A DNA stretch of 63,995 nt, counting the filler, from Lenisia limosa (taxonomy: Eukaryota; Protista; Breviatea), in assembly GCA_001655205.1 (NCBI GenBank). It is 11 parts of 11 records of this genome, joined end to end, with 100 filler letters (N's around TTAATTAATTAA, not from the genome) between each part and the next. Parts side by side here need not be neighbours in the genome. Positions count along the whole stretch, not along the records: positions 22,929 to 37,625 come from LPNZ01001608.1; 10 more parts are not named here. One strand, 5' to 3'. Made by a program: the position numbers and the translations under genes. A model generated the notes under the pieces. The model did not search any database, was not told the origin of the DNA, and saw nothing but the letters and a program-made list of their open reading frames with translations. Each line of letters starts with the position of its first letter. Position 1 is the first letter of the stretch. This document shows, one piece after another, positions 1 to 63,995 of the stretch.

Positions 1-25
1 CCTCCAATGATTTATTGTGCTACAG

Positions 26-3000
26 GGTACCGCTCTCACGGCAGACACGGCTGTCACCGTCACGGCGGCGCCTCTAATGGTCTTCATCAAAGTAGGCTTT
101 ATATCTCCTTAGCCACAGTAATTACTTATTAGGGAGGTAACAGAGCTTCACCAACTGACACTCCTGTCAACTTCAAGGTTTGACCAAAATACCTAAAATA
201 TGAGTAATTCATGTAATACCTCATATTGTCGATTTCACGCACTTCAGGCCTGGGACAGCGGTCTTCTTGAGGCCAATTCTGGGACCCGCGACCCCGCATC
301 GTTCCGCTGGCAGTGCACGGTCGGAAGCGTGATGGAAGCCGACTGCACTGCCGCTCTCAGCTCTTTGGTCACCAACGGTGAGGGGGCGAAATACTTTATA
401 GTGCTCCAAATGACCAGTATTCTTGGTCTCATTTCCCTCAGAACGCGAACTTGTTATTCCTGCTGTCACCCTGCTCTCTGGGGAGTATCAATTCCAGGTA
501 AGCTGATCCTGCCAATACTTAGCTTCGTCAAAATTCTTCGGGTTTCTTTCCTCATCGTACTGCACTGATCAATTCGCAATTCGCTTCTGGCTCACATCTG
601 CAGGTCAACATAACCCGAGCCGTATCCGGCCGCTCTGTTGTTGGTGAAACCTTCATCAACCTCCTCGCTGGAACACCCCCTGCGGTGGGCTTCAATACCA
701 ACCCATTTATCATGCCGTCGTTGTGTTCCTTTCATGAGGACTGAATAGAAACCATTGCTAACTGCTGCAGGTGTGGATTGATGAAGCCCCGCCCGCAAAT
801 AAGCCAGCTACCAAGTACGCATGGGCTGTCATTGTTCAACCAGACCTCATCTCTTCACCCATTCAATATGGCTTACCTCTTAGACGTATGACAGTTGTCG
901 GGCATGTGGTTCTCCCTATTCATGCTGGAAGGTCTCAGGTAGGTTTTGCTGTGGTTCGGATTCTGTTCCTCTTTTATATTCATTATCAATTCTCCTGTTA
1001 CCTGGTTTGCACCTGACTGTTCAAGAGTGGAAAGCAAGCACTCCAGGCTGCGGGCGTATCAGTGCAGTGGTAGGCTTGGGGGCGTCAATGGGTGAAAGGA
1101 AGCCTAAGCCTTGAAGATGATTGTTTCATATGATTTTTTTTTACGTTCCATGACCTCCCCCTCTCCCTAGGACAATAGAACCCTCGGTTGCTCTCGAAGA
1201 CACCACCAGCCCAATCCTCGTCATCCCAGCCGACACACTCGATCCTGCTACGCTCTACACTTTCACCATGATGGTTGGGGAGGGAGGGGCTCTTTTCCAA
1301 TACTTTCTTCCCCTGACCTCCCAGGTAACCACCGTTGAGTTTGAGCTCACAGCCTCAACAACACGTACTACCGCCTCCCCCCCGGCTTATGGAACCTGCG
1401 AACTATATGGTCTGTGCACGTGATATGGGCTGAACTATGTGGTCTGTGCACGTGATATGGGCTGAACTATGTGGTCTGTGCACGTGATATGGGCTGACCT
1501 TAACCCCTCAGGTTCGGTTGCTTCAGCCGGACAGTCCGGCCTGGGAATGGAGTGCAGTGGATGGGAGGCTGAAAGCACTGACGCCATGCCACTCAAATAT
1601 AACGTATGCGGGGGGCAGGTCAATCACTGCTTTGAGAAGCCTTATGTTTTTGAGAAGCCTTATGTTGCAGTTCTACTACCTGGAAGGCCACAGAGTGTCG
1701 GTGTCTCTCGATGACGTCAGGAAGTCCGCAAAGCCCCTTAGCGCCCCTTCCACGCGTATGCCACACCATCTTGAATCTTTGGCTTTTTTGAAACACAATT
1801 ACCCAATTTCCCTCTAAATCTTTGAACCTATGTACATGTACATACATTATCTACATTACTTACACTGTAGTGGCTTCGGCTGACTTGGTGCTTCCTGCAG
1901 GAAAACTCACTCTTGTCGGAATTGTGCGGTGCGGGGGGGGGGGGGCATNNNNNNNNNNNNNNNNNNNNNNNNNNNNNNNNNNNNNNNNNNNNNNNNNNNN
2001 NNNNNNNNNNNNNNNNNNNNNNNNNNNNNNNNNNNNNNNNNNNNNNNNNNNNNNNNNNNNNNNNATAAAAGAACCTGTCTTGCTCTTTGAAGACAACCCC
2101 CCTCGTATCTCATGTTCTAGTGATAAGTTACACGCAATGTCACTTTCGTTCAAAACCGTTGAGGTGGGCCCATGATGGAGAGTCTGTCTCTCATCTCAAC
2201 CTTTCTACACAGCCTAATAACAGGACATATTCAAGCTTGTGTGTACAGGCTGACCCCCCAGGTCCCAGCCATCACCACCAGCGACATGACGGCAATATCC
2301 GACTCAGTGGCCGGCGCGGTGGAGTCTGGTAACGTTGACGCTGCTCTACAGGTTGGCTAACCAAAGCCATTGAAAGATATTGTGTAACAATACCAAGCTA
2401 ATCGGCTGCAGATGACGGCGGCACTCAGCGAGGCCATGACGGATGATAGTGACTCCGACGCCCTCCGTGATAGCCTTGTTGCCCAGGTCAGTGCGTTGTC
2501 AACCTGGTGCTTTGTACGTAACCCTCACCCCGCAGGTTGCCGCTCTGTCCACGGAGAGTACTCTGTCGTCAACTGCCGACGTGACCCGAGCCATCCAAGC
2601 TNNNNNNNNNNNNNNNNNNNNNNNNNNNNNNNNNNNNNNNNNNNNNNNNNNNNNNNNNNNNNNNNNNNNNNNNNNNTTTTGGACTTGACTGTTGTTTCGA
2701 CTTGACTGTTGTTTTCGACTGGGTCTTCTCAGCGTCTTACCCCCCTCAGGACAAGCTGGTAAACGTCTTGCCAAAGCCACGAAGAAGAAGGCACTTGAGG
2801 TGGGCATTGCGTTGCTATCGTTTATTTAACCAAAGAATTGACCACACTTTCAACACTCATTTGCAATCACCCTTCAGGCCCTGGCCACTTCACTATCTGT
2901 GGGATCCGAANNNNNNNNNNNNNNNNNNNNNNNNNNNNNNNNNNNNNNNNNNNNNNNNNNNNNNNNNNNNNNNNNNNNNNNNNNNNNNNNNNNNNNNNNN

Positions 3001-6000
3001 NNNNNNNNNNNNNNNNNNNNNNNNNNNNNNNNNNNNNNNNNNNNNNNNNNNNNNNNNNNNNNNNNNNNNNNNNNNNNNNNNCAATCCATTACGTCCATGC
3101 TCCCTGATGCCGATGACAGTGACGGTGGGGGTGGGGCGGTATTGACATCCTAAAAACAATTTACATAGAGTGGAAGAATATCAAGAAGTATCTCTCAAGA
3201 ATCCTACTTTGAGATGGGATGTGAAGCCTTTAAGGAAACCAAGAGAAATAGAGAACGAAAAAAAATACTTGATTAATTTCTTCGGAGTTATACAATGACC
3301 TTTCAGCCACGGAAGATGCGGACTTCTCACAGTCAATGCACGGAGGCTTAGAGTCTCTTTCGGCGGCCCTGGCCGTGGGAGCAACCTGTGGAGGTGGGCA
3401 TGATCTGGATTATGGTTGATCGATTGGCACACACAAGGCATGAGGTTCAACCTTGTGTTCGTCACAATTTGATGCCCACGTTTGTATAACACTTCAGCTG
3501 CTGCGTCAACATCCACCTCAGGCTCCACCGAAATGTCTTGTCAGAGACAGACCCTTGATGCCGTGGGTGGCTGAAGCTTTGCATAGGGCTGGCAAATCGG
3601 TCATTTATATGATGTACATGGAACTTGACACCACTCACTTTTTAGCTGGAAGGCGGTAGTGGAGCATTCACACTTCCCGCTATTGACAGTCGGGGGGGGG
3701 GGCATACCTACTTTCCTAAAACTCTCATCCTATTTTGACTGCATGCCCTTGGACGGTGTCGTTTGTTCACCTTGCAGGCCTAACTGGCGGTGACGATGGC
3801 TGCGTCAACATGCAGAAATGGGCTACTGAAACTGCGGTGTTGCAATGTAGGTATTCCTGTTCTGTTTAACTCCAAAAAGGTATCAGCTTCCCCCATTCTG
3901 TTTTCGTTCGATGTCTGTTTTGCTTCACCTCCCCCCCCAGCCTCCAACTTGCCGATCTCGTCAGGGTGGCAGTCTTTGTCCCTTTCAGAGGCGGTCAGCG
4001 GCCTCCCGGAGAGCGCGGGTATCGAAATCACTTTCACGTGGGAAGACAGGCCACTTCGATTGCTCATGTTCCCCTTCACGCATTAACATTCATGTTTATC
4101 TCTTTGCTTGAATAACCCAACCCTCCAGCCACGCGAAACTCCCTGACACACTTGAGAGCAGGGAGTGTCTCTGGTTCGATCCTGTTGTAGGCAACTACAG
4201 CACGTCCGGCTGCAAACCCATCTCCGCTACTGAAACATCGACAACATGCTCTGTGCGGGGGGAGGGTGCCAAATATCGACATTGCCGCGCATGGGAATTG
4301 GTTTCGGAGAATCTACCTTCTTATTCCTTACCCTCTCTTCTTACCCCCCAGTGCACACATCTCACGACCTTCACGCTGTCTTCTGAGGATCCGAAAGACG
4401 ACGTCCCGTCCGTCAACACCGTTGATGTAACCGATGTGGAGAGTCTCGGCGAAATCCAAGTGGGGGGTGTTGTAATACTCGATGTGCCCGTTTTTCCACC
4501 TATCAAACCACGATTGCTGCTTTCTAACCGACTGTAGGACTTCACAACGTTGGCAATAGTGTGTGTGTCCTGGATGGTCTTCCTTCTGCTCGTACCGATC
4601 GCCTGCAAGAGTGACACGAAGCACAACAACCTCTTCTACCTCCTCAGAATGGAGTTCAAGGTTTGTATGTCTATCTATCGAACTGTTCCCTGGTGCCTTT
4701 AACCTCTACTTCGGTTTTCTCACCCAGTCAGAGTTCGAATCTCAACAGCAGCAGTGGTTTTGTGAGACAAGGTTTGTGGATATCAGTCGAGTCCCTTCGG
4801 ATGAAGTGAATCCACAATTGTGTACGCTATTAGCATTTTACTCATCAGGAACACGAGAATTGGGAGAGATCCAGAAGCCCCCCAAGAGGAACCAAATCGC
4901 TCCGGCAAAGTCAAACAAATACCTGGTGGGTCTTTTGGGTCTATTCCTTTGTCTTAAGATGCGCCAGGATTTGATTGGCATTATAGCACTATTTCCATCG
5001 GTCTCACTCTTCAGACACCGGTGGATGTTGAGGAGGAAGCACCTAACAAGGGAACTCCTACTGTATGCTGGACCAGGGCTTTCTGAATCGGTTTTTGTTT
5101 TCTGTTCTTTGTTGGGGAGGAGGAGTGTTTGCTTTTGTTACTATTCCACCATCCCTTCAATCGCTTTACACCAAAGCACTCCTCAATGGGTGCACGTATC
5201 AAAAACCGCATGAAATTCCGGCACGGGTGGATTAGTGTTGCGTTCAGGGAAAAAGAGTCGTCCTTCACCAAGGTCCAGGTAAGCATTGCGACTTTTATGA
5301 TGCTACTTCCTGAACAAATCAATGACCTCCTTCCTGAACAAATCAATGACCTCCCTCCAGCGTCTAATCCTGCTCCTGCTGACGATCCAACTCACCCTCG
5401 TTGCCAATGCTATGGTTTATGATGACGACAACAGCCTCGGCGAGTACAATTTAACCAACGCCATCATCACTGGTTTGGAGAAGTTATCCGGCTCATTTCT
5501 TGTGGTTTTAAATGTGGTGGCCAATTAAAACAACTATAAAACCCCTTTTTGACCTCTTACAGGTGTCTTTATGTCTTTAATCGTTGCTCCTCTTCCGCTA
5601 CTCCTGTCCTTCCTTTGCAAGAGAGTTTGGGGGTTAATTTCTCTCTTGAAAACGTTTCAGTCCTCTCCAGAAGGCACAATGGTAACCTTTCCAGTCCCTT
5701 CCCGCCAACATCAGCCTTGCTGAGATGAACTGCCTGATCAGTTACCTCTACCCCGGAAGGAAGATCACAAAGGTTGGTGTCTGTGTCCTGTACACTAACT
5801 GATACTCTAGCGTCTCCCTTCAGCGGTTGGAACCCTTGCTGTTTGGCTTGCCTTCTTCGGATCCGTGTTCGCGTCTTATGTCACTGTATGCTGCTAACAT
5901 GACTGGGGGAAGAGTATGTACTGTGTTCCAAATATGCTTTGTTTTACTGAATGTGTATTAGTTGATTTTTTTTTTTCCACTCCACATCTGATACATTTAC

Positions 6001-6497
6001 ATTCTTGTTCTCAAAAAATTGTTTTAGTCCTGATATTCCAGGTTCTTTACGGTATTTCGTTCCCCGAGGCAGTTGTGAAGGGGTATGTGGGGTGTTGTTT
6101 GGAGGAATTAGTGAAGACCTTTCATTTCCTGCATTCTGCGTTGTAGCCTCACACCTTCAGATGGCTGGTGTCTACGGGCATTTCGATCCTGCAATCAATT
6201 GTCATTAGTATGCAAGCTAAGATTTTGTGATTGTTGCTTGCTTTTGTTATGAGATGGCTTGATTGACTGCGTTATGAGATGGCTTGATCGATTAACGTTC
6301 AGACGAGCCGCTGCAAATTGTGTTTGCCCTCGTGATCTCAGCAATCTTCGGAGACGTTGTGTCCCAGGTAGGACCTCTATTTCTCTGTTTTGTCATCGGT
6401 ATTTTGGTCAAATATTTGATGACGGTTTAGAACCTCCTCCTTCTGGTTGTGCATTTGCCTCACCGTTTAGATTGCGTCTGCCTTCGCCTTGGCGTAA
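26..6497 (+). CDS. Polycystin-1/PKDREJ-like membrane protein (REJ + GPS + 5 TM), multi-exon, 5'-truncated
   Basis: Spliced exons give REJ-type motifs (DPASFRWQC at ~290-325; PPAYGTC...CSGWEAESTDAMPLKY at ~1380-1605). A complete GPS motif follows: ECLWFDPVVGNYSTSGCKPISATETSTTCS|CTHLTTF (4129-4253, 4352 on). Then TM1 (LAIVCVSWMVFLLLVPIAC), the PKD1-like motif HGWISVAFREKESSFTKVQRLILLL...NAMVY, and LYGISF...WLVSTGISILQSIV. Stop TAA at 6495-6497. Confidence 0.85.
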
Positions 6498-7216
6498 TCA
6501 TATGTCCCATGATTTGTATTTTTGATATATTTTTTTTGATTAGTAATGGGAGTGCATTAACGACATGCTACAGCCTTAGCAAGATGAGTATACATGTATA
6601 TCTTACATTAATGAGCATATGTGCCCGATTCTCTGATTGTGATGAATTGAAATGAATGAATTGATAAATTTATTGATTTTTGAAATCTGAATCTGTGAAT
6701 TAGATGCATGCATTATGCATGAAGCTTTAGAAACAACTATTACGACGCCACCAAAGAGACAGCCTGCGGTGCCGGACTTGTGTTGTTTTTGGTTTCATCA
6801 GATTATGAGGTAGTAAGTTGTAGAATGTTATTATAGTGTTATAGCAGCGTGGTTATCTGGTGGTTATAGCTGCCTCTGTAGCACTGTAGCAGCGCTGTTT
6901 GTTTGAGACAACTGACCTGCATAATTTAGTGAATGACAGGGACCAAAGTGAGTTGTTTGTTTATTACCTGATTTTGAACCGACCCAACTACTTACTTATA
7001 CTGTTTTGTCAATCGAACAAGATAGTGGCTGATCATTTTTTTCTACAACACTATCTCCATGCTCTCTCTCATAATATATGAGCTTCAATTCCTCCCCCTC
7101 CACATCCTCACCGTTTCCGACAGAAGCCGATTCGATCATTCAGTGATATGCCCACTTCTGCTCGCACAACTTCTTTCTTAAATTGGGCTGTTTCTTCTTA
7201 TTCTCTAGAAGGGAGA

Positions 7217-10200
7217 ATGACACTGTCTGTTTTGCTGACCCTTTTTGTGTATTTTCTGTTCAGTGCAGCAGTCAGGTAAGACTCTTCACCTTTTTTGGAC
7301 CATCAACTATTGAATATTTTGATTGTGTTTGAATTTAATTACGTATGTACTCCTTTGGAGGCGCTCTTAATTGGCTTAGAGTTTCGATTGTAGGACAGCC
7401 CCATAGTGACCTTATCGCATCTTCATCCAATGTAATTCAGGAGGTATGATCAAAGTTCCAATGTCACGTACCTCATATTACAGATTGATGAGCTCTCGCT
7501 AGAGGGCTTGACCATTTTTTCAGAGGCCAAGGTGGGACTTTTGAAATCATTCTACCCCCTGCCCATTGCTTTTCTTCTACTATCCAGTAGTAATATCATC
7601 ACCATTTGGTATTTTACTAAAACTAAATAATCACCCATCTCACAATCGCAGAAGTCCATCGATGCCCTCACTGCGGGTTTGCTCTTGATAGTGGTAAATG
7701 TTATATTACGATATGCTAAAGAAGTTTCCAATTGCAATCAGACATCTTATTGAAAATGAATCGGGGGTTTTTTTAATACCCTCCCACTCACCCCTCCCCT
7801 CAGATCACTCACCCCTCCCCTCAGATCATCTCTGTGAGCTATTGGGTCCCGTCACAGACCCGGCGGTGTCGATATTCATCAACGAGCTGGCAATGATAGG
7901 CAAAACATTTTCGGCGAATGTCTCGTTGGAGGTATGCGCTCCTCTTATAAAGTTTGGTTTCTTTTATTGAAAATACTTCCACATCTGTTTTGTTGCTTCC
8001 TGGGGACCAATCTGTTAGATACCACAACCAATTTGTTTTCATCATGACCTCACAGGGGGACTGCACCCCCATGGACTTGCCTTTCCTATCCCGAATCATG
8101 ACGTGTGATAGCAATGCTGGATGGAGTGATAACGCCAAATGTGCACCAAGTACGCTGTGCTAATATAATCAATGATATTGTGATACAACGTGGGCTTGTG
8201 GCTGATTTCCTTCTCATTGACCTGTTAGACTGTGTCAAATGTATTGACGAGCCGGACTATCGGAAGGAAAAGTGTGATAGCACTCATTCCGACGTTTGTG
8301 CCAAATGCGTCGACGTCAACCGCCACAACCGGGCTGGGCATTACTGTGGCCTTTGCTTGGTGAGTTTCGTGTTTCTCCCTAGAACTATAGGTGGATTTGT
8401 ATACTAGCTTCTATATTTTGTTTTCTCCGCTGGCATTACCAAGCTCAAGCTCACTGTGTAGCCTACATACTGGCACACCTACAACGACAACGACAAAGTG
8501 GACAAGTGTCATTGTGAGGGGTAATATTGTACTTCAGCAAATACACTGTTCAAAACACGTATTACACATATGATAGTTCACGAGTTTGACCGAGCCTTCA
8601 CGGTTTACACAAGTATTACTTATGGACTGCAATCATGAACTCACAGCAGCGCTATAGTAACTCCCTTCAGCTTGTGATCTTTGCGAAAAGGATGCAGAGT
8701 ACCTGCACACCCCATGCAGCGAGAAGTTAAACACTGTCTGTCACGCTTGTTCGTCCGTTTTCCGCGAGAACCTTTCGGGTAACAAATGTGGAGCGTGTAT
8801 GAATCTCTATTTCCACCCCACTGACAACGTCTCCAATCAAATCTCGACTTGCTTAGGTAAGTCAAAAGATGCCATCCATGGCTGACATGGCTGACTTGAT
8901 CTGTGTCCATTGACCCTCCAGCATGCGATAAATGTGACCAGGCTAGTCAATACCTGCACACAATTTGCTCAAACTCTGAGGAATCCATTTGCGCCACATG
9001 TTTATCCCTCAGTATGAGTCTCCAATAGAGCTACTAAGACATTATAGTGTCTTATTTATAAATCTTGACCCTTTTAATAAATCCTCTCTTCCGTCATGTT
9101 CATTTAGATCGCTTGAACCTGGGTGGCCCAAATTGTGGTGCTTGTAAGGATACCTTCTTCGAAGTAACCGAGGGATATGGCCCCTCTAAACTGCCCTGTT
9201 TTGGTAAGCTCTTCTGATAACCAAACACTAGGCTACCCCATTCAAATAAAACTTGCCATCTAACACCCATCCCCCTAGGCTGTACCCTTTGCTCTCTTTC
9301 GGACTTTGTTGCAACTGGGTGCGAACGAGTATGTTCGGATTATAGGAACTTTATCATGTCTTTATACAGATGATGCGTTTTTACTTTGTTGTCTGCTGTG
9401 TGTATGTACACCTGTCGCAAGAAACATCATGACACTGTAGAACTCGGACACAGTGTGTCAGACGTGTGCCTCGGTGCTTCGGGACAATGGTTCAGGTTCG
9501 CTTCGGGAACCGTTGATTTGCATCATATGTCCATTATCTCTTTAGGAATTGTTTGTAGCACTTGCCAAGATAACCATTTCCACACCACGTCAGGCAATAC
9601 GAACAGTAACGACCTCTGTACTGGTATAAGGTGTTTTAGCTTTCATATGCTTTACTACTGTTCCAAAAAACTGTGTTTATTGATAATTCCTCAAAGAAAA
9701 GGAATTTTGGGACTGATATGAAGAACTATTCATTTCACCAGACTTTCTTTCACCCCTTTATTCTGTTGTTCGTAATACTGATATTGAGAATTAATGTGGA
9801 AAAGGAGCTATTCATAACTACAAAGCGATTTCTTTTGAATTAACGGCACTCCCCCAATGCAGTTTGTACATCACAGTGCGTTGATTCCAAGTATTTGACA
9901 GCTCCCTGCACGAAGACATCCGACATTTCGTGTAGTGATTGCTCACTACTCAATCGTGGCAACATTGCTGGTTTGTGAACCTGTCCTCACTTCTGCTCAT
10001 AGATATAATAGTAGTTAGTGATAGCAATAATTTTTTTCAAAATTCCTCAATACCTATTGCTTCCTTATTCCAGATGTTTGCTGCTTTACGCCAACAGGTA
10101 ACCTGTGTAACTCATGCTTGCCTGCTTTTTGGCGCACAGCTGACGGAAACATTCACAGTAACACTCAATGTGCGGGTATGATTGGCTGAAGAGTATATAT

Positions 10201-13200
10201 TTCACGCAAAAGACACATTTCATGGTATTTGCTCTAACAGATGAGACCTTTCAAGAAGTTAACAACCAGGATGTACTGTTTGCCCCAATACAAAGTTCCG
10301 CCAGACACCTTGTTCCAATATTGCAGACACTGTGGGGAGGAGACATTCGCAGTTTTTCATTACTGGGGTGTATGCTTCTCACTGCCTTCACCCCCAGGTC
10401 TGCACGCTGTGTTCAGTCCTAAACCGGGACAGCGGCATTGATGGTATCAAATGCGGTCACTGTTCGAACCTGCACTTCCATATTGGCGATGGTGACGATT
10501 ACGCTGTCACCGGATGCTCTGGTGAGTTTGCATCTCAGTTGGGGTTTGGGGTTGGGGTTGAGAGTGCTTACTAATGTCTTCAGAGTGTCTCCAATGCCCA
10601 GACGCCCAGTTCGTTTTTGAAGCGTGTACCAAGGTTAGCCTTCTCNNNNNNNNNNNNNNNNNNNNNNNNNNNNNNNNNNNNNNNNNNNNNNNNNNNNNNN
10701 NNNNNNNNNNNNNNNNNNNNNNNNNNNNNNNNNNNNNNNNNNNNNNGAGGAGCAATACTGTATGCCACACTTGCTTGTCGAAGAACCGGAAAGGCAACAA
10801 TGGTATCAACTGCGGCACTTGTGCTACTGGCCACTTCAACGTCAATACGGGAGCACTCAGTTCAAACGACCTTTGTGCAGGTAATGAGTGGGATGCGTTC
10901 ATTGTCAACAGCGAAGGAAGTTGTTTTCAATAAATTGTTTATCATATTGATACCTAAATGTGAGTAATTAATATGAACCATATGTAATATAGAATAGTTT
11001 ATATTTTGTCATTATTTATTGCCCATTCTCACCCGCATTAGCCTGCCTTTCAACTTGTGGCAACTCGGAGTATATGAGTCAACAGTGTGGAGTAGACAGG
11101 AACGCCAAATGCACCGCGTGTACAACCCTCAACCGAGGTGACGCTGCAGGTATCAAGGGCTTCCTTCTCCCCTTCTTCCCCAGTTATCACTTAGAACCTC
11201 ATTGAGATCTGTCCACCCCAATCATTATTAAACGAATGAGAAATATGAAAATAGTTTGTACATCGCTTAGCCCCTTAAGGGTATTTTTTAAGAAAAAATT
11301 TAAGATTCAAAAAAATACTTCGGGGAAAATAATGATAGAATTTTTTTTGTTTTCAAGCCCTGTACGTGGTATCCCTGTTGACACATCTGTCTGACCATTT
11401 AAACAGTCATCATTTTAGGAAACATGTGTTCGGCTTGCAACGTTGGATATTGGCATGCCTCTGACGGTGCCGGTAACAGTAACACAAAATGCAACCGTGG
11501 GGGAGATGATTAACTGTCTTGATTTTGCTTGATTTGAAGGAACTGGACGATGGGGGTACTATTTAGGCGAACTGAAAGTATATTGATATTGGTATTAGGC
11601 GAACTGAAAGTATATTGATATTGGTATTGAGGGGTATTTGGATATTTGAACTCTATGACGTTCACAAAGCAGAGTGCTCAACATGTACCAATCAGCAGTT
11701 TGTGTCGCAGGCTTGCGACACTTTCCTTAGCAACACTGTCTGCACCAGTTGCATCAGCAGGAAGAGGTCTGATCAAGCTATCATTTTGCTGCCTTTATTC
11801 ATAACGTCTAATAAAGATATGCTTCACTTTGATATTATCGAGTTGTCTGTAACTATTCGCAGGATGGGGTCAGATGGAGTCCTCTGCGGCGAATGTGTCA
11901 GTAACCACTACGAGCCGACAGACGGACATCTTGATGGCGTGTCACAGTGTATCAGTGAGCCCAGATACGGGGGTCGAGTAGTGTCGCAATTTTGGTCGCT
12001 TTGCTAAGTTAATGGTTTCTAGAATGCCGTGGATGCTCCACCTCCGAGTATCGAGTCAGCGATTGCGCCAGTAACGTCAACAGAGTTTGTGCCTCGTGCC
12101 TATCGCTCCATCGAGGTGCGCACAACTGTTCCTCTCCTCATTTCTCATCTCGTTTGTGACAATGCAGGCAACGGCAATACCTTAACCTGTACTGCGTGCC
12201 TCCCGGGCTACTTTCGTCCTGGTGACGGTAGCTACCTTCACGCAACTACACTCTGTAATAGTGAGGGCCTGAATGAGAATAGTCCTTTTCTTACGTTTCC
12301 GTACGATCCAAAACAACGGGAATATTAACTGATCGTAGCTTGTACGAAATGCTCAGCCAGCCAATATGTCAGTACCGCCTGCAGCTACCTCACTGACACG
12401 TCATGCGGCAGTTGCAGCGACTTCAAAAGAGGCAACAACGACGGGGTCATGTGCGGCGTCTGTGCAGATGGCTACTTCAACGTCCTCAGGGGAACTGAAA
12501 ATGTCAACGAAGATTGTCAAGGTTTGGAGTCGTCGTGTGAGGATATCCCAGGAAGCCTTGAAAACCCCTCCTCCACTGTACATGACAGACGAGTGGAGAA
12601 CTGTCTTTGATTGTTTTGACTTTCCAGGATGCTCTGCTGCCTGCACTGAAGGGCAGTACGAGGCAACTGAGTGCACGTTTGAGGGTTCGATATACCACAG
12701 GCATAAAAACCAGGGAACTTGATTGATTGTTTTTGCTTTTTGTAACCTAGGGGGGGGGGGGTCCCCTCGAATCCTGAATCTGCGATGTGGAGTTTTTATC
12801 TGTTGACTGTCCAGGCCTGGTACTGACCGGATATGTGGCATTTGTAGCTCGATAAATCGCGAGGACGGAGACTTGAAGGACTGTGGAGCATGCAAACCAG
12901 GCTACTTCAACAGCGACGATGGCGGAGGAAACGGCAAAGGGACTTGTTATCGTATGCCATTGATGTTGCTTTTTGGTGTAGCTCTAAATTGGTATTAGAT
13001 TTCTTCACCCTTCCCATTTTGCCTGAAACAGTCTGGAACATTTCGTCTGAAACATTTCGTCTGAAACATTGTTGATTTCACCACCTAGCATGCCCAGCAG
13101 CATGCCCGAGCACCCAGTACCAAATGGTGTGTTAACGTAATCCTTTGGCGGCTGTTTGGCCTGAAAAACAGCTTATTTGATTACTCAGGTCACCTGTGGT

Positions 13201-14318
13201 GGCGGCAATCCTCTGCTATGTGAGAACTGCGCTGTGATTAATCGATTTTCCTACGACGGAATCAGATGCGAGGCCTGCTTAGATGGTTATTTTGAAACGG
13301 CATCTGGAAACAGTAGAGCGATTGATCCTTGCCAAGGTATGTCAAACCCTTGAGAACAATGGACGAGTAAGGGATATTAATAAGTCTACATTTCTGTTGA
13401 AGAATCTAAAGTATTATGATATAATATGAAGCGGATCGCTACCCCCCTTTCACTACTCACCCTCCCACTCCTAGAATGCACATCGTGTAATACTGGTGCG
13501 TATATTGCTAACGCATGTACCAAGACAGAAGATGCAATGTGCGGAGTGTGTTCCGGCCTCAGTAGAACTGGCTATAACGGTAAGATTATAGTAAAGGAGC
13601 AAGGAAACGCCCTTGATTGTTGTAGCACCAGAAGTACGATATTGCTGTTTTGTTGTTGTTAAATAGGGAAAGAGGGCATTATTCAGATTTGGAGTGTAAT
13701 TGTGTTCTCTTTTTGTAGCTTTTCCTTTAGTAATACATAATTATTGATGCACCATGATTNNNNNNNNNNNNNNNNNNNNNNNNNNNNNNNNNNNNNNNNN
13801 NNNNNNNNNNNNNNNNNNNNNNNNNNNNNNNNNNNNNNNNNNNNNNNNNNNNNNNNNNNNNNNNNNNNNNNNNNNNNNNNNNNNNNNNNNNNNNNNNNNN
13901 NNNNNNNNNNNNNNNNNNNNNNNNNNNNNNNNNNNNNNNNNNNNNNNNNNNNNNNNNNNNNNNNNNNNNNNNNNNNNNNNNNNNNNNNNNNNNNNNNNNN
14001 NNNNNNNNNNNNNNNNNNNNNNNNNNNNNNNNNNAACTTACCGTCCCAGCATGTTCTATTGCATCCTTCACAACCTATTCTAACAGCCCTTGCCCCCCAA
14101 CTTCGGACACTGTGCTCTTGCCTTGTATTGGTGGGTATCCTCTCGGTGTAATTGTTTTCGAGGAACTATTTGTTGTATACCTTCGTGTGAACAGGAATGC
14201 GCAAATCCTTATTTTTTTAGCACTCAACCGTGAAGGCAAAGACGGTGACATGTGTGGGGCATGCCAACATGGATATAGCCACCCCACACAGGAGACCTCG
14301 GGCAAAACAGCCTGCATG
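7217..14318 (+). CDS. Secreted or surface protein with >=13 tandem ~60-aa Cys-rich (TNFR/furin-like) modules; 3' end uncertain
   Basis: Signal-peptide-like MTLSVLLTLFVYFLFSAAV from ATG 7217. Repeated exons such as ACTKCSASQYVSTACSYLTDTSCGSCSDFKRGNNDGVMCGVCADGYFNVLRGTENVNEDCQ (12339-12521) recur with canonical splice sites from ~8228 to 14318. Confidence 0.85.
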
Positions 14319-14700
14319 TAATTCGGTCGGAACTATTATCTATGTATTCTATTGCAATTGTTCACTCGATTTGCAACAAGGGTAATGCATCTTCGCCACA
14401 GAGTGGTCTCAAAGCTACCCATTACATGGCGTACGAGGGCTAAATACGAAAACATTTCTTGATATTGAACCATCTGAAGATCATTGAACACACTGCTTGA
14501 GATAATATAATACACATTCATTCTACACTTTAGATTATAGACCTTAAACTCTGTTGTGCCTTCTCAGATTTTTGCGATATGAAGAGAGGGACACGATAGA
14601 CTGTGGTTTCTCGTAGATACTTGCTGCTCTTGAGGGGGTTTCTAAGGGGGTACTCTNNNNNNNNNNNNNNNNNNNNNNNNNNNNNNNNNNNNNNNNNNNN

Positions 14701-14712
14701 TTAATTAATTAA
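14701..14712. other. Artificial contig-joining linker TTAATTAATTAA (stops in six frames) flanked by 44 N each side; also at 22873, 37670, 39431, 42177, 46632, 53058, 56173, 57756, 60384
   Basis: Ten identical occurrences, each embedded in N runs; genes are truncated at these points. Confidence 0.97.
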
Positions 14713-14806
14713 NNNNNNNNNNNNNNNNNNNNNNNNNNNNNNNNNNNNNNNNNNNNCCAAGAGATAATATATATGCTTTAACAATTCCTTCCATTCACAC
14801 CTGTAG

Positions 14807-17800
14807 TCCACGATCAGCGTTGAAGAGGTGACACAGAAGGAAAGACATAAGGTGCACAGGGGATTTAAAAAATACAGGGTTCAATTTTGTGGCGATGGGT
14901 ATCAATATTTGGGCATACACAACATCATAAACTACATACCGGACATGAATTATCGGTATAATTTTATGTGTTTATTTGTAACTGCCACATGGGCCATCAT
15001 CTTTAAGTTTTCTCGCGTATTCTTTCCAATCATTCGTTTTGTTATCTCAATATGGTGTGGTAGTATTGCGGTGTATGCCCCCATACTATAGTATTGACGG
15101 GTAGCAATATTTGGGCTTAAATATATTATCTATCTCCCTCCTCCCATTTTTTATTTAAAACATTTTCCCAATTTTACGTNNNNNNNNNNNNNNNNNNNNN
15201 NNNNNNNNNNNNNNNNNNNNNNNNNNNNNNNNNNNNNNNNNNNNNNNNNNNNNNNNNNNNNNNNNNNNNNNNNNNNNNNNNNNNNNNNNNNNNNNNNNNN
15301 NNNNNNNNNNNNNNNNNNNNNNGCTTTTTTTTCAAAAATTTCCCCATTTTTACTCCCCCCCCCTCCCAGTCAACGGTTGAATCAGCACGGATTAAGGCCG
15401 TCCAAGTCCTCTGGAAGCAAGTGGCAGTCGTTTTGGTCATACTCGTGGCCTTACAGGTGGGTATGATGCTGGTGGTTGGTTATGGTTGTGGCGATGGTGA
15501 TGATGATGGGATGATGGTAGAGACTTTACTGTGAAAATTTACCTTGTTCAGATGACAAACTTCTTCATTGTGCAATATCTCCTCCAAGGCTCCAAAGACA
15601 CTTTCGCTCAGGTTGGGGGGAGGGGTGTTTGGGGATTAACATCATCAACAGCAACTATATTATCATCATCATCATGAACATCAGCGTCATCATCATCATC
15701 ACCATCATCACCATCATTATCATCAATATTATTATTATTATTCTTATTTTTATTATTAACAAAATAGGTTGAATCCGCAGCTGCGTGTCGAAGATCATCA
15801 CAAGAGCTGTCTATGGACCTTCAACACCTTGTTGCAAATGCTGGCAAAAATGTTTGGGGGGGGGTGTGTAAAACGAAGGAATTTTGATGAAGAATATTGG
15901 CGTAANNNNNNNNNNNNNNNNNNNNNNNNNNNNNNNNNNNNNNNNNNNNNNNNNNNNNNNNNNNNNNNNNNNNNNNNNNNNNNNNNNNNNNNNNNNNNNN
16001 NNNNNNNNNNNNNNNNNNNNNNNNNNNNNNNNNNNNNNNNNNNNNNNNNNNNNNNNNGATGGTGATGACGGTGATGATGATGATGATGACGGTGATGATG
16101 ATGGTGATGATGGTGATGATGGTGATGACGGTGATGACGGTGATGATGGTGATGGTGATGATTGTGATTATGATGATGATGATGCTGATGTTGATGATGG
16201 TGATGGTGATGATGATGGTGAAGATGATGGTATTGTTATTTTACTTCTTTCAGATCACAGCAAACGAGAATTTCCTCTACTCTCAGGTCAACGATCGGAC
16301 AGTATTCGAATACTACATGGACGTTCTTGTTGGGGGGGGGGGNNNNNNNNNNNNNNNNNNNNNNNNNNNNNNNNNNNNNNNNNNNNNNNNNNNNNNNNNN
16401 NNNNNNNNNNNNNNNNNNNNNNNNNNNNNNNNNNNNNNNNNNNNNNNNNNNNNNNNNNNNNNNNNNNNNNNNNNNNNNNNNNNNNNNNNNNNNNNNNNNN
16501 NNNNNNNNNNNNNNNNNNNNNNNNNNNNNNNNNNNNNNNNNNNNNNNNNNNNNNNNNNNNNNNNNNNNNNNNNNNNNNNNNNNNNNNNNNNNNNNNNNNN
16601 AATTTCTCGATAAACCCTTGGCAACTATCGATATTCCACCTGTCTATTTCGAACCGAAGTGAAGCCCTACTAATCATACCTACTTGGGTATTTATGTTGT
16701 TAATTGATGTGTGTATGGGGGTAAAGTACTACGGGGAAGTACTTGTTAGGGGGGATGTTGTTTTAGTGTGGGGAGTTTCAGTGTGAATGTGTGTGAGTAC
16801 CAAACCCATCTCGTAATTCTTCCAGGATGAAGAAATGAAAGACTTCTATGCTTTCCATGAAGAGGTCTACTTCTCTTCAATCGTCCACGAGAATTCTCAG
16901 CTTAATTCCCTGTATAACTCGCCGAGCGTAACAATCACTAACTATGTGCCTAGCTTCAACAAATCAGACGGTGTGAGGGAGGGGAGTTTGTTGCTTATCG
17001 AGATAACTTGTGGGGGTAAAGTATTTACTTGGACATCCCTTCGCTTCAAAAAAAAGACAGTATTTTTCGATAAATCGTCGAAAACTATCGATTTTTACCA
17101 AGCTTTTTCGGACTATTTTAGGGTAAGCCGTACACTTTACATATCGATGTATATACCTGTTATATGATATATATACTGACCACGAAAAGTCCTGACATGA
17201 TTGACTAATGATAAAGCCAAATATCTGTGTCAGGACTTAACATGGTCAGTGTATACATTGTACATAGTGACCGGGATAAGTCTTGACCGATTTGCTATGT
17301 GATTCCCCAGGTAAAATCGGACAAGACTTATTCCGGTCACTGTATATGATATGTATAATAGTATCTCCATATCCAAGGCTCGGTTCCTCCTCCGTCTTCC
17401 GTCATCCACACCCCTTCCAACTGATCATATTAAGGAATTGCAACGTCCGAGAAAGTTTCCCTGTTTGCAGCCATTAATGCCTATATTGAAAGGTAAGCAA
17501 AGCAAATCATCAATTTTCCTAACCCCCCCCCCCNNNNNNNNNNNNNNNNNNNNNNNNNNNNNNNNNNNNNNNNNNNNNNNNNNNNNNNNNNNNNNNNNNN
17601 NNNNNNNNNNNNNNNNNNNNNNNNNNNNNNNNNNNNNNNNNNNNNNNNNNNNNNNNNNNNNNTCACTCAACTACGACTCGGATTACAGGTATGGGAGAGA
17701 GAGAGAAATAATATACATTAGAAATCTAGGGAAACAAATAAACACGTAGGGATTCTTTTAACAAATTACCATACTTCCGCGGAGTCGGGGTAAATTAACC

Positions 17801-18735
17801 AAATGATATGATTTTTCACCACTTTCAAAATCCATATCACAGACCTAACGGTGAGCCAATGGATCTTGTATACTCGCTAGCGGACTTGGTCCTAATATCA
17901 GTGCGATCTCAGCGATCTTTCACTCAAACAAAAATGCCAATTGTTTTTCGTTGATTTGATTGATTTGGGTTCTTTTTTGTTTCATAAATTTTCCAATTTT
18001 ACTTCCCCCCCCCCCCTCCGCAGGTTTGTAATTGAAAACTCCCTTGGAAACCTAACATCTGGACTTGACGAGGCTGTTGAGTTGTTCGTGGAGGTGGGAG
18101 GGGGTGCGGGAATGATAGAGGGGTGAAAACAATGATTGGTAAAATATCGATAGTTCCCGACCATCACCATCAGGTCTTATTCCTCTTGCCCTTGGTCTTC
18201 TTCGTCAACTGCACTTGTGATACCTTGCAAAGTTAATCTGCGATCATCTCAATATTATATTTAGTCGATCATTTTCAAAACGAAGTGGAACCCTTCCCCA
18301 CCACCAACCCTGTTTATTTTCCGTTCCACTTACCCCTATTCACTCCTCCCCCAGATCAACGAAGACGAACTCGAGCAACGGTCCTTGTGGATTCTCCTCC
18401 TAACGGCCCTGATGATTGTGGTTCTCATTGTTTTGGATCTTTTCTGCTTCAAACCTGCCTTGACGTGGGGGGGGGGGGGNNNNNNNNNNNNNNNNNNNNN
18501 NNNNNNNNNNNNNNNNNNNNNNNNNNNNNNNNNNNNNNNNNNNNNNNNNNNNNNNNNNNNNNNNNNNNNNNNNNNNNNNNNNNNNNNNNNNNNNTCCTAT
18601 TTTTGGAAGGGATGACAGTTATTTTTCTTTTCTTTTTCTTTTTTCTTATCGCATTTCAGGCGTATCGCCAAAGAACGATCAGCAACACTGGCTCTTTTCG
18701 AGGTCCTTCCAAAAGCAGGTTGGTGATGGTGGTGG

Positions 18736-18766
<31 letters not shown>

Positions 18767-21700
18767 GATGATGATGTGGTGGTGGTGATGATAATGATGA
18801 TGATAATGATAATGATGCGGTGGTGGTGAAAGTCCCACCCCCATACACCCACGTAATACCCCATCTTCAATACATTACCCCCCTCCATTTTCATGCCACA
18901 GACGTGGCCACGTTGGTGCGCGATCTTGGCGTGCGCATCACGGATCTTGGCGGCGACGCCAAGGAGGACGCAAGTTTGATCCAGGTTCGTGGGGAGTATT
19001 AAATGATGATGTAATTACTACATATAATAAGGCTTCACTTAGGTTTGGGAAAATATTGATAATTTCCGAGGATTTATCGAGAAATTCAGTCCTTTTTCGA
19101 ACCGAAGTAAAGCCCTAATTATAAATACTATATGATATACACGATATATGATATTTTATCATATATATATATATGTGTATTATACTATCTAGGTATTTTT
19201 GGGATAATTGTTAATAGTATCGTGTAACCGTGCATAATATTCTGGGATTCTCTACGGTCCCAAAAAAGACTGAATTTCTCAATCAATCCTCGATACGGGC
19301 TTGGTTGTTGTCATCTAGTTATTTAGTTTAGTGTTGGTTGCGCGTGTTTGTTATTGCTTGTGTTGTTGTTTTTTGTTTGTGTGGAGTTTCAGATTTTTTG
19401 GTTCGTGATTAGTACCTTTACGCCAATATTCTTCATCGAAATTTCCTTGGTTTTACCCCCCCTCCCGGCTTTGTTTGTTTTGTTGTTATCAACTTGTCAG
19501 CCAACAGAGTTGTTTTTGGGCTTTTTGTTTCATAAATTTTCCAATTTTTCTGTGATCGAGCGGTGGTGGTACTCGGGCTCGTTTTTGTTTTTGTGTTTTT
19601 GTCTAGTTTTAGCGTTTGTTGCTCGTGTTTGTTATTGGTTGTTTTGTTTTTTGTTTGTTTGGAGTTTTAGATTATTTGGTTCGTGATTAGTACCTTTACG
19701 CCAATATTCTTCATCTTAATTTCCTTGTTTTCTAAGCGGCTGGCCTGGGTTCTGTTTGTTTTGTTGTCATCAACCCTTGTCTGTTGTCAGCCAACAGAGT
19801 TCTTTTTGGGCTTTTTTGTTTCATAAATTTTCCAATTTCACTAGTTGATCGAGTGGTGGTGGGACTCTTCAAAGGCTGGCTGGGGCTTGTTTTTGTTTTT
19901 GTGTTTTTGTCTAGTTTTAGCGTTGGTTGCTTGTGTTATTGTTTTTTTTTTTGGAGTTTCAGATTATTCGGNNNNNNNNNNNNNNNNNNNNNNNNNNNNN
20001 NNNNNNNNNNNNNNNNNNNNNNNNNNNNNNNNNNNNNNNNNNNNNNCCAATATTCTTCATCAAAATTTCCTTCGTTTTACTCCCCCCCCCCAGAGATGGT
20101 ACAAGGGGCAAATGAGATCAAGGAAATCCATTCATCGCGTGTCGCTCTATCGAATTGCTCTTTTATTGATTGGTGGGAGGTGGGAGTATTGATCATTGGT
20201 GTGGGAACCACAGTGAAACCCTTGATGTTAATTGGTGGGGGAACCAAAGATATTAATTGGTGGGGTAAGAGGTATTGATCGGTGTTTGCCGGTTTTGTTT
20301 GTTTTGTTGTTCTCAACCCTTGTGTGTTGTCAGCCAACAAAATTGGTTTCATAAATTTTCCGGTTTTACTCCTTTCAGGCCTAACATCCGTGATGATCAT
20401 TGTCGCCCTCAACAACACTGCTGTGGATATGAGACAATCTGCGAAGGTAGGTCTTACCATATAAAATGGTACACTAGACGAAACCCCACCACACACACAC
20501 AGACACACACACACAGACATACTGACCCGGATAAGTCTTGACCTATTTCCTTGGGAAATCAAAGCAAATTATCCTGGTTACTGTACACACTGTATATTCA
20601 AATCACTTTTGGGTATTTTCACACGTTTGAACTATCATTTTCCACGCAGTGATATGAAACCTCATATCCACTCGTATGATAATTGACCGACAAGTCTCAA
20701 TGATACTCTGATACACTCGGGATGAACCCTCGTGTTATCTTCGTTCATCATTTTGACTTGAAAGTCGGTCATATGATCATATCACTAGTGGCAATCTGCG
20801 AGGGATATCTTACTATACAATTCATTTCACTGACCGCGAAAAGGCATCATACGAACCCACCCACCACACCATCATCATTATCATTTTTAACTCCACTTTC
20901 CGTATTAGGAACAGCGACTTATCGTATTAGGAACATCCACTTACCATATTAGCAACATCCACTTACCATATTAGGAGCAAGACTACAGCGGGCGTCGTCG
21001 TATGTTGGCTCGAAAGCTGCATGCACTCACAATGACCGTTATTTCGACAGATATCAACTGGATGACCCAGGTTAGCTATCCATAAGACTGAATATCTCGA
21101 TATATCATCGAAAAATGTCGATATTTCACCGATCTTTTTTCGGCTATTTCAATTTGTCACACTAAATATTCCCCCACTTTCTCCTAGTTAAATTCCAGGA
21201 AAAATGCTCGTCAGTCATCGATGACACGTGGAGGGAAATGGAGAAAATTCATATTGCCTTGACTGAGGGAGATTCGGACTACGATCTTTCCGGATCTAAT
21301 AACAGGTAGGGTGCGTGCTTTTATTTATTATTAGTTGTAAGGCAAATGATAGGGTGAATTAATATTATGGTATAATCTAATCTCTTATAAGCGTGGTGGT
21401 GCGAACGGCTTCGGCCAGATACATCGTTATTTTTTTTATCTCTCATTGCTATATAAATATATATTAATAGGGCTCCGTGCAATTAATTGAAAAAATAATT
21501 GTAATTGAAGTGTGACATATTGTCATGTTCATGTTTTTTTTTTTCATTATTGTTCTGGTAATTGTTTTTTTTGCTAACATGCGGTGCCGCATAAACGACT
21601 GGCCGGGGATTTTTTTATTTTGTTGTTTTCAACCCTTGCAAGCCAACAGAGTTGATTTTGGGCTTTTTTGTTTTTGTTTCATACATTTTCCAATTTTCCA

Positions 21701-22755
21701 TGAAATCTACTTATTTGTGTAGATACACTCCAATGGATGACTTACTGTTCCGAACTACATGTGCTAGTGATATTGAGGACTTCTGCACGGTATGCTTGAG
21801 CTTCTTTTTAATCTCATAATAAAAAGAGCATAAAATAATAATATCATAATTAAGGCTTCCAGGTCCCAAAAAAGACCGAATCTCTCGATAAATATCGATA
21901 TTTAAACGGTCTTTTTCGAACTGTAGGGAAACCCTAGTATAATAACACTAGCTATATATGCTGGGGATTCGGCCCACTGCTTATATGCTGGAGACGCACG
22001 CAGAAAGCTGTGTACCTTTTTTTTTGACGATTTTTGAATACACATTGTTTTTTACATATTTTTGGAATGGAATTTTATATTTAGGATGAAATTTTATACT
22101 TTAGAATGGAATTTCTAATCGCTTCACTTACTCTGGGATCAGCCAGCTCTTCACCAAACTAGTCAAGGTCAGTATTGTTATTATTCTTTTTATTTATTGT
22201 TTTCTTTCTTTTGTTTTTAAAAAAACGCGCGCGTATTTTCGACGCGAAAGTCGGTCATGTCATATTATCACATCACTGTGATTTTGGATTAACATATCAT
22301 TATCGAGGGTTTGTTGAGCATTATCGAGAGTTTATTGAGAGTTTATCAGCAGCCTGAGAAGTAGGGTCACTTCGGTTCGAACAGTACCATTAAATTATCG
22401 ATAGTTTTCGAGGATTTATTAGAAATTCAGTCTTTTTTCGAACTGGAAGCCCTTTCATGCCTTTAGGTTTCTGAGAAATTCGTAGCATCAGGCTTTTACT
22501 CAAGTGCGAACCCCCTTTACTGGGTAGGAGGCTGTTATGGATTGTTTTGTGTCTGTTGGAACGTCCCTCGTTTTTCGAGGAGTTTCACTTGGTAATACAT
22601 GTGCTTGAATGTATCAACTTCTCCCTTAACAACCTATATGTTTAATCAAACACACCGTCCTTCTATTTTCCCTCTTAGTTACCTAGGACATTCATGACCT
22701 GGAAGCACATGATCTTGGCAGTGGACTTGAAGTGGCTACTAACCTTTATGCTGAA
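14807..22755 (+). CDS. Large multi-pass membrane protein, TmcB/TmcC-like with NarX/PilJ-like helical motif; partial
   Basis: Spliced exons: LWKQVAVVLVILVALQMTNFFIVQYLL (TM), LNSLYNSPSVTITNYVP, FVIENSLGNLTSGLDEAVELF, EQDYSGRRRMLARKLHAL (20975 on), LTEGDSDYDLSGSNNRYTPMDDLLFRTTC...C, DLGSGLEVATNLYAE. Family assignment is from motif recall only. Confidence 0.55.
17265..17342. mobile_element. Tc1/mariner-type MITE (family C, ~78 bp); further copies ~20518-20583 and 26614-26691; related element ~17174-17251
   Basis: Inverted arms (C/T)AGTGACCGGGATAAGTCTTGACCGATT ... AATCGG(T/A)CAAGA(C/T)TTATTCCGGTCACTG followed by TA. Confidence 0.7.
19320..20369 (+). repeat. Family E modular repeat, ~3 tandem copies here and >=11 loci in the window
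   Basis: Shared modules TTCGTGATTAGTACCTTTACGCCAATATTCTTCATCGAAATTTC and TGTCAGCCAACAGAGTTGATTTTGGGCTTTTTGTTTCATAAATTTTCCAATTTT. Other copies near 15850(-), 17930, 21600, 46010-46200(-), 46400-46587(-), 50500-50720, 51230, 55255(-), 57300-57420(-), 61650-61725(-). Confidence 0.85.
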
Positions 22756-23109
22756 GTGGGACTGTCTTTCTCTTTTTTGAAAGGATTTTTTATCGTTTTG
22801 AACGAAGCTTTTTTTTTTTTTTTTTTTTNNNNNNNNNNNNNNNNNNNNNNNNNNNNNNNNNNNNNNNNNNNNTTAATTAATTAANNNNNNNNNNNNNNNN
22901 NNNNNNNNNNNNNNNNNNNNNNNNNNNNCTCTGTTGGCTGACATATACTGATGGGTGGGAGAGGGATACATTGAGTGAGGGGAGGGGGGGCTTCACTTCG
23001 GTAACAAAAAGACTAGTAAATTATTGATAGTTTTCGAGGATTTATCGAGTAATTCTGTCTTTTTTTGAACCGAAGTGAAGCCCTAGGTAATACCAATAAA
23101 ATCCATCAG

Positions 23110-23680
23110 TGAACGACAGTCTCATGCATTGTTTCTCCAACCGTTAGTAGCACTCTGTGTCTGATCCCCCCCCCCCCCNNNNNNNNNNNNNNNNNNNNNN
23201 NNNNNNNNNNNNNNNNNNNNNNNNNNNNNNNNNNNNNNNNNNNNNNNNNNNNNNNNNNNNNNNNNNNNNNNNNNNNNNNNNNNNNNNNNNNNNNNNNNNN
23301 NNNNNNNNNNNNNNNNNNNNGTTGTCATTTTTCTCATGAAGGCGTTGATGGCTGTTTGCAATTCTTGTTTATTCTGTACAGTTTCCCATTACAATTTTCC
23401 TTTTTATCTTTTCACCCCCTCCCAGTCTCAGACCAAGCCATCTCAGAGCGGTCCAACGAGATTCTGCAGAGCCTTTTTGCCCTCAGCACAGCACATGCTG
23501 GTACAACGGTGGCCAAAACGAAAAAGAGGCGCTCAAGGAAGAAGGTTTGTTGTGGCTATTAATAAAAAAGTTCAAGCGGGGAGTCAGGCTAATTGCGTAG
23601 AAGAAAACCACATCAGCTGCCAAAGGGGAAGAAGATGGTGATGCAAAAGAAGAGACGAAAGAGGATGAGGGAGATAACTA
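23110..23680 (+). CDS. 3' exons of a hypothetical protein (basic then acidic C-terminus)
   Basis: Exon-like segments VSDQAISERSNEILQSLFALSTAHAGTTVAKTKKRRSRKK and EEDGDAKEETKEDEGDN* with GT/AG borders. Confidence 0.4.
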
Positions 23681-23749
23681 ATTAATGGTACAACATTTGG
23701 TATTTATTTTGATTCCACATGAGATTCCTATCATCTTGGCGGTGACAGC

Positions 23750-26700
23750 ATGTCTTGCTTTCTCATATCATCATAATATTGAATACAAAGGGTATTCAGG
23801 TCGTAATGAAAGGAAACAAAGTGCATGTACAACACAAGAAACAGCACACAACCACACATTGGTGAAAGAAAACGACTCCACTCGAAGGAAAAACTAATAC
23901 AACGCAAAGCAAGATGTCTATGGAAGAGAAGAGGGAAGAATACCCATGCCTTGACAAATGGCCAAAACAGACTCTGCCGAACCCATCATTGATTCCGACA
24001 ACAAGTGGTCGACTTGGGCTTTCTACATGGTTAGAGAAGATCTGTGCTTGTGTATATGCAAAATGCCCCCCCCCCCTCACATCAGTCAATGGCCCAGCCG
24101 AAGCCATTGCCGCCGCCTCANNNNNNNNNNNNNNNNNNNNNNNNNNNNNNNNNGGTGGCGGATTCTGAAGGTTAACAAATCGGAACAAAAGCCAATGAGA
24201 AGGTACGAATTAGAAATCGGAAGAATTCATGGCATGAGTTCCAGCTAGGTCTTCACTTCGGTTAAAAAAAGACTGAATTTCTCTATAAATCCGAGAAAAA
24301 CTATCGATATTTTACCGGTTCTTTTCGAACCGAAGTGAAGCCCTAGTTCCAACCAACAAACCGAAGTCTGAAGCCCTGCAAGAAGGAACTGGATCGCCTA
24401 AAAGGTCAGTTTCAAAACCAATATTTCAACACTTCTTGATAAATGCAGAATATGACAATTTCAAAGACTTGATGAATTCAGAATACGATATTTTCAAAGA
24501 TGACACAGGTTATCCCACCTTCTCAGGCTTTCTCAGTTTAATATACGACGACGCAGCATCGATACGCGGCTGCTGGAACCTGGTGGTCAGATGAGCCTAA
24601 ACCACCAGACGAGCCTAATTCACGGTATACATGGCCCGGACTGCCCGCCCACCTTGGTGACAGTTCAATGGCAACGCTGAAGTGGGGCAATGCATCGGAA
24701 TAATGGCGGGCGTCTGAGAAGGCCGAGCCCAGCGCGTGGTGGATACGAGGATCCTAATAATCGTTCAAATCAAGCATAAGTCTAATACTATTTAACCGGG
24801 GATAGGATATCAATATTGAACAATGTAATATATCATATGTGCCTTGCCAGATCCTACCGAAGGCTTGAGTTTTGCAGCAATTGAAAAGCAATCCAAAGCA
24901 ATCAGCGGTCTTTTCATCAAAATCAGGATCTTGCCCAGCCTGGACGATTACCCGAAACAGCACAACAAAGAATGAGGTGAAGGTAGGTCCAAAAAACAGA
25001 CCGAATTCTCGATAAATCCTCGATAAATACCGATATTTAAACGGTCTTTTTCGGACCGTAGGAAAGCCCAAGGTGTAGGCCTACAAAAGTTGGACTGCAG
25101 GATCGGGTCTGTTTGGCCGTGTCTGGGCAGCTGATATCAAAGCCTCCGACGCACTGAATATTAGGGGTACTTAAGAAATAACCGAATAAATACTAATGAG
25201 AAGTGAACTACTTACGTTTGGAGGGAAGCTGTCACAGCCTGAAAAGTCAGCAGAAAAAAAGTGAGGAAAAAAGAAGTAGGGGAGGAGTAAAAGTCCCACA
25301 TTTGTCGAGGGATACGACGTCTGTTCAAGCCACTTGAATGTTGCCTTCGCAGTTTCATTGTCATCGCCAAGGGACTGGGATTAGTTAATTACTCAGAAAG
25401 TGATTCACACCATCACATTTATCAAGGATATTTCTCAGAGTATAATACTGTTTCTGTGCACAAAACTGTCAGCACTCCAAGTGAAACATTTTTTTAGCAT
25501 CAGTTTTCAGAAAAGACATAGTATAAGCAGCAAAATACAGCAGCAAACTGAGAAAGCGAGAGCTCTTTCGAAAAGGACATCCGGGTCGTCCGGGGCTAAG
25601 TGTCAGAGAAACATGTATTATGGTAACCTACATAGAGAGTCGGCTTCGAAGAGAGCAAATAAACTGTCAGAGAAATGGCCATGCAGCGACTGAAGAGTGT
25701 TAAGAAAGTCCACTTTAGGAATGGAATTCTCTTTGAATTGTGAGAACTCTCATACATAGATACGTGTCGGAGCATGAAATATTGGATAAGTCAAAAGGTT
25801 TTAGACATTCTGGTTTTTGTGCTGAGATCCTTCTTATAAACTGTCCAAAATATAGAATGCTCAAAAAGTCCAGCTATTCATGGACTCTCACCAGGATGTA
25901 AGCTTTGTATCTGAGGGCTTCCATTGCATGCAACGTTGAAGGCGCGTACTTCACAGCTTCAACAATTGAACTCTCAAATGCTTCCAAGTCCCTACTCAGT
26001 TAATACCAAGAACATTACTAGGGCTTCCCTGCGGTCCGAAAAAGACCATCAAAATATCGATATTTATCGAGGATCGCTAAATTCAACCTACTGTGGGTCC
26101 GTAGGGAAGCCCTAAACATTATGTATTCAGCCTGTGGTAGCTCCCTCACAAAGCTCACCCTCTATGTAGCAAATTTATCCACTTGAAAAATTTCTTATTT
26201 CAATTGCTAAGTCATTTCACTGAAAGTAGCCAAATGCTACCCCGGAAAACGCACACCCTTTTTCAACCGATAAAGCAGCAGAATGTAGGGAGTCCTCATG
26301 GTTGGAGAACAGATCAGCGTGATCGTTGGAGCGGAAGTCGGAAAGGTGCTCTGCCGACTGCAGGTAATTGTCTTCAAACTCGTAATCTGAAAGTTGAGAT
26401 GCAAGCGTAGATAAACCACAGAAATACATGAAGCCTACCAATATCAATGACTGAAATGGGAATTTCACGTTCACCTGCGATGTATACTTCTACAACATAA
26501 AACCTCATTAAAAATTGAAATTTGTTGCGTAGTATTAGGGCATTGTGATTACACCACGGGTTGAAATGTTACATGAAAGACTTTTCAGTTTACTGTCAAA
26601 ATTTCCCAGATGACTGTGACCGGGATGAGTCTTGACCGATTTTCCATGGAAAATCACATAACAAATCGGTCAAGATTTATTCCGGTCACTGTAAATAAAT

Positions 26701-28480
26701 ATATGTAGCTATATGATACTAAATAAAGTGGAATTTGACCCCAATGTTGAATTTGACCAATCACTGAGATTTAGCCCAGATAGTGAAAACTGAAAAAAAT
26801 TATGGAAGAGATGTGTATGGTTTAAGCGAAGCGCATTGACAAGTGTAAGATAAAACGTTGATCGGGTCTTGTGAAGTGAAGTACCACTTGAGTAAAAACT
26901 ATATTTTTTTTTGGGGAGAATCCATGCTTCCCTCTATTTAACATCTATGCATTTGGCTTTCCTGAATTCATGATCACAGCTGTAAAGCCCCAATACCTCC
27001 TCGCATGGCAGCCTCCCATTCCTCCGGTGAGATGCCTAAGTCATCTGAAACGTAAGATGTTGAGTGAAGTTACCGCTCACCTTCATCATCCTGGAGAATC
27101 AACTCTCCAACTGCCTGATTTTTTGGAGGTTGACTTGATGCTGAAACTTCTTCATTGGATTTGGGGGTCTGTTGCTGCTCATGCTGGGGCTCTAATTTTA
27201 AAATGACGAGCATGATGCGGGATACTAACCATGACCGCCAATCTGAAGACTGCTCATTTCGTCAACCATTGTACCAAGACGATGTCGCCACCCGTCTGCT
27301 TCTGAATTCGTTGGAAACAGAACAATAAAGAAAAATGTCTCCTTAGAGGGTTGATGTTAACCATTATTCCCATTTTTGACAATACCCCCCCCCCCAATAT
27401 GCTATGTATAATCCCCCTACCAAAAACAGAATCCGGGAGATAAGGCGTCTTGGTGTCGCTTGACAACTTGTTCTAAAGGATTAAAGAAGACTACGAACAT
27501 ACCTCCTGCACCTTTTGCGCCACTTCTGGGTCACGTGGCGCTGTTGGTGGCGGTTGGAGCCGAGGCTGGTGGAGAAGTTGCTAATGAGTTAGTAAAAAAA
27601 AGAGAAATTGAAGTCTTCAACCCTCACTTTGTGCATTAGTTCGGACGATCGGTACATTTGGCCCAAGTGTCCCATATCTAATGTGTCAGTATTTGAACCA
27701 ATGTGTCAGTATTTGAACCCCATGACGTCACTAGCATTTCCTCTTACGTGCCACATCTTGGTAGTTGATTTGGGGGCTCGCATGGCTTGACTATAAAATG
27801 TCAAAAAATCCCTCTTTGCAGAAAGCCCTTGAGAAAGAATTGATAGAGTTGCCCCTCACAGTTGACAGGGGGGCAGTAGCCTGAGGTAAAGAAGGGTTGT
27901 GAATTGGACCATCGAACGCGGGTGGTCTTCGGATACGGTTTAATGGGTCTTCTGAGTGAGGCTTTGCAAAACACTTTGAACAAAAAGACTCTCAAAGTTA
28001 AATTACCGGCCAATATGGCATATAAATAAGACAACTTGCGTCACGATTCCCTATCATTTGTACTGAATCTACTGAATACACAATCCATACAGACTGACAA
28101 AAGGTTTTTTTCATACCAAGATAAACATCGTCTGAACGAGGAAGCAGGAACCCTGTTGGTAGCTGTGGATTTTGACTTTGGTTCTACTCAAATGAAATGG
28201 AGGGCAGCAGGGGGGAGACAAGGAAGACAGAAAACTTAAATATTACCTCTCTAAATGCTGTTGATAGTTCAAATGCAGCCAATAATGGAGCGGCGGGAGC
28301 TGACGCTGGGCAGCAAGCGCTTGACATAAGCGGCATTGACTCTCTAAAGCACTTGAAAAGGGCTCTACCTGGTCAATTACTATTCACTGCTATTATAAAC
28401 CTAAAACGTTGAACAAACATCTCATTTTCGCATTCCTTCTCGAATTTACGAAAAACAAATTCAAAGTACGGTCGCACAGT
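23750..28480 (-). CDS. Tetratricopeptide-repeat protein, multi-exon; ends approximate and may be more than one gene
   Basis: TPR-like exons: IHHALGSAFSDARHYSDALPHFSVAIELSPR (~24633-24750), LGKILILMKRPLIALDCFSIAAKLKPS (~24858-24940), ASEALISAAQTRPNRPDP, IVEAVKYAPSTLHAMEALRYKAYIL. Confidence 0.55.
24246..24345. mobile_element. hAT-type MITE family A (~75-100 bp, ~20 copies in window)
   Basis: TIR consensus TAGGGCTTCACTTCGGTTCGAAAAAAGAC / GTCTTTTTTCGAACCGAAGTGAAGCCCTA. 8-bp flanks GTTCCAGC (24238-24245) and GTTCCAAC (24346-24353) match at 7/8. Confidence 0.85.
26019..26114. mobile_element. hAT-type MITE family A, TAGGGCTTCCCTACGG subtype
   Basis: Inverted ends TAGGGCTTCCCTGCGG...CCGTAGGGAAGCCCTA; 8-bp flanks AACATTAC / AACATTAT. 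Same subtype at ~40353-40440, 21851-21936, ~24980-25070. Confidence 0.85.
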
Positions 28481-28939
28481 TTGCATCTATTTTGCTCCAC
28501 TGATTGCCACTGAGCGCAGAACTGTTTAATTGTGTTTGTCGGTTTATCGGTTTTGTTTTGTATTTTAGTTAATTTGTTCATCTTGGGAGAAAAAGTTGGC
28601 GATTCGCACCCCACCAGTCCTGCAGCTACCAAGGTCCTCTTTCCTCAGAAGTCGACCCAATTGGAACTTGAGCTAAATATTTGTGGAGCAAATACATCAC
28701 AAAAACCATACTTGTTTGGGGGAAATGGAATCTTTATTTTCAGTAAACATTTGTTTGTTACATTCACACTATTTTGACTATTCAGTTCTTGATCTAACCA
28801 ACAAATCACCTTTTAAAAATAGTTTTGAACTTTTTTTATGTAATAAAATGGTGTTGTGTTTGTTGATGCAGTTTTTGGATGTGTTGTCAGTCTAATCTGC
28901 ACATGGCAAATCTTGTTGTACCCGCTTACCATCTAGAAT

Positions 28940-30235
28940 ATGGGGGATAAGCCCAAAGACCCGGAGCTTAAAGAAGAATGTTCAATACTTTTCCATCAAG
29001 ATGAACAATCTTGTGATTTCAAAGACACCAAGATTCCATCTGCGCTTTCGGATGAAAAGATGGGACCTTCTGAGCCCTGTCCACAACCTGGTTAGTTGAC
29101 TTGCATTCCTAATTGCTTGGATTGGGTTTTGCTTTTTACAATTTATCAGAAGCAAAGCCAAGGGTAGTTATCACAAAGGTCCAGAGGCAAACGATGATGT
29201 CAAAAAACCAAGGCAAAGATGTGAGTATAAATACATGATATCTGGGGAGGCACGCAGAAAGCTGTGTGCAGAGTTGTAAGGCAAATGATTGTGTGAATTA
29301 ATACTATACTATAATCCAATGTCTCTTATAAGCGTGATGGTGTGAACGGCTTCGGTCAAATACAACCTTAATTTTTATTTCTCATTGATTTGATGAAATA
29401 GTAATGGCTTTCAAAATTCTGTTTTTTTTGGTAATTCTGGGTTTTTTCTTGTTTATGTTTTGTATTATTATGGAGTCGAAAGCTGGCATTTCCTAACAAT
29501 TTTAGGTATTTATTCGAATGGACCATCTTTTTAGGTCGTGTATGTATGCAATGGGCCAAGGACAGGTGGACTTGGCTCGGAGTTACTCTCGAACTTTGAG
29601 GCAAATCTCAACTCACAATCAGCTTCGACTGTACGAAGTAATTCTTTTTGCAAAAAAATATTAAGTGCTCATGATGATATTCGGAGTTGATATGATCTTG
29701 ACAGCGTAGATCAGCAGAAATGAAACGAAGCCTCTGTCGGGTTTGCCACACTCCACTCTTGCCTGGTGTGTCGTCGAAAGTCCGAGTCTCACGTGAGCTT
29801 GTGTATGTATGTTTTATAATAATGCCAAGGGCGATTTTATATGTGAAATGTAAGTGGGTGTCAACGCTGAGTATAGTCTATGATAGTTATCCAAATAAAA
29901 CCCTGTATTCATTAGTAATTTGGGAAATACTCTGGGAAATATTCTTCATTGTACAGCGATTTGTCTTGTGGAATTTGACTTGTTTGTTGGACAAACAAAT
30001 CTGTTACTATTTTGTCCTCAAGCTCATTTATTTCAGGAAAGTCAGGTCTCCATTCAGTTGTCACTTGTCTTGCTTGTGGCAATTTTAAGCGGTTTGAGGG
30101 AGTCTTTCTTACTACAGCCATTGGTGTTTGATTAACTTTTGAAGGTACCCCCATCGAGAAAACCGGCCCCCCAAGCGAAAGCCTGGAAACCATGGTAGCG
30201 AAATGGAAGAGTTTCCTCTTCACCCCCCACAATGA
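28940..30235 (+). CDS. RPP21: RNase P subunit Rpp21/Rpr2
   Basis: Spliced: RMDHLF..., LARSYSRTLRQIS...LRL, MKRSLCRVCHTPLLPGVSSKVR, VVTCLACGNFKR (two CxxC zinc-ribbon motifs). ATG at 28940, TGA at 30233-30235. Confidence 0.85.
29228..29390 (+). repeat. Family D asymmetric ~160-bp interspersed repeat with two hairpins (>=12 copies)
   Basis: Consensus CTGGGGAGGCACGCAGAAAGCTGTGTGCAGAGTTGTAAGGCAAATGATTGGGTGAATTAAT...CTCTTATAAGCGTGATGGTGTGGACGGCTTCGGCCAGATACAACCTTATTTTT. Copies near 21332, 33380(-), 41980(-), 44015, 46785, 51725, 54635, 55375, 61745(-), 61920(-). Confidence 0.8.
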
Positions 30236-30489
30236 AGAGTAAGTCCACTGAACCTTACTTGACAGTCCTTCCACGTTGAAACTCATGTTCAAGGTTGAGC
30301 CCCTCTCTAATATCTCTCATCGTGACATCCAACTTCAAGTCGAACAGTTAGCTTCGTGATCCCATTAAGTACGGTATTTCTTTTGGTTTATAATATCAAA
30401 CCTTCCGTCCTTTCACAAAAAGTGAAAACCAAGTTACAGAGGGAAAGAAATCTGAATTCAGCACACACACATGATACACAGCAAAATGT

Positions 30490-31907
30490 CACACTACCTT
30501 AGAAATTACCACACACTGGCGTTGCAGAGGTTGTGGGGCTGAGACGCCACCTTTTGGAGGTTCGGAGCCTTGAAGCCGACCTGGGGCTCCACTGGCACTT
30601 CTTCCACGTTCTAAATGGTCACAATCAGACAACCAAGAGAGGGCAAAAGATCAAAGCGATCATAGGTATACCGAGGCCTACCATCCCAGAACCGTTTGGC
30701 ATGAAGCCGTCGTCCATGGGGGCGTTGATAGAAGACATCTCCAGGTCCAGGAGGGAGGGCGCGGATGGCGAAGAGGGGAGGGTGTGGCGAGGCTGAGTGT
30801 GGTGGCTCGCTGCAGGCATAGCCAGAGCGTTGGCTTGAGCGGAGCGGAAAAGTTGTGGCATGATCTCACGAAGCTAAAAGATGAGTCATCTTCTTCATCC
30901 CAACAAGTCCATGAACAAGAGCCTACTCTGTGGGGGGTGTTGATGTGGTGGTCAATGAGAGGGAATTCTTGGTTCTGTGGGTAGCGACCGTTACCAATGA
31001 GGACAGTACCGCCGAAATAGGCATTTTTGGCAGCCTATAGAGTCAGCAGGTGACAAGCACATCAAAAGGCACAGGAAAAGAAGTGCGGAAGGCATGGGCT
31101 CTGGACTCACCTGGAGGTTGGCAACCATGTCGTCAAGGAACACTGCACGCCAGGGCGCATGGTGGATGCCTGCCATATACAAAGCAAACTGATACACCTT
31201 AGAGGTGAGCTGGGCTTGAGGATACAGATATCATGATCAGAACTCGGACAATTACCCTTCAAAATCACCATACTGGCAGGTTCAAAGTCAAATTATTTAT
31301 TTCTTCTTTATTCAAGACAGGAAGAGAGAGAAAGAAGGCCGTATGAACAGATCATCGGGTTCATGTTCCAGAACAAACCGTGGGGGTAGGCTTCATGTGT
31401 CCTTCCATCAGGGTGACATCAATGATGCACTTGAAAGTATCAGGCGGAATGGCCAAGCGTCTCAGGATATCAAGAGCCCATGTGCTAGAGGCCGATTAGA
31501 TCAAATTATCCAAAGAATATGTCGAATTAAGTAAAAATGAGAGTGCTCACATGGTTGCATTGGTGAAAAGGTACATATGAGTACCGGCAGCAGCAAGGTC
31601 ATTGAGCATTTGCATCAATTCGGCATCAGGCTTGATGTTTTCTACTTGGTTGCACTAGAAATAGAGATTAGATGCGGGGAAAAATGTGAACAGCTCGGAT
31701 GAACTTGAAGTAACTTACAGGAAGAGGGTAGAGGCAGTAGTCAAGGTCAAAAAAGACAACATGTTCGGAAGGAGAAGCTTCAATTCTGGCTTTGCGAGGG
31801 TAGAGTGTTGAGCCAGCAACTGGTGGAATGTTCATCATGACCTTCCATGGTCTTAAAACAGGTGCACTCTGCACTTTGCGGGTTTTGTTGATGGAGAATT
31901 GTCCCAT
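30490..31907 (-). CDS. HAD-superfamily pyrimidine 5'-nucleotidase (SDT1-like); stop position approximate
   Basis: All four HAD motifs in order across exons: VFFDLDYCLYP, YLFTNA, DICILKP, AVFLDDMVANLQ; then LREIMPQLF. Confidence 0.8.
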
Positions 31908-32381
31908 TGTTGGTAAATAGAAAAGTTAGACACGGGTCAAGAACGAAGTGTTTCAAACAAAGCCGCCGGCAAGGCAGGCAAACACAAAAAAATAGAGGTT
32001 AAGAAAGGTGGGTGCGGAAAGAGGCCTTAAAATTTGTTTAAAAAAAATTGAAAAAGCTGACTGCGCGACCGGAGTTTCTATCCCGAAATCCCATGGGGAA
32101 GTATACCAGGGACCGTCCGGAGTGCAGAGAATCGGTTTTTATGATCGTTTGGTTGTGTACTAACGGATTAACAACTATGTGGTGTTGAGTAAGCGATTGC
32201 CGGGTGATTATGTGATTGTAAATTGTATGTGCAATGTGCACAATGGAAAGTGAACATATCACAAATGAAAAAGGAATTTTCAGAAATAGAACTAAGAATC
32301 TCCAATCCAAACATGCATTGGCGCATAAGAAACAACAAATCGTAGGGGCAAAAAAATAGTAATCTAAGAACGATGGGGTTT

Positions 32382-35300
32382 TCAGTCAAGTTTAATCTGA
32401 GCAGTAAGGGGCATTCGGAAGTGGCTGTAACAAACCTCTTCCTCGTCATCGTTCAAGGCCAAAGCGGACAAGAGGGACGTTTTATCCTGGCTGCCAACTT
32501 GCAACCGTCTTTGTTCTCGTTCCCACGCATCAAGATCATTATTCGAGGCTGCTGGCTCCGAAATGGCTAAATTCAATGAATAAACATTCGTTTCGAGAAA
32601 TATGAAGGAAAAGTACTCCCTTTCTCACCTTCTTCGTTATCAGTTTTTCCGGTTCTATGTTGAACGTTTGTCCACCTAAAGCGATGAATTGTGCAACAAA
32701 AACTGAAAGTCATCGAGCTCAACCTACGTTCTCCCAGTGACAACTTGTTCGTCATCTTCTGAATTGTCGGTGTCATCAAGATTGCCAAGCTCTTCAGAGA
32801 AGGCATATCTAGTTTGTTAGAAAACGGCAATAGCTATCAACACAACTTCAACTGTTTGTACCCCTTCCCCGTACTGTCTTGAGTTCTTTGATGGGCGCCA
32901 AAGGACCAAAATGGATGATAATATTACCATAAAGAGGACATGCCAATAGGCTGTGTACATCCAAACGCCCTCCCAAGCCTCATCAGGATCCGTTGACACC
33001 AACATCATCCTAAAGAATCAAATAAGACCGTCTAGTAATCCGCGTAGACTGAATCTGCAGGTTACTCACATTTGATAGAGAGCAAAGAAGAAAGAGCCAA
33101 GAACCGCGACAATAAGGACAATAGCGAAGTTACGGTAGATGGCAAGCTTTTTCACCTTGAAAGTTAAAAAAGCAATCTCGGCGTTGGAAGAACTCAGTTA
33201 AATCACTCCAAACCTGTTGGCGGATCTTCAATTGACTGATGGTGCGGTGGAGGGAATGGAAAATGAGCCAAAACAAGAGACCATCAATGCAAGAGAGTGG
33301 AAGAACGAGGAGAAGCATTACAAAGCGGGACACTTCAGTGGTGGTCTGGAATTGTCAAAACGGCCACAATGAAAAAACGTTCCAGAATACTCCATATAGA
33401 AATGAGAAATAAAAACAAGGTTGTCTCTGGCCGAAGCCGCACACCATCACGCTTATAAAAGATATAAGTATAATATACAACTGTACACATAGCTTTCTGC
33501 TTGCCTCCCCAGCATACTCTAATAATTACAATGAAACCATCAAACCAAACCCAAAACAGTCATATCACCGAGCCTACCCGAACATGGTCAGCCAAGTTGA
33601 AGAGAAGAGCAAAAGCGAAGTACAACACACCGAAGATGTAGACCACGGCACCATCACTGCCAAGGGTAGGCCTACGCAATATCAGAATCAAACCACTTGG
33701 TATCGTTGCGGTACAGATCTTACATCCACTCACTTGACAATTCCATATCCCATGGAAACAGAAACAACCAAAATACGAGCTACGGCACTTTTGATGGTCA
33801 AAAACAGAATACCCAATGCGACAGCAGTCAGTGATCTAGAGATCGTGAAAACGAAGGTGTGGGGAGCAAAAACCCTGTAAGCTTGAGATCAGAATTATTG
33901 ATGATATCTTCGGAAGGAAGCCCAATTACCTGTAACCTGTGTTGTTGTAGTAAGCCAAGTCAAGATACTTGATGATCATTTCCATTAAGGCCAGTGCAAC
34001 CACAAGGGTGATGTAGTTCTAAAAGGTCATTTGAGAACCAAAAAATGTCATTCCTCTGAGTTTTTTAGTTACATTCCTTATCATGTTTTTTTGCAACAAC
34101 TCACCTGAAGGCGCATCAGCTCACGGTGATGAAGACACTTCATGACTGCCCACCAGACAAGAAGGCAGAAAAGATACAAGCTAGCCATACCATAGAACTG
34201 AAACAATAAGAAAAAAAATCAAATAATAACAAGTGCTCGAATACTATTTTAAAAGGGGTTTTATCCGCCGTAAGCCGTTATCTCGCTTTAGGAAAGTGGA
34301 TAAGAATAGTAAATGAATAGCATACCGGAAGAAGGTTATACAGTTCTCCTGGGAGATACCCGAAGGGGTTGAGCCAAACAGACTGTCCGTTCACAGTTAC
34401 GACACCATCAGCTACACAGTGAGATATTTCTCCATGTAAGATAGTCAATAAGTACAATTCTCTGGATTTCATCTCGCCAAAGTTCGCACCCCCCCCCCCT
34501 CAAACAGTAAGTGACATCAAGGCAGTTGATGGCATACATGTAATAACGTCCCGTCTCTGTGATACTCATTTTCTAAGAACGTGATCCATTGACCATTTAT
34601 TATTGCAACAATGGAAAGATAATGAAAAGAGCAGGTAAAGACTTCATCAATAGATAACCTAATTGCCCCCCTTCTATGTTATTGTAGACGTGGACTTTTT
34701 TTATGCATTTTTTTGCCACAAAATAAAGTGGTTTTGCCCAACCAGGCTAATTGGAAGAGAACGGTCCTTTGGGGGCTGTTCCTTGTTGAAGAAGGAGGAG
34801 TCCATACTGTACAATGACGTATCAGCCTAATGTGTGAGACAACATTCAGTCCATCAACAGGTATAGTATTAATACGGTCAATAAATAAATGCAATACCCC
34901 CCCCCCTCCCCTTAAACAAAATTCAAAACAATAAGTTATGAGTTCAATTGAATGGGAATGTTATCCAGAAAAAGATACAAGGTCAGAAATTGCATCATAC
35001 TGAGACAATTGCTTCGCCAAGTCTTGAGTTTCCACACACGCCTTGGGCCATCAACTGGTTTGTGCAACATACTTGCTGCTGACAAGGTGTTAGCAAACAG
35101 CACAACATTGGCAACAAAAAGCGGGGGGAAACCTCTCAGTCCTGCATACTTTACCATCACTAAGAACACCAATCTTTGGACGGGCTTTGTGATGGGCAAT
35201 CACGACCGATACGGCTCCATTTGCACTTGCCTCAGAGGCAGTGACGTTTGCTGTAAAGTAAGCAGGGGGTGAACTCTAGATCGTATAAGCCCTATAGTCA

Positions 35301-35566
35301 ACATTTTCTCACCTTCAAAGGTAATATAGGAGTTTCCATTGCCAGGTGCAGACTTGGATGGGGCTTGCTCAGGGGAATACATTCCACCCCACCAAATACC
35401 AATATTTGACGCTTCCCACTATAATTATTAGACACAGCAATAAAAAGAGGTTCTTAAAAGCAACAATTATTTCTCCCAAGCAAACAGTTTCATCATTGAA
35501 GTCGTGGATTGCTCCGAATGTCAGGGAAATTAGAGTTAATAACAATAATAAATTGATTTTCATCAT
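32382..35566 (-). CDS. TMEM87: TMEM87/PTM1 (GOST/lung seven-TM family) membrane protein
   Basis: Signal peptide MMKINLLLLLTLISLTFGAIH; LSCIDGLLFWLIFHSLHRTISQLKIRQQVKKLAIYRNF; WMYTAYWHVLFMVILSSILVLWRPSKNSRQY; acidic tail ending KLD*. Confidence 0.85.
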
Positions 35567-35910
35567 TGCACACAATCTCAGACCCATCCTAAGCGTATTT
35601 TATAATTTGGTGAAACACCAATCTCACTTAAAATCTGTCTCCACCTTACTATAACAGAACTACAAACCCAAAGGTAGAAAAATACAGTTTTAAATAGGAT
35701 TTTGAAGTTTTTTAAAAAAATTGGGGTTTGCTGTATATTTTACAAGGGGTGTTTTATAACTTTCCTTTAAAATTGTTTTTATGCCTTTTTTCGGCCTGTT
35801 GCATTGAATTACTTCAATAGTGTTACGTGTCACAGGTAGAAGGGACAACAGTAGACAAAAACCCCCATTATTCTTTTTTAATTTTGTGATCATTCTAGAC
35901 TTCTCCAAGA

Positions 35911-37625
35911 ATGTTTTCTGCTGTTCGCTCAGTTTCACGCCTAGCGGCGTCAGCCACACAAAATGTGGCCAAAAGCATGGCTCCACCTATTTCTCGTGGA
36001 ATTAAGCAAGTTTCGATGTGGTCCATGGAAGAGGAAGGTAAATGGGAGTAAAATAGGGCGAAGAGGAGGATTTCAGATCTTCCTCCCAGCCGTTTTCGTT
36101 TGATTTCTCATACAGTTTGATTATGTCCCTGCCTTCTCCTTCATGAATGTGTCTAATGAAGTGAATACGCCCATGTAACATGCTTTTCGTATTTTGATCC
36201 TTTTCAGAACACACTTTCAAGGACCCTTCTGAGATCATTCGCATGGATGAGATCAAGTATTGGCTCAAGGAGACCAAAACTGCTGCCAAAGTAAGGAATT
36301 TGTTGATTTCTATTCAGTCCTCTTGCTCTATTGCTTACTTTTTCAGTCTTCCACTCGTATTAAGGAGATTCTTGAGTCTGCTGTCCAGCATGCTTGCCTT
36401 GAACATGCTCAAACCCCTATGGATGCCTCTGAGTGAGCTCTCCTTTTGTTTATTCTTCAATGTTGTCAACTATAGAGCCCTTCTTTCGTTCTTTTTACTT
36501 TATTTGTTGCTGTTGTTACCTTTAATAACCTCTTGCACAACATATCTGTTGAGACAAACATACCTCACATTCTAGGTATGTGAATGGCCTGACTTATGAG
36601 GAAACTGCGACTCTCCTCAACGCTGATGTGAATGACCTCGAGCTTATGGATCAGCTTTACGCTACCGGTATGGTGCTGTTCCTTTTTTGCTTTGCTATCT
36701 CATCGTCAACTTGTCCGTTCTCATCTTTCAGCCTTTAAGATCAAGGAGCGCATCTATGGAAACCGCATTGTTCTCTTTGCTCCCCTCTACATTGCCAACC
36801 ACTGTGTCAACGGCTGTACCTACTGCGGCTTCAAGTAGGTGCACTTCTCTGAGGACTCTTAATGCATTTCTGGCTACTTTTCTTTGGCATTTTTAACGAA
36901 TATAGNNNNNNNNNNNNNNNNNNNNNNNNNNNNNNNNNNNNNNNNNNNNNNNNNNNNNNNNNNNNNNNNNNNNNNNNNNNNNNNNNNNNNNNNNNNNNNN
37001 NNNNNNNNNNNNNNNNNNNNNNNNNNNNNNNNNNNNNNNNNNNNNNNNNNNNNNNNNNNNNNNNNNNNNNNNNNNNNNNNNNNNNNNNNNNNNNNNNNNN
37101 NNNNNNNNNNNNNNNNNNNNNNNNNNNNNNNNNNNNNNCCTTGATGCCCTCAAGTCTGCTACTCCATTTTCCTGGATTATGAATAGTACTTCACTTCGGT
37201 TAATTTCCGAGGATTTATCGAGAAATTCAGTCTTTTTTTCTAACCAAGTGAAGCCCTAATTATGAGTGTTCCTTCCACCCTGGCCTGACCCTCTAGGCTA
37301 ACGTCAGAAATTGAGACTGAGCCTTTTGGCAAAATCCGTCGTGTCAACGTTGAGATTCCTCGTAGGTCCCTGTTTCTCTTTTTTGTAGTATTATTTGTTT
37401 CACTTCTCTCGGCTCACATTTCAGCCCTTTCTGTTTCGGATTTCCGTCGCCTCAAAGACATGAACCATGTCGGCACCTACACCGTGTTCCAGGAAACCTA
37501 CGACCCCGAGCTCTACTCAAAGGTTTGAAAGCAGCTGCTTCGAAAAACCTGTCATTTGGAGCCCTGTTTACCATTGCAGTATCATCCTTCCGGCCCCAAG
37601 GCAGACTACGGATGGCGCCTCCAAG
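35911..37625 (+). CDS. HYDG: [FeFe]-hydrogenase maturase HydG (radical SAM) with N-terminal mitochondrial-type presequence; 3'-truncated
   Basis: YVNGLTYEETATLLNADVNDLELMDQLYATAFKIKERIYGNRIVLFAPLYIANHCVNGCTYCGF (CxxxCxxC), GKIRRVNVEIPPLSVSDFRRLK, VGTYTVFQETY, HPSGPKADY. At least 8 visible spliceosomal introns. Exon 1 reads MFSAVRSVSRLAASATQNVAKSMAPPISRGIKQVSMW. Confidence 0.93.
37184..37258. mobile_element. hAT-type MITE family A, internally deleted copy inside a HydG intron
   Basis: TAG..CTTCACTTCGGT ... AACCAAGTGAAGCCCTA with 8-bp flanks ATTATGAA / ATTATGAG. Confidence 0.8.
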
Positions 37626-37725
37626 NNNNNNNNNNNNNNNNNNNNNNNNNNNNNNNNNNNNNNNNNNNNTTAATTAATTAANNNNNNNNNNNNNNNNNNN
37701 NNNNNNNNNNNNNNNNNNNNNNNNN

Positions 37726-39386
37726 GTTTGAGCCGTCGCAGGTACCTAAAGTCGAGGAAAACGCGGAAGTGGCCTGGAACAAGGCTGGTGTAGAGACCCA
37801 GTATCGCAAGTTCTCAACCCGGCCTGCTATTCACGCTGTCGAGGCTCCCCGAGAAAAGCAGTCGGCACATCCCAAAACTCAGTCCAGTTCTCAGTCCAGT
37901 TCAGAGTCCCGATCATCAGCACATGACAGTTCCGCCCTCCGGGACGTGTCGTATTCGAGATCCGTCTCTCGAGATCGTGACTTCAGAGAGTCAAGCCAGA
38001 GTCGTGAGAACTCCCGGGAGAGGGATACGCGGAGCCTTGAACGTCCACGGTCACGCAGTATTGAAGACGGCCGAAGGAAGGAACCGAAGAGACCTGTCTC
38101 GCCGTATCGAGTGGGAATGGTGTCAAGTTTTCAACTTAAAATGACCTTGTTTATTTGTATGTGTATGTGTGTGTGTTTTTGGGGGGTGGATGTGAATGGT
38201 TTAGTTGCTCAAGTAACTTTGTCATCTTCATTAGTTACGTCTCTCAGTAATCCTTTTGGAAACCTTTGAGTTTTTGATGTTGTTGGACCTTTTTGGACAC
38301 ATTTTAAACGCCTTTTTTTTTTTTGAATTTTGATACATTTTTGAACACTTGTTTCAACATCTGTCATTTCAACTGGCTTGGACTATAACACTTCAGCCTG
38401 TCGAGCGCCCTAGTTCGGCCAAACGTGCACGATCCTCTGATCGGGACCCTCGGGACAGGTGAGGGGAGGTGTTCTTCAAAGGTAACATTTTTAAGGACAG
38501 TATATTCTGTGTGGGGGCTTATTTTGTCCAAAATATGGCAAAAAAGCAATATTCAAGATCAGTAGAAGTTCCATTTTTCCATACGTACCGCCATACTTTC
38601 GCCTTCTCTCTCCTGCTTTCTACAAGATTCCTGATTATGTAGTGATGGTCATTCCAAACCTCAACGTCAAGATTCAAAGGTCAGAATGGTAGTCATTTGT
38701 TTTCAAAGGCAGATTGGGGATATCATTTGTTGTGAAGTGTACGGCTGGAGATGCACTTTTCTAATTTCACAATTTTCTATTATTGAGAGAATTTGTATGA
38801 AACTATTCAGCTCTTTTAACAGTGACTCAATTATTATAATAAATGGCAGTGTTGTATGACGTTCCAACTTATTCAGGCTCACTGATATTCAATAACATTC
38901 AATATTACCACTAAATTAAAGCTACAACCTTGTTTATTTCCCATTGCTATATCCTACAATTTAGGATAATATGATATTCCCACTTACTCCAATGATTCCA
39001 CCCACCCCCCCACGTTTTCAGCTCTTATAGTATGTGAGAAATACATCATAAGGTTGTATCTGGCCGANNNNNNNNNNNNNNNNNNNNNNNNNNNNNNNNN
39101 NNNNNNNNNNNNNNNNNNNNNNNNNNNNNNNNNNNNNNNNNNNNNNTTTCTTCCAACAGAACTTGAGTGTAAAATAACAACTTTGTGACAATTCCAACGT
39201 ACCCGAAACTCCAGTACAAAATTGCCTTCTCACTCCCTCATCATAGCATGACTGGACGACTTTTGTGTATTTTCTTTAGCTGTGAAGCTCAATGTGCTTG
39301 AGTACCCACTTCTTGTTACTACCGTACTTCCCACTTACCCCCCCCCCTCTAGTCCTCCGCCGGCATGGGTCGAGGCAAGGGCGGCG
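37726..39386 (+). CDS. Ser/Arg-rich (RS-like) protein fragment
   Basis: Exon ...SRSVSRDRDFRESSQSRENSRERDTRSLERPRSRS...PVSPYR, then PVERPSSAKRARSSDRDPRD and GMGRGKGG. Confidence 0.5.
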
Positions 39387-39759
39387 NNNNNNNNNNNNNN
39401 NNNNNNNNNNNNNNNNNNNNNNNNNNNNNNTTAATTAATTAANNNNNNNNNNNNNNNNNNNNNNNNNNNNNNNNNNNNNNNNNNNNTAAAGAGTTAATGG
39501 AGATGTTTTGATAAAGAGTTAATAGAGATCTCATGATGAGACCTTATACTAGAGAGATAAAGCGAATTCGTGCACCCAGGTAGTCTTTTATAAATACTCC
39601 AAACATGGTAGCTAGTGTGAGGGGAGGGAAAAGACTTTCCGCGGGTACTGTTTTTGTAAAAAGGTTATATTACCTCGAATATCTTTTTTAAAAAAGAACA
39701 ACCAATTTCAAACCTCACAACCAAGATTTACCCCACCTCTCTAAATAAGCAGTTCACAA

Positions 39760-42132
39760 TTTGCACAACTCCAGCATCACCATTGACTCTAAGCATGGTG
39801 AGTTTGAAGTTGTCAACGAGGAAGGGAATGCACATAATACATGTATGTACATATAGTCTGTATAACAGGTGAGTTTGAGGAGCCTTTAGTCATTTGTAAG
39901 TTGTTTTTTTTTCTCAAAAAAAAAACACAATTTTAATTAAGTTGTATACCACCAACATTACTCCTCCACATCCCACTCAACACCTCATCTAATAATAAAT
40001 TAATATAATATATAGCTACATGTAGTATAGTGATATTAACAATAATAATCATAAAATAATATGATAATATGACACACAAAAAAAAGACCCCCATTCCTCA
40101 TCTGTACCCATCCAACCCCTCAACATCAAGGCCGATCCTGACATTCCTCATCTGTAGAGCTCCGTTCAGTTTTTGGATGACGCCGACAAAGCCGCTGACC
40201 AGGGTCTACAATAGGATAAAAGAGGGACGTTCTTGTGTGACCAGTTGTCATACCACAATATTCGCTTCAGGTCGCTTGGTGGTGATGGAGATTTCATTCG
40301 TGTCAATCTCCCCCATATTTCTTACCAGTAGACAAGTATATTATAGAATAATTAGGGCTTCCCTACGGTCCAAAAAGGACCGGTCAAATATCGATGTTCA
40401 TCGAGGATCCAGTCTATTTTGGAACCGTAGGGAAGCCCAAAATACAATAATGCTCTACCCCGCACCGTGTCAGCTTCAGGCCGCTTGGTGGTGATGGAGA
40501 TTTCTGAGTCTGAAAAGTGGTTCATCCCCGAGCCGCTTAAAATCACTGCTGCCTGCAGAGTGTGGTCGTCTGTGCGGGTGAAATTAAAGTGAAAATGAAA
40601 GGGTAATATTGAATTGGACTTGTCCTCAAATGGATAGCTTTAAAATCGTCTGTAGTTGCAAGAATCCTTTTATTTTGTTTATAAAAATACCACTTTTATC
40701 ACTTTTTATTTTTTAACTACAGACCCCATGCCTAAAATTGAGAAGGGAATTTATTTTAAAACAAAAACAGCAGCAAAAACAGTTTTAAATGCAACATCGT
40801 GGTCATCATGTTGAAATAGAAAGGGNNNNNNNNNNNNNNNNNNNNNNNNNNNNNNNNNNNNNNNNNNNNNNNNNNNNNNNNNNNNNNNNNNNNNNNNNNN
40901 NNNNNNNNNNNNNNNNNNNNNNNNNNNNNNNNNNNNNNNNNNNNNNNNNNNNNNNNNNNNNNNNNNNNNNNNNNNNNNNNNNNNNNNNNNNNNNNNNNNC
41001 GGCAGCCTACTTGTTCTGATATTGTAGTGGACAGTGACTCCCTTGAAAGCATTCACCTGAATAGGGTAAAAGCAGCGTTACATTATTCTGTTTTCTTCTT
41101 CGTTGAACATGATTCACCCCTGCCCCCCTTCCCATCATTTATCAACCCCCCCCCCTAACAGTCCTCTTCACATAACTTGTCAAATCAGACCCNNNNNNNN
41201 NNNNNNNNNNNNNNNNNNNNNNNNNNNNNNNNNNNNNNNNNNNNNNNNNNNNNNNNNNNNNNNNNNNNNNNNNNNNNNNNNNNNNNNNNNNNNNNNNNNN
41301 NNNNNNNNNNNNNNNNNNNNNNNNNNNNNNNNNNNNNNNNNNNNNNNNNNNNNNNNNNNNNNTTTGTTCACAAATTTTTTTTTAACTACCCTTTTTAGAT
41401 GAGACCCCAATTCCCTATACTCCACATCCTCTTTTTAATAATTAGAAGATAATTACCTTCCCGATTGACGGGTCTACACCCCATGCATGTAACCATTTAG
41501 TTACTGAGTTATAGAGAGAGGGACAACAGAGGGACAACAGAGGGACAACAGAGGGCCGAAAAAATAAATCCTGGGGTGTACAGAAAACAATTACTCCTTA
41601 CCTCATTTGCACTAGTGCTGGCTATAACGGATAAGCTGGACGCTAGTACACCGTCAAAGCTGAATTTAGAGTTCTGAAGCCAGTAAAAATCGGTCTGATA
41701 CGTTGGGGTTTATAAATAATTTCAAAATTTGGTCCCTTCACTTCGGTCAGAAAAAGGCCGGAAAAATATCGATAGTTTTCGGGGATATCGAGAAATCTCG
41801 TCTGTTTTTAAATAAAGCCCTAAGCGGGACATTTTGTAACGAGAACGCCATTACCCCTTATAATGACCCCCCCCATTAATACCACAAATGTAAATTCTTT
41901 CCTCTATTTTTCTAATTTCCAAAGGAACTCTAGAAATACGCCACCGCAGGTGAGGGGGAAGGCACGCCCCCGATAATTATTGTATCTGGTCGAAGCCGTC
42001 CTCACCATCACGCTTATAAGAAATATGGGATTATAGTATAATACTATATTTATTGTTCTCAACATCGGCCTACGGTGATAGTGGCGGTAGTGGCGCTGTT
42101 GGCAAGAAGGCTGGCCGTATCGAATGTGCCCT
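39760..42132 (-). CDS. Hypothetical protein fragment with small beta-strand-like exons and a duplicated exon motif
   Basis: Exon-like segments GTFDTASLLANSATTATIT, FDGVLASSLSVIASTSANE, VNAFKGVTVHYNIRT, and EISITTKRPEA(D/N) twice. Confidence 0.4.
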
Positions 42133-42277
42133 NNNNNNNNNNNNNNNNNNNNNNNNNNNNNNNNNNNNNNNNNNNNTTAATTAATTAANNNNNNNNNNNN
42201 NNNNNNNNNNNNNNNNNNNNNNNNNNNNNNNNGGTTGTATATGAGAAAGGCACATCACCCTCAATTGACCCCAATAG

Positions 42278-44938
42278 TCTCGCGCGCTGTTCAACAAGGA
42301 GAAGTCCGAAATGGCTTTAATAGTGATGGAGAACGCTCGGCTTAAAGCCAATGAAAAGAAACTTATTGAGCAGGAGAGGAAACTTAGAAGCAAGTTGAAG
42401 AAAAGCCATATGAATAAGGCCGGCGAGAGGTTGTTGGACGAAGAGAAGGAGATAGAATTGGAAACAAATATCGAAGCTGAAGAACATGAGAAGGATGACG
42501 AAGGTAACGAAGAAACTGAAAGTGATAACGCTGGTGATAGTGGCGCAGAATCTGACGTCACCATAGATGGTGATTTGTCTGAAAATGAAATTACTGAATG
42601 TCCTGAAGTGAGTGTGAAATATTTTCTTCTCCTTTTATCTCGCATTACAAGGCCTTATTCAATTGATAATTTGAATATATTCCCTCAAACATGGTATCTA
42701 CTGAGGTATTATTATCAGTTATTTCATATTTCTTGCTTGAAAAAAGGAGTTAAATGCATGCAATCTTTCGCAAGGTGTTTCTTTGGAACTCACTTCATAC
42801 AAAGGCGGCTATTATTTATTGCCTTCGTTTTACCTACCAGGTTATTTCAAATATTATCCATTTTACCTCTCTCTACCCCTTACCACCTATTACGCCAATT
42901 TATAAGTCAGAATTTTCTTCTTTTTACCCCCCCCCCCCCCNNNNNNNNNNNNNNNNNNNNNNNNNNNNNNNNNNNNNNNNNNNNNNNNNNNNNNNNNNNN
43001 NNTCCTAGCCAAGCACATTTCACAGCTTGACGGCGACAATCGACAAGAACTGCTGACGGTGTTGCTACAGGAGATGAATATCGACGTGAGGGGCTAAAGT
43101 TGACCATATTGGTTAATGTTGACCATATTAAGACTAAATGTGGAGATATATATTTACACAGTACTTTTGGCTTTTTTCAGCTTTTGCCCATCAATTTTCT
43201 ATTGGGGGGTGGTCTGAAAAAAATGAATGTTGATAACGTTGGGACTAAAGTTGGATATTGATGTGAGCAGTTAATAAGAGAATTGGATTTGGGATTACGC
43301 ATAAAAGAGGTGGAGAAAGCTGTGTGGTTGGGGAGGCGATCTGGTACTGTGCAGGACAATATTGGTATCGAAGCGAGTGTTGGGTGGTTCGACTACTTCC
43401 CGAAAAGAGAAGAACTAGTTGTTTTGTGAGGGGGGGGGGTGATCAGGGATCCGCAAAGGGGAAATGGATACCCCTCGAAGATTTTTTATTCTCTTTGAAG
43501 GAAGACATCACTGCACCCCCCCCCCCTTTTTTGTNNNNNNNNNNNNNNNNNNNNNNNNNNNNNNNNNNNNNNNNNNNNNNNNNNNNNNNNNNNNNNNNNN
43601 NNNNNNNNNNNNNNNNNNNNNNNNNNNNNNNNNNNNNNNNGTAAACATAATGTTCTAGACTGGGGCTGTCTACTCTGATGAAGAGGAGGAAGAATCTGAA
43701 AGTGATGATGGAGAAAAGGTGAGGTGCTTGTAAAAACAGCAGGAACTAAATCACAACTTTAACCTTCTTGATTTTTTTTTTTGGGGAGGAAGGAGATGGT
43801 AATATGTTCCATGTTTACTCCTCATCCACTTCTGTGTTTACTTTATTCTGATTCGCACAGTATATGATCAAACCAAAGCCAATGGACGAGGATATGACTC
43901 AAGAGGAAAAGGCTAGACATAAAATGAGGCGCTGGCTACCCCAGGTTTGTCCCAAAATATTGGTATTATTTATTTATTATTATCTTTACCAGCGGTGTTA
44001 TGCATGTATTATGTCAAGGTAAATGATTGGGTGAATTATTATTAATACACAGTATAACAGTATATCTGATATGTATGTACATAATTCAATATCTCTGAAG
44101 CATTGGCCAGATACATACTGCCTTATTTTTGTTTCTCATTTCTAAATATCAGATACATACTGCCTTATTTTTGTTTCTCATTTCTAAATATCAATATTAC
44201 GCATGTACAAAATGCTTACCACTTTTCGCTTAAATTTGTTTCAATTCCATGAAGCTGACATCCCAGGATGAAGATACGAACACAGCCTACACCCCATCTT
44301 CCGAATTTGACATCACCCCTGGTATTCTGAGAACGCTTAAGTCGAATCTCAAGAAAACCGGTTTGGCTTTACACATTGCCATACGTTTTTCTATATTCTG
44401 CCTACCACCTCCTCTCTGGAACACCTGATGCCACTGATGCCAGTACATGCATTTTACCGCTCTTAGAACCGAAACAGAAAGAAGAGGCCAGGGCGGATGT
44501 CGACGAATTCTGGCTCGCGATGCATAATCGGTGGGGGCTAATATAATGCATTATGGGTATGCACAAAAGCTGAGGAGATTAACCAAGGAAATCGTATTTG
44601 AGATGGGATAGGAGGCTTCAATATGATAATAATTAGGGCTCCGTGAAATTAATTTATTGACAAATTAAACACAATTAAAGTGTCTGGAATAGGTTTCTCA
44701 CTAGTATGTTCCACTTCAAAATAATAAAATTAATTTTTCAATCAATTGCACGGATCCCTATCTTAATAATACTATAGATTCGATGCAATTTGGGGATGGG
44801 TAGTTGGAAGCCCCAATTGCAGTAAACTTGTTTTAGCTACACCAAATAGCTCACTGTTTTAGATTTGTGGCTGTACTCGGAGACAGTGATGAGGAAGACG
44901 AGAGCGATGGAGATTGGGGGGATGATGAGGTTGGCTAG
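42278..44938 (+). CDS. WCA/VCA-domain protein (SCAR/WAVE-like C-terminus, putative Arp2/3 activator); 5'-truncated
   Basis: Coiled-coil/acidic exons, then WH2-like GILRTLKSNLKKT, central DVDEFWLAMHNRFVAV, and acidic GDSDEEDESDGDWGDDEVG* (TAG 44936-44938). Confidence 0.6.
44634..44760. mobile_element. TAGGG-terminated MITE family B (~127 bp); partial copies near 21468, 47570-47637, 62030
   Basis: Inverted ends TAGGGCTCCGTGAAATT ... AATTGCACGGATCCCTA; same terminal TAGGGCT as family A. Confidence 0.65.
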
Positions 44939-45727
44939 TTAGCGCTTTGTGACTTTGTTCTTTTATTTGACGAAGATATTTGCAGTATTCTAATAGAAAA
45001 TCACGAATATAAACCGATAAATCCAATCAATCTTTGTCTTTCTTGTTTTTTTGAATAAAGATAAATATCTGGACAGCTTCGGCCAGGTACAACCTATATA
45101 TAATATGCTATATCTATATATACTATATTGATAAATGCATTTAAAAGGTAGATCCATACCAGTGCTTACCATCAAGGACATTATTGAGGTCGGTTAGATG
45201 ACCTCCTGTGTAAGTTTCTTGTCAGGGTGCTGTTTTTTCTTGTTTTTTAGGGTATGTAACTGTGTCTTAGTTTTATTTTGTATTTTTGGTAATACATACT
45301 GTATCAATTCCAAAGAGTAGAGTGGGGGGGAGTAAAAGAGACTGGTGTGGATGTTACTCGAATCTTTTTGAGATGACTTTTTTTTATTTTTTGAGTGAAT
45401 GTGTTCAATCTCAAAAGTCTATTACCCCCGCTGTATGCGTCAGTTAACTTTCCAAAAGTAGAACTGTTTTGTGGATAACAAAGTTGGCTATATCATTACG
45501 GCAATTTTTTTAACTTTATTTAATGGTTTGCTTATGTCTTGAATGTTTTTTTCTGAGGTAAACTATCCGATCTCAGCGGAGTTTCTGGCACTCTAGAGGA
45601 CTCATCTGGGCTTTCTCATTTGAAACCTCTATAAATAAATATTTAACTTGTGTGAAACTCAGATTAGACAAATGGAAGCTAAATACCGCAAAATTAACCA
45701 TAAAAGAAACAAATGAAATAACCTAGT

Positions 45728-46394
45728 TTACATAGAATTCAAGTAGCCACGACAGTGCTTGGCTCTGCGACAGTAAACAAGGCATAAAAGGTTTTAGTTT
45801 TAAGCAAAAAAATTAATAAAAAAAAGTGTGAAATTAAAGATTCAGATACCATCATACCCGCAGTGACACGGAATCAGATTCTCCCCCTCTTCAAAGGGGA
45901 ACTTGTAGTCGTACGTGATTTCTTCGCCTTGTGCAATGCGCTGAAGGGCGAAGAGGCCGATGTGTTGTTGACCGTTCTCGTCAAAGAAGTCGGCGGTACA
46001 AGAGGGCTGGGGGGAGAGGGTAAAACGAGAAATTTCGATGAAGAATATTGGCGTAAAGGTACTAAACACGAATCGAATACAATTGGAAATTTTTGAAACA
46101 AAAAGGCCCAAATCAACTCTGCTGGCAGACAACACATGATGGTTGATAACAACAGTGAATTAAATGCCAAAACAACGCCCAGGCCAGTCACCGGGGGAGG
46201 GGGATTTGTTCTGTTAAAAAGAAATAAAAAAGAAACAATATGAATCCAAAAAAAAACTTCCCTAAAACAATAAGGGAATAAATTTCAAAAACAAACCTCG
46301 CAGGAGTGGTTAATGAATCGCGACAGATTGCCCTTCATTGTCGCATCTACCACGTGGTCGTCGTCAATACGGAAGAAGTATGACGACCCCATTC
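45728..46394 (-). CDS. SET1: SET1/MLL-type histone H3K4 methyltransferase, C-terminal SET + post-SET exons; 5'-truncated
   Basis: [33 protein letters not shown]|[36 protein letters not shown]...IPCHCG|[11 protein letters not shown]. Confidence 0.85.
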
Positions 46395-47022
46395 CTGAGG
46401 AAGCGGTAAAATTGGATAATTAATGAAACAAAAAAGGCCAAAATCAACGCTGCAATAGAGGTGGGCAAAACCAAGGCTCGGCCAGTCACTTCTGTGGGTA
46501 AATATGGATAATTGTAAAACTCAAAACCCCATAATCAACTCGAATTGGCTGAAACACACCAGGGTTTAACAAAAACAAAACAGAGGGNNNNNNNNNNNNN
46601 NNNNNNNNNNNNNNNNNNNNNNNNNNNNNNNTTAATTAATTAANNNNNNNNNNNNNNNNNNNNNNNNNNNNNNNNNNNNNNNNNNNNGTATGTGTATATG
46701 GGTGTATGGGTGGTGAGTTAATTAGCAATGTTCACTTACTAATCATTGGATGATACGCTATACTACTATGTAATGATCATTTGTCTAGCCATAATACTGT
46801 GAAGACGTGGACGGCTTCGGCCGGATACTTACTACCTTATTGTTTTATTTCTCATCGCAATACATATTACTTTGAAATTTTTCACTGGTCTTGCCATGCT
46901 ACACAACAATTTTCATTTGTCTTGCCAAACTACTGTTCATTTGTCTTGCCGCACTACACAACAAGGTTCATTTGTCAAGCCAAAATACACAACAATGTTC
47001 ATTTGTCTAGCGACACACGCAG

Positions 47023-50000
47023 GAGCAGCGTTGACCGAAGACCTTGAAGTGCTTCATTGCTATCAGGAGGTGGGGGGGGGGGGGNNNNNNNNNNNNNNNN
47101 NNNNNNNNNNNNNNNNNNNNNNNNNNNNNNNNNNNNNNNNNNNNNNNNNNNNNNNNNNNNNNNATTTTTGTTTAAAGGGGATACGAGTTTTTTTCTTTCT
47201 TTTTAATTGAACATATGACATCTATCAATTGGGCTTTTTGATCATTTAAATCCGTAATGAGCATTGGGTCTTTTAACCTTCCTTATTAAGAATAAAGCAC
47301 AATCCACACCTCTCACTACTATATTTTTCCGGGTACCCCATTTCACACCCAGGTTCTCACCATGCCCCTCACACCCTCCGGTGAATTAGACCGGGCCGTT
47401 GAGGCGGCGGCGGCAAAACACGTATTGTGGCATGGACGCAAGAAGTGGCGTAATGCGCTGGAAGAAATGGAGGTGTGTGGGGAAATTAATGTATAAAGCA
47501 GGTCCCCTCCTGCAAGTATTTGAAACATCATTTTAAAATTTGAAGTGAGACCTATTGTCATGGGAACGCTATTTCAGACACATTAATTTCAAATTTTGTC
47601 AATTAATTTCTTAAAAAAAAAATTGTACAGAGCCCTAATTATAATCTAGGTTGTGGGAATGAGTGGATTGTGCTTTAATAATCTAAAGGAATGAATACAG
47701 GGGTGGGGGATTATTGTATTGAAATAAACGCAGTTCATCACCACAATAGGCCAAAATTATTACTCACACTTTCAGAGGGAAACTCTCACTGACGTTTCAA
47801 TCTCGGACTTATCTACCGCCCTGAAAATGGCCTACGTTTTGTACCATAAGGTGAGGCTATAATGGGGAGGATAGAGGGTAGGGCTGCACTTCGGTTCGAA
47901 AAAGACCGGATAATAAATAGTTTTCGAGGATTTATCGAGAAAGTCAGTGTTTTTTCGAGCCAAATTGAAGCAGTAATTGAGGGTATAAGGATTTGAAAAG
48001 AGGTCTGCCATTACGGCGCATCGACTTGAATCCCAAGTCGATGCGCCGTATTATTAGGTCTCACTCCCCACCCCCCCAGTGCCGCTATTCTTTATCNNNN
48101 NNNNNNNNNNNNNNNNNNNNNNNNNNNNNNNNNNNNNNNNNNNNNNNNNNNNNNTTGTTTTTTGAAATTGTCCAATCTCACCCCCCTCCCAGCACTCCCC
48201 CAAAACCAACGGACAGAAGATGGTTGCCGACTTCAAGGCGGAAATGGAGGCATTTTCTGCAGCCCTCCCGGTGCTTGCATATCTCAAAAACAAGAACCTG
48301 AAGGTGGGACGGGAGGTAGAAAATCAAAATCAAGAGTAAAAGTGGGTGAGTATAAAAGTGGGTAATATTCATCGGCAATTAGAATATAATAAAATGTTCA
48401 TTTTTTCATGTATTTTTTGTTCATTTTTACCTGATTTTTTTTTTGACATGTTTTTAAATGTTTTATTGTATTGAATTGTTTCGCCATGTTTCCCTTACCC
48501 TAATAGTCTCGACATTGGAGTGAAATATCCGCGATTTTAGAGGAGAAAAGCCTCCATCGAGACTGCCTGGTGGGGGTATTGGGGATATATTTTGTATACA
48601 TAGTTATGTATATCATATGGTATTGATACTTTGTCAGTCTTTGTCATATACTATCACGTATCTTGGTTTATTACTAACGTATATTATTCTCCTTCAGGTT
48701 CAGCAGTTCCTTCGTTTGCCTTTAGCTGTCAACCAAGCTTCCATAGCCAAGATATCCAGACTGTGGGGGGGGGGGGGGNNNNNNNNNNNNNNNNNNNNNN
48801 NNNNNNNNNNNNNNNNNNNNNNNNNNNNNNNNNNNNNNNNNCTGTATAAATATTAATATTTTCAGGTGTTATCAGTTTACAATTGGTTACTATTTTAGTG
48901 TCATGTAAATGACTTAGTATTCTAGTGTGGATTGTTTTTTTTGTTAAATTCATATACACAGCAAGTTTTCGAAATACTAGTGTTTTAGTGCTGAATTATA
49001 CTGAATAGGATTAGAAGTTATGTTTTAGAGCAAGGTTAACACTCGATTGACATCTTGGACAATTGACATCGTTGTGTCAGCATTATTAAGCTTACCTTTC
49101 AAGTGCGGGATTGGAAGGCGACTTGGTGAATTTGGTGTCTGTGGTTCACGTCTTCTGGAACTCCGCCGAGATTATACTGGAGAAGGGTCCTGTTACGGAT
49201 AGTTTGTGGGTGTACATACATGTATGTTGATGATTTTGCTCAAAATGGAAAAAAAGTTGATGAGCGTTAGGAGGTCCATTTCTTAATGTTCCTTACATGT
49301 TATTCAAAAAGAGCACACAGCCCCCCCTCCTCTCTCCATTCATCGGTGTTAATTTGATTCAGCATTTGTGGTCGCGAACTTCTCCGAAATCCTGCAGAGA
49401 ATTGAGGTGGGTACTATTCTGATTATTTCACTACGGTGTATCGACTTGGGATTCTTGTGAAAACGTTGGATTCCCATATTTTTCATGGGAATCCCATGGA
49501 ATTTTATGGTAATTTGAAGAAATTTATGGGATTTCCAAATAATACATGGGAAATCCCAAGAGTGTTTGAGATATTTAAGTTGGTATTATTTCAGCTTATG
49601 TTATTTGTTTACCTGAGCTTCAAAGAGAATGAATTTCTTGATAAAACTTCGAAATCTCTCGATATCTTATCGTTATTTTTTGAACCGTGGGGAAGCCCTA
49701 TATCAGAGGATTATTAGTCACTGCTCTCAATTTTTTTAGTTTGATCTGATTCATTTGTCTACAACGAAGTCAACTCATCTCAATGAGCTTCTTGGTGAAG
49801 ATGTTGGGGGGGGGGGGTCTACAGGAGNNNNNNNNNNNNNNNNNNNNNNNNNNNGCGAACACCTAACTGAGCGCGAATAAAATCCAGTTTTAGTAGGACT
49901 TTATAGGAAACCGTAGAAAGTTTCACAAACAAGTATAAGCACAACCTCATCAAAATCTAATGCATCACAGGTCAATAGAATGTCTTGAAATTATTGTCTC

Positions 50001-53000
50001 AAGAAAGAAAAATAACTTTTGACACACCATACTGTTCTCGGCAATACTTAAAGTAACGCATACAGCAACAACATGCTTAAATAACCCAAGTTCAGTTCAG
50101 TGCAGTTCAAAAATATACTATAATATTTCAATGCTTCACTCTTAAAGAGGGGATCAAGGCATATAGTTGGGTAAATTTTCCAAAAAATTTAGTCAAAATT
50201 GGGACCTTTTTGGTTTTCTGTTCGCACTCAGGGGGTACGGTACGACTTACATATATATTTGAGGAGGCAATTCAGGGGGATAAAAGTAATTTTTAAAGTT
50301 TATCTGGTCACATAATTACTCACATGTCAGATTAAACGTCTTGAAGCGGTTCTAGAGACTTTACAGAAGGTTTTCCGAGAGTGGCAGACCTGGCAGAACG
50401 CTTGGCTCTTATATAGGGGTTTGGGGGGACTGTTTGTTGTTGAGCCCGCCCCCAATCACATCTTAATTTTACTTCCTTTATCTACGTCAGGAATATAACT
50501 TTTTAAGCCTTTTTTCTGTTTTGTTTTTTGTGTTTTTGTCATTTTTTTTTTTTTTTTTTTTTTNNNNNNNNNNNNNNNNNNNNNNNNNNNNNNNNNNNNN
50601 NNNNNNNNNNNNNNNNNNNNNNNNNNNNNNNNNNNNNNNNNNNNNNNNNNNNNNGTTCGTGATCAGTACCTTTATGGCAATATTTTTCATCGAAATTTCA
50701 TTCGTTACGCCCCCTCCCCAAACAAAACAAATAAATATACCCCCAAAAGTACCACCCTAACCCCGTAGTAATAGCCAGCCATGACCTGGGACGTTTTGCT
50801 GGAGATATTGGGCGAAGATGGGTGCGGATTGAGGCAGAAATCAGAACCGCTGTTCAGCATTTGAAGTGGTACTGTCAGATTCTGCCGGCTCTCACACAGG
50901 TGGGTATTGTGTCAGGTGTATTGGGCTTCACTTCAGTTCAAAAAAAAGACTGAATTTCTTTATAAATCCTCGAAAACTATCGATATTTTACTGGTCTTTT
51001 TCGAGCCGAAATGAAGCCCAAGCTGTATTGTGGTGATCATGTTGTATATTTATGGGAGGGGAGGGGAGTTGACTCAGTCGATCGGTAGTGCTCTACCTAG
51101 GTTGGTTACTTTGTATGGTTGACGAACTGGTGAATCTTTGCTATTTTGTAAGTTCGGGTGGGGGCTGGGGGTCTCTTTGACGAAGTGAGGAGTTTGTGTT
51201 TCGCCCCCCGCCCCCTCTGTGGTGCTGCAGAAGCGACTGGCCTTGGCTTTTTGTTTTGTTGTTATCAACCCTCGTGTTTTGTCAGCCAAAATAGTTGATT
51301 TGGGCTGTTTTGCGTCAGAAGTTTTCCAATTTTACCTCCCCCCTCCCCCATAACGCCATTTCCCCTTGCAGCCAGCCACTACAGCACTCTTCAAGGAAGC
51401 CTCAGACGTGGCCCTTTTGATGCGAACTGCTGTCGGCGAGTATATCGATGCTAAGGTTTGATGATTTTACGATAATTTTGGGGATTATTAAATGTTTTTT
51501 TTTTTAACAAGATAAATAATATATACATTAAGATAGTGATGTCATAGTGATGTCATAGAAAAATTACTTATGGTTAGGTGGAGAGATTATATTAATTCGG
51601 ACTTATTGTATGTGTCGGTGTGTTCGGGGGTGGAGCGTTCATTGATTGCTCTTTCAACTCCTTCCTCATATTTCTATTTTTGCATTTCACCCCTTTAGTA
51701 TTATTCTTTAATCCAATATTTTTCTAAGTGATGGTGTGGATGGCTTCGGTCAGATACAACCTTATTTTTTTGGTATTTTCCATTCATCACCCCCCTCCCC
51801 CCAGAGGAGCGCAATCCCCTCACTTGGTCTTCTGAGTGACGAAGCCGCTTTGAGTCTCTTATCTGCTCAAGGTGGCAGATTGGTCCGACTTTTGATAAGA
51901 GTTGGGGGGGGGGGGTGATCAGAATTATGAAGATAATATCTTTTATTATCATGAGGGAATTGATGATACGGTGCAGTTGTATACCGGTTAAACCCCGTGT
52001 AAGGCACTGTCACCTACTACTACACTACGGCGCATCGACTTGGGATTCTCGCAAGTAGACGCGTCGGAGTGTCCTGATTAGAGATGGTGGCGACATTGAA
52101 TAGAGACGGTAGCGACATTGGAGAAAGATGGTGGCAACATTGGATAGTATCAAGCCCATGAATATAAAATGTTAACGTCCTTCATTTACTCCCTGTAACC
52201 CACTGTAAGACAATGTAACGTTCTTCTAGTTTGGCCCCAGTTTGTTTGGTACTCAACCGGTTGTAACGCACTACCAAGGCGCAGGGCCCGAAGTTATTGG
52301 CCTTTCCTCTGTTGATTCGGAAGTGCTGGTTTTCCGTACGAGGGGATGGGGGGGTATGACAATCAAGAATTTTCTTGTGAGAAAATTCTTAATGGGAATT
52401 GTGGGGAGCGGTGAAAATCAATACTTTTGATAAAAACAATTGGTGAAATTATGCGAATTCCACTTCAAGCAAACAGATTTCCGTCGTATATCCCGCCATC
52501 CCCAACTTTACTCACTGTTTTAACTCGGATTAGCGAAGCCCGTCCCAGTTACAACTGCTGAAGCCACGATACAGGCTATTTCCCAGAAGTCTGCCCTGGC
52601 GTTAAGAGCGTCTTTAGCTACGGCGTTGCACACTAGAATGCCAAGTACTAGTATCGAGGAAAACGTGGGTTGTTACAACAACATGCTCTCTTAGAACTAG
52701 AGCTTCATTTACGGTTCCAAAACAAAGACAGATTCCCGATAAATCCTCGATAAATACCGACGCTGTATTCGTCTTTTGGAACCAAAAGTGAAGCTCTAAT
52801 TTGGACTGAGACTCTGATCCTTTCAGACATGTTGTATAACCTTCATCTAGTATGTAACTGAAGAATATAATGATGACTATATCTGTCAGAAACTGATTTT
52901 TTGACATCCAACCAACTTCTACTCAATAACCCTGCTATTCAGAATGGATGCAGCACAACACGCGACGAATCCGTTCCAATGGGCCGAAGCGGCCTTCTGA

Positions 53001-53012
53001 AGCAATCCATTG
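47023..53012 (+). CDS. Divergent dynein heavy chain-like fragment (N-terminal region 2/linker)
   Basis: AFSAALPVLAYLKNKNLKSRHWSEIS (RHW motif), KVFREWQTWQNAWLLY, VGEYIDAKRSAIPSLGLLSDEAALSLLS (degenerate KR..FPRFYFLS..ELLEILS), VIGLSSVDSEVLVF, in the order expected for DHC_N2. Confidence 0.7.
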
Positions 53013-53152
53013 ANNNNNNNNNNNNNNNNNNNNNNNNNNNNNNNNNNNNNNNNNNNNTTAATTAATTAANNNNNNNNNNNNNNNNNNNNNNNNNNNNNNN
53101 NNNNNNNNNNNNNCTCTCCCCTCCCCCCGGTTTGCTACCCGATCTATTCCAG

Positions 53153-55913
53153 GCCTTTTCGCTGCAGGTGAAGTTACTGGAGGTGAGGGGCTGGGGTAAT
53201 TAGGAGTTCTCTTCGCTACGAATTAGTTTGGTAAAGTATCGAAAATGGATTTATTGAGATATTTGGTCTTTTTTTTCGAACCGAAGTGAGCCATATATAT
53301 CCTTACCATACTATTAGATTAATGATAAAAAAAGAAGAACCCACTTTTACATCTTTTCAGGTGTATCTTTGCCAAAATAGTATTGATGATGATACATTTG
53401 AGAGCAGACAAAAAGAAGAAGAAGAGAAAAAGAAAAACAAGAAAACACCCTCTGATCTTTCACATTGAATATCTTGGGAATCAAATAACTACATAGGGGT
53501 ACCATAAAAACAAATTACCATTTGATTAGCATGGGAAATAGTGTCATTGTGCTGGTCCAGACATGGCTGTATTTACTCAAGTGGCACTTTATTCCACAGG
53601 CCTCCACGGCGCCAATCGTCTTGCTGGCAACTCGCTGTTGGAATGTGTCGTCTACGGCAGAGTGGCTGGTTCAAGAGCCGCTTCAACTAACATCAACAAA
53701 GGTATGTGGTAATAATTTGTTGATTTTGTTTGTTTTGAATTTCGATCTATTTTTGTGTCAACCAACATCAACAAAGGTAGGTGGCAATCATTTGAATTTC
53801 GGATCAGTCAATTTTGAAGAATGATTGAACATTTACTATTTGTATTTTGTTTTTTCTTCTGATTTATCGATTAGTGAATTGTTACATCGTGATTTGATTT
53901 GTTTATTTCCGGATTAATCGATTCAGGAGAAGTAGTCAAATTTTGAAAAAAAAAATTCAATTAATTCTACACATTCCCCTTTTTACCATGACCAGACCTG
54001 TCGACAACGGAATACCTACCGCTTTCATTGAGACAAGTCGGATTCGTGGGGCCTACTCAGCGCGTTTTCAGGTATGGAGGGGGGGCTCTCCGTGTGTTAG
54101 TTACTTCCTGGTTTAAAATTTCTTCAAGTTTATCATACAAATTGGTGAAATAGAGTTCAGGGTACATTATGTCTCTCTTCACATTTTGAAGTCAATTTGT
54201 ACACCAACATCTTTGCTTTTTCACTGACTAGATTTGACCTGCCCTCTGCAAACAGATCTCTTGTTGGATGGAGAACGGGACAGGTTTGTGGCAGACTTTT
54301 TTTTTTATCAGCTCGAAATGAAATCAGAATTTCCTTTTTTTGTTTTTGAGAACTTCGTCTTTTTTTCGCATCGACGTTGCAAGAATGTTAGCAGACGGCT
54401 TTTGTCTGATAGTATCAATACCCTAGAAAGAACGTTATGATGTGGACGGCTTTTGTCCTTTCCGTCCTTGTATTTTAATTCCGCAATGTAGTATGTCATG
54501 GTGAAGGCGACGATTGGCGGAGAAGCGATTGAGAGGTTCTACAGCCCTATTTCCAGATTCGACGACAACGGGCTTTTGGACCTTTTGATCAAGGTTGGTT
54601 TTGGTTCCAATAAAAGACAAAAAGTATTACTTACAGAGTTGTAAGGCAAATGATTGGGTAAATTAATATTTAACTATAATCCAATATCTCTTATAANNNN
54701 NNNNNNNNNNNNNNNNNNNNNNNNNNNNNNNNNNNNNNNNNNNNNNNNNNNNNNNNNNNNNNNNNNNNNNTTATTGAATGGGAATGTAAAAGAAGTCAGA
54801 ATAAAACAGTGATTGATTGATTACCAGGTGGACAACAAAGGAAACATGTCTAAGTTCCTTGGATCGCTTCTCCCTGGTAGGTTTTGAGATTTTCGCCCCC
54901 CCCCCCCCTCGCTCTTCTTTCTTCCTCTCTAATTTCTCTCCCTCCCTCCTTTCATTCATAATAGGAAGGGCTACACTCTGAGCCAGAAAAAGGCTGAATA
55001 TTTCGATAAATCGTCGATAGTTTTCGATAGTTTTCCGATCATTTTCGTAGACAGTGAAGCTCTATATCTAACAGAGTCTATTATTCATTTATAATCGGGG
55101 CCACCAGCTGTCTAACAGGTGTTTCTTCATTGATAACATGAGACACCCAGTGTCAGGCATTTCTTCATTTCTAACAGGAGATACCCTTGGTGTAAAGGGC
55201 CCATTTGGAGGCATCAACCTTGGACTCGACCCTGATCAGACCAAACCTAGGTGGGTGGGTGGGGGGATGGGAAAATCCATGAAATCAAAAAAGAACAAAA
55301 TCAACTCTGTTGACAACACAGAGTGTGATATTTGGACTTATATATATTAACATATGATATCTGGCACTCAGAAAGCTAAGCTATGTCTTATAAGTATGAT
55401 GGTGTGGACTGCTTCGGCCAGCCACTTTTTTATTTTCCACCTCAACCCAATCAACAACCCCAGGTATAAGAAGCTGACTCTGATTGCCGGCGGCACCGGA
55501 ATTTCTCCGATGGTCCAAATTATCCGAACTGTTGTAGCCCGTCAGCTGGCGGATGTGGAGATCAACCTGATCTACGCTGCTGACACTGTGGAGGAATTGA
55601 TTTTTAAGGTAGGATTTACTCTAAAGAGAATGTGTCACCACAGCCCCATGAACTATGATGATCAAAGTAATGCATATTTGGTGTTAATAGTACTCCAAGA
55701 TCTCGGATTTATATGATGAAAAAAGAACATATTTCATTTTTATGGTGGGGGATTCTAAAGGTTGGGTGGTGGAGCGCATAACAGCGTATCTTTTTCTATC
55801 ACTCTTTATTTCACTGACCTCCTTTTGACATTCCCATTCCCTTGACATTTCAGGACGTTCTGGACAAAAGAGCCACCCTTCCCAATATCCATGTCAACTA
55901 CGTCATCCTCAAG
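53153..55913 (+). CDS. Soluble NADH-dependent fumarate reductase: flavoprotein C-terminus fused to a cytochrome-b5-reductase-like domain; partial at both ends
   Basis: [34 protein letters not shown], followed in frame by RFDLPS...GQYVMV...RFYSPISRFDDNGLLDLLIKVDNKGNMSKFLGSLLPGDTLGVKGP and LIAGGTGISPMVQII...LIYAADTVEELIFK. Confidence 0.88.
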
Positions 55914-56249
55914 GTAGGCAGAAGTGGAATGAATTGGAACTGGGGAATAGAAGAAGAATAAAAATGAAAGGGGGGTGATTGAATTTTGAGGTAGTTTACA
56001 AACAATGTGTAATTATTGTAATGGAGGGTGAGTAATTATCTGGAGTAATCTATCCTTTTGCGTTTTTTCATGGATGCGCTCTCAAGATAATGTAGTTTTT
56101 CTCCACACACCACCAGTTCTTGCCCCCTNNNNNNNNNNNNNNNNNNNNNNNNNNNNNNNNNNNNNNNNNNNNTTAATTAATTAANNNNNNNNNNNNNNNN
56201 NNNNNNNNNNNNNNNNNNNNNNNNNNNNTTCTTTTGTTTACCCCCCCCC

Positions 56250-56822
56250 AGATCTCGCTCCCCCCGCAGGTGGATGGCGCAGAATTTAGCTTAAAACATC
56301 ATTGTTTTTGAAACACAGTTACTGTTTTGTGACTGCCTTTTGACCTTCTCATGTTTCTCCTCTTTAAAATTTACCTTTTCTCCTTTTTCCTTCTTTAAAA
56401 TCTTTTTCTTCTCTTTCCCCATTTGCATTGACCTTTTCAGGTCTCGCTCCCGCCGTTCGGACAGTCCTGATGACAAGGCCAGGAATGTGGGTAACGGTTT
56501 TCTCACGGTTTTGCGGGTATGTAGCAGTTACGTTTCTTAATGTTCCCCCGCCCCGGGCTTAGACAGATGCTAGCACGTTGATAGTGGTCTTTTTTTTTTG
56601 TTTCTTACACAGTTTTCCACTTTACGAGTATTAGTTTTGATGCCGCTTATGGCACATCACTGGATTCTGTTCACCTTGCTGTATTTTTTTCACAATTAAC
56701 AATGATAATGTGCTTTTTAATGCCAGTTCACTCATTGTTCCAGGTTTCGCCACCACCTGCCGAGGAACTGCCCCAAGACGTGGACTTTGACAAGGACGAT
56801 TAGACCGTTTATGGCTGTTCTA
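56250..56822 (+). CDS. C-terminal exons of an SR-like protein
   Basis: RSRSRRSDSPDDKARN|VSPPPAEELPQDVDFDKDD* with GT/AG borders. Confidence 0.4.
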
Positions 56823-57149
56823 GAGGTAATGCATTTCTTGGTTTTCTTTCATCTTCATCTTTTGCATGGTTTTTAGCAAGCTGTGGTGTAGTTGATATAA
56901 GCTTGTCTTAAAAAAAAAAAGGGGGGTTTTGGGTTCCGCTGTGGCTCAAAAAAGACCGACAATCAATAATTCCCATCGTCTTAATACCTTCCATTATATA
57001 TCATCTAGATAGTCTAACTATTACTGCCCATACAATGAGTATTTCAAATTGACTTTCTGACAGGTGGCCTAATCATCACGAAAAATTAGCCGGAGGATAT
57101 TACGCAAGCGGGTTCAGAACAAAGGACCCACGAAATCGATCATTATTCA

Positions 57150-57695
57150 TTGTCTAGGGCTGCGGCCCTCAAAGTCACCTAACACTACCTAATGTACAAA
57201 AACTACAAATGCGGTCGGGAGTAAAAAGTCCTATTTTTTACCATGGCTGTCAACAAAAGATTGGAAGGCGGCTTCTTCCTCATCAGAGAGTTCCTAAAAA
57301 TTGATGAGAGTGGGAAACGAGAAATTTCGACGAAGAATATTGGACAGAATAACCTGAAACTCCAAATACAAAAAAAAAAATAACAAAAAGAAAAAAAATA
57401 ATATAAAAATACAAAAACAAATATAAGTACCGCAATGGACAAGAGACGGATGAGGGAAGGAGATTGATGATAAAAGGACACGCTAGTGAGCTCCCAATGC
57501 TATAAACAGAAGAGAGGGGATAAAACAGAGGAAGAGACCCGCCAACCGATCCACTAAAAAGCTCAACCACGTTCTCAGGGTTGAGGGCGCTAAGGTCGGG
57601 CCGGGATAAGAGGTCAGTTTCAGACCCGTTGGTGTCGGAATCATTATCCGGTGCGGAGTCCTTGAATCCGAGCCATGACCACCAGGATTGCTCTC
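57150..57695 (-). CDS. C-terminal exons of a hypothetical protein
   Basis: EQSWWSWLGFKDSAPDND...NPEN|ELSDEEEAAFQSFVDSH|GDFEGRSPRQ*. Confidence 0.45.
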
Positions 57696-57959
57696 TGGGG
57701 GGGGGGGGGGGNNNNNNNNNNNNNNNNNNNNNNNNNNNNNNNNNNNNNNNNNNNNTTAATTAATTAANNNNNNNNNNNNNNNNNNNNNNNNNNNNNNNNN
57801 NNNNNNNNNNNGGGAAAGAAGAACGAGGGGGGGTATATTCTATTATTGTACCATGGAAATTATTGTCTGAAACATTATTAATTCAGAACCACATAACGTA
57901 CCATCAATAAACTAATACACAAATCAAAGACAAAGCGCAGAAAATGAACAAAATGTAGA

Positions 57960-60200
57960 AAAGGGGAAAATGAGATTTACACTTGTGATCCATTTCGAGA
58001 TGCGAGATGCAGCAACCGACTCACTAAGTGCTTTGTAATGGCGACCCAGATCAAGGTTTGTTGAAGAGTAGTATGAGGCATTTAAGCTTGTGCTAGAAAG
58101 ATAAGTACCACAATCTATGATCAAACATATTACAAACACTAATACATACAGAGAGGGGTCGACATGAAGGTGAGTTTGAAGTGCAACAGCGGCGGCGGGG
58201 TTGTGAAAGTCTTTATTGTTGCGAAGGTATGTGTTAAAAGAAAGGTTCTTCTTCAGGTAATCTGCAACACGTTTCTAAAAGATTACCTTAGCAAAAAAGA
58301 GCAGAGGAAAGAGTGTTGACAAATGGTGGAAAAAGGCCGAAATAGAGACTAAAAACTAAAAAAAGATAGTGATATAATGTGTGGAAATGATAATAATAAA
58401 AANNNNNNNNNNNNNNNNNNNNNNNNNNNNNNNNNNNNNNNNNNNNNNNNNNNNNNNNNNNNNNNNNNNNNNATGCATAGAGTTTTCTGTTTTCCCCCAG
58501 CAAAGACAGTATTGAAGGAGAAGGAAGTAAGAAAAAGTGTGAGGATTAAACTTCCGAGCCACCACCCAACTGCATCTCTTTTCCCCATACTTTCCCCTCA
58601 TCCAAACTAAATAAAAAAAAGAATAATAGTACTGGAGGCTTGGAAGTAGCTCTTCTTTACTCACCATCCACTACCGCTGCGTTGCCATTTAAATACATCC
58701 ACATACACCCCCAACACCACCTACCTGTACAATTGGCATTGGTTGCCCTTCCGGCAAAGGGCATGTTTCTGCCAAGAAAGTGGTTATTGTTGTTTCTTTA
58801 GCAGAAGGCATGTCATTAGTCCAACTGTAAGCACCAAAACGTTCTTCATCTGTGAATGTATGGGCTGGTGACGACGTTATTGGAGAGCCAACTACAAAGG
58901 GTGAGAACAGCCAGGAACGCGCAAACTCCAAAAGTCCCTCTTACCTTCCAGGGCAGATAAAGACATGTTAGAGCTGACGGTATGGAGAGGACGGGTTGGA
59001 GAAGCGGTGGGGATGGGTTCGGGGGAAGGGTTAGCAGAGGGTGGACGTTCAACTGTTGCATCAGGGGGTCGTTCGTCTTCACTTTCTGACTCATCCCCAA
59101 TGCCACCTGGAATAATTAAAGCAGCCCACCACCCCTTTTAGCCATTCTTATTCATAATAAGCCTTCTTAACATGTGTTCGCCTACTTAACAGGCTACCAC
59201 CATGTACAACAGCTCGTCCTCCCTGAAACTGTTAAAATACCATGTGGATGGAGGAAAAGCAATTCAGACCAAGTATACCGCTAATCAACAAATAAAATTA
59301 CTGAAATATTCAAATGGCCTACAGATCCAGGTTGAAGGCCAATTGGTGTGGCTAAAGAACGTTATTCAACAAGAACCTAGGAGAAATCTCACCTTTAGAC
59401 TCATCGTCAGATGAGGAAGCTTCAATTAGCCCCATTTAATCCTATTTATGGCGATTATCCGCTCTTCAGAGAATTGTGTGAATGATAATCCTATCTTACA
59501 GACCAATGGAGCATTTTACACCCCTATTTATCTCATTATGTAAGGTAATTTTATTATATAATAACACTCAAACAGTGACAACCCTTTCATGAGGCTTGCT
59601 AAATTTTTAGAGAAAAAAGGCAAACAACATGGAGCATGTATTAATTATACCTTTATAAAGAAAAAACAAAAGCAACAAAAAAGCCTCTTGAAACTGCAGA
59701 TGCAGTCAATTATTGTATGTTCATTATTAACAGTATGGAGGAAGGGTGGAAGCTCTTTTTTTTCTCACACTTTTGTATTGTGTGGCATTAGTGCCCCTTT
59801 AATGACCAGTTTTGGACAGCAGAGTGTGCATATGGTTCATATTGAGCAACTTAAATGACTGCCGTGGAACTCACCTTCCACGGGGGCATATGCCCTATCT
59901 GAATTCAATAGTAGCTGATGACGAGAAAGAATCCTTTAGAATTGCCTTTGAGAGATCTGGGCTTTTCTGTGAAAGTCTATACACTTGATCTCTGAGGCTT
60001 TATTATTCTTCCCTAAAAGCAGAGTCATCCTTTGGGGTATTTGCTGAACCAAGCTCACACTTCAGGCCTTCAGGGGTTACCCTGTTGATATGACGAGACT
60101 ATCATTATTGTGATGGGAATTTGTTCAAAAATTCTTTAAGTACATTACCCCGTTTCCAAGGTGCTTCTCCAACAGTTTACAGCAGCATCTTTTGGTTACA
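57960..60200 (-). CDS. Hypothetical multi-exon gene fragment
   Basis: Exon-like blocks with GT/AG borders, e.g. HTFTDEERFGAYSWTNDMP...PIVQ and LGRHYKALSESVAASRISKWIT; no family recognised. Confidence 0.35.
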
Positions 60201-60459
60201 TCACTCTACAGTTCCTTAATATAAATACGTTAAATTTACATAAATGCTCATTGTGCAAAGTGTTATTCCTTAACTCTTTTAAGGTACTCTCTCTCACTGG
60301 TAGGTAGGGTAGAGATCTGAGGCAGCCTCTTTATGGGGANNNNNNNNNNNNNNNNNNNNNNNNNNNNNNNNNNNNNNNNNNNNTTAATTAATTAANNNNN
60401 NNNNNNNNNNNNNNNNNNNNNNNNNNNNNNNNNNNNNNNCCCCCCCCCCCCTCCTACAG

Positions 60460-62417
60460 GTCGGCCCGTCAGCTCGCCAAGGTGCAGCGTTGTTGAATGA
60501 TGACGTGTCACAGTGTCCTTTGATGATGTCATCAACTTGGTCCGGCCGCACCACCCCGGGGCCCTGGGCGCATTAGAGCTGGTAAGAGTTCGAGAAAATT
60601 GTCACGGATATTCGAACATAGCCTTTTGGTAACGCAATATTTTTACAACTATTTTCTAGATTTTAACAACGATTTTAGTCTTTTACAAATCATAATTGTT
60701 TTTCTCACATGTCATAAAAATTACTTTCATTACACCTTAAATCTAAATCACGCAAGTTATGCTCGGTACACTCTGAACAAACTCCTCGGCTTCGCCACTC
60801 CAGCTGTGAACCTCGGTTAGGTTAAGAGTGCATTTGAAACACCCAAACCCCTCAGAAATCGAGCCAGATTTTGGAACTATAACCTGCTTCATAGGAATCC
60901 CAAGTCAATGCGTAGTAGAGCAGTCCAAAACACTCCTCCTCAAAAACACACAATTCCACCACTCTCAAATACCCCCCCTTCTTACTTCTTTGCAGTTACT
61001 ACGAACGAGGAGACCAATAACCTAGAAAAAATGAATTTGGGCAAAATAACTTGTTTTCTTTCTTAGCTTGTTTGTTTTATTTTTATTTTAAAAAAGAATG
61101 AGACGTTTGCGAGAAGTCAAATAAACTTGCAAAATATCGATATTTAGCTAAGATTTCAAGAGTAATCATTCCCAAACATTCCTTGTAAGTCTCTTTGAAA
61201 CTAGGATCATAAAGATCAAGCGGTTAATATTGTACACCATATGATATAATCACCACCAGGAAGTACGGGAATTAATTTGTTCATGGTATTTATTTGTTTC
61301 CCAAGATTTCTAATGTATATAATATGATATACAGTATATTATTTCTCATGTTTCAAAAAACAAACCCACAAACCATATAACCCCCTCCCACCTGGCCAAA
61401 AGCCGAGACACCCTTGTCAGTCCGGCCACATCGGGTGTAGCAGGAAAGATCACGGCTTGGTACAAGACATGTTTTGACGAGTGCCTGCGGGGGGGGGGGG
61501 GGNNNNNNNNNNNNNNNNNNNNNNNNNNNNNNNNNNNNNNNNNNNNNNNNNNNNNNNNNNNNNNNNNNNNNNNNNNNNNNNNNNNNNNNNNNNNNNNNNN
61601 NNNNNNNNNNNNNNNNNNNNNNNNNNNNNNNNNNNNNNNNNNNNNNNAGCCAATGTTGGCAAAACCTTTAAGAAACACACAAGGTTGAAAACAACAAAAC
61701 AAAGCCCAGGCCAGTCATTCTTGCATCGCATCCTAGATTAAACAATGCCGTCCACACCATCACGCTGATAAGAGATATTAAATATATAAAAACTATCAAT
61801 GTATAAAATTTGGTCATGATTTTATGATCTAATTTTATATCACTATTACATACAATATATTTCTTAAAAGAGTGATGATGTGGCTGACCAGACACAACCT
61901 TGTTTTGTTCTCATCTCTACACCACCACACTTATAAAATATAGTGGATTACAGTAAATTATTAATTCACCAAATCACAACTCTATGCACAGTGCTTCCCA
62001 AATAGGGTAGGTATCCGTTACACAAAACCGTTTGAAAATTAATTTTCAATCATTGCACAGTGTCCTAGTTTTCCCCCTCTCCTTTTAATACAAAAAAATC
62101 TACACATCAACACACTTTTATAGTGGGAGAATAGGGTGAATAAGAACGATAGAAATGAATAAGAAGTTCAGAACTTAGAAATAGAGGATCAGATCCTCAA
62201 GGAGAGAACCCAACCACTATTATTCCGACCTCCCCACCTTGAACATTTCGCTTTCAATGGTCTTCAATGTCTCTCCCTGATCCGCGAAGCCCATGTAGTC
62301 CCAGCCGAGATAGGCCACTTTCAGCGCAACAAAGCGACGATGGCATGTTGTAAAGTCGAACTTTCGCTTCTTCTTCGCCCCCTTCCCCTCCATTCTATTC
62401 TGAACTGATTTAGACAT
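60460..62417 (-). CDS. PUS3: tRNA pseudouridine(38/39) synthase Pus3/Deg1; 3'-truncated
   Basis: KRKFDFTTCHRRFVALKVAYLGWDYMGFADQ...TIESEMFKALVKTCLV...CYTRCGRTDKGVSAFGQVIGLLVRSN (catalytic GRTD motif). Confidence 0.92.
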
Positions 62418-62584
62418 CCGAAGAGCCGAGGTAGGGAAGCAAAGGAACAATCTAGATGTTCAAAAAGACCTTCAAAAGAATACGAAATTAAACTGATTCA
62501 GAGACTATTTTCTAGAACATTCGAATCGACAGCTTTTTCACGCAATTTGTTTTCAAAAATCGCTATCCTTTTGACTTAATCAAC

Positions 62585-63995
62585 ATGGTAAGTGGGAGTT
62601 ACGTCCTTTCGACCGGAAATAAACTTAGTCTTCGATCTGCCTTCGGAGTGGTTCTCACTCCTGGCCTTAAATGTTCATTCTCTGACCTGTGTGTGTAGGA
62701 CTACGACAAATCTATTGACATCAACACCGTCAACGAGATCCGCGGACGCGGAACCGTCTACTACGGATGTGGTGTAGGCCTTTTCCTTGAACTCTTGTTT
62801 TATTGACTCTCATCCAGGCCATCAACAAGGCCGGACACATCTGCGAGCAGCTCGTCAAAAAGGGTGTCAAGAAGATGCTTGTTGTCACTGGCAAGTCTTC
62901 TTACCTCAGCTGCGGTGCCTGGGAGCCTTGCCTTGCTGCCTTCAAGGAGCACAACATTGAGATCTGCCAGTAAGTGGGGCAATGTGGCTGTTCTTCGGAA
63001 ATCAGTCTCCTTGTTTCCGTCAACTCTTTGCTGAAAGGTCTCGCTTTATCACTAATATTTAATACTTATACTAGTCTAAGGCCTTTTCCCGTTCAATTTG
63101 TTTGTGTAATAAAATGCCGGCCTTGTCATGTTCTCTAATCGTAGTTCTGCTTCAGTCACCCTGGTTTTATGTTGTTTGTAAGGCGTTTTTTACGATTTTA
63201 GCTACAACGGCTTCAAGCCCAACCCTGAGGACGGTCAAGTCGATGAGGCTGTCAAGATGGCCAAGGAGAAGGGCTGCGTTGACGCTGTCTGGGCTATTGG
63301 AGGTGGTTCTGTCGAGGACGGTGGAAAGGCCGCTGCTATCCTTCTTGCCCCCGAGCATGCTGGTATGTATGGCTTTATCTGGTAACAGACTGCAATTTTA
63401 ATGAGTTTCATTTGTCACTTTTTTTTTCCCAACCATTCTTCTCTCTGTTCTTTTCTGACTGTTTTAGATGACAACTGCGAGGCTGTCTTCACCTACAAGG
63501 TTACCCCCGCTGCTGCCGTCCCCATTGTGTGCGTCAACACTTCTCACGGAACCGGAAGTAAGCCGCGGGTAGTCTTTTCCGTCTTCTCTTTGGGCTTAAT
63601 TTGACTTAAATCTTATGTGTTGTTATATTCCGGGCTTCCGGGAAGTTTTTCATTTTTTTACTTGGTGATCATGACGAATAGTTTGACTTTTCTCACTCTC
63701 CAGCCGAGGCTGATATGTTCTCCGTCGTCTCTGTCCTTAAGTACAACTACAAGCCATACATCGCCTCCGAGCACATCTACCCCCTCTTCGCCATTGATGA
63801 TCCTTCTCTCTGCACTTCTCTCAACAAGGTCCAGACCCTCTACACCTCTGTCGATGCTCTCAACCACGTCAACGAGGCTTGCTCCACCAAGGTCACCTCT
63901 CCCTACGTCCAGATGATGGCTAAGGAGGTCGGCCGCATCGTCTTCCGCTACACCAAGCGCGCTATTGACAACCCCGAGGACAAGGAGGCCCGTTA
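62585..63995 (+). CDS. Iron-containing alcohol dehydrogenase (Fe-ADH), prokaryote-like subfamily; 3'-truncated
   Basis: ATG|intron|DYDKSIDINTVNEIRGRGTVYYGCGAINK...MLVVTGKSSY...KPNP..GQVDEAVK...AIGGGSVEDGGKAAAILL...VNTSHGTGSEAD...YKP...IYPLFAIDDP...VDALNHVNEA. NAD(P)-binding GGGS and metal-binding D..H motifs present; five introns. Confidence 0.92.

Follow-up and report, generated by a model that had tools for sequence, protein, structure and literature searches.

Breviates have been found exclusively in hypoxic or anoxic habitats, they lack plastids, and ATP synthesis in their mitochondrion-related organelles (MROs) is thought to be coupled to the production of H2 (PMC12453579). H2-producing MROs are a feature of this class, Breviatea, to which Pygsuia biforma belongs as well as Lenisia limosa. 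All of eight breviates, L. limosa included, encode hydrogenase maturases that are predicted to be targeted to the MRO, and most of the eight encode an MRO-targeted HydA; the breviate BLO apparently has a cytosolic HydA only (bioRxiv 10.64898/2026.01.29.702055). For L. limosa itself, an [FeFe] group A1 hydrogenase is listed in HydDB, with H2 evolution given as experimentally confirmed (PMC5037454). Outside the breviates, the hydrogenase and HydE of Naegleria gruberi are cytosolic, against an in silico prediction of mitochondrial H2 production (PMC4007538).

Here we describe the genomic locus of one of these maturases in L. limosa (assembly GCA_001655205.1). The window, that is, the whole stretch of DNA that was analyzed, consists of 63,995 nucleotides of joined assembly parts, filler included, and the locus occupies 35911-37625 on the plus strand, at the end of the piece taken from LPNZ01001608.1. 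The locus is confirmed as the 5' part of hydG, a spliced eukaryotic gene in the nuclear genome of L. limosa. We consider it very probable that this is the hydG of an anaerobic breviate, whose product is imported by means of a presequence into the MRO and there matures HydA together with HydE and HydF for H2 production.

Results

Exon-intron structure and transcription of hydG

The gene model was built by three-frame translation of 35850-37625 followed by anchoring on splice sites. For comparison, two public runs from one 2016 study were used, a DNA-like run and a polyA RNA run labelled as metatranscriptomic; sampled words of the stretch were all present in the DNA-like run, and 30% of them in the polyA RNA run. 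When compared over 35700-37625, a single 1696-nt contig of the polyA RNA run skipped exactly the predicted introns, with exon joints at 36037/36208, 36290/36347, 36432/36576, 36667/36732, 37361/37425 and 37522/37580. The hydG gene is transcribed, polyadenylated and spliced. Its introns in the window are GT..AG throughout and 56-170 nt long, and at least nine of them lie within the first 876 nt of the mRNA.

The RNA contig begins 14 nt 5' of the ATG at 35911 and continues into a spliced 5'UTR exon. The nine loose letters that open the contig, ACGTGTCAC, correspond to 35825-35833 and are followed in the genome by AG|GTAGAA, so that the visible end of the 5'UTR exon is placed at 35825-35835 and a 63-nt GT..AG intron, which is read solely from these nine letters, at 35836-35898. 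After splicing of the leader, an in-frame TAG stands 10 codons upstream of the ATG at 35911, with no ATG between them. Given this upstream stop codon, the lack of another ATG and the RNA coverage, the start codon and the N-terminal extension that follows it are real and expressed.

Exon 1 (35899-36037), which is supported by translation and by the RNA contig piece 35897-36035 (cut +2), contains the coding sequence of a predicted presequence of 36 amino acids (residues 1-36, 35911-36018), delimited by charge, alignment variability and pLDDT, and directly 3' of it a conserved WSxExE segment (36019-36036). Exons 2 (36208-36290), 3 (36347-36432) and 4 (36576-36667) are supported by both translation and the RNA contig. 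They are separated by intron 1 (36038-36207, 170 nt), the GT..AG joint of which is seen in RNA, and by introns 2 (36291-36346, 56 nt), 3 (36433-36575, 143 nt) and 4 (36668-36731, 64 nt), all three likewise defined by the RNA contig. Exon 5 (36732-36834), which is covered by the RNA contig and gave a HydG match with an E-value of 6e-14, harbors YGNRIVLFAPLY (36755-36790) and the radical-SAM motif CX3CX2C in the form CVNGCTYC (36803-36826).

Intron 5 starts at 36835 and is visible up to 36905, where it enters an assembly gap (36906-37138); the whole segment 36835-37138 was interpreted using the RNA contig and protein residues 164-215. The gap conceals ~138 nt of an exon (residues 164-210) as well as the remainder of intron 5, and the last 15 nt of this exon, coding for ..LDALK (residues 211-215) according to translation and the protein match, appear at 37139-37153. 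In the RNA contig, 153 letters fall between 36834 and 37297, the last 15 of them being those visible at 37139-37153, and the arithmetic across the gap (2 + 153 + 1 = 156 nt, or 52 codons) keeps the reading frame. Since these letters bridge the interval in frame, a single continuous gene spans the gap, and the transcript can therefore be used to complete the HydG model of this contig. DNA contigs of run X1 enter the gap, by 136 nt on its left side and 123 nt on its right, so that the gap is probably at least ~259 nt long unless these contigs overlap. It looks closable with public data.

Downstream of the gap, an intron of 143 nt (37154-37296), defined by the RNA joint at 37297, precedes the exon with IRRVNVEIP (exon 37297-37361, motif 37334-37360), which is supported by translation and the RNA contig. 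An intron of 63 nt (37362-37424), the exon with QETY (exon 37425-37522, motif 37490-37501; HydG match with an E-value of 3e-4) and an intron of 57 nt (37523-37579) follow, all three covered or defined by the RNA contig. The last exon (37580-37625) runs into the end of the piece, where the gene is truncated at residue 284 of 533 and at position 876 of the 1696-nt RNA contig. A further 820 nt of the hydG mRNA extend past this point, and the C-terminal half of HydG is known from the transcript protein alone. The initial annotation had described HydG-type motifs split by spliceosomal introns, and this description holds, as the motifs lie on separate exons with GT..AG borders that are joined in RNA. 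Rfam and tRNA scans of the piece gave no matches.

The intron at 37154-37296 contains a highly repeated element of ~40 nt (37204-37245). In contigs of the DNA run, its summed word depth was ~146,628, compared with ~37 in the flanking sequence, and over 1000 contigs with diverse loose ends align there. The element is also present in RNA contigs, and the 14.7-kb piece holds no second copy of it. These ~40 nt probably form the core of a dispersed repeat or a MITE-like element.

The predicted N-terminal presequence and the WSxExE segment

Exon 5 was used as a phmmer query, through which a full-length homologue was reached, and a word-index search with this homologue led to a 533-aa Lenisia protein, EukProt EP01086_Lenisia_limosa_P001575. 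The phmmer matches of the exon were mostly fragments, and their value lay in the path to the full-length homologue only. All residues encoded by the visible exons (237 residues, 1-163 and 211-284) are 100% identical to this protein, and the whole-protein analyses were run on it.

The first ~36 residues have the appearance of a typical mitochondrial-type presequence, being basic, free of acidic residues and predicted to be disordered. Residues 1-39 comprise three Arg, two Lys, eight Ser and six Ala with no Asp or Glu, resulting in a net charge of +5, and the helical hydrophobic moment reaches 0.6-0.7 at residues 1-12 and 22-33, as in amphipathic segments. In the alignment, the four chlamydial HydG sequences have nothing ahead of query residue 50, and 1-16 residues precede this position in the other short bacterial-type sequences, while eukaryotic HydGs begin with basic, variable extensions, each of them running up to a conserved WSxExE...H..K.P, which starts at residue 37 in Lenisia. 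In the AlphaFold model, pLDDT is below 50 at residues 1-32 and ~96 from residue 41 onward. Charge and composition, alignment and pLDDT together delimit a cleavable-looking presequence of 30-36 amino acids.

An N-terminal extension of ~35 amino acids without acidic residues had been proposed in the initial annotation, and 36 variable residues ahead of WSxExE, none of them Asp or Glu, agree with it. The extension is also transcribed, as the RNA contig covers it in frame with the start codon at 35911. Plastid targeting was rejected because breviates lack plastids and the N-terminus is not signal-peptide-like.

The WSxExE...H..K.P segment directly follows the presequence (residues 37-49; 36019-36037 and exon 2) and was found in 114 of the 166 HydG homologues examined. 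The remaining 52 are mostly bacterial-type or N-terminally truncated sequences of ~410-490 amino acids, together with a few longer ones (~500-520 amino acids). The motif is kept in essentially all full-length eukaryotic HydG proteins, whether of MRO type or plastid type, and is absent from their bacterial and chlamydial sisters. AlphaFold packs the segment onto the enzyme with high confidence (pLDDT ~96). Instead of merely being the start of the mature protein, it might be a functional element added in eukaryotes only, for instance one for processing or docking that was gained a single time when eukaryotic HydG arose; we regard this idea as rather unlikely.

Compartment of HydG

The full gene encodes a 533-aa radical-SAM tyrosine lyase, HydG. 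We infer its enzymatic role from family homology, according to which it would make the Fe(CO)2(CN) synthon for the H-cluster of [FeFe]-hydrogenase. The ~36-aa presequence most likely directs HydG into the MRO, an import that is predicted from sequence, and inside this organelle it would act with HydE and HydF in the maturation of HydA, which would serve fermentative H2 production.

A presequence-like extension alone is no proof of the compartment, given that the hydrogenase and HydE of Naegleria are cytosolic. HydG and the maturation machinery might be cytosolic in Lenisia as well, the N-terminal extension not being a working import signal. In addition to Naegleria, where localization went against the in silico predictions (PMC4007538), the seemingly cytosolic-only HydA of the breviate BLO speaks for such an arrangement (bioRxiv 10.64898/2026.01.29.702055). 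However, in composition the extension of Lenisia HydG looks like a presequence in every respect, it is predicted to be disordered, and the conserved mature N-terminus lies downstream of it; MRO targeting is also predicted for the maturases of every breviate in the study, L. limosa among them (bioRxiv 10.64898/2026.01.29.702055). We therefore consider a cytosolic HydG improbable and favor import into the MRO.

The proposal of the initial annotation that [FeFe]-hydrogenase is assembled in a mitochondrion-type organelle is reasonable and matches the view already accepted for L. limosa; the idea itself was known before, and the import step is a prediction. Its suggestion that the finding would be notable if the lineage were aerobic falls away, as Lenisia is an anaerobic breviate with published H2 production.

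Phylogenetic position and source of the gene

Trees were constructed with FastTree (166 sequences) and with IQ-TREE under LG+C20 (71 sequences). In both, Lenisia HydG is sister to the HydG of Pygsuia biforma (GCRY01000488), with a support of 99 in the FastTree tree and an SH-aLRT value of 98 under LG+C20. Both fall within the clade of eukaryotic HydG, which adjoins Anoxychlamydiales, and the same placement of the eukaryotic clade has been published (PMC7449678).

The sequence could in principle derive from a bacterial contaminant of the epibiont or prey community or from an alga with a plastid-targeted HydG, considering that the culture is a mixed community, that the RNA library is labelled as metatranscriptomic and that diatoms and algae are among the best pairwise identities (55-58%). 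However, nine GT..AG spliceosomal introns are removed in polyA RNA, which led us to reject a bacterial contaminant, and the exon translations are identical to the EukProt protein of Lenisia. The sister relationship to the breviate Pygsuia and an N-terminus without a signal-peptide-like hydrophobic stretch also contradict a foreign origin, which we regard as extremely unlikely. The gene belongs to L. limosa.

HydG versus ThiH

In the 533-aa protein, Pfam detects Radical_SAM and BATS domains. The CX3CX2C motif is located at residues 154-161, and its three Cys residues are invariant in the HydG alignment. A C-terminal CX2CX22C motif at residues 447-473 is aligned to that of Thermoanaerobacter italicus HydG (PDB 4WCX); it lies outside the window and was seen in the transcript protein only. 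CX2CX22C is the auxiliary-cluster motif that separates HydG from ThiH. The top match among solved structures was 4WCX (E 1e-138, residues 72-533), and the AlphaFold model, built with a 68-sequence alignment, has a mean pLDDT of 90.4.

With the curated models, the protein scored 503.4 bits for HydG (TIGR03955, cut-off 312.15), residues 50-533 corresponding to profile positions 9-470 of 470, and 287.8 bits for ThiH (TIGR02351), below the cut-off of 380. An assignment as ThiH, the 2-iminoacetate synthase of thiamine synthesis, can hardly be credited and was rejected based on these cut-offs: single exons do match both NCBIfam models at similar E-values, with HydG favored, and some database sources name the homologues '2-iminoacetate synthase', but the full-length protein passes as HydG and fails as ThiH, it possesses the HydG-specific C-terminal domain with CX2CX22C, and it is placed inside the eukaryotic HydG clade. 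The gene is hydG, as the initial annotation had stated, and the C-terminal CxxC...C motif, whose absence would have counted against that annotation by its own terms, is present in the full-length transcript protein.

Maturase partners and neighborhood of hydG

When chlamydial HydF was used as a query, none of the best 120 matches listed was recognizably from Lenisia; these are mostly unnamed or bacterial-type entries with a few named eukaryotes and are uninformative on Lenisia. According to the literature, HydA, HydE and HydF are present in L. limosa (bioRxiv 10.64898/2026.01.29.702055; PMC5037454). A Pfam scan of ten ORFs in the 13 kb upstream of hydG detected no radical-SAM or HydF domains, a scan that small exons may escape. 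A head-to-head HydEF neighbor as in Chlamydomonas was also considered and rejected, as the ten upstream ORFs gave only GOST_TM (PF06814) and a weak TPR match.

The PF06814 matches are on the minus strand at 32820-33017 (E 7e-7, profile positions 210-245 of 246) and 33133-33354 (E 8e-5), pointing to exons of a GOST / Lung-7TM-receptor gene at ~32820-33354, possibly extending to ~34500. The ORF at 34281-34499 appears by eye to belong to the same GOST family, with no Pfam match. Another ORF on the minus strand, at 24541-24753, showed a weak TPR_2 match (E 0.0015) and may be part of a gene for a TPR protein, as one of its exons. The piece has additional small N-gaps at 23179-23320 and 24121-24153.

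Discussion

The exon-intron structure, including the 5'UTR intron and the start codon, provides genome-level confirmation of a maturase already catalogued from the Lenisia transcriptome. What is new here is the exon-intron structure only; the rest is already known. Lenisia hydG fits the published picture of H2-producing MROs in breviates.

In the chlamydial sister lineage, on the Anoxychlamydiales contig SDBT01000229.1 (8001-11672), hydG, hydE and hydF form a tight overlapping operon. In Lenisia, a maturase domain was detected in none of the ten ORFs scanned upstream of hydG. ThiH (PDB 7PD1, TIGR02351) is likewise a radical-SAM tyrosine lyase and has the core and BATS domain in common with Lenisia HydG, but it lacks the C-terminal cluster domain. 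The HydG of T. italicus (4WCX, TIGR03955) shares the CX3CX2C motif, the BATS domain and the CX2CX22C motif with full-length homology, and the HANHL histidine region is conserved between the two proteins. In contrast to T. italicus HydG, Lenisia HydG has ~47 extra N-terminal residues, which comprise the predicted 36-aa presequence and the eukaryote-specific WSxExE segment, and it is encoded by an intron-interrupted nuclear gene.

Among eukaryotes, the HydG proteins of Stygiella, Mastigamoeba, Pelomyxa, Naegleria and Acanthamoeba, which are predicted to be mitochondrial or MRO proteins, fall in the same monophyletic clade, sister to Anoxychlamydiales. Their N-terminal extensions resemble that of Lenisia HydG in length and charge and likewise end at WSxExE; the proteins are just 49-56% identical to Lenisia HydG. 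The nearest relative in the trees is the HydG of Pygsuia biforma (EukProt EP00033_P000408, TSA GCRY01000488), which is 64% identical over 411 columns; this entry is N-terminally truncated (414 aa), so that the comparison excludes the presequence. The ISC system of Lenisia is fuller than that of Pygsuia, and the two belong to different branches of the breviates (bioRxiv 10.64898/2026.01.29.702055).
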